Assembly: GCF_048593235.1 (NCBI RefSeq)
Contig: NC_133619.1
Span: 146,210,454-146,274,453, forward strand
Length of the DNA: 64,000 bases
From: Sminthopsis crassicaudata
Lineage: Eukaryota
Direction: 5' to 3'
The position numbers and the translations under genes are program-made. The notes under the pieces are model-generated. The model saw only the letters and a program-made list of their open reading frames with translations, was not told the origin of the DNA and ran no database searches. Shown in pieces: positions 1 to 64,000 of the stretch; the stretch's first letter is position 1; the number at the start of each line of letters is the position of its first letter.

Positions 1-1359
1 TTGTGCCTATTCTTCATTTGTAGTATGTGCCAATAATCTATCCCTTTCTTTATATTCTGCATTTTGGTATGGGTTAGAAAACCTGATGATGGTCATGAAG
101 AGGAAGAAAAAAATGTCATATAAAGAAAGATAAATAGATAGATGATGGACAACACATACTATATATTAGGTTACAGATAAAGAAACTGAGGATGTTAAAT
201 GACTTCTAAAGATTACAGGAATATTAAGTGTCTTAGGCTGGATATAAATGAACTTGAGAAATTTGGCATTAAAAGTTCTAATGAATCCTCAGGAAATACG
301 TGTTTTCATGCTAAAGCATTCTGTTAGTCCAAGAGACAAACCTTCCTTTGTATTCTTCAAGTAATATTTCTAATAGGTCTTTGCTGATAATCAGCTAGTC
401 TCTCTCTCTTTTTTAGGGAATAGCTTATTTCATTGATTAGTTCATTTATTTGCAATTATTCTTTTTTAAGAGTTTTATTCACTTATTTACAAAGAATCAT
501 ATGTGAAGCATATGCCACCTTTCCTCAACTTCATTGCAGAAAATATTAACTACATCTACTATTTGCAACCCACCAGACACTAGTGTCATAAAGAGAAAAA
601 CAAATTTGCCTTGCCCTAAAGGATTACAATTTCTCTTCAGGCTAGTGTGTGAGAGGATACAGTATGTACCCAAACAAATAATTACAGAAATTAAGATGGA
701 AATAAATGTTTCAATCTATGGAACTAGAGAACAGCTTCTCAGAGAAGCTGTCATCTGATTTTAGTCTTAGAAATCAACACTGATAAAGCACATTAAAGTT
801 TGCCCAGGATTTTATAAACATCTTAGTTGAACTGAACACAGCCCTTAGGTAAGTGCTATAAGGTGTTATTTATCTTCCCTTTACAGATAAAGAAAATCTG
901 AAAAGACTCAGAAAGTTTTAAGTAACTTCCCTATGGCCACAGTACTCATATCATGATTGACAGGATTGTGTGATCATTGATTTTTATCACCCAGGCCAAC
1001 CCTCTCAGATGAAAAAATTGAGATTAAATGACTTGTGCAGGATCAAACTAGAAGTGTCTGAGGGGAGATTCAGAATCTGGTTTCCTTAACTCTAAGTATA
1101 TTGTCTTATCCATAGCATCATATTAAAATCTAGTTCTTACTAGTTTATAAATCTGACATTCCAGCTGCCTTTGAAAAAAGGAAAATACGAATTCACAGAA
1201 GCAGAACTGAGAAGGAAGAGCCTGGTAGTGATAAAATTTTGCATCAAACATTTGCTTTTAGAGCATAAAGATAAATCTTCATGTCTTGAGGGATTAGATT
1301 ATGCTTTTCAACATTTTCTTATATCATTGAGAGAGAGAGTTGTATGGTATAGGATTAAA

Positions 1360-1490
1360 AATGAATAGCAGAGCATCAGCCCTAAAGTCAGGAGGATCTG
1401 AGTTCAAATATGATCTCAGATGTTTAACACTTCCTAGCTGTGTAACTCTGGGCAAGTAACTTTACCCCAATTACCTCAGGGAAAGAAAGG
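1360..1490 (+). mobile_element. tRNA-derived marsupial SINE (WSINE1-like)
   Basis: agtcaggaggatctgagttcaaat (B box)...ttcctagctgtgtaactctgggcaagtaac...ccccaattacctcag. Confidence 0.85.
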
Positions 1491-1634
1491 AATAGAAGAA
1501 TAAAGTGAATTGATACTAGTTTAAAAAACATCTAAGAATTCTGAGTTTTCAATTCCAGTTGTATAGCCCTTACCAAAAACAGCAGGAAGTCAAGAAACTA
1601 GAATAAACATAATAGGAAGAGAAGCGAAGATATA

Positions 1635-1666
<32 letters not shown>

Positions 1667-2399
1667 CGTATATATAATGCCTACTGTCTATATGCCTGGT
1701 ATATCCTAAGCCCTCTTCATAAAAAAGAGAATTTTATTGGGTCATCAGAAAAAAATCCTCATAAAATTTTTCCATAAAAAAATAGATGCTATTATTATCT
1801 CTATGTTCACAGTTTTTGTTTTTGTTTTAATTGGGAATAAACAGAGATTAGTTGACTAGTTCAGGATCATAGACCTCATATGCATCAGAGGTAAGATTTG
1901 AATTTGGAAAGATGATTCTTCCTGCCTGGCATTGTATCCAATGTGACACCTTGTTGCCTCAAGACAAACCATACAATACTCTAGTCTACAAAGATGAAAA
2001 AATGGCCACTTGTATTTAATCAATATTTGTAAAAGGTTTATATATTAGAGAGCCTTTGGGGATTAATATAGTAGGATATGAATAGAGCCATACTTAGTTG
2101 TTCCTTAATGAATACTGGCTGAAGAAAATCAAACATCTATTAAATGCCAACATTTTGACTGAAACTATTCTAGATGCCAATTACAGGTAGAAAGAAAATT
2201 GTCCCGGACTTCAAGGAATTTATATTCTTTTGAGACAAATATGTACACCAATAAATGTTTAGAAAATATAAAGTAATTGTAGGGAGGCACTAGCAGCTGA
2301 AAGAATCAGAAAAAGTACCATTTAAGAAGTATATTTTGATATTTGATAATCCCCTCCCCCAACATTTCTTATTTTAGATTTCTTTGACTTCTCCATAAT

Positions 2400-2560
2400 G
2401 TGCCAGGTGCCTTCTTTATCTTGCTTTTTATCTTTCTTTAACTAGTGATCTTTCCCCATTAGACTGTTTGCTTCTTGAGGGCAGAGCTTTCATTATTTGT
2501 TGTTTTTGTATGCCCAGGGCTTAACATTGCTGAAATATAGAAGCTCTTTAAAAATTCTTC
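2400..2560 (+). mobile_element. L2 3' end
   Basis: ccccattagactgtttgcttcttgagggcagag...tgcccagggcttaaca. Confidence 0.7.
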
Positions 2561-5500
2561 ACTATTGTTGACAGTCACAGAAAATCAATTTCCACATTGT
2601 TCCAAGTCCAAAAATGTGTTCTGCATATTGGTTAGGCATATTAGCCCATCATCTTTTTTGTCTCGAGATGGGCAGAATTCTTCCTCACCTTTGTAATCAT
2701 GATGATTCTGAATAATATCTCACAAATTATTGCCCATAAATTATAGGAAGCAGTTAATTCAGCAAATTCACTCTTGTCTCTTTTTAGCTAAGGAAATGTG
2801 GACTGTTGGCTTCTGATATCACTGATGCTTCATCATTTTCAAAGTTAATGCTTATTACATTTGCTGGCAAGTTGATTTTCTGCTTTACACTTTTCTAAAT
2901 TTTAAAAAGAATATTGATCAGAGGCTTGCAGACACCTGCTTGCTGTTAAGCAAACAGAATGAGCCAAATAAATTGGGGATATTTTCCCACAGTTTGAAGC
3001 AATATTCTTTTGTATAATAAAAACATTCAGTGAATTCTTTGAAAATCCCTGATGTGCCAATGTGTTTGGAATTACCCTGATGTCTAGTTCACTCCAGTTA
3101 ATGTTCTTCCTAATGGGAGCAGGTGGAGAGCTTGGGAAAAGAATAAGTTAAATAGCTGTCTTTATTATTGTTGGAGAATAAATTTGCCCTGCCCTGAAAG
3201 AAGCTTGTCAGCATTAACTAGAGGACCTGTTACAGATCTGTCTCTTAAAGTGAATATTAAGAAATGTTTCTTCACTTTATTCTACATGTACAATAGACAA
3301 CTAATTTTCTCGAAACAATTGAGAATGTGTTTCTCCAGTCCTTGCAAAAACAACATTATGGTTGAAAACTGCTTTTTTTTCCCCAACATAACTTTTCAAT
3401 AGAATTGTTGAGCCTCTTTGGTACTCTTAAAGTTAGATTTAATTGGATCTTGAAATCAGTCGAAAAAATTGCCTTTATTATTATTCAGAAGGAAGGGGCT
3501 TTTCAGCTTCTCCCATCTCTTTCCATTCAACTATATTACTTGAAAAAAAAATTCACATTTTCTTTTTTTGTAGCATAGCTTAAAAAAAAAAAGTGTACCA
3601 TTCAAAAAAACAAACAAACAAACAAACGAACAAAAAAACTGGCCATGCAATTCATTTGTGGGTGGTGGTGGTGGTTATTGTTGTTGTTGTTTTTCATCTA
3701 GAGGAACTAGTATAATATCTAGTTATGCTCACAAGGGAGTTTTGGGTCTCTAAGCTCATAATGTTAAGTTTGCATGGAAATGTAAATTGACTTTTTTTTT
3801 TTTTCTAAATCAAACATACATAGAAAACTGAAAGAAAAGCTTTCTTGAGTAATTTGTTTGGGAAAGAAGAGATTTTAGATTACTTCCTTTTTAAGACTTC
3901 TGTATAGGTTGGTTCATATGTGGCTGTTTTAACTAAGAATTTCTATTGTCAGTTGCTATTTTTCAAGTGATTTATTTTACTAATATGCTCATTGGACAAA
4001 AATAAAAAACAATGCATTACTTTGAATGTTTCCTTCCCCTTACTTCTTAGAAAGAACTCTTTATATGAAATGATTTACATAGGCACCTAAAGTTTTTCCC
4101 AATTTATGTTGTTTCAAGAAGAAAAAAATCCTTGGCTTTTGAGATATACATATATGTATATGTATATATATATATATTATAAAATATATACAAAAAGATA
4201 CATGTAATACAAATATATAATGAAATACACATAATTTCAAATGCATATGTTTATGTCCATGTATATACAGGTATAGATAATCCCTAAACCTACCACCTTA
4301 TCATGGAGGCAAAAGCATAATCTTCATCTTAATAACAAAAACTTCTTGTGCAAAAGGATTTTCCTTTTTTTTTTTTCTTTTATGCCAGTACTTAACACAG
4401 TGCCAGCTGACAAGTGTTTGATTGAATGTTGGGTTAAATTATATTGCATTTTAGGTTTGCAAGTAGGCACTATAGGTATTTTTAGCCCTTTTTTAAGGTG
4501 AGGAAGCTAAATCTCAAAGAGGCTACTTTGTATATCCAAGGTCACAGACTAGGTATTAAAATTCAACAGCTGAATTTAACCTCCAATTCTTGATTACTTT
4601 ATCCTACCACATGAAATACCTGGACTTGGTCTCAAATGGACTCTTCTAGTTCTAAAATTAGTGCTTTTCTATGACATTGACTTGCAACCAATTTTTTTTT
4701 TTTTTTGCTTAAATGAAGGGGATTAAATGCAGTGAATTACAATTGCTATATATTTGTTTTTATTAAATGATGTTCTCATATAGATGTAATACCAAAAATT
4801 TAGTGATGAATATGTCGCTTTTTGTGCAATATTTCTGAATTATTGCAAGTACTTTTTCCAGGAAGACAACTTTGGAAAAGTCAGGGACTTTGTCTACCGA
4901 ATAATCATTTGATACTGAGATATTGCATTTTTCACCTAGCTTTTTAGGTTCACAAGGTATAGTATTTGTTGTTCAACCTCAAAATCTCAAATGTTTCAAC
5001 ACTTCATTAATTATCTAATATTCTTATTGCTAGATCTTATTATCTTTCCTATCATTATATCTTTAAACATTTTAAAATATTTCCCATTTTTCTCCTTAAA
5101 TCTTCCAATAAACTATTCCTTTTCCTCATTTTGTAATCTGCTGTTTTATGCATTCTCCCTCTTTGATTTTTAAAAAATACATAGAGTTGTTATTGTTTTC
5201 TTTCTCTAAGCTTCTGTTTTTCTCTCTTGTTTATTAGGGCACAGATTATGAAATATTGGTCATGGGTTTGATCTAGTTAACTTTGCCCTACTGTGTCACT
5301 TGTTGCTATGGGCAGGTCCTCAGCTATGACCTGTTCATCTTGACAAGAATGTCAAAAGGGAGACTAACTGAGAGTGGATGGCTAGGTCAATACAAATCTA
5401 TCACTACTACTGGGACAAATAACTTTGAGTATATACTCTATTGAAATGTGATCACTAGCATTAGCCATATATACTAAAGCGTCATATCATGGAAATGATT

Positions 5501-5635
5501 GAGACTTGAATTTGCTGGCTGAGTGCAATTTGCAAGGTAGAACAATATAATCTCTAAGATTTTAGCTATAATCCACACAAATATAAGCTCTTAAGAGGAG
5601 TGTCTCTCAATAATTTTTAGAGTTTAAAGAAAGAT

Positions 5636-5712
5636 AAGGGAGAACAACTAGATAGTGTGGTGAATAGAGCACCAATCCTAAAGTCAAGAAGACTTGCTCA
5701 AATCTGGCTTCA
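5636..5712 (+). mobile_element. SINE head running into an N gap; A-run after the gap may be its tail
   Basis: ctagatagtgtggtgaatagagcacca...aagtcaagaagact...caaatctggcttca. Confidence 0.7.
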
Positions 5713-5840
5713 NNNNNNNNNNNNNNNNNNNNNNNNNNNNNNNNNNNNNNNNNNNNNNNNNNNNNNNNNNNNNNNNNNNNNNNNNNNNNNNNNNNNNNNN
5801 NNNNNNNNNNNNNNNNNNNNNNNNNNNNNNNNNNNNNNNN
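5713..5840. other. Assembly gap
   Basis: 128 N. Confidence 1.
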
Positions 5841-5994
5841 AAAAAAAAAAATCAAGCTTGTCAGAAAGAACTGGGTTTAAGACTTGTTTCATAAGAGTGA
5901 GTCCCTGGTAGTTGCCAAAGATGCATTGGTAGATGGAGTTTCCACACTGGGATTTCCATTACATTGCTGAAATCTCAGTCTGGAGCACAAGTCT

Positions 5995-7790
5995 GTTATT
6001 ATCTGTGAGTTGTCTTTCTGCTTCAAGGGAGTCTCTTGTAAACAACATATTGTTGGATTTTGCTTTATAATTCATCTTGGTATCTACTGTTTTATGAGTG
6101 AGCTCATCCCATTCATATTTAAAGTTATGGTAACTATTTCTTTCCATTCTCTTTTCTAATGTTCTTCTTTTCTAATCTTTTGCTAGTCTTTTAAAGTTTC
6201 TAATATTTTCTCCCTTTTTATCATTTCCTGGCTCAAAAATATATTTAGCTTCTAATCATTATCTCCTTTAATCTGCCCTCCTTTTAATCAATCCCTATCC
6301 TTTCTCTTATTCCCTTTCTCTCCTATTTCTCTATTTGGCAAGTTACATTTCTATACCCAACTACATGTTCTTCAAACCAATTCTGATGAGAGTGAAGTTA
6401 AAGCATTGTGTACCCCACTCCTATTTCTCACTCCATCATAAAGAATTTCCTTTGTGCATCTTGTTTGTGAAAAACAACTCTCCTATTCTACATCTCCCTA
6501 CCTCCTTTTCCAGGACATCCCAGTTTCTTATCCCTTCTTTTTTTTTAGATTATTTCTACATAATCAACTCACATCATGCCTTTTCTCTGTGTAAACTCCT
6601 TTTAACTGTACAAATAATGATAATATGTTTAGTTATTATTTTCTAATATAAGGATATTAACAATTTAATTTTATTGATTGCTTTATGATTACTTTTTCAT
6701 ATTTAACTTTTATTTTTCTCTTAAGTATTGTTTTTGAATGCCCATTTTGCTGTTAAGCTGTGGTCTTTATTTTAGGAATTCTTTAATGTTTTATTGAATA
6801 TCAGTTCTTTCTCCCTGCTATCCTGAGAAAATATTTTCAGTTTTGTGGGATAGCTGATTCTTGATTGTAATCCTAACTTCTTTGCCCTTTGGAATATCAT
6901 ATTCCAATCCTTCAGTTGCTTGAAATTTACTAAATCTTGTGTAATCCTGCCTGTGGTATCATGATGTTGGAATTGTTTCATTTTTTCTCTAATTCTTTAT
7001 TTTTTATTGATTTTTTTTATTACACATGGCTTTATTCTTCTTGATGTCTGTTGAAATCATTAGCTTTTAATTCACCAATTCTAACTTTTAAAAATTTATT
7101 TTATTCAGTGAGTTTTTGACCTCTTTTTACATTTGGTCAATTCTACTTTTTATGGAGTTTTTTTCCCCTTCAGTTAACTTCTGTACTTCATTTCCATTAA
7201 GTCAATCCTACTTTTTAAAGATTTCTCCTCTTAAGTGGATTTTTGTCCTTTTGTTACCATTTAATCAATTTTGTTTTTAAGGTGTTTGCTTTCTTCAGTA
7301 TTTCTTTTTTTGGTACTTCCAAGGTGTTGTTACACTGGGAAAGGAATAGTTTCTGTTTTTTAGTCTGAACTCTTTTTCCAAAAAGGGTCCCTGAGCCTCT
7401 GTAGCCATTAGTACTCCTCTTTACTTTGGAACTGTGATCAGGTCCTCATCTCTTCTGTGAGTAATCACCAGTGTACCTCTCTTCACTGAAACTATGACCC
7501 AGAACTTTATATGGACAATAATATTGCCAATAACTGCCAGCTATACCTAGTGCCAGATAAGGGTCACTTGTAATCTCTATCTGACCAGTTGTTCGACTAT
7601 CTTACCATATCTGGCCTGAGAGCACTCATGTGTGATCTGTGGACAGTCCAATATGGTGTCACAGACACTTCCACAGATCTCTTATGTTTTCATAGGCCAG
7701 GAAAATGGCACATCTTGACCTTTTGTTGACTCTATCCCTGCAAAATTTGATTTCAGATATTGTTTTAAAATTGTTTGGGGGGAATATTGG
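5995..7790 (-). mobile_element. Old L1 5' half (5'UTR, ORF1 C-terminus, start of ORF2 endonuclease)
   Basis: ORF 6772-6981 KQFQHHDTTGRITQDL...DWNMIFQRAKKLGLQSRISYPTKL is the L1 ORF1 C-terminus. 5995-6130 resembles the EN start (MNGMSSPIK...CLQET). The left and right boundaries are approximate. Confidence 0.75.
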
Positions 7791-9657
7791 TAAAGTTTAT
7801 CTAGGTAGCTGTCCTAATCCATTATCTTGCTAATCCCTTTCCCTTATTTCTGTTTCTATTTATTGATTTAGGTTAGGTACTGGGAAAGAAACAATGGTAA
7901 ATTGTATATAACTCCTTTCAAGAATTTATGACCTAGAAGAATATTTGAATGAGTAGAAAAGAATGGGACAATTTGCTGTGGAGATAGGATGGGCCAGTTA
8001 TTGGAATGATTTGCCAGACAGAAAGATTGGGAATTGATATATTAAGAAGCTGTGTGGAAGTTCAATTGGAACAGTGAAAGCTTAGAATCATCAAGAAGAA
8101 CCAGTGAGCTATTATGTACCCTGGGGAAAGCATGATTATACCTGGTCTTAGTTGAAGACTTTGCTTTATTTCGATTTCTTTAGCCATGTTGGAGACAGAA
8201 TAGGTAACACTGAGTGAATTTAAAGTGGAGGATGAAGAGGAGACACAATGTAAAAGAATTTAATCCAAAATTTTGAATTTAGATGACTGATGGTGATTAA
8301 AGGGAAGTAGCAAGGTATGATTGGGAAACAAAAATGAGATCAGTGGTCTTACAACCAGTATTTATGGGGCTATATGCAAGAGAATTTTCAGTGATGTGGG
8401 TATTACAAAGACATATAGCTGACAATCATATAGCACTTGAAAGTTTACAACAAGTTTTATATCTCTTCATTTGATCTTCACAACAGCCTCATAGTGTAAC
8501 TATTCCTTTCATTTTGCAGATATGCCATTATTATACTGATTTTAGAGATGAGAAAATGAGACACAAGGGTTATGGTAATTTCTTTAAATCTTAAAAACAG
8601 CAAAATGTCAGTGGTGAGATTTGATACCAAGTTTTCTTGAATCTATTTTGAGCAATGTCTGTTAAATTGTTGACTCTTCATATATAGACCATATGTGGAC
8701 AGGTTCAAAGGGGAATACTTGGTAGTAATAGAACTGGGAAGGCATTGGATTATAGAAAAAAGCATTTTTGGTGCATCTGAAATGGCTTGTATAAGCAGAG
8801 GTGAATATTTATTTTCTCTTCTTTAATTATTTCCATGTCGATGCAATCAAATGATGTTCTACTTTTTAGTGTGTCTTTAAATTTAGCCTTTCTCCAGATT
8901 GCCTCAAATGTCTATATTGCTGAAATACTTAATTTTTATTTCTTATCTCATTGCTCTGCCTCTGTTAATTTCTTGCTACTCTGATCTCCTATTTTCTTAT
9001 TTGTAATTAAATACATTATTAACCTTTTTCTCTTCCATTCCTACTATTTTAACTTACAAATATGCTTGATTCATTATTGCATAGTATTTGTATACTAATT
9101 TTCTAAAATTAGTATAGTCACTTGTTTCTAGAAACTTTAAGCATTTCTCTAGAGTTAATGCTGCTGTGTTTTAGATGTTTAACTCCTAAAGGACATGAAT
9201 TGCATCTGCTTAATTTCTTGATATTTTGCTTCAAGATCTTTATTCTATATTCTTGAAAGTCACAAGATGGGAAAATTTAAGGTTATAAGATCATTCATTT
9301 CTCCCCAAATAGAGGATTTTCTGTATAAAAAACTCAAAAACTATGTTGAGTATCTCTATGAGTATGTTTTAACATTTAAAACACATACACACATATATAC
9401 ATATATATATATATGCATGCATGTTATATATGTGCATATATACAGATATAATAAACAATTCCCTGAGATTTTATAATTCCTGTTTATTAATTAAAATATA
9501 GTTAGACTACTAACTTGTCTCAAAGAGAGAAACTCTCAAAGTTTTATAGATCTACTGTATTCAAGTGCTTTGAATTTTTTTCAATGATCACTGATGATAA
9601 GAGAACTTTAAATCACAATTTTTCATAGTTCACTGTTATTATGGATGGAGAATTGAC

Positions 9658-9711
9658 ACATTTTAAATATTATGCTATTTAAAAACATTTTAAATATTAT
9701 GCTATTTAAAA
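9658..9711. repeat. 27-bp tandem duplication
   Basis: acattttaaatattatgctatttaaaa twice. Confidence 0.9.
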
Positions 9712-10152
9712 TGAAGATATAAGTAATATATAAAGGGCAATAAATAAGTATGCAAAATCTTAAAGGTTATAGATGGCTTGGGGGAAGGGATCATCCATGA
9801 TCATATTGATCAAAAAGATGATATAGATCCAGAAAGATGGCTGATATACCAAAGAATTAAGTCTGATTTATTTTCTTTTTGATTGCATGAAATATAATGA
9901 AAGAAATCATGATTCATATTGATTCAAGACTTTGTACAGTGTGTAAGCTCTCTTAGTAATACTGCTAAGGACCATGATCTGGTCATGGCCTCTAAAACTT
10001 AGATTAGCTTTAAGGATATTGAATTATTACTTTCCTAATTGATACCTTTTATAGGTATGGCATATCTGTAAAAGGCCATTGCATTTATTATCTTAAATGC
10101 ATATATGTATTATATAAGCATATATATGTATATATTTATGAACACAAACTCC

Positions 10153-10160
<8 letters not shown>

Positions 10161-10210
<50 letters not shown>
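10161..10210. repeat. (CA)25 microsatellite
   Basis: Direct read. Confidence 0.97.
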
Positions 10211-10214
<4 letters not shown>

Positions 10215-10589
10215 TATGCAAACTGTACACAGTGGAATCTGTGATTAAATCAGAAGAAACAATCTCTGTCAAGGATGCAATTTTGCGGTTTCCAATTTTG
10301 TCATCATTTCTGTTCTTTGCTTTGTGAATATGACTTCCAGTAGAATTCTGTAGCTGTCAACCTGTCATCCTTTATGCTTGCCATGTGACCAGCCAATCTT
10401 CTCTTCTTACTTACATTTCCTAATTATAAATTTTATTTCTTTGGAGTTACTAATTGGTTATATTGAAACCTATTTAAAGCCATCATGCACCATTCCTTTG
10501 CCCTCTTTTGAATTCAACTTTTAGTTTTCTGTTCCACATCTGACCACCATATAGTACAATGTTAGCATTGAAAAGATGGTCTATTACTT

Positions 10590-10900
10590 TAATGTGAAGC
10601 TAAAGGTAGTTTTAAAAAATTGTTTTCCAATTTCCAAATTCCAAGCAGTTTCCAAAAAGCAATCAGTTCTGCTCTCTTCCTCTTTTCTAATTTTGGACTC
10701 ACCTCATTTTCCATGTGTATACTCCATTCTAGGTATACATATAATTTATTGATTTCTATAGGGCATTTATGCAATTTATTGATGAAATTTATCAAGAGGC
10801 ACTCTTTGAGCATTGAGTCTTTCTTGTACAAAAGGACATAACAAACTCTTTTGAGTGATTGATTATAGATGCCTTCCAAAAGTCTCTGTAGGGTCCCGAG
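10590..10900 (-). mobile_element. RTE-clade LINE RT C-terminal fragment
   Basis: ORF 10589-10918 IEINKLYVYLEWSIHMENEVSPKLEKRKRAELIAFWKL resembles the RTE motif IE.V..YIYLG..I..DNEL..EL.RR.RAGW.AFGKL. Confidence 0.65.
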
Positions 10901-12618
10901 GCTTGATATAATGACCATCAGTCATGCTATATAATTATTGTACCTCTCCGTTACTACCTATGGACAAGTCCCTTTGGCTCCCAGTTTCCTCTAAATGTAT
11001 ATTATTAACTAGTATTTTGAAGAATATTTGAAAACACAAAATTCCATTCATTTGATTTTTTTGCCAGCTGCATATATTTTCAAGCAAAATACCATGAATA
11101 AATCTAGAAAGGAAAAAAAAAATCACTTGGAATAAGATAGGGAGGTGCAGTTAAAGATATTCTGTGGAAATAGGGTTCTACTTCACAGAATACTTGAGTT
11201 GGTAGGTATCATAAGAGAAAGAATATATTCTAAGAAAACAAAGTTAAACCAAAGGGGGGGGAAACTTATTAAGAGATATTTTTCCTTAAGCCAAAGCAAA
11301 TCACAGCTAAAAAAAGAATGAGTAAATAAATCATGTTAAGTTATGCTTACATATATCAAATCATAACTGTACTCAGACCAAGATTTTAAATAAAGAAAAC
11401 AAAACAAAACATGCCTAATAATAATTGCAAATATAATTTCCCACGGTTTCTGTTTTGCTTACGTTTTACTCAAACTTGCCATATCTTCATATATTATCTT
11501 AAAAATACAGAAGTTTTAAACATCATGTAAAAATGCTAATATTTTTTTAAAAGTTCCCATTAAGTTTTTCATACTGTGGACACATTTAATTTGGTTGAAT
11601 CCTTCTAAATTTTCTTTCAAACGGATGCTGAAAATATTGATTTTGAGTTAAAGAAAATAATACAATAGTTTATAACCACATAGAAATATCAACCGGGGCA
11701 AGTTTTAGAGAGTGTTTTTTCATCCTTCACTTTTTTGTAAAAAAATATTGTACCAACTAATTATTTTACCTTTACTAAAATATTTTGAGTTGTATAGAGT
11801 TCTACCCCCTCTAAAACATTTTAGATGATTTCCTAGCTAGCCAACCAGTGAAAGTTTTCTTCATGAAGTATGCTGAACAATGAGATCTCAAATAGCACTT
11901 TTTTCTGTTATTTATAGCAATGATCTATAATTTGATGGCAATAGTTATTAACAAACTCTAGGTAATTACTTTAATGAACATAATGTGTCTCTGTGATTTT
12001 CTGTGGTTATGTGATCTGTGATCTGTGACACTACTATCATTATGCTAGTTATAGGAATAACTTATGAGAATTTTCCTGAAGAAAAAAAATCTAAAATTGA
12101 ATATTAGGTACAAACATTTTGCAAAATATTTTGGATTTGCTTTCATTTTTTTTCTGTAATTGGATGATTCATTCTTTTCATTCATGTCTGATCCCACTTG
12201 TGGTTTTCTTGGCAAAGTTGCTAAAGTGCTTTGTCATCCTTTTCCAGCTCAATTTATACATGAGGAAACTGAGGCGAAAAAAGTTTAAATGGCTATATAG
12301 ATCATATGAGCTAATTAAGTATCTGAAGCTAGATTTAAAATCATAAAGATGTCTTCCTTGGACTAGTATTCTATTCTCTCTGCCACCTAGCTACTCCCCT
12401 TTATTTTTGTGGTTTATCATCATCATCTTTTTAAATTTTTATTTGGTATGCATTTTAGAGCTGTCTTCATAGGAATGATACTGAAAATCCTAAAATGTTC
12501 AAATGGAAGTATATTCTGAATAACTTAGTGTAAAAATCCACTGATTTTCATATTCATATACTTTTCCTTAATGATTGCAATATAATTTGTAAATATGTAG
12601 AAGGATCACTATACTGTT

Positions 12619-12620
<2 letters not shown>

Positions 12621-12686
<66 letters not shown>
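12621..12686. repeat. Compound microsatellite (CT)15(AT)18
   Basis: Direct read. Confidence 0.97.
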
Positions 12687-12693
<7 letters not shown>

Positions 12694-13852
12694 TATAATA
12701 TCATTTAATCTCTTTATATCTTGTCCCTCATCTATAAAATAGTTATAATGATGGTTTGCATTGTCTACCAAATGATGTTGTTTTTATAAATGTAAAAGAA
12801 AATAATATGTATTTTATTATAAAGAATTAGCTATATTAGTTGTTTTTCTTCATCTTTCTTTTTGCTTGAGGTAAAGAGGATCCCTGGAAGAAAATGCTGT
12901 TTATGTTGAACCAGAAACTATGGAGGACTTAATTCTTTTTCTGATAAAATTTTTATCCTCACATGCCCCAAAATCCACTTTTGTAGTCATCATTTTTGCC
13001 TAATATCTCTTTGTTTGGACCTGGCCACATATAGCACATTGGCCATCTTCTTATTAGCTGCCTTGATCTTCTCTGCTTTCTCTCCCTTAGTAATAATCAA
13101 ACCAACTCTGTCATTGCTACTGGAAAGGGAATGCCAATCTATTCCCATATAGCTCCATTTATTCTCCAGCTATCTTTCTAATCAAAAATACTCTGGCCAT
13201 AAAGGGATTGTCATCACTTTTATATTTGTAATCACACTGTTTAGCATAGTAAGTGGTAATATATATTTTTAAATTCATTCATTGTTTTATTCTAAAGTGG
13301 CTTGAATGTAGACAAAGGTAGCATTAAGAAGTGGACCTGTGGAGGAAAGAAATGGCATGCTATGTTTAGATTAAGAAAGAATGAGCAAAGTTATGAAGGT
13401 GAGAATAATGCATATGATAGCTATGATAATGAAATGATAAAGAACATGGGTGGACAGGGCACATTAGAGACAAGAAGACTACTAATTTTGGCAAACCAGG
13501 TATATCATAATGGTTTCAATGGGTGGAGAGTAAAAGCAAATCTGCACAATGTTATGACTAAAGAATTGAAAAAGTTACTTTACAGTGTTGAATAACTCAT
13601 TAAAAATGCTGTCCATTTGGGAATTTTAGTATAGAATAAAATATTAAGTTGGTAAATTCATCTTTTTCACAGGAATCCATAGAATTATAGAAAGAGCATT
13701 TTGAAGAATGAGATTTTATCAATAGATAAAAAATAAATATTAACATGTAGACATATTATATAAGAAAACCTTCAGCTAGTTTTCATTAAATAAACATCAA
13801 TTCCCTACCTGCTGTTTCACTTTTTTTCTGAAGAGCTCAACCATCAGCTTTT

Positions 13853-13855
<3 letters not shown>

Positions 13856-13913
<58 letters not shown>
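13856..13913. repeat. (CT)n microsatellite, ~29 units
   Basis: Direct read. Confidence 0.97.
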
Positions 13914-13916
<3 letters not shown>

Positions 13917-14517
13917 TACATGTGTGCACTTATTCTTTCTGCTGTATAATATCATCTGCTGAAAATTGCAGATTTTAACAACTTTTTGTTGTGATCATAT
14001 GTGTCTGTCTATGTGTGTGTGTGTACCCACCTGTATAAATCTGCATGTGATCCTTATGGACTTTAATAAGTTATGACATTTTTAACAAATATGATGAGGT
14101 TAAAAATCATAGATTTAAAATTACAGAGCAACCTTAAGAATCTAATTCTTTCATATGTCAAGTAAAAGCACATGTTCTTATATACTTTATTTCAGTAATA
14201 TATCTTATTTCCCCATACCAAAAATTTACAAAATAAAGTGTAAAAGTGAGACTTTTAAGCTATATCCTCTTTCACCACCACAACCCACCCCTCTCCAAAA
14301 AAAAATTATCACCATACTGTTCTTAGGAAAACTAGGTACAAAGAAAACATGGATGTCCTTGATTCTCCATTTCTCAATTCTCAACAGAGATCACAAGAAG
14401 AAACTTACAGGAACAGATATCAAAAATCCTTAGTCATAATCTCATTGGGAGGAATGATATTTCTTATTGGATTCTTTATTTTAGAATTTGCTTCTACTAG
14501 CCACATTCATGGATTCT

Positions 14518-14824
14518 TGTAAAGGGCTAGAACTGAGTAAATGCACTTGGATAATGGAGCACATGAGACTAATTGCCAATTGGACAATTCTCTATTGACA
14601 TGTTTGAAGGTTGACCCTCCCCAACTGACTTGATTGGTGGGACAAAGAAGGGGAAGTGACTTGTGTGGGTGGAGTAGGAGGAGGAAATTGAGGCATTTCT
14701 CCTGTAGGTGGAGAGAGAGGAAGGTAGTATGAAGATTGCTAGATTTAATCCCCCAAAAGACCAAGAATAAAGGTTTTTGGTGATCCTGACTTCCGCTGAT
14801 TTCTAAGAAGACAGAGTTCCAGCA
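14518..14824 (+). mobile_element. ERV 5' LTR (betaretrovirus-like/ERV2), 307 bp
   Basis: Starts TGTAAAGGG and ends CCAGCA (TG...CA). AATAAA at 14766-14771. Immediately followed by a PBS. Its U3 is repeated in inverted orientation at 15410-15647. Confidence 0.92.
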
Positions 14825-14826
14825 TT

Positions 14827-14844
14827 TGGTGCCCAATGTGGGGC
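14827..14844 (+). promoter_or_regulatory. Primer-binding site for tRNA-Lys(1,2)
   Basis: TGGTGCCCAATGTGGGGC, 2 nt after the LTR end. It equals the Lys1,2 PBS TGGCGCCCAACGTGGGGC (MPMV/SRV type) with both CpGs deaminated to TpG. Confidence 0.9.
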
Positions 14845-14887
14845 AGGCACCCTACCTCTACTGAAGTCTTCTGGTGACCAGGAGATT

Positions 14888-14895
14888 AGGTGAGT
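14888..14895 (+). promoter_or_regulatory. Retroviral major splice donor in the leader
   Basis: AG|GTGAGT consensus located between the PBS and the gag ATG, the expected position. Confidence 0.6.
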
Positions 14896-14960
14896 ATTCT
14901 AATAGACAAATAAGGAACTTAGCTTGTTAAGGGCTAAACCAGCAATCTCTTATAGCTGAA

Positions 14961-15170
14961 ATGGGGCAGATGTTAGCTAAAAACATTCCCTCGACCTTGG
15001 CCGACTCAGCCCTGACTTCAACCCCAGATCCAGCTTCAACCCCAGCTCCAGCCCCACCCAGGAGTGGTGCTATAGAGAGTATAATTAAGATAATTGAGGA
15101 GCAGAGTTTACTTGTAACCTGGGTACAGATCGATAAACTCTTGGGCACATTAAAACACACACCCTCTTGA
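14961..15170 (+). pseudogene. gag: Truncated gag 5' end (matrix N-terminus); fused to antisense 28S at ~15158-15160 and stops at 15170
   Basis: ATG 116 nt after the PBS. MGQ myristoylation-type start, Pro-rich stretch, then IIKIIEEQSLLVTWVQIDKLLGTLKHT resembling betaretroviral MA helices. Viral homology ends at ~15160. Confidence 0.8.
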
Positions 15171-15356
15171 ACTCTTTCTTCAAAGTTCTTTTCAATTTTC
15201 CCTTACGGTACTTGTTGATTATCAGTCTCGTGCCGATATTTAGCCTTAGATGGAGTTTACCACCCACTTTGGGCTGCATTCCCAAGCAACAAGACTCTGA
15301 GAAGACCCAGTCCCGGCGCACCAGGGGCCGCTACCGGCCTCACACCGTCCACGGGC
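15158..15356 (-). rRNA. 28S: 28S rRNA fragment (5' domain, roughly nt 220-415), non-functional, inside the ERV chimera
   Basis: Minus strand reads GCCCGTGGACGGTGTGAGGCCGGTAGCGG...GGTGGTAAACTCCATCTAAGGCTAAATA...AACAAGTACCGTAAGGGAAA...GAACTTTGAAG...GAGTTCAAGAGGGTGTG. About 15 mismatches in 199 nt versus vertebrate 28S as recalled, mostly C>T/G>A. Confidence 0.93.
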
Positions 15357-15374
15357 ATCTCTCAATGGTTTCAC
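15357..15374 (-). rRNA. 28S: Short second 28S piece (the sequence that follows the long piece in 28S)
   Basis: GTGAAACCATTGAGAGAT versus 28S GTGAAACCGTTAAGAGGT, 15/18 matches. It is short, so less certain. Confidence 0.6.
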
Positions 15375-15414
15375 TTAGCTGGCCCTATGTACTTAGACAT
15401 GCATGGCTTAATCT
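15368..15414 (-). rRNA. 18S: 18S rRNA 5' fragment (about nt 40-86), non-functional
   Basis: AGATTAAGCCATGCATGTCTAAGTACATAGGGCCAGCTAAGTGAAAC. The first 26 nt match the universal 18S 5' motif exactly; about 40/47 overall versus recalled human 18S. Confidence 0.88.
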
Positions 15415-15647
15415 AGCAATCTCCACACCTCCTTCCTCTTTCTCCACTGCCAGAAGAAATGCCCCAATTTTCTCCTCCTACTCCACCCACACAAGTCACT
15501 TCCCCTACTTTGTCCCACTAATCAAGTCAGCACAGAATAGTTGGGGAGGTTCAACCTTCAAACATGTTAATAGAGAGTTGTCCAATTGGCAATTAGTCTC
15601 ATGTGCTCCATTATCCAAGTGCATTTACTCAGTTCTAGCCCTTTACA
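15410..15647 (-). mobile_element. Inverted U3 part of a 3' LTR of the same ERV family (R/U5 missing)
   Basis: Reverse complement of 14518-14745: first 70 bp identical, 16 substitutions and one 10-bp indel in the rest. The ORF track shows the same peptide SWGGSTFKHVNRELSNWQLVSCAPLSKCIYSVLALY on opposite strands. Confidence 0.93.
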
Positions 15648-15668
15648 TCTCCCGCTTTCTTTTGTTTT
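15648..15668 (-). promoter_or_regulatory. Polypurine tract (PPT)
   Basis: Minus strand AAAACAAAAGAAAGCGGGAGA directly abuts TGTAAAGGG of the inverted LTR. Confidence 0.85.
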
Positions 15669-16088
15669 AAAACACAGGTGGTCATGCCATCCCTGACTTC
15701 TCAGGAAGGGAGATGAAAAGCACTAAAGGGGAGTGGGGATTTGCTAGAATGTTTCTGGGTTGAAGGGTCTTATTAGAGACAAGTTTGCACAAACCCATCA
15801 ACATGGGAGTTATTACACAAGCACATAGCAATAACGCAGAGGCTATTAGTGATGACTCTCCCCATAGCCAGTGCAGGCTCGATGAGGTGTAACAAGCATG
15901 AATTGTACATGCAAGTAGTGATATAACAAACAATATAAATCAACACAGTTTTGTAAAAGATTTCCAGAAGTCCTAGAAAGAGGGTATGTAAACATCAGTC
16001 ACACACATATGCCTTCTTCAGCAACCAAGAGATAGTCCAAAACCAATCTATTGTCCATTGCTTCATGTGTTAGGGAATCCAATGATTC
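15669..16088 (-). pseudogene. env: ERV 3' internal region with an env TM immunosuppressive-domain remnant
   Basis: 16082 to 15999 on the minus strand translates LDSLTHEAMDNRLVLDYLLVAEEGICV*, matching the gamma-type TM ISD motif (L.NR..LD.LL...GG.C). Followed by non-coding sequence up to the PPT. Confidence 0.75.
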
Positions 16089-17678
16089 TTCTTATTGGAA
16101 TTGACTTTTCTTTGAATTGGCCTCTCTGCCATTACTCTTGGAGTTATACTAATGATTCTTATAGAAGAAATGGAGTAGTTGAGACCTTTAAGAGTTGATC
16201 AAAATACAACCCAAGACATGTTGCAGGATAGAGACCAAATATTCTCCAGGCCACAAGAGAATAACCATAGCCTCTAGCAAGATTTAAGCTTTTTTGTATT
16301 AAAATTCCAAGTTCTTTCTGGCAGGCATAGTGTCTTCTATTTTGATATTAAGATAGCTCAATAGCTGCATTTTCTAAGGAAAATTGTCAAAGTGGATTAG
16401 CACCCTACAGATACACCTACAACACTTGTAAACCCTAAGCATTCTGACCATGTGAATATGCAATCTACCTAGATTCTCTGCCCCCCACATCCCTTGTTTA
16501 TGAATTATAAACATTTCTCTTTTGTAGTTAGATCAATGTAGATATTTTTTCCTTAATGCCACCATTAGAAAATAAGCTCTTTTTGAACAGAAACCAGAAA
16601 TGTTTTCTAAAACATTCACTGGCTAACATACTACTTCATGCACAATGGACAATAAATACATTTTTTTCACTGAGTACCTGGCACAGGTTCCTTGGCTCTC
16701 TGAGAATTCCTAACAAATAAGAACAATTGGAAGAAGTTTTAGCAGCATATGAAACATTTTCTAAGAAAATCCAGCACGTTTTCTATACAATCCATGTTTT
16801 ATTCATTGCTATTCCTGTTAGAAATACTACATTTCTAGTATTTTCATAATTAATGCTATTGACCTTATGCTTGAATTTAAAAAGTGAAAATTGAGGGGAA
16901 AGTTTGGAGGAAAGGAGAAGTAGATAAAAGATCAAAATCAAACCCAAAAAGATTGTGAATCATGTCAACATCAGTATTAAGAGATGGGCTACTAAGAAAT
17001 CATTTGAGCAATCCCTTCTCTGGAAAGTAGAAGGAAGGAGAAGATAAAATAGGCAAAGGACAAGATGGATAGACATCATTGCTACAGATTTGAGAGACTT
17101 AAGAGTGAATGCAGATCTGACTCTTTAGAGAATAGCATAATCAAGAGAGAAAAAACTAGCAGTCAGTCACCCTGAGCACAGTGTGTATTTGGCAGGAGTA
17201 CACTTATAATGACAAAACAAACCTTAATTTGGTATCTTAAAACACCCACTCATTTGCTCCTTGTATTTAAAAGCAATCCTTTGCAAGTACTTATTTTTAA
17301 AAGTCTGAATGTCTATGTGAATCACTTTTGAGAATACTACACAACTTTATATCATAAACTGATTATATGAATTTATTTTCTATGCATTAACTGGAAAATG
17401 TGAGTATTGACAGGAAGATATTTCAATTCCATTCCACCAATGATTGATTAATAGCCTGCTGTGTTCAAGCCACTATGTTAGGTGTTGAGGTTAACAAAGT
17501 ATCTTCCTCACAGTAGTACTGTAGAATAGAGAGTAAATAGGTTATCACTTCCATTTTGCAAAGGATAAATTCAGCTCAGATAAAATTAAATATCTTACCT
17601 GCAATTCCATAGCTGATAAGTATGGGAATCAAACCCAAGTCTTCCCATTCTGTCTAACAAGGCACACTACTGTGTTAC

Positions 17679-17813
17679 NNNNNNNNNNNNNNNNNNNNNN
17701 NNNNNNNNNNNNNNNNNNNNNNNNNNNNNNNNNNNNNNNNNNNNNNNNNNNNNNNNNNNNNNNNNNNNNNNNNNNNNNNNNNNNNNNNNNNNNNNNNNNN
17801 NNNNNNNNNNNNN
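17679..17813. other. Assembly gap
   Basis: 135 N. Confidence 1.
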
Positions 17814-17889
17814 ACCAAATGGTTTATAACCAAACTTTGAATTTTTAATCCTAACTCTGTTATTCTATAATTTTGTTATGAGAGGAAAT

Positions 17890-18290
17890 ATTATCCAAAT
17901 AATACAGAGAATGCAACGCCTATGGGCTGACCATATAGCCCAATACCAAATGTGAATTTAACAAAAAACTATTTTATGGAGAACTTGCACAAGATAAATG
18001 CTCATTCAGAGGGCAGAAGAAGAGGTACGGGGACACTGTCAAGGTTTCTCTAAAGGAATTTAGTATCGTTTGTGAGCCATGGGAGATGCTGTCACAGCAT
18101 GGTGAGCATGGCATGCTGTCATCAAAGAAGAGGCTATGCTCCGTGGGCACAAAAGAATCACAGTAACACAAAGAAAACCTGAGATACACAAATCTAGAAA
18201 CATCTACATCCCAAATATTCAAAGTCTTTGTAACCAACCTGTGGGGGAACCTTCTGAGTTCATACTGGTCTGATAGCTTCAGTCAGACAT
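17890..18290 (+). mobile_element. RTE-clade LINE 3' fragment
   Basis: Degenerate translation QRMQRLWADHI...KKLFYGEL...EGRRRGTGTLSRFL, with W-E-x-L and AW motifs typical of the RTE ORF C-terminus. Recalled consensus only. Confidence 0.7.
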
Positions 18291-18559
18291 AATGTCATTG
18301 GTTCTCTTTGAGTATAAAGAACAAACAAAAACACAACACCGATGTGGTCTTGATTTTTTAAATTAAAGCATATTTGTAAAAAGCAAACAAACAAAAACCT
18401 TAAATGTAAAATGTATTTAAATTATCCTTCCTGTGAGAATTTGCTCCAAATTTTGCCAAGTCAAAACAGTGTGGGGTATAATACAAATGTATTTTTCCTC
18501 CTACTCCATGCCTATCAGAAAGACATGCATATTGTTAATCACTTTGAACAAGGTTTCAA

Positions 18560-18860
18560 CTCTCAGCTTGAAGTATTTTATCTGGCTGTCTTCCATGCCT
18601 TTCTTCAAGTCCCAACTAAAATCCTTCTTCTGAGATTTTTTACCACAGCCTCTTATCTAGTACCTTTTCTGATGTTAATTATTTCCTATTTATTCTGTAT
18701 AGTATATGGCTAGTTTGTTCATATTTGTTGTGCTCCTTTGGATTGTGAGCTCCATAGGAAAGAACTCTCTTCTTCCCACCTTTTTGTATATTTAGTATTT
18801 CACCAGAGTTCAGCACAGTGATGTATACACTGAAAACCCTGAAGATATGTTTTTTGGCTG
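18560..18860 (+). mobile_element. L2 3' end
   Basis: aagtcccaactaaaatcc...ggattgtgagctcc...ttcagcacagtg. Confidence 0.7.
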
Positions 18861-20388
18861 ACTGACAGTGCCAGTGATTATTCCAAAAACTGCCATGATC
18901 AAGAGGACAGTACTATTTTCATTAGAGATTATAGGCTTATACATGATATAAGTTCTGTCCTCAAGGAGTATTCAGTAATTTGAAAAGCAAAGTGAGTGAG
19001 AATGTACTTCTTAACCAAGCACAGAATAGACAGTAATAAACAACAGCAATTTGATTTTCTATAACAATTTGCAGTTTACAAAATGTTTTATATCCAGTAT
19101 CTCCCTTGCTCTTTACAATTCTGTCTTGTACATAGTGAATAGCTGTATGGGTATATAAGAGATATATCGGTATATAACCTACAAGATCTTTAAAAAGCCC
19201 ATGGATGTTTATGAATATAAACGCATAAAGGAAAAACAAAACCTCATTTCTTTCACATTTACAATGTTTCACTAATTTATTATAGTTTAGAAGGATCACT
19301 GTTGTACAGGACTATACACAATGTATTTGTCCTTTCCCTAAAAACATTATTACAAAAGAGAAATAGCTCCACTAATGAAAAGATAAACTATATCTTATGA
19401 CTAGCAGAATTGAAATCTGGTTCAGGTATGAACAAGAAATTCAATTTGCCTGTGAAGTGGCATTTACAGATTGTTTCTATCATACCTACAACCCAAGTTA
19501 TTAAAGGTTAAAAACGGCACAAGGACTTTATGAAGACCTTGCATATGGATTTAACTGAGATAGGAAGCCAGAAGTTATTAATCAAACAAAATTCTACACT
19601 GGAAATAGGTTCTATGGAAAGCCAATTTTAAGGAAAAGAGTTTGTCATTGGAAAATATACTTAATGACTACTGAATTTTGAAAATAAAACTGAATTTTAT
19701 GTGAAATGGGGAGAGATAATACTGTTATCTTAAATATTTGAACTATATTAATTCATTAAAATGTTTGTTACTAAATTGTTACTAAAAATTGTTACTAAAA
19801 AGTAACAATGATACTGCCATGTGAGAGAAGACTAAAAACATTATGACTTTTTTAAGCTTGAGAAATTAAAGAATAAAAAGACATGTGATTAGAAATATGT
19901 TAAATAGAATGACTATTTTTTTCATTCCATGTCCAAAGTATAGTTTCTTTAACATTGAAAGTTGTTAGACAAGGAAAAAAAAATCAAAGGTTCTATCATT
20001 CTACATACCAGTCAGTAAAAATTAATAGAAGTTTGTTATCATAAAAATGGTGTAGATTGAAAATATTTGAATAGATTCAACATATCAATTTGACAACATA
20101 TTGAATCATTAAACAGCAATTAAGCTCCTACTATTTAAGTCATTAATAGCAAATGATAGACCTCAAAGTGTAATATGTGAAATACTGATAAAACAGTAAT
20201 TCAGTCAGCTTGCAAAGGGTCCCAAATAGCCCTTTTAAAGGTATTCAGAATCCATTGCACTCTTCTGAGGAAAGAGATAAAACTTTTTAAAATTTTTTGA
20301 TTAAAAATCAAATTGATTAGAATTATTTTAGAGTGTTGTCCTAAACATGAAAGTTGAGATGGAGGATTATCATCTGGCACTATGAATT

Positions 20389-20393
20389 TGTGT

Positions 20394-20441
<48 letters not shown>
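20389..20441. repeat. (TG)n microsatellite, interrupted once
   Basis: Direct read. Confidence 0.97.
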
Positions 20442-20443
<2 letters not shown>

Positions 20444-21917
20444 TTACCACAGTGTACTTTAATCTCTAATCTGGTTGAGGACAAAGTTACCAAAAGTGCT
20501 TTTATATGTTAAATTTTTATTGTGTCATTTAAATTAATACTCCTTTAGACTATGGTTTGGAGAATGAGCCTGCTGTTTAAGTGAGGCTGGCAGTGCTAAT
20601 GTCCTCAATGACTCCCCTGCGAAAAGATGTATTAATTTACTACATAGCAGGCACTAGTAGTAAATAAAAGGAAAGAGGAGCTTCCCTATATTTTGCAAAG
20701 ACAAAATGAGCTAGAAAATTAAAGATATTTATCTCCATTATTCTCCTTCTAAATTTTGTGTTAACTAATTTGCAGCCCAAAGAGAGTGATAAAGTATTGT
20801 TCAACTTGAGAGTAATAACATTTTAAAAAGGAAATCCTAGTTGATATTTTTTAGTATGCAAAAAAAGTTGCTTAGGCTTATGGTTAATTCTTGCTAAAGT
20901 TAAGATTCATTATATCGTGTCTTCTCTCACCCACTTTTAAGAATATACCCAGAACCACAAGAAGAATGAGAGTTTTCATTATCCTATGATATATAACAAT
21001 TTTTAGAGAAAATAATGTAAATTGATTTTAATTTTTAAGAAGTTATATTTCCAATAGTTTATCAATTAGTTACATTTATTTGTTTATGTGTCATTTTGCT
21101 GGTTTTAGAATCTTGTGAACTCCTTGTGAACAGGGACAGTATTGATTTTTCCTTTTTGATTGAGTTTCTATAAAATAAATCTTACTTTGTAGTAGGCTTC
21201 CATTATCAGGTTGGGATATGATTTCATAGTAGGTCATCAGCATAGAAATAAGAATTGAAAACCTTGAGAGATTATAAGATCAAAAGTGTGTTGCTACCAA
21301 AAGCAATTCTAGGAAACTAAAATTAGGTGAGAAGAGAACCACCATTTCAGTGATAATCTTATAGAGCCATTAGTAGGATTTCTTGTATCCTGGAATATGT
21401 TAGTTGAGCCAGTAGAGAGTTGATGGTGTGTGGGAGTGGCCACTCCTATGTGTACTTGAAGTAGACTGAATATAGAGGCCATGAGGGAGAGGATGAGCAT
21501 TATAGAAATGGGAAACTATAATAGTCAAGGGAGGCAAGTAGTGAAATTATTGCCAAGAAAGAAGTTTATAAATGTTCAACAACTGGGAGCTAGAAACAAT
21601 AGCCTGACCTTTAAAGAAGGAGGGGTACTCAGTGAGCAATTATGGAAGAGAAAGGATATGAAATTAAAATTAAAGGACAAATACTAAGCCCTTTACTCCT
21701 CTTGTGTTGTAAAGGAATATGAAAGGAGAAACCTTCCTTGGAACAGATGCCAAGAAATATGCTATTTTCAAATGAAAGCTTAGGCTTCATAGAACAACAG
21801 GCAGTTATTAACCAGTAAATTCTTAAATTTATTGTTTGCTAAATATCATTTCAAGAAGAGTGGATATAAAGAATGTAAACACAGTTTCTTGGAACTTGCC
21901 TTCATGTAATATACATT

Positions 21918-22064
21918 NNNNNNNNNNNNNNNNNNNNNNNNNNNNNNNNNNNNNNNNNNNNNNNNNNNNNNNNNNNNNNNNNNNNNNNNNNNNNNNNNNN
22001 NNNNNNNNNNNNNNNNNNNNNNNNNNNNNNNNNNNNNNNNNNNNNNNNNNNNNNNNNNNNNNNN
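21918..22064. other. Assembly gap
   Basis: 147 N. Confidence 1.
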
Positions 22065-22069
22065 TGAAT

Positions 22070-22705
22070 ATACAAAATATTTACAGATCAAATAGAAGGT
22101 AAGGTCAAGGAAGGATTTAGCATCTGGGACCACTAGGAAAAACTTCTTGAAGATGAAGGCATTTCATCTTGAGTCTTGAAAGAAACCAAGAAAACAAAGA
22201 AGTGAAATTATGAAGTGAGAACATTTCAGATATGGGGGATGACTAAAAAGTATGGTGATAGGAGGTAGACTATTGTGTATGAGGAAAAAAACCAACCAGA
22301 CTAATGTAACTGGATGATAAAATAAATGGAGGAAAGTAAACTATAAAAATGCTGTAAAGATGGGAAGGTTATAAAGAACTTTGAATATCAATCAGATGAC
22401 TTTATAGTTGTAGGGAGTCATAGAGTGTATTGCATGTATAATTGAGTACATGGTCTATATAGGCATTTAAAAAATAACTTTTGCAACTATGTAGATAATA
22501 GTTTCTGATAAAGTGAAATTTAAGGTAGGCAGAACAATTAGTAGGCTATTATAATACTTCAGATGAAAGATAATGAGAACCCAAAAAAGAGTGGTGGTTT
22601 TGTCATTGGAGAAAAGGGATATCTATGGATAAAAGGGGAAAATAGTAAGAATAAAATTTGAATAAAGTTTGGATACATGGGTTAATTAAGGATATTAAGA
22701 AAGAG
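22070..22705 (-). mobile_element. Decayed L2 body (antisense); the L1 lies at its right edge
   Basis: Purine-rich decayed L2-like text (gagtcttgaaagaaaccaag, gtagggagtcatag, aggctattataatacttcagatgaaagataatgag). Similar tracts occur at ~7860-8330, 32760-33060, 40860-41130 and 42280-43080. Confidence 0.55.
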
Positions 22706-22710
22706 TTAAG

Positions 22711-25700
22711 GAGACTTCCATGGGCAGAGCTAAGATGATGGAGACTACACACATGTTTCTCTCTGATCTTCTCTATAATTCTCACACTAATTACAGAATC
22801 CAGTCTCTGAATTAGGTCTGGACTGGTAGAACCCATAAATATTGGAATACAACAAATTATCAGCAGAAAATAATTTTAAAGATTGCCAGAAAAGGTCTGT
22901 TTCAATTGGAAATGGGAGGGAGGCAGTGAAGCACAAGCTGCTGAGTACAAATGCCAGCACCGACAGCAACAGAGCCCAGGGAGGTGAAGTCTCCATGAGT
23001 GGTGTGGAATCTGGGGGACAGTGAAGAGTCCCTGTGGCAGAGAATCTACAGGGAGGAATCTACAGGAATGTACAGCAATGTTGACCACTCTGCTGAGAAG
23101 TTATAAAACATCCAACACAAACACAAAAGATCAAACCCCTAAATGCCAGAATTTCACAGGACCTGGCCACACCCACCCAGCATCAGGAATACATCACCAT
23201 TGACTCAGCACAGCTGCAGGAGCTTGGAATACCTCCCCCACTAAAGCCAATCATTAACTTTTTCGTAAAAGTTTACTTTACTAAAAAAGGAAAGGGGATT
23301 CTGATGGTAGACAGCTTTTATGGTAAAAGAGAAGAACAAATTTCAAACTCAGAAGAGACTAAAGGTAGATTGTCTCCAGATGAAGCCCCAAAAAGTGAAA
23401 TAATCTGGTCCCTATCATACAAGACTCTCTTAGAACAAATTAAAAAGGCTCTTAAAAGAGAGCTAAAAGAAAAATGGGAAAGGGAAATGAAAAGTTTGCA
23501 AGAGGGTTTGGAAAAGGCATATACTCAGTGAAATATAGTTTTGATAAAATGGAAAAAGAAAGCAACTCCCAGAAAAACAGAATTTGTGAAACAGAAAAAA
23601 ATAACTCCTTAAAAAACAAAATTTGTGAAATGGAAAAAAGAAAATAACTCCTTAAAAACAGAATCTTTTCAATGGAAAAGAAACATCCTATAGAACAAAA
23701 ATTTAATTGGACAAATATAAAAAGAAGTAAAAACATACTGAAGAAAAATAATTCACTAAAATTGAACAAATAGAAATGAACGACTCCATGAAACAACAAG
23801 AGTCAGTCAAACAAAACCAAAAAAATAGAAAAAATAAAATAAAATACCTAAATGGGAAAACAACCTACCTGGAAAATAGCTCTAGGAGAGACAATTTAAG
23901 GATTATTGGTCTCCCTGAAATATATGATGAAAAAAGAGATTAGACATTATCTTTCAGGAAATCATCAAAGATATCATAGAATATCTGTATATCATAGAAT
24001 CATAGAATCAGTAGATAAAATAACCATTGAAATAACCATTGAAAAAATTCACTGAATGCCTGCTGAAAGAGACCCCAAAAAATAACACCTCAAGGAATAT
24101 CGTGGCTTAATTTGAGAACTATCAGACCAAGGAAAAATATTACAAGCACTCAGAAAGAAACAATTCAGATACTTAGGAGCCACAATTAGGATTACTCAGG
24201 ACCTAGCAGCTTCCACTTTAAAGGATTGAAGGGCCAGGAATCTGATATTCTGAAAGTGGAAAGAACTTGGAATTCAGCCACAAATAAATTACCCTGCAAA
24301 ACTGAGCATTTTTCTATCAGGGAAAAAGATGGACATTCAATGAAACTGGTGAATTCCATTTATTTTTGATGAAAAGACCAGAGTTAAACAAAAAATTTGA
24401 CCTCCAAATATAGAACTCAAGAGAAGCATAAAAAAGGTAAAAAAGAAAAAAAAGTCTTGAGAACTCATTTCTTTAATGAGTATTCATTAAAAGTACATGT
24501 ATAATCTGATTTTACTATTATAATATAAAAAAGAAACTAGAGATGGAAAGAGTATTGTAATAGAAAAAGAGGGGGAAAGGAAAAGTGAAATTCTACCAAA
24601 AGTGAATTCTACCAAACATTTAAAGAACAATTAACTCCAATATTATATAAACTGTTTGAAAAAAATTAGGGAATGAAGGTCTCCTACCAAATTCCTTTTA
24701 TGACATAGACATGGTATTGATACCTAAAGCAGGTAACCAAAAACAGAGAAAGAAAAATATAGAACAACCTTCCTAATGAATATCGATGTAAAAATCTTAA
24801 ATAAAATATTAACAAAGAGATTACAGATAATCATCCCCAGAATAATACATCATTATCAAATAGGATTTATACCAGGAATGCAGGACTGATTCAATATTAG
24901 GAAAACTATTAGCATAATTAACTGTTATCAATAACCAAATTAATAAAAACCATATGATTATCTCAATAGATGCAGAAAAAGCATTTGATAAAATACAACA
25001 CCCATTCCTATTAAAAACTAAGAGAGAATAAGAATAAATTGACTTTTTTCTTAAAATAGTCAGTAGCATCCATTTAAAACCATCAGCAAGAATTATATGT
25101 AATGAGGAAATATAGAATCATTCCCAGTAAGATCAGGGGTTAAACAAGGTTGTCCACTATCACTATGACTATTGAATATTGTATTAGAAATGCTAGATTT
25201 GTCAATAAGAGAAGAAAAAGAGATTAAAGGAATTAGAGTAGTTAATGAGGAAACCAAATCACTCTTTGCAGATGATATTGTGGTATACTTAAAGAACTCC
25301 AGAGAATCTACTAAAAAGCTATTAGAAATAATCCACAACTTCAGCAAAGTTGCAAGATACAAAATAAATTCACATAAATCATCAGTATTCTCATACATCA
25401 CTAACAAAATCCAACAGTTAGAGCTACAAAGAGAAATCCCATTTAAAATAACTGTTGATAATATAAAATATTTGGGAATTTATCTGCCAAGGGAAGGTCA
25501 GGACTGTATAAGCAAAACTACAAAACACTTTCCACACCAATACAGTCAGATCTAAGCAATTGGAAAAATATCAAGTGCTCGTGGATATGGTGAATATAAT
25601 AAAGATGACGATATTCCCTAAACTAATCTATTTAGTGCTATACCCATCAAACTCCCAAGAAGCTATTTTGCTGAACTAGAAAAAATAACAACAAAATTCA

Positions 25701-26634
25701 TCTGTAAGAACAAAAGGTCAAGAATTTCAAAGGAATTAATGAAGAGAAAGCAAATGAAGGTGGCCTAGCTGTACCAGATCTAAAACTATATTATAAAGCA
25801 GCGGTCATCAAAATCATTTGGTATTGGCTAAGAAATAAAGAAGTTGATCAGTGGAATAGGTTAGGTTCACAGAACACAATAGTCAATGACTATATCAATG
25901 TAGTATTTGACAAACCCAAAGGCCCCACGTTTTGGGATAAGAATTCACTATTTGACAAAAACTGCTGGGAAAGTTGGAATGTAGTAGGACAGAAAGTAGA
26001 AATAGGCCCACACCTAATACCATATACCAAGATAAGGAATAAATGGGTTCATGATCTAGACATAAAGAATGATATTATAAACAAATTAAAATATAGAATA
26101 GTTTACCTCTTAGATTTGTGGAGGAGGAAGGAATTTGTTACCAAAGAAGAACTAGAGATTATTATTGATCACAAAATTGATAAATTTGACTATATTAAGT
26201 TAAAAAGTTTTTGTATGTATTTTGTATAAACTAATGCAGACAAGATTATAAAGGGAAGCAATAAATTGGGAAAGTACATCCAAAGCATCTGATAAAGGCC
26301 TTATTTCTAAAACATATAGAGAATTGACTCTAATTTATAATAGTTTAAGCTATTCTCCAATTGATAAATAGTCAAAGGATTTGAACAATTTTTAGATGAT
26401 GAAATTGAAACTATTTGTAGCCACATGAAAAAGTGATCCAAATCATTATTGATCAGAGAAATGCAAATTAAGACAACTCTGAGATACCACTATACACCTG
26501 TCTGATTGGCTAAAATGAAAGGAAAAGATAATCATGAATGTTGGAGGGGATGTGGGAAAACTGGGACACTCATGCATTGTTGGTGGAGTTGTGAACGAAT
26601 CCAACCATTGTAGAAAGAAATCTGGAATTATGCT
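22711..26634 (+). mobile_element. Decayed L1: 5'UTR + ORF1 remnant joined directly to the ORF2 RT/C-terminal region; endonuclease region missing, 3' end truncated
   Basis: Start GGCAGAGCTAAGATG. ORF1-like coiled-coil and C-terminal sequence at ~23300-24430. RT motifs RSGVKQGCPLS (~25130) and SLFADDIVVYL (~25260). Ends within the ORF2 C-terminus with no polyA. Confidence 0.92.
24603..26634 (+). pseudogene. L1 ORF2 remnant (RT and Cys-rich region) with frameshifts and stops
   Basis: Begins at EFYQTFKEQLTP. ORF 25172-25555 contains FADD and YLGI motifs. GKTGTL.HCWW near 26560. Confidence 0.9.
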
Positions 26635-29350
26635 AAATTCAAATTCAGGTCTTTCTGACTCTACACCTGACACTCTATCCACTTTACCATGTATGTACGC
26701 CTCATAAAGTAGGTAGAAAGAGAGGAGGCATAGGATAGAGCCTTTGGTTATACCTATAGTGGGTATGATCTGAACAGTCAAACCAAAGACACATAGCAGC
26801 CGCATAAGTTTCACTATAAATTTCATGGAAAAGGAGAGAAAATAGTTCTGAAATATCTTGGTTTATGAAATCCACAGGTAAAGGAACTTCCTTTGCCAAT
26901 GAAAACCTACCATTTTTCTGAAATGTGCAGTCTTCGAGAGTTACCTAGAGGATTGAGGAATGCTGTTTGACTCACAGAACCAGTATTTGACAGAATTGGG
27001 ATTTGAACTCAGCTCTTTCTATCTTGGGTTACTTTGTATCTAGTATTTGACTCTGCTTTCATTTGTGTCAGTTTTAAAGAGGAACATATATGTAGTTATT
27101 GTGATGAAGTTTGAATTTTAACATGAAGGGACTAAAAGACAGGCTTATTGTATTTGAAAGACTTTCAGGTAAGAAAGGGATTGACTTATTCTTCCTCACC
27201 ATAAATGACAGTTGAAGAAGTAATGTGTGGAAATTGGATAGAAATGGATTTCATTTCATTATAAAGGAACACTTGTTTACAATTAAATATGACCCCAAGT
27301 GCGATGAACTGCCTTGGAAGCTAATTAATTCTGCAATATCAAGAGCTTCAAAAAGAAGCTGATTTTTTTTTTCAGGGGGATTATCTTTATTTCTATTCAG
27401 GTTTAGATTGGACTCTGTTGTCCCCGTAAACTCAAATTTAAGCACTTTGAGATTTATAAAGCACTTTTTAAAAACTATGATTATTAGCTATTGTAATTAA
27501 GTATTATGCCCAATTTATTGCTGGAAAAACTGAGACTCAGAGAGAAACATTGTATTGCTCATCCACAGTCACATTGAACACATCGTAAGTGTTTATGATT
27601 CAAAGCAAGGTTTCTTGACTCTTAGTCTAGCATTCTAGGCACTAGTAAATTATTCGGGTGCTAAGAGTCTTTGAGTGTTAACAATGAGTCACTTTTGAGA
27701 TTTTTTTTTTTTGCTTTTCTAAACTTTCTTCTAACCTTATCATTTTTTGTTACACTTGCCCCTGTGGTAGAAAGCTGATCAGCCTCTTAATCAATTGAAT
27801 ACCTTGAAGTAGCAGTAATAATGTTACATAATATAAGGGACAAGTATAAAAGCCAATGACATACGAAGGTTTAACTCTTTTGAGACTTAATAATTGGATC
27901 ACTGATGACCCCCAATTTTAAACCTTTAATTATAGTTAATAGCTGTTCCAATAGTTATTTTGAATCCAATTCTGCTCACACAGTCTTAGGGCCAATCCAA
28001 TTTAATTTCTACAATTGTACAAATATTTATTAAAGACATTTTATTCTCACAGCCCTATTTTGTGCGTCTTGGATAGAAAAAACAAAATGAAATCAGTCCT
28101 TATCTAGTAATAAGTTACATTCTAATAAAAGAAGGGTTGAAACATATACAGTAATAAGTATACACATGATCATTTGTGAGAAGAAAGTAAATACCAGTGC
28201 CTGAGAATATCTGGGAAACTTCTCATGGAAAATGAACTAATTCTTGAAGGAAGCAAGGTATTTTATAAGTCTGGGCCATCCTGGCCCAGTATAAATGCTA
28301 GAGAAGGAGCTAACCTGAAAAAGTAATGACTTTGTTTCTTAAAATGATATACAATATAATAATATAATTGAATCAAAAAATTTCATTAATCTCCCCTAAG
28401 AGCAAGATATTGTCCCCTGCATTATAACTGAATTTTTTTCAAAATGACATTATGTCTAGGGAAAGAAAATGTATGGAGAAAGTGACACTGATAACAGTGA
28501 TGGAGAGCATTCCTAGATGAACAAGTTTCCCTTTGGAAAAGCCACTAGCTGATTTGGTTTATTTGGAGATGAGTTAAGAGTGATGCATTTATTTATGGAA
28601 TGATTTATGATGTCCCCAGGCTCCAGATCAGTTGACTCACTAATAAAAACTGCCCTCGTTGTTCTTAGTGCATGTGAAAATGACCTCACAATGGACTTTG
28701 CTTATTGGGTCAGCCAATGCCTCAAGAGGAGCATTTCACCATCTATTCAGTGTCATTTTATGCATTGTCATCACTGCTGCTACAGCCACATGATCAAAAC
28801 CTTTCAGAAAAATTTACATGAAAATATCAAAGACACCAGCTGACTATTTCAATTCCATATCAGAAGCAGTCATGTGACCCTAAACTAAAAATAGTCATCG
28901 AAATTCCCACTATAAGAGAGAATATCAGCACATTATATAAATGAGAACAGGATGTCATGGGGGAAAAGACATTGAAACTATTTGTATATTAATTATCAGC
29001 ACTAAAAATGAAGAACAAGAACATGGAATATATACCCAGAGTTATAGGGAATAAGTGAGCCATTTTTTCTTTATTCTATTGTCTACTCCTATAGACTTAA
29101 ATCATAAAGATTATATTGAATGCAGTACTCACATCATGACAGAAAAAAATATGAGACCTCATGAGAGTAAAATTAAAATAGCAAGAGTCCAAAATAAAAT
29201 ATTAAATCATCTAGGAAGGATTCCATGATTTTTAGAATAAACTATGATATTGCCCTCCCTGTCACTAACTTCACATGGTATTCTGTTGATGTATCTTTTT
29301 AATTCATATATATTTGGGTCAAATACCTTAATAAACAGTATTAACTTATT

Positions 29351-29560
29351 GAGAAGCTACATGGCACAATGGATAGAATACTGAGCTTAAAATCAGGAAT
29401 GAATCTTCCTGGGTTCAAATCTGTCTTGAGAAACTATAACCCTGGCCAAGTCACTTAATCATGTTTACCTCAGTTGCTTGTCTGTAAAATGAACTGGAGA
29501 AAGAAATGGCAAATGTCAAGAAATCCCTAAATTGGACCACTAAGGGTCAGATATGATTTA
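29351..29560 (+). mobile_element. MAR1-like CORE SINE
   Basis: tRNA head (gggttcaaatc), CORE (cctcagtt...ctgtaaaatgaactggagaaagaaatggcaaa) and MAR1-like tail. Confidence 0.8.
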
Positions 29561-29983
29561 ATTTATTGACACATTGAACCTCAGTATAAGTCTTTTCTGA
29601 AATTTGTAGGTGACTTTTCATATAATTTCCTGGACATAAACACTTATTAATAAGACTCAATAAATTATAAATTAAATTGAATATTTAGATGTGAATTTGA
29701 TTTTTTGAAGAAGTGTTAAGGTATCATTAGAAAATTTAAAAAATGAAGTAAAAGAAGAGATTATTAAGTTCCAAGTTTAAGGATTTAATATATTCAAAGT
29801 ACCAATAAAAGCTGCCAGTATAACTGACTGACATCCTGTGAAAGCTTGTTTATTCATGGAGTCATTTAGAGTGAAGTAAAAAGGAGAAAAATCTCATCAA
29901 TTCAAGCATTTTGTTAAATGTGAATTTGGGGAGTGTAGCTAAAACCATCATTATTGTCATCACTGTTCTCATTCAAAAAGCAC

Positions 29984-30219
29984 TTTTCCTTGCCTTACAA
30001 CAATTCTTTGAAGTAGATAATGCAAGTGTTATTTTTGTCATTTTTCAGAGGAGAGATCTAGGACTTGAACCTGTTCCATCCGAATCTGCTTCTCATGCTC
30101 TTTTTCCTTGCCTTACAACAATTCTTTGAAGTAGATAATGCAAGTGTTATTTTTGTCATTTTTCAGAGGAGAGATCTAGGACTTGAACCTGTTCCATCCG
30201 AATCTGCTTCTCATGCTCT
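29984..30219. repeat. Perfect tandem duplication, 118 bp x2
   Basis: 29984-30101 is identical to 30102-30219; ORFs 29911 and 30065 share the same peptide. Confidence 0.95.
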
Positions 30220-30594
30220 TTGGACAATGCTCTGTGTTTCATTATAATGCATTAATATGAAACTTTGGCATTCTATGAGAAAGAAACTCATTCATCCTTA
30301 AATAATTTGTTTTAATGGCAAAATGGCTTGTCATATGATGGAGTTGGTGCCCATCGATTAAGTTGGTCATCTTAATTGGATATATTTTCTTTGAATTGTT
30401 TATTATTTAAGTCTTGTTCTAATATTGCCTCCATCCCATATTTGACCAGTTTCATATTTATTACTATCAAAAGATAGGCAGTTGAGAAAAAAAAAAAACT
30501 TGTCATTTTCTCTTTAAAAGTTATTATTAGTTACCCTCGAACAAGGTTTAGTGGAGACAAAAGTGAGTGTGAGATTATGGATTCGTATATTCTT

Positions 30595-30846
30595 GGGGCA
30601 TTAAGTGGCACATTGGATCAAGTGTTGGATTTGGAATTAGAAAGATTTATCTTCCTGAGTTCAAATCTGGCCTCAGACGTGTATTATATATGTGACTCTG
30701 GGGAAATCAAATCCTGTTTGCCTCAGTTTTCTCATCTGTAAAGTGATCTGGAGATGGAAATGTAAAACAACTTCAGTGTTTTTACCAATAGAACACCAAG
30801 GAGGGTCATAAAGAGTTGATGCAACTGAAAAATTGAACAACAACAA
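30595..30846 (+). mobile_element. MAR1-like CORE SINE
   Basis: cctgagttcaaatctggcctcagac, gcctcagttttctcatctgtaaa, tail ending gaacaacaacaac. Confidence 0.85.
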
Positions 30847-31024
30847 CCTATTTTAATTTATGTTTTGTTATATTTCATAATGACTCAACATTGATTGCTT
30901 TTTTGTATACATAAAAATGAACAAGTGACAGAAAAAATGATTGAAATCATCACGGTTTTAATGTTTTTCCTTACTCAAATGCTATACTACATATATGCAT
31001 ACGATTTAAATATGTTGTATTTCC

Positions 31025-31948
31025 CACCTGTCCTATTCGCTAGGATGACAGGAAAAGATAATGCTGAATGTTGGAGGGGCTGTGGGAAAACTGGGACATG
31101 ATACACTGTTGGTGGAATTGTGAATACATCCAGCCATTCTGGAGAGTGATTTGGAACTATGCTCAACAAGTTATCAAACTGTGCATCCCCTTTGATCCAG
31201 CAGTGTTATTACTGGGCTTATATCCCAAAGAGATCTTAAAGAAGGGAAAGGGACCTGTATGGGCAAGAATGTTTGTGGCAGCCCTCTTTGTACTGTTCAG
31301 AAACTGGAAACTGAATGGATGCCCATCAGTTAAAGAATGGCTGAATAAATTGTGGTATATGAATATTATGGAATAGTAATGTGCTGTAAGAAATGACTAG
31401 CAGAATGATTTCAGAAAGGCCTGGAGGGACTTACATGAACTGATGCTGAGTGAAATGAGCAGGACCAGGAGATCATTATATACTTCTACAACAGTACTAT
31501 AAGATGATAAATTCTGATGGCCATGGCTCTCTTCAACAATGAGATGAACCAAATCAGTTCCATTTGTTCAATAATGAATAGAATCAGCTACACCCAGTGG
31601 AAGAACTCTGGGAAATGAGTGTGAACCACTACATAGCATCCTCAATCCCTCTATTTTTGTCCACCTGCATTTTTTATTTCCTTCACAGGTTAATTGTACA
31701 TTATTTCAAAGTCCGATTCTTCTTATGCAGCAAAATAACTGTATGGATAAGTATGAATATTTAACATATAAGTATGAATATTTAACATATACTTTAACAT
31801 ATTTAACATGTATTGATCTACCTGCCACCTGGGGGAGGGGAAGGGGTAAGGAGAGGGAAAAATTGGAACAAAAGGTTTTGCAACTGTCAATGCTGAAAAA
31901 TTACCCATGTATATATCTTGTAAACAAAAAGCTATAACAAAAAAAAAA
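31025..31948 (+). mobile_element. 5'-truncated L1: ORF2 C-terminus + 3'UTR + polyA
   Basis: CWRGCGKTGT, HCWWNC and IPFDPAVLLLGLYPKEILKKGKG peptides (ORFs 30895, 31068), G-rich 3'UTR, A-tail ending at 31948. Confidence 0.92.
31748..31789. repeat. 21-bp tandem duplication within the L1 3'UTR
   Basis: taagtatgaatatttaacata twice. Confidence 0.9.
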
Positions 31949-34199
31949 TGTTTTGTTTCTCAATATAATATTAGTTCCTTGACATTAGGAAGTGATCAAT
32001 TTTTCGCCAATGCCTAGTTCAGTGCTTACATACTTATAAAATGTTTGTTGATTGTTGATTTTGAGAGTTACAACTTTTCTAACTTCAATTTTCTCATCAT
32101 CAAAATTTGATGCTTTAAGTAAGTAAACTAAGGTCTTTTTATTTTGAATCACATGATATAATTTGTTCATATGAATTGTATTCTATTCTTTCACTAAATT
32201 TTTACTCTGATAATTATTTATTACCTGGAAGATGACTTGATGGTCTAGGTTTATACCAGTGGAGAGTAAGATTTATTGATTTTTACCAAGTAGGATGTGA
32301 TAGCTTAATGATGAACTTGCACATTTGAGAAGCAGCAGATGGAGCAGCACACCCTCAAAATGTTGGCAAACATGTGGTTATTGCTTTGGGGTAAAAGAAA
32401 TCATTAAACCAGCTTCTAAATTTATGGTGAGGTGATAGTCTTTATTGAAGAGGATGAGAACTCATATCATTGAAATTTCAAATAGTTTAAATATTTAATA
32501 GTGGAACAAAGTTGTAGAATAATGGGAAGAGTAGAGATGGATACTTAAAATAAAGCAGAAAACTAGAAAAACTAGAAACAGAGCTAGAGTTAGACTAGGA
32601 AGATTAACTTTGTGAATATGGATTGTGAACTTATTCTTTAATGTAATAAAGAATTTGTATTGCCAGGAATAGAAAAGAAAGTACTTAGAGGAAGCAAAAA
32701 TAATGTCAAGGGACAATAATGACTTGACTTGTGAGAAACAAAAATAATTCATGTTGAAGAGTTAATTAGTGAAGGGATGAAACAGGAATGAAAAATTGAG
32801 ACATGATCTGATAAATAATCAGGTCACAAATTCTCAGAAAAAGGTAAATTGTATAATTAAAGCTGATTTTAGGGAGGTTAGTCTGGCAACTGATACCAAA
32901 TGGATTGTATTGGGGAAACTAGCTAATAAATAATTGTCTAGGTTAGAAGTAATGAGATTCTAGACTAGGACTGTTGCAGTGGATAAGTTGATAACAGGAT
33001 AATTTGAAAGGAATTGTTATGGTTTGGATGATACAGAGAAAGTGAAGAGAAGAAGTCTCTATATAACACCATTAGAACAGTGTAATTTAAATATTTTGGT
33101 TTCTTTTCATGAAGAATGGGAATAATTTGGTTTCACCTATGATCATTAACTATTAACAGTTGAAAGCCTTAGAGAATATCTTATTCTACATATGAGGAAA
33201 ATGAGTTTCATGCTTGAAATGGTAAGGCATGTGATGAGACATATAATCCTATGTGTTGTGATCACATTTTTTGCCAAATCGTATTTTAGATTTTTTTTTC
33301 CCATCCATACCAATTCAACATACATTTATTGAAGCCTATGGTGTGCAAAGCAGCTGACTGTTACCTAATTTAACTTAATTAGTTAGACATATAAACATGC
33401 TCACCATTTATTTTCCATTTCTGTCATGTGCACAAATTACTCTACTCTTTTGATTAGTGATATAAGATGGAGGAATAAAGACACCAGAGGCACACTGTTG
33501 CTGCAAGGATGTCTTTGATATGCAGTGAAAACAATATAGCAGAATTTAACAGGGATCACTTTCAATTCACAGCTAATCAGTAGAATGTAGAAATTAACTG
33601 ATACATAGTATTTTAGAATTTCCCTTCACACTGATAGTTAAGCTGTATATATTTTTATAAGCATATTGCAACTCCTGAACAAATTACTACCAATGGTATA
33701 CTACAAATAGTGGGAGGAAAACACCGGAATTATCTAAATTACTGTACTAAAAATACTGTAGCATTTTATACATCAAATATATCTTTGGTACTCAAAGAAA
33801 AAATGGTTTTTTATTACTGTTTAATTTGGCTTCTTTTCCTTTATTGCTAATTTGTGTGTGTGTGTACATGCACATGTGTGCGTGTGTGTGTGTGCGCACC
33901 CATGAGTATGTTACCATTGAATTGCCTAGTTTAGGTAGACCACACATCATTATAAGAAATATATATGGATTGATAGAAATTCCAGATGTGAGGAATGGAT
34001 GAAGCAACATAAACCTTTTACCACATTTATGAATAAAGTTGATTCAGTTTAACATGCTAGCCATTCTTTTCAAGTTTATCTGTGTTTTAAGTGTTCCTTA
34101 AAGATCTATGTTTCTTAGTAAAGGCTTGAATTTTCTTATAGAATTCTGACAGTCAATATGCAAAATTCTGTGAAATACTTTCATTCTCTTTAAAAGTTA

Positions 34200-34740
34200 C
34201 CTCCCCTGTTCAGTAAACTTAGTGACTCTCTGTTGCTCCAGTATCTAATACAAAATGTTCTCTTTGGTATTCAAAGCCCTTCGTAATGTAACTCATTCTT
34301 TCCACCTTTCCAGGCTTCTTATACATTATTTCCTGACATGTATTCCTTGATGTTTCACTGCAGAAACTAGCCTTGTGGTGTTCCACAAATATGACATTCC
34401 ATCCTTCCTTTCCAAGAATTTTTCTTCTTCTCCTCCATGTCTGGGCTGCTCCAATTGCTTACTTCTCTATCTTCCTTTAAGTCCCAACTAAAATCCTATC
34501 TTCCAAAGGAAGCTTCCCCTATAATTCTTAATTTTTAGTGTTTTTGCTCTGTTAATTATTTTCTTTTTATCCTAATTAGATCTTGCTGTGTATGTATTTG
34601 TTTGCACGCTGTCTCCCTCATTAGATTGTAAGTTCCTTAAGAACAGGGATTGTCTTTTTGTCTCTTTTTTTAATCTTCTATGCTTTGTAAAATGGTAATC
34701 ACTGTGGTAAACAAGTGATTAATAAATATTGATTAATAGA
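34200..34740 (+). mobile_element. L2 3' end
   Basis: L2 tail hallmark ccctcattagattgtaagttccttaagaacagggattgtc...taataaatattgatt, preceded by caaagcccttcgtaat and aagtcccaactaaaatcc. Confidence 0.75.
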
Positions 34741-34829
34741 AATATACAGTTTTGTACATATATTCTTTTCCATCGCATCTTTCACATTTTGGTATCATAA
34801 GCATCAAAAAAATATTTTTTTTTAAATGA

Positions 34830-34966
34830 GGGGCAGCTAGATGGTGCAGTATATAGAGTGCTGACTCTGAAGTCAGGAGGATCTGAGTTCAAATACGACC
34901 TCAGACATTCAATAATTCTTGTGTGACTCTGGGCAGATCACTTAATCTCAATTACCTCATCAAAAA
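34830..34966 (+). mobile_element. WSINE1-like SINE, near full length
   Basis: GGGGCAGCTAGATGGTGCAGT...GAGTTCAAAT...GTGTGACTCTGGGCAGATCACTTAA...A-tail. Confidence 0.9.
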
Positions 34967-36971
34967 ATTAGATTTAAAAAGTGATCATTCATTTCAATGA
35001 TAACTTGTTTTTCCCTGGCCAAATGTATTTTTTTTTAATTTCTAGTCTGTAAAGTTTAGGGACAGATTTACTTCACCATGTTTGATTTGTTCCCCTCAAA
35101 AGACACATCTCTTCTTGTGTCTTTTTTTGGTAAATTTTGCAATTTTTTCTTTTGTAAAAAAAAAAAAAAACAAAAACATTGTGAATGAAGCAGACTATGT
35201 TTTACATTTTCTCATAGAAGCTGGTGAAATATTCCACAGGCAACTTTTCATATGATTATTATTATGCCTTTTCTTAATGTGAGTGTAAAACCTAGGGGCT
35301 CTTCCTGTAATGCAATCTACTTATTTATTATTTCAATTTGTAGTTTCTGATGGAGTTGAGTCAGAGAGTAGAGGGCATTATTGAAATGGAACAAAATACC
35401 CTGTATAAGCCATTGGGTTAGTGGAAGATTTTCATGATTTTTTTCCCTTTTTTCTCTAGCCAAATAGATATTTACATAATAGTGAATTTAATCTCATTAT
35501 CTTTACTGAGTTGTTATGTGGGTGCATGTAACCTCATTTTCCATAATGGGTGGTTATAAATGTAGACTATTTCATAGCTCCTAATACTGTACTACTCAAG
35601 CTTCACAAGTCTCATTTTTGTGCATGATCTGCATATTAAGAATGAATAGCCTTTATGGACAAAATGTAGGATTAGGCAGATCTGAGTGAGCCCAGTCACA
35701 TTCAGATGTAGCAATAATCTAGGTCAAAAGAGGTTATCAGACATATTCTGACTTCAGACTAATTAGGGTTTTTCTGAACAAATTTGAAAATTGTACTCTG
35801 CTATTTTCTGTCTCCAGTGGGAGTCTAGGAAAGGAACTAAAAAAAAGTAATTATGTTAAAATAATGAAAAAAATGTTATAGTGGAATCTCCATAACTGGA
35901 GATTAAAAAACCACAACAGATTAATCATCTGTTTTTGATAATAACAGTAAGATACATTAAGTTACTTCAGAGGTGATATTCTAGAACTTCTCAGTGTCTG
36001 CCTTATATTTTAGATTCAAGTTTTATCTAAGATTTAAATTAAACTCCATTTAAACTTCCAGATTAGACTCTGGTCCGGGAACAGTACTTAGAAAAAACTT
36101 TTTGTTGCAGTCTGGATCCTTATGCAGAGAGGCACTATATTTTGATTTTATTTAAAATACAAGTTATGGTGGGATAAGGAAACCTCCTTTGAATTTCCAG
36201 ACCAAAGCCAGCTCTTGTTAGTGTCTTCTTACCAGAAAACAGAGCTGAGGAGAATTAGGATGATGAAACAATCAGTAAATGTATTATATAATAGGGCCTG
36301 GCAAAAACAAACAAACAAAAAAATGCCCATATTTTGTTATAAATATTATCTTCTTTTTGCTGTTAATATTTGCATTTTGCTAAGTTTTTTGACTTTAAAG
36401 AAGTCATCAATATTACTTCTATATGGAAACATTAGTTTCCTTATTTGAAAAATGTTACATAATTTTTGATTTTCAGCAAGTTCGATATGACCTTTTCCAT
36501 TCATTATCACTTCCAAAAAATTAAAATGTCAGATAATGATGTAATGCTACTAGTAGTGACCTTCTGTAATAATTTATGGAATCTTCCATCTGTAAGGGAC
36601 CTTGGAGATAATATAAGTTTATCCTTTTCCTTTTACAAAGTAGGAAACTCAGACTGAGCAGAAATGTTATTTGTCCATACTCACAAAACAAGGGAAATTA
36701 GAATCCAGACCTCTTGACTCCTACCTAGCTTATTGCTTTTTCTAAGACACTATCAGATGAAAAGATTGCTAGATGGCGTAATGGGTAGAATATAGGACTT
36801 GGAGTCAGAAAGACCTGAATTAAAACTTGTTACTAGACATGTTCCTGGGTAAGTTCCTTAAAGACTTAGTACAATTTTCCTGATTTTATATACAGAATAA
36901 AATAGAATTCAATGACATAATACAGATAAAGCTTTGTACCAACCTTAAAATTTGATATAAATATTAATCTT

Positions 36972-37560
36972 TTTCTAGTAAATTTATTTATTTTAATACA
37001 CATTGCTTTATGAATCATACTAGGAGAGAAAAATCAGAGCTAAAGTGAAAAATGATGGGAGAGGTTAAAAAAAACAGATAAAAAGAAGTGAACATAGCAT
37101 ATGATGATTTATATTCAGTCTCCTTAGTTCATGTTCAGGATGTAAGTGGCATTTTCTGTCCACAGTTAGTTGCGATGGCTTTAATAACTGAGCCACTGAG
37201 AAGAACCAAGTCTTTCATAGTTGATCACTGCATATTCTTGCTGTTCAATGTATTCTTGGTTCTGCTTGTTTTATTCAGTCATCATTTTTTATGGAACAAC
37301 AATATTCCATTACATTAATATACCACATTTTGTTCAGTCATTCCTCAATTTATGGACATCTACTCATTTTCCAATTCTTTGCTACCTCCCCCCCCAAAAA
37401 GCTGCTACAAATATTTTTGCACATGTGAGACCTTTTTCCTCCTTGATGATTTCCTTAGGATATAGATCCTATAGTAATGGCACTGCTGGACCAAGGGGGA
37501 TGCACAGTTTTAAAGTTCTTTGGGCATAGTTGCAAATTGCTCTCCAGAATGGTTGGATCA
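36972..37560 (-). mobile_element. Older L1 3' end fragment
   Basis: Contains L1 ORF2 C-terminal antisense hallmarks (attgctctccagaatggttggatca, gctgctacaaatatttttgcacatg) and T-rich tail at the left. Confidence 0.8.
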
Positions 37561-37590
37561 ATAAATATTAATTATTAATAATGGTGGTAC

Positions 37591-37620
<30 letters not shown>
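37591..37620. repeat. (ATG)10 microsatellite
   Basis: Direct read. Confidence 0.95.
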
Positions 37621-37622
<2 letters not shown>

Positions 37623-39164
37623 AAATGTAGTATTCCTTGCCATGCATCATTATCTACACTTACTTTTAGACTCTTTTTTTAGCACTTTGTAAATCTTAAT
37701 TTCTATATATCACTGTGACAAGATGATTTGACAAAAACTGAAACATGAAACCCATTTCCATAATACTATTCTATTCTCAAATTTTATTATCAATTTAAAG
37801 GCAAATTGAATAATCTAAGTATTGTGAATTACTTAATCTGCCTTGTTTTACTATTTTTAAAAACTAATTAATAAAATATAAAATGATTACAGTCACAGAG
37901 TCAAGAACAGAGCCTGCTTAAGCCATTCTCAATTTCATCTAATCCAGTGTTGTCATTTTGTCATTAGAGAAGGAATATGCGGGGACTAGTCTAAAGATGA
38001 ACAGATGCCCTAAATTGGGAGAAGCTATCAATTGTCATTATTCTGATAATTTTTTTTACATTGATTCAATGCCTCTAGGAAAGCTTTTAATAAATTATTT
38101 GTTGCTTTTGTACTGCAGGCCTTTCTGAAAGAGCAGTAGATATCATCAAAGATTATAGCAAAGTTAGAATGTGGTTTTGTTGCAAGGATATAGTATAAAG
38201 GAGCAAGTGTAGGAAATACATGTGACAAGGTCAGGCTATAGAAAAATCATAAAAGCACAGAATTTTGTTTGAAAGGTAACTGAGTGTCTGTTCAGTATAA
38301 CTTTTAGCTGAAGACTAATCCTGTCTACTGCACAATGTACCCAATTAATGATCAACAAGCCTTTCCTACAAAACTTTGTTAAACTTCCATAGAAATTCTC
38401 CAAATATTTATAAAGGAGAAATATTAAAAAATCCAAAGGCTATATCTGCAGAACTTACAGTCTTCTATTTTAAGAAGATTTAAGAATTTTTTTCAGATTC
38501 AAAAGGTGTACCTTCAGTTACAGTTCCATCCTCCACTCAATTTGCCAAAGTGATTAATTAACCTAGAGCCTGCTTCTGACCTTCCCATGCCTCAACTTAA
38601 TAAACTCTATTGGTTCCTTATCACCCATAAGCACAAATTAATTTCCCATTTATATTCATCAGAACTTGGTCCCTTCTTATCATCTCAGTTATCTTCTAAC
38701 TTTGCTCTGTATTAAACTAGAATTAGTTCTACTGACTTGTTTGCTATTTGTCAGAGAGGTTCCTATTCTTCAAACTGTATTTTTTCAATGGCCTCCCAGG
38801 CCTGAAGTTCTCTCCCCTCCTTCCCTGTCTTCTTTCTTGAATTTGTCTCAAATTCCATCTTCTCCAAGAGGCCTTTCATGAAAGAACCTTCCTATCTTTA
38901 ATCATACTTTTGCCTTTCCTTTTATCTCAAACTATAGTAAGTGCTTAATAAATGTGTATCCACTGACTGACCTGAATAGTAGAAATAGATATAATAATTC
39001 TTAAATGTTAATTTCAGTTTTTCTGCTATGTGGGTTAGGGAAAATAACCCCACCTCTTCTTCCTCATTTGCAAAAAGAGATTGGACTGGATGATCAGCAT
39101 ACCACCTGTCTCATCCCATGGGAGTTGTATATATTTTCTGAATCATAATTCCATCATCTATAAG

Positions 39165-39455
39165 AAAGCTTCTAAAACTGTGGGTCATGATCCACATGAC
39201 ATCATGTAACTTAATGTGGGGATCATGAAAAATTTAATCAAATATGTAATGAATCTGAGGTATGTCTGATGGCACTTGCCCATGTTGCATCACACAACTG
39301 TATTGCTTGGTTTTGAATACACAGAGTGCACAGTTTGCACAGTGTATGCTTGAATGCTGCCAGAAATACATCGGCTCAGATTCAAGATAAGGTCACATAA
39401 AAATTTCTCAGGTGAAAAGGGTCATGAGTGTGAAAAGTTTAATAATTGCTAATCT
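39165..39455. mobile_element. hAT/Charlie-type MITE
   Basis: Degenerate terminal inverted repeats (cttctaaaactgtgggtcatga ... gggtcatgagtgtgaaaagtttaataa). Confidence 0.55.
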
Positions 39456-52882: not shown

Positions 52883-55444
52883 TCGCACTACAACATAATG
52901 TAAGTAACCAACAAAAGACTTGGATTATAGCATAAGATCTTAGATTTAGAGATAGAAGGGATCTTAATAGACTCCAGTTTGAATCTTTCATTTATCAGTG
53001 AGGAAACTGAGTTACCAAAATATTGACTGGCCTTTCTGGATCAGGGAAAGCCATTTGTCTAGACTTACTGTTTGGGATTTGAGGTAGGAAAGTTTTACTT
53101 AGTCTTGTATCAAATAAATGATGATAACAAATTATACATATAACATTTTTGCTTTTCTATTTAAAAAATAATACAACCTGTTTTTAATGGAACAGTTTTC
53201 ATAATAATCCACTTTATGCCTTATCCATATATGTGAATATATGTATATTATATATATATATATAATGTTTTAAGTGCCTATATATACATATGCAATATAT
53301 TTATATGCATAAAGAAATCTATTTTTTCACTATTTTGCAAATGAGGAAACTGAGGCTAGAAAAGTTTAAGTGATTTGCCCAGAATCATATTGATAGTATA
53401 TAACTGAAGGATGATTGGACTTTAGTCTGAAAAGCAATTTGGACACAAAAAGACATGCCTCCCTAAGTCTTCTAATGTTTGCAGTAAAGCTCCAAATATA
53501 ATGAAATACTGAAATACATTTTAAATGTGAAATCTTTTTCATAATATTGATATTTTTATTTATTTAGACTTATTTAGATAAGAAAGATAGAAAATAGAGT
53601 TGTCGTAAGAGAATAAAAATTTAAGAGACTATTGAAATTACTTATCCATTGACTTATTCTGCAGATAAGGAATTGAGGACATGACCATAGATATAGGGAT
53701 GGAAAGAATCTCAAATGCCAACCATTAAATTAAAATTTTCTTACTCTAGAGTTTTCTTTCTTCGGTACTGTGCTCTTGCCTTGCCAAGATCATACAAGTA
53801 GTTAGTGACATAACCTAGATCATTTCCATTTTCTAAAGGTTTTTACATTTTTAATACCCTATAGATTCCCAATGTTTGTTTGAATCATTAATGAAGCTTG
53901 ATTAGTAACCTACTGTATGCCCTAGTGACAAAGTTCACAAAGAGAAAAAAAAATTATGAATGGCCATGTTAGCATTATAGAAAGAATTCCAACTAATAGA
54001 ACATGTTATATATCTGTCACATAGGTTATGCCCATCTTATATAACATAGTATTCCTTCCGTAAATAAAAGAAGAGGGTGAGCAGAGTACATGTCTCAACA
54101 GCTGTCATTGCTAAAGATTATTTAAAAGCCATGCAAGCCTTCATTTGCCTGCAAGAGTTGTGACATATGGTCAGAAATGGCTAGAAGATTTATTGTGTCA
54201 TCTCTGTTGGATTAGATTCAAAATATTCTTTAACAAGGATCCCATCCCTCATCATCCTTGGAAAAAACCTTCAGAACTCATAGAGCATATAGAAGCAGAC
54301 AGAAAATGATGAGATTTAAATGTCTAGAAATGACATATTCTAATCAGTATTGCCAACCCATCATAAAAATATTAAGAAAATGCATTTTTTACTGACAGGA
54401 CATTTTTAACTGTCATTTCATTGACCTAAAGAACCCAATAATATAGATAACATTTCTGAATTTCTCATCATATATTACATTATACTCAGCAGACAGATTT
54501 TTACAACTATAAAAAAACTCAGTCACTTTTTGTCTTTTAGTAATTCAAATTTTGCTTTAAAAACAATATCTTTAGAAGCCACACTTATAAGATTTCTTCA
54601 CTAGCTTGGTTATAGATGTACTGTTGTTTTTCTTTTCCTTTTCTTCTTTTAATTCCTTCCCTTCTTCCTTTCTCACATTCTTTCTTTCTTTCTTTTTTTT
54701 CAAGGAATGATCCCCTGGGCAAGAAAAGGAAAGCATTAGTAATGTAAAAAACAAAGAAATCAATAAGAAAATTAGATTTTTAAATACAAAGGCAATAAAT
54801 ACAGATTTGGCTTTTACCTTCCAGTTACTGAAGGAATAATGAGGAAATTTCCTTCTGCCTAAGTTTTATCAAAGTTATAAAAACCAAAGAAATTTTGAAA
54901 GCTCAAAATGAAAAGCCTGAGGGACAACTTGAGTAGAGAAAATTACAGTAAAGAGGTCACCTAACAAAATAACATATCATAGGAGGATGAAGGAAACAAT
55001 CTGTGTACCTGGGAAGCAAGAGGGTGGGGTGGAGGGAATCATTTTAATTTTTTTTTCCTTTTTTTCCAAACCACTTCACTCCTAGAAAAATGTCTGTTCC
55101 TTGTCCTAAGCCAACCCTCTTTCCAATTCTACTCCCTCTGTTTACTCTCTAGTATTAAATTCAATGATTTATTAAACTCCACAAAAACTTTTTCAAAGTC
55201 TAAGTCAGAGTGCAAAACACCAAGAAACAGGCCTTGCCCTAAAAAAGATGTATATTCTAGTAGCAAAATGCAACTTACAATTAAGTACGATTTTTTTTTT
55301 AATGTAGGGTGTAGTGGGAACAAAGGAGGAATAATGCTAATAGCATTTAGATAACAAGTTAAGGTTTGCAAAGTAGTTTATTTTTTGTCATTTGATCTTT
55401 GCAAAAACCTGTGAAATTTTTGCTATATGCTATGTAGCATGCCA

Positions 55445-55570
55445 GATGAGGACATTGGAATTGAGATAAATGACTTGCTCAGGATGACACTAAGCTTCCG
55501 AGGCAGGATTTGAGCACACATCTTTCTGATTTTAAATCAAGCACTCTACCTATTAGACCACTTTCCTGCC
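55445..55570 (-). mobile_element. CORE SINE fragment
   Basis: aaatgacttgctcagg...gaggcaggatttgag...gcactctacctattagacca. Confidence 0.7.
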
Positions 55571-56651
55571 TCCTGAAATGCCAGCAAAATGCTCTTAGAA
55601 AAGTTCAGGAGAGAGAAGTATCTTGTTTCCAGATTGCCCTGTTGATGAGCATTCACTACTCAGGCATCTGACCATTGTTAGGTTTGACAGCAAGAGCTAA
55701 GATTATTTCTTTCTTGCTTCAAATTGGAGCAGTCTCATTTGAAGGTGAATGGCATGTTCCTATTTAGTGTTTATAAAAAAAACATATTATAAATCGACAT
55801 GAGCATTCTGTAGGAGAAAAAGACCCAGTGCTCCTTTTTAAGGTAATTTTCAGGTTCCAAATTCAAGCTGTTCCAAAAATAACCTATAGTTGTCTGGGAA
55901 AACTGACTCTCTGAGCTAGCATAAAATTTTTCGTTATAAATCTAGAAAATTAATCTCCTGAGTTTAGTGTTACCAAGAAGCAAGAGAAGGAGGATGTTAA
56001 AGGACAAGGTTAATAAAATTTTGTCCAAACAGTCACTACTGCTCTTTGATAAATATTTCCACAGCTGTTTCTTCAGAAGTCCCAAATTCAGGTAAATACC
56101 TATTAAATTAAAAGTGATCTGTGCTGAGCATTAAGTTGCTCTGTTTGTTCTTGGACTCAGGTCAAGCATAGAAAACTGTAGAATGGTGAGACTTAAAATA
56201 CGAGACTAGATCCAAAGTTAAAATGTGAAAAGTGTCTAGGGCACTTGTGCAACTGAAGCTCTGTCTTCGTCTGAGAGTTAGAATTCTTTTTTTGGACAGT
56301 TGAGCTTTATTGTAGTTCATTATACTCATATCATTAAGAATTAATATGGGGCACAACATTTTGCTTCAATGTCGAGCATCATTTATGGAAAAAAAAGAGT
56401 CCACGTTGAGGGCCAGAAATCACAGCAACAGTAATTAACCTGAATCACATAGTGGAACGCCTTTGTTAATAATGATGCCATGTAAGTAAAGATTTGTGTT
56501 TAAAAGACAGAACAACAGGAAGAACAACAAAAATATAATCAAAGTTAAGCAGCTGGTAAGACTCCTCAAGAGCAATGAAATCTACTGCAGTTATTTGATT
56601 TGCAGTTATTTGTAGTTTATTTACCCCAAAAGGGGTTGGACATTTATATTG

Positions 56652-57321
56652 TAGAATTTGGTTTTTGTTTACCAGATATGTGCATGGATAATTTTGCAAC
56701 ATTGACAATTGTCAAACCTTTTGTTCCAATTTTTCCCCTCCTTCCCCCTCACCCAGATGGCAGGTTGACCAATACATGTTAAATATGTGAAAGTATAAGT
56801 TAAATACAATATATGTATACATATCCAAACAGTTATTTTGCTGTACAAAAAGAATCAGACTTTGAAACAGTGTACAATTAGCCTGTGAAGGAAATCAAAA
56901 ATGTAGGCGGACAAAAATAGAGAGATTGGGAATTCTATGTAGTGGTTCATAGTGATCTCCCAGAGTCCTTTTGCTGGGTGTAGCTGGTTCAGTTCATTGC
57001 TGCTCTATTGGAACTGATTTAGTTTATGTCATTGTTGAAAATCGCCACATCCATCAGAATTGATCATCATATAGTATTATTGTTGAAGTATACAACAACC
57101 TCCTGGGCCTACTCATTTCACTCAGCATCAGTTCATGTAACTCCAGGCCTTTCTGAAATCATCTTGTTGGTCATTTCTTACAGAACAATAATATTCCATA
57201 ATATTCATATACCACAACTTATACAGCTATTCTTCAACTGATGGGCATCCACATAATTTCCAGTTTCTGGCCACTACAAAGAGGACTGCCACAAACATTC
57301 TTGCACATACAGGTCCCTTTC
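56652..57321 (-). mobile_element. 5'-truncated L1 3' end
   Basis: Reverse complement of the same 3'UTR family as 31400-31930 (shared ttgacaattgtcaaaccttttgttccaattttt, gatggcaggttgaccaatacatgttaaatatg, ctttctgaaatcatc). Confidence 0.9.
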
Positions 57322-59414
57322 ATATTGTGTATTTCTAATGAAGGTTTCATTTGCTCATATCTCTTTTTGTAATAAAGTGAATGGGCTGTATTTCAGGGCA
57401 GAAATTTAAATTTCTGAAGAATTGTGATTTTTTAAAAAGAAGATGTTATTAATTCCTCAGACGATAGTTGCATTTCCTTTACCTATAGTGACATTATTTT
57501 CGAGTGGCATTATACATAATAGAGCCTAACTATTCTGGAAGAATGTAGAATTACCAATGTTTTGAAATATCCTTGTAGAAGATGAGTAAGCTTGGCACCG
57601 TGACAAGTTGAGGAGAAAATGTTTTAAAATTGAACTAACTGGAACATTTACTATAAAAGTAAGTTAATCCCATTATTTAAAAAATATGTGAATTAAATTA
57701 TGCACAATTAGGAAAGAAACATTGATTTAGGAAAAATAAAGAACAGAGATAATTGTAATATTTAAATACCTTGGTATTTCACTCCAAAGCATAATAATTG
57801 AAATAATTTTTCCTTTCTCCAAAGTCAGAGTTCTGAGATGTAGTTATGAATTTTGAAAATGTTTTCTCTTTGATAGTGATAATTTGGACAAAACTGATAG
57901 ATTATTTGGCCTTTTTTGTTTTGAACTGTAGTTTTGTGTTAGACTTTACCAAAAATCTTAACTCATGCTTTTCTCCCTAAATAGTCTGTTTAACACTATG
58001 AAAGTTACTAGTTACTAATCCCATATACAATCTATATAGATCTCTACCTCACTTTGAGTTTTGTGTTTTTAAAAGTAAAATGTCTGAGTTAATGTACTCC
58101 ATGTGCATTACCTTTTGTCATTAGAAATAATTTCTTTTGAACCTTCTATTTTTAAAAAATGTCTAACCAGATTTCCCACCATGATTACACTGCATAGTTA
58201 ACTGCATGAAGTGAATTTTGTACATGAAAAATAAAATATCAATTGAAAGTACTGAAAAATGAAACAATACTCCTCTGATGTAAGTACTTCTTTAACTTGC
58301 ATGTGGCAATGTCTTTTTTTTAATGTCTTCAAGATAATTCCCAATTTTCCAAATGCTAAAACTAAAGCCAAGTAACTTTTAAACTTTAGAGTAAAATACC
58401 ACACCCTCCATTGAGTATAACTATGGCTTTGTTGACTCTTCATTCATTATTATATTTTTGGAGTGAATATATTTCAAGAAAAAATAACTTGGTCTTTCTT
58501 TGAGAGGAATGACAGAGGTGATGAGCTTTGAGAAGTATGCTAACTCAGACATTTTGCTTTTAAAACCACAAAACTCAAAGTGAGGTAGAGATCTATATAG
58601 CCTTTGTAAGGGATATGTAACCTGTTGAACTTTTTCTTTCATAGTGTTCAACAGACTACTTAGGGAGAAAGAGATTAATTCATTTTTAATGTTTCGAAAA
58701 TATAGTCATTAAAAAGCAGATAACATAAAATGCCAGAAATGCTTTTAACATTACAAGAAGTGCCCTTCTTTCCTAAATAGCTTGCTACTTTTGGAGATCT
58801 AGATATGCTGAGGTATTAAATATTAAAATAGAGGTTGCTTTTTAAAATGCAGTGTTTCTTATCAGAAAAAAAACAGTTTGAACAAGCAGTACTGTTGTAT
58901 AATTCATGATGTTGCTAATAAGATAGTCTAGGAACTTCATGTGTTATGCTTCTGAGAATGACTAGCATTTTGTACAATCAAAATTATTCCCTTGTTCATG
59001 TCTGCTTAAATACATGCAAATTCCATTAGGCTACTTGGGATAGTAACTCCATAGATTTTGACACATTAAGATTATCTGTGCATATTTTATAGGGTCATAT
59101 AGGTTTGAGTTTGGGTGAGGGACAATAGAGGTGGAAGTTCCCTGTGATAGTATTATACTATCTTCAGTGGTGCTCTAAATTACCAGGACAAACCAATCTA
59201 TTTATCTGACAGGAAAACAGAGTGGATGAATGGACAAAGCAATCTTTAGATCCCCATCTGATCTATTATTCTAGAAGTCTTCATCATAAATATGTTCATA
59301 ACTTTATTTTTCATTGTTTGAAGTCAATGAATAACTTCAGGAATGTAGGTAGGTCATGAAGTTATTTTTTATGGTATCACAACTTCATTTTGTTTATTCA
59401 GGTACAATCATAAT

Positions 59415-59627
59415 ATTCCACAATTGTTTAGAATAAGGAGTCTGTGTGTAGATTTCAGGGGTTCTCTGAACTTGGATGACGAATAAGTTACACCTCTATT
59501 TTTACTAACTTCTAGCTGAAATTTACTATTTCCTCTGAATATGAATGTAGCCAACAAAGAATAGCAATATGTAACTTTAACAGACTGACAGAGTTCCATG
59601 ACACAATAAAGCTTTAAGAACTCCTGG
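59415..59627 (-). mobile_element. Ancient hAT-Charlie (MER5/MER58-like) MITE remnant
   Basis: Minus strand caggagttcttaa...tgtgtcatggaac...aatttcagctagaagttagtaaaaatagaggtgtaa...catccaagttcagagaacccctgaaatcta. Confidence 0.55.
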
Positions 59628-60280
59628 TCTAGAGTTTAATTAAGGTGCAATGGAGTCCTTATTCATTATATTGAGTGTTTTATTTGGTCCCTGCCTCAAG
59701 TTAGAAAATGAAAATGGCAACTGTCTAGGTATTATAAGTATCTGCCATAGATTGTTTTATTTACTATTGGTCTAATGTTTTATTGCTAATCATGATTAAT
59801 GATTTCTTCCACTCCACACATATCTACCATTAATTATCTAGGCAAAAAAGGAAAACAGATTTATTATTCATGCATATTGATAATTCTGTTAAGAATGTTC
59901 ATTTTATACAATCTTAAATTTTCCTTGAAATAAATTGACATTAAATAACAGTTACATGTGTGTCCTAAGAACTGATTAAAGTGACAAGTCTTAACTTTTC
60001 TGTTATAAAATCAAATGCTAAATTATATAAAAAGAGAAGATTAAGTAAAGGGGATAGCTAAACATGAATACTTGGTTTTAAGTTTTTATTTATTTCCTTT
60101 GCATTGTAACAAAATTGCACTGGGGCAAAAGTTCTTGAAAGAAGCCAGACAGACTTCAGGCCCTCATTTTAAAAATAAGTTAAATATAAGGTCTTTTACC
60201 AGTATCCATAATTTTGGAGTGAATAGTTTGAGTGGAATGATGAGACTGCAAACAACCACAAAGGATAGCATAGAACTCCC

Positions 60281-60526
60281 NNNNNNNNNNNNNNNNNNNN
60301 NNNNNNNNNNNNNNNNNNNNNNNNNNNNNNNNNNNNNNNNNNNNNNNNNNNNNNNNNNNNNNNNNNNNNNNNNNNNNNNNNNNNNNNNNNNNNNNNNNNN
60401 NNNNNNNNNNNNNNNNNNNNNNNNNNNNNNNNNNNNNNNNNNNNNNNNNNNNNNNNNNNNNNNNNNNNNNNNNNNNNNNNNNNNNNNNNNNNNNNNNNNN
60501 NNNNNNNNNNNNNNNNNNNNNNNNNA
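60281..60526. other. Assembly gap
   Basis: 246 N. Confidence 1.
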
Positions 60527-61699
60527 TTTATTTATGTACCAACAACTGGGAATACAAATAGAAGAGGTGAGATAGTCCCGCCCCTGAAACCCTGACATGT
60601 GTAGAAGGGTTGAGCCACAGAACAGATGGAGTGGCCCAGGGGACCCCAGTGGGCCCAGGTTCTAGAAGGCATAGCACGGGTAAGACCCAGCAGGGTGGAA
60701 GGTCTTGGTCACAGAGCAGATGGTGAGATCCAATGATCCGCTACTTATTGGTGTTTCCCTGGTCAATGAAGCAATGTAAGCAATAGTAGAGTTGTCTGGT
60801 CATAACTTGCCACTTTTGGGTAGGGGAAAGTGGCTCAAGTCTCAGGGTAGAGAAGGGACTCTGGAACCCCTGCCAAGGAGGTAAGGATGGGTGGTCAGCA
60901 CCTAAACAGGAAGGGGAAAGTAGAAGAAAGCATTGGTTGGAAGATTGGGGGTGGGATGGGGTGTTCCTTGCCTGGAACTCTTATTCTCAGATTATAGATA
61001 ACTTAGAATAAATACTCCATGTTAGGTTGAGGGAAGGACTGTAGAAACTAAGGGAATCATTCACCTGATTTTCTTAAGGAAAAACAAAACAAAACTAAAA
61101 AATAATAAAAGGAAAGAAAAAATCTAGAAAAGGAGTGAAATTATTTCCAATGGAAAAAAAAAGTCTTATTCTCATAATACATTGCCCATTAATTTTTTAA
61201 AGAACAAAGTAAAGAATTCTTTGGCTCTATACCTTACCTTCATTTTAACAAAATATCTAGTGATTTAGCTTACCACTTTATTCTAAGTTTTAACGTAAAT
61301 ACCTTGTGCTTCAGCAGACATGCTCTTACAACATGTATTCACCCCAAAAGAAAATTGAAAAGCAGAGTGATATTTGTATTCTAATATCTAAGAAGACTTC
61401 TTATATAAATTTATGTATCACCAGACTTCTCTGGAGATCATTTTATTCAATAGTAAAATGGGAGATTATAAATTATTTTAAGATACTTTTTATTTATACC
61501 TTTGTTTTTTAAATGTCCTAACATTTCCTATTGTCTTAATTTGATTCATTTTAAGAAAGAAATATCTACTATTTAGAGCCATCTTAAAATGAAATGGGTT
61601 ACTTCTTCAAAAGATGTTCATTTTTGTTGAAAGTAGTCCAAGTAGAGACTTAATAAACACCTTCCAGATCTATTCTAAAGTGAAATATTCACTGAGGTA

Positions 61700-61703
61700 A
61701 AAC

Positions 61704-61734
<31 letters not shown>

Positions 61735-62033
61735 AACAAAAAACAAAATTGAATTCATTTTCTAAGTTCTCTTAAGTACACTAAGATTATTCAGTTAACC
61801 AAGATCTGCTGGGGCTTTATGGAGTTCTCTTTTAAATAAACCATTCTGCTTCCCTTAAAGTATACAGGTATACAACAAAACAAAACAAAACAAAAACAAA
61901 AAACAAAAAACAAAATTGAATTCATTTTCTAAGTTCTCTTAAGTACACTAAGATTATTCAGTTAACCAAGATCTGCTGGGGCTTTATGGAGTTCTCTTTT
62001 AAATAAACCATTCTGCTTCCCTTAAAGTATACA
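61700..62033. repeat. Tandem duplication, period 167 bp, including a (CA4-6)n microsatellite
   Basis: GAATTC at 61751 and 61918. About 148 bp are identical; the second copy lacks one CAAAAA unit; extra G-GTATACA at the junction. Confidence 0.93.
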
Positions 62034-64000
62034 AGGGCTAAATTATTTTGGCGGTAGACATGTTGCCTACATTGAATTAAAAGAGAGAGTACAGGTGGAA
62101 GAGGGACAGCTGCTTTACTATTGTTTTGCAGGATTGTCCTTTGGGCTAAAATGGAGATTTGTTTTGGATTCATTCCATTTGGAAACAGAAATAAATGAGA
62201 CATGCAAATAAAGAAAGGATGTGTGAAATCATTACTGGGTAATGAAATTTACTATGCAGGCAAGATAAGATTTGCATTTTAGAAATATTGATAAGTGAAT
62301 GTCAAATCATACATTTATATGTGACCATTTGGTTACTTTGGCAACACAAGCATTGTTAGTGGTTCCTGATAAGCGATACTTCTTTCATTACCACCTGTGG
62401 CTTTTGTCCCTCTGTCTCCCAGGAACATTCCTGTTTTGATAAAAACTAATTAATATAATTAATTGTAGAATATGTGCATTGGTTTGAACAGGAGTTTTCT
62501 TTAATGTTTTATGGGTCACAATGTCTTTCTTGATGTTGCACAAAGGATTTCCCAATAAGATTTTTGACTTATTTTTCTGAAGAGTAAACATTTGGAATGC
62601 TTAATTAAAATGCAAAGGCCTCTTTTAATATTTCTTTTTTATACTTGTAATATTTGTTTTCAGATATATGAATTGGTGTAGAAAATATATGAATATCATA
62701 AATACAAGCTAAATGTCATGAAGTATGTTTTTGTGGCAGTATTATTTGTTTTTGACAGTGTTTCTAAAAAACAACAAAAAAGATAGACTAATTTTATTAC
62801 TGAATTATTTTAATAGTCACTTCACCTACAATAAGTCAGACAAATGCAAGGTTCCTGCATAACATAGCATGATGTTGAAATATAATTGTGCTGTTATTTT
62901 CAAATTAGCTAACTGAAAGAAAAAAAAATCATTTAGAAATAAAAATTATTCTGTCTCTTTGGGAGAGGTTTAAATTTAAAGACATCATTTTGAGGACACT
63001 AGATTTATATCTGATCCTAAACTGATGGGTAGGAAAACACATGATTTACAATGCAATAGGAATTGAAAAAGATAAGGAAATAAAAACTCTTCATAATAAG
63101 GTTAGTAGAATAAACTAGAAATCCATATAAATACTTTGACATTTTATGTACTTGCACATAAAATAAGTTAGCTTCAGAAAAGTAGCTTTAAAATAACATT
63201 GTTGGAATAATACATAGGCTTTTCTAGAGTCAAGTAAATAATTATTTCCATAAATTGATAATCTATGCTCTGTTGACTAATGTAGCCAAGGCTTTCATCT
63301 TTCTCAGCACAGATATTTTGATCATATGTGAATGCAAATCTATTTCTTTTTCAAGTGGTTTTTATAAATCTTTTTAATTGAGTTACAGTCATTACCAATT
63401 TCAATGATTTTTCTTTACCATTTTAGATAAACACCACCTTTAATCAGAACCTTTTTAGGAGATTATTCATATACCATTTGTCATCTGGTATCTTCTCTGT
63501 AACTAATGGGCACAGGAGCTGAAATGAACATATTCATGTTCAGATGGCTATGCAGATGTCTAGACCTTTGTTACTTTTTTACAGTACTTTCAATTTGGAC
63601 ATTCCATTTTTACAGGAGACACAGTTAAGGCATTTAATATTTTGGGGTTATAGAATTATTTTCCATTTTACCAGATCTAAAATTCATTCCTTTCTTTCTT
63701 ACCTTGGTCAGCCTGTGGGATTATTAAGTGTTATATTTCTTAGGTTTTCCAAATTCTTAATAAAGCAAAATGAACTTTGAACCTTACAAGAGTTTTTGTT
63801 CTGAAAGTCCACTTCCCAGTCAGTATGTTTTCTCTTTATAGAAACATTTTAAAAAGAAATAATGGTTAGGTTGTCAGTATAGCCTTCTCAAGTCTGTTTA
63901 AACACAAAGAGCAGTGAAAGGAGTACTAGACTTTAAATAAAAAGAAACTGCTTACACTTTTTGACAAAAATTTCTGGGAAAATGGAAACTAGACACTGAC

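Follow-up and report, generated by a model that had tools for sequence, protein, structure and literature searches.

A review (PMC4997597) covers non-homologous recombination in retroviruses and their patch repair with co-packaged host RNA. As at the locus described here, the accessible part of that review reports host RNA that bridges viral joints by short microhomology, together with an integrase-type duplication. The host RNAs it names are 7SL, VL30, 5S and mRNA, and not fragments of 28S or 18S rRNA. The present locus is unlike these cases in that its patch consists of apparently cleaved rRNA with a recurrent blunt back-joint, its LTR arms are inverted, and dozens of such loci are fixed in the germline.

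CircRNA-derived pseudogenes (Dong et al. 2016, PMC4897178) likewise have a non-colinear joint in genomic DNA, no poly(A) and LTR-rich flanks. In the available text of that paper, they derive from spliceosomal back-splices of exons and their mechanism is left open, whereas the joint considered here lies within rRNA at cleavage-type ends and the path of a retroviral reverse transcriptase (RT) appears readable base by base. Chimeric insertions of 28S and LINE-1 (L1) are also composed of recurrent RNA fragments that were fused and retro-copied but, according to the available portion of the preprint (bioRxiv 2025.02.02.635956), they are L1-driven, colinear and taken from another region of 28S (~3636-4115). 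No description of permuted rRNA captured by an endogenous retrovirus (ERV) was found in the open papers searched. The U6/L1 chimeras ligated by RtcB are a further case of fused and retro-copied RNA; they are L1-driven and, like the 28S/LINE-1 insertions, raise the question of ligation versus template switching that also arises here.

Cyclic-phosphate sequencing in HeLa cells placed AG409 and GU432 at the head of the most frequent 28S ends, both independent of RNase L; the accessible part of that work reports cleavage only, with no re-joining or retro-copying (PMC4005677). RTCB is described, in what is available of a preprint, as resealing endonucleolytic rRNA breaks within ribosomes (bioRxiv 10.64898/2026.05.26.727988), and HIV-1 RT, in the accessible part of another paper, as clamping a 2-nt overhang onto the 3' end of a template in vitro (PMC3035444). 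The locus analysed here lies in a stretch of 64,000 nt from the marsupial Sminthopsis crassicaudata (GCF_048593235.1, NC_133619.1, positions 146,210,454-146,274,453 of the forward strand), which is referred to as the window; positions given without a locus name are those of the window.

Structure and boundaries of the insertion

A single insertion occupies positions 14518-16086 and is bounded by the 6-bp duplication GATTCT (left copy 14512-14517, right copy 16084-16089, both on the plus strand). Read on the plus strand, it comprises an LTR, a primer site, a leader with a gag-like frame, antisense rRNA, antisense U3, and an antisense polypurine tract (PPT) with ~420 nt of 3' internal ERV sequence. 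The LTR (14518-14824, plus strand) is complete, with TG...CA termini and an integrase-type end. The primer-binding site (14827-14844, plus strand) is perfectly complementary to the 3'-terminal 18 nt of a tRNA-Lys(CTT) copy present at another locus (L057). It is followed by the ERV leader and the 5' end of the gag-like frame (14845-15161, plus strand), which has its ATG at 14961, starts with MG and runs for 66 codons before the joint. The putative designation as gag is based on its position and the MG start; a Pfam search with this piece returned no match at the cut-off.

The pieces that follow are all on the minus strand. They are 28S rRNA 221-419 in host numbering (15158-15356; 186/199 to host rDNA, Rfam LSU E 6e-25), a blunt back-joint of 28S U434 to G221 (15356-15357), 28S 417-434 (15357-15374; 16/18 to host, the start being ambiguous over 417-424), 18S 40-86 (15368-15414; 41/47 to host, with GTGAAAC and AGATT microhomologies at its borders), and the first 238 nt of the 3' LTR (U3; 15410-15647), inverted with respect to the left LTR. 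The last piece (15648-16086) contains the PPT and 3' internal ERV sequence, is without an LTR terminus, and shares GAT with the target duplication. A search of the whole window against Rfam at the gathering score gave no match.

A related, uninterrupted copy of the surrounding repeat was present in a 1688-nt contig (runs X1 and X2), which has both flanks with one GATTCT, and one contig of X7 passes from the left flank straight into the right flank. As the uninterrupted repeat carries a single GATTCT, the window element has a 6-bp duplication. The element has a true LTR terminus on one side only; on its opposite side, repair made use of a 3-nt homology. The normal provirus layout with direct LTRs is absent, the arms being inverted, and viral sequence flanks the host-RNA piece on both sides (the gag arm and the U3/PPT arm). 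There was no duplication of 7-20 bp and no poly(A) around the rRNA piece, and its flanks are non-adjacent parts of the ERV. The left junction is covered by contigs from two studies (X1, X2); none of the listed contigs bridges the right junction. CpG decay affects 8 of 17 sites in the long 28S piece, which marks the insertion as old and present in the genome, as opposed to a chimera from library preparation or assembly. This decay, the contigs across the left junction, and the recurrence of the joint described below ruled out a chimera confined to this locus or an artefact of assembly.

The ERV family of the window is large, with 2514 and 4181 first-look candidates in two genome searches. The two U3 arms (14518-14587 and 15578-15647) are identical over their first 70 nt but agree at only ~88% of positions beyond these, with a 10-nt deletion in the left arm; gene conversion or a different template history is possible. 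An assignment of the two arms to different subfamilies was not achieved.

Ribosomal RNA pieces and their junctions

The genome's own rDNA served as the rRNA reference (L048 at G000:C5; 18S with 1693 bits, 5.8S, and 28S to ~nt 2750). This best unit (L048/L161, G000:C5 ~308.48 Mb) stops at 28S ~nt 2750 and runs into an ERV LTR. A second 18S copy (listed with L050) stops in ITS1, and no complete 45S unit was seen in the assembly.

The initial annotation had described the 28S segment as circularly permuted, with an 18-nt piece lying upstream of its natural predecessor. Alignment to the host rDNA bore this out, placing 28S 417-434 before 221-419, with 18S 40-86 next to the shorter piece. The 18-nt piece matches 28S 417-434 at 16 of 18 positions, its next-best placement within the rDNA unit reaching 13/18, and it is not contiguous with 18S in the host rDNA. 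Both microhomologies noted earlier, GTGAAAC at the 18S/28S joint (7 nt) and AGATT at the U3/18S joint (5 nt), persist with the host rRNA sequence and support the proposed template switching by RT across rRNA fragments. The 434/221 joint within 28S, at which none had been seen, has 0 nt of homology on the host reference. At the gag/28S joint, the CAC that had been reported is present and forms part of a larger match: four exact bases (CACG) are shared in related ERV copies and are CpG-decayed in the window, and on the side of the rRNA that was retained 10 of 12 bases match in related ERV copies.

Gag RNA and 28S 395-419 are predicted to form a duplex of -19.7 to -20.0 kcal/mol, an energy equalled by 6/1033 and 9/1322 windows in two ERV copies. 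This asymmetric complementarity to gag suggests that 28S RNA annealed to the viral RNA and may have primed on it. A second predicted duplex, between 28S 417-432 and the 5' end of 5.8S, has -25.6 kcal/mol. Positions 411 and 434 flank the 28S/5.8S helix, and 434 adjoins the 5.8S 5' end, a joint that is found in L055.

Recurrence of the 434-to-221 joint

The back-joint had initially been taken as a one-off event. This proved incorrect, as the same joint recurs in independent loci and its ends appear to match cyclic-phosphate cleavage sites. A genome search with the window piece yielded 50 matches from the best 40 of 747 candidates; BLAST end points at 125 and 323 were left out, since any colinear 28S copy gives them. 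A search for the junction pattern returned five hits (the window, L051, L052, L053 and one non-rRNA hit with a mismatch), and a control pattern returned one. The joint is exact in four loci (the window, L051, L052 and L053) and one base longer in L144.

These five loci lie on four contigs, their ERV breakpoints differ, and the only substitutions in common are of the CpG type in 10/10 pairs. Given the different breakpoints and the lack of common non-CpG substitutions, the five loci were read as independent captures. A single amplified master copy was ruled out on the same pairwise comparison. Three further loci (L106, L114, L115) look like segmental duplicates of a single insertion; the 45-locus count given below includes them, and L106 and L115 were left out of the one-turn analysis, as were the weak loci L149 and L150. 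Six pattern hits without rRNA (L148, L154-156, L158, L159) were removed before the counts.

Other back-joints and 28S ends

Additional back-joints connect 434 to 28S nt 1 (L051, L054), 433 to the 5.8S 5' end in a blunt joint (L055), 434 to 191 with 3 nt of homology (L056), 411/412 to 199 (L059), 411 to 221 (L060), 411 to 122 (L061), 411 to 203 (L062, L143), 414 to ~204 (L151) and 217 to 1 (L198). On the host reference, 12 of the 15 back-joints from 28S to 28S have 0 nt of homology, two have 1 nt and one has 3 nt. Extra letters are present only in L151, and no locus was seen with the same joint twice. The acceptors are internal in 12/16 cases and mature 5' ends in 4/16 (28S nt 1 in L051, L054 and L198; 5.8S in L055). 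The rRNA joints sit on mature RNA ends and exclude ITS2.

Within 28S 380-460, the positions 410-412 and 433-436, which are 7 of 81, hold 15/36 segment ends (p 1e-7, for sites picked post hoc). At each of the nine ends at 433-436 (eight BLAST segments and that of the window), the sequence continues with an rRNA 5' end, and in no case with ERV or host DNA. At 411-412, 6/7 ends go on into rRNA and not ERV, the partner in L109 being probably the 28S 3' region, as judged by overlap with L067. Where the copy leaves a 28S 5' end for ERV, the two sequences share 2-6 nt (L055, L058, L192, L202). A homology-free rRNA/ERV joint is present in L061, and L058 has a 1-nt landing on 412 from ERV DNA of opposite polarity. 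The marsupial donors AG411 and GU434 share their dinucleotides and their 23-nt spacing with the human pair AG409 and GU432, and on this basis they would match these cyclic-phosphate ends under a presumed two-base offset in numbering (PMC4005677, accessible part).

Several other arrangements were observed. In L055:4081-4728, a five-piece rRNA patch lies between ERV arms and includes 28S 1-126, 28S 203-433, 5.8S 1-135 and opposite-sense 28S ~2137-2276; its 28S end meets the 5.8S 5' end bluntly across the helix common to both. A second one-turn permutation, from a different part of 28S, is present in L198:2813-2959, where a joint with a 4-nt homology connects 2461-2513 to 2363-2464. In L067:4703-5400 and L109:4296-4433, the 28S end 414 or 411 is joined forward to sequence of the 28S 3' region, skipping most of the molecule; the partner in L067 corresponds to 3016-3153 of the Rfam LSU model. 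In L192:2728-2838 and L202:2784-3060, 28S nt 1 meets one and the same position of the ERV across a shared TGC, by a recurrent microhomology jump or through common ancestry.

Loci with the 18S 5' end had no comparable 18S back-joints. Numerous fragments of the 18S 5' region terminate at nt 186-194 (L209, L210, L213-L215, L217-L219, L230, L231, L234), and their flanks are without an ERV-library hit. They mark a second fixed end in rRNA, and the fragments were probably retro-copied along a different path, for instance by L1.

Extent of copying

RT entry in the window falls at 415-419 and exit at 417-424, so that one monomer of 214 nt was copied, with an overlap that is possibly zero. Entry and exit are within 20 nt of each other in 8/14 permuted loci (0/100,000 permutations), several of the values being hand-adjusted for junction homology and the 14 excluding L055 (5.8S acceptor) and the second L198 unit. 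Under a uniform-exit null, p was 0.004 for 7/13 loci. L198, a later find with a different query, fits the one-turn pattern. The copy extends beyond one monomer in L051, L052, L054 and L060 and falls short of one in L062 and L151. L051 consists of 28S 326-434, 1-434 and 221-271, and L052 of 60-434 and 221-271. To account for the four longer copies, a further switch between homologous sequences or a joint between two molecules has to be assumed.

An RT with RNase H degrades the template behind itself. It therefore cannot go past its entry point on the same molecule, while a second intact molecule sets no such limit, and a copy that stops after about one turn in 8 of the 14 permuted loci points to a single template molecule. 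Folding of 28S 221-434 as a linear and as a circular molecule did not bring the ends together and did not discriminate between the models.

Retroviral context across the genome

ERV-library hits were found within 300 nt in 35/45 loci of 28S domain I, on both sides in 26 of these, and nowhere nearby in 10/45; this count is rough, as the library is a small one of observed copies, hits as short as 23 nt were accepted, and the three likely segmental copies are included. LTR starts (TG...CA) face each other at both outer ends, with exact 6-bp duplications, in L054, L059, L060, L062, L108 and L112, and the flanking duplications match at 5/6 positions in L053 and L146. In L151, the primer site passes directly into 28S. 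The rRNA-ERV loci are products of RT in the virion and not L1 retrocopies dropped into old proviruses.

The tRNA copy mentioned above lies in L057:4743-5010 (G000:C6 ~48.84 Mb), where 28S 221-405 is followed by a complete copy of tRNA-Lys(CTT) and then by an inverted LTR. In this locus, it seems that the plus strand was extended over the full length of the primer tRNA before synthesis jumped to 28S.

Discussion

That the window element is a product of ERV RT, which captured cleaved rRNA at fixed ends, is in our view close to certain. To the fuller account, in which cleaved pieces of 28S were ligated or closed into circles, then packaged and traversed a single time by a retroviral RT bearing RNase H, we assign an even chance; the joint itself is known from genomic DNA, and from the arrangement there we infer cleavage, packaging and the RT path. 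In this sequence of events, cleavage of 28S would occur at a fixed set of exposed sites, mainly 3' of G411 and U434, and produce ends with a cyclic phosphate. An RtcB-type RNA repair ligase would then mis-join a 3' end to a 5' end within the 5.8S/28S domain-I complex and produce circles or chimeric RNAs. The rRNA would be packaged together with viral RNA, probably while paired to its gag region over a predicted 16-bp duplex, from which DNA synthesis may have been primed. Plus-strand synthesis would have proceeded through LTR, primer-binding site and gag, then along 28S from 419 to 221, across the joint, and from 434 to ~420, where the template may have run out at an RNase H gap or a nick. The nascent strand would have been rescued via GTGAAAC onto 18S, and then via AGATT onto viral U3, PPT and 3' RNA. 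At the last step, the LTR end would have been joined by integrase, and a 3-nt match within the target duplication would have served to repair the opposite end. The layout of the window is exactly that expected of a circle with a single opening near 419/420.

A circular or ligated 28S fragment was among the templates originally proposed and is the leading option; an end-to-end jump on the same molecule, which had not been named, is nearly as likely, and we regard it as a tentative but serious alternative. It involves no covalent circle: on reaching the 5' end of a linear 221-434 fragment, RT would have extended its product by one or two bases without template and then clamped onto the 3' end of that nicked molecule, kept close by pairing with 5.8S. 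Such a jump accounts for the one-turn length, for the fixed cleavage ends, and for the indifference to 5'-end chemistry (28S nt 1, 5.8S), and the pairing of 28S 417-432 with the 5.8S 5' end can tether the remainder. Against ligation, 4/16 acceptors are mature 5' ends, expected to carry a 5'-phosphate. Mature rRNA 5' ends normally bear one, and RtcB does not accept it. Also counting against ligation, blunt or 1-nt joints between rRNA and ERV exist here (L061, L058), and the back-joints of L056 (3 nt) and of the second L198 unit (4 nt, one turn) have microhomology. RT clamping on 2 nt is described in the accessible part of the published study (PMC3035444) and would likewise look blunt if untemplated bases, whose addition we presume, feed it. 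RT passage through open-ended structured RNA is named as an alternative to circles in the available text of Dong et al. (PMC4897178).

Set against the same-molecule jump, none of the nine ends at 433-436 is joined to ERV DNA, though such ends should be open landing sites, and the continuation of all nine, and of 6/7 ends at 411-412, into rRNA favours ligation. The exits of rRNA 5' ends into ERV mostly proceed via microhomology (2-6 nt for 28S), whereas 12/15 back-joints are without homology and extra letters are confined to L151. In the window, the 3' remainder of a nicked fragment would be only ~15 nt, which likewise favours a ligated template. Ligation is further favoured by the apparent match of the donors to cyclic-phosphate ends (PMC4005677), together with the resealing of rRNA breaks in ribosomes by RTCB that is described in the available part of the preprint (bioRxiv 10.64898/2026.05.26.727988).

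An RT jump between two separate 28S molecules, or the copying of a linear chimera ligated intermolecularly, is improbable. The excess over one monomer in L051 and L052, the combinatorial pairing of donors and acceptors, and the forward joints of 411 and 414 to 28S 3'-region sequence in L109 and L067 would all be accommodated by two molecules. They give no reason, however, for RT to exit at its entry point, as it did in 8/14 loci including the window, where the permuted copy amounts to 1.0 monomer; the hop between two 28S molecules allowed in the initial annotation is disfavoured at this locus. An L1-mediated retrocopy, or a DNA-repair insertion templated from rDNA into a pre-existing provirus, is very improbable: 28S/L1 chimeras are described in the available portion of the preprint (bioRxiv 2025.02.02.635956) and 10/45 loci have no ERV-library hit nearby, but the rRNA is without a surrounding duplication or poly(A), the window flanks are non-adjacent and inverted ERV parts with the 6-bp duplication bounding the whole element, and the joints sit on mature RNA ends with ITS2 excluded.

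In these loci, the genome records the positions of rRNA breaks and the partners of the broken ends, free of the artefacts of RT in library preparation. The exact joints 434-221, 434-1, 411-203 and 434-5.8S are thereby named as candidate sites at which an RNA repair ligase may mis-join or circularise rRNA in vivo. The donors 411 and 434 suggest that the major human cyclic-phosphate ends of 28S are conserved across therian mammals. The loci also offer a readable route from circular or permuted RNAs to LTR-flanked pseudogenes, a point left open in the available text of the circRNA-pseudogene paper (PMC4897178). If RT instead jumped from end to end, they would still constitute a recurrent class of inverted-LTR, rRNA-bridged integrants and a case of end-to-end jumping by a retroviral RT in vivo.

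The broadest reading, to which we give slightly less than an even chance, is that mammalian cells cut 28S at the conserved sites ~411 and 434 and rejoin the fragments as circles and as cross-links to 5.8S and further rRNA ends, and that a family of marsupial retroviruses packaged the resulting RNAs and repeatedly fixed them in the germline. If true, the loci would provide a fossil map, at nucleotide resolution, of rRNA cleavage and mis-repair in vivo, and the one-turn signature of RNase H could be used to spot circular templates in genomes.
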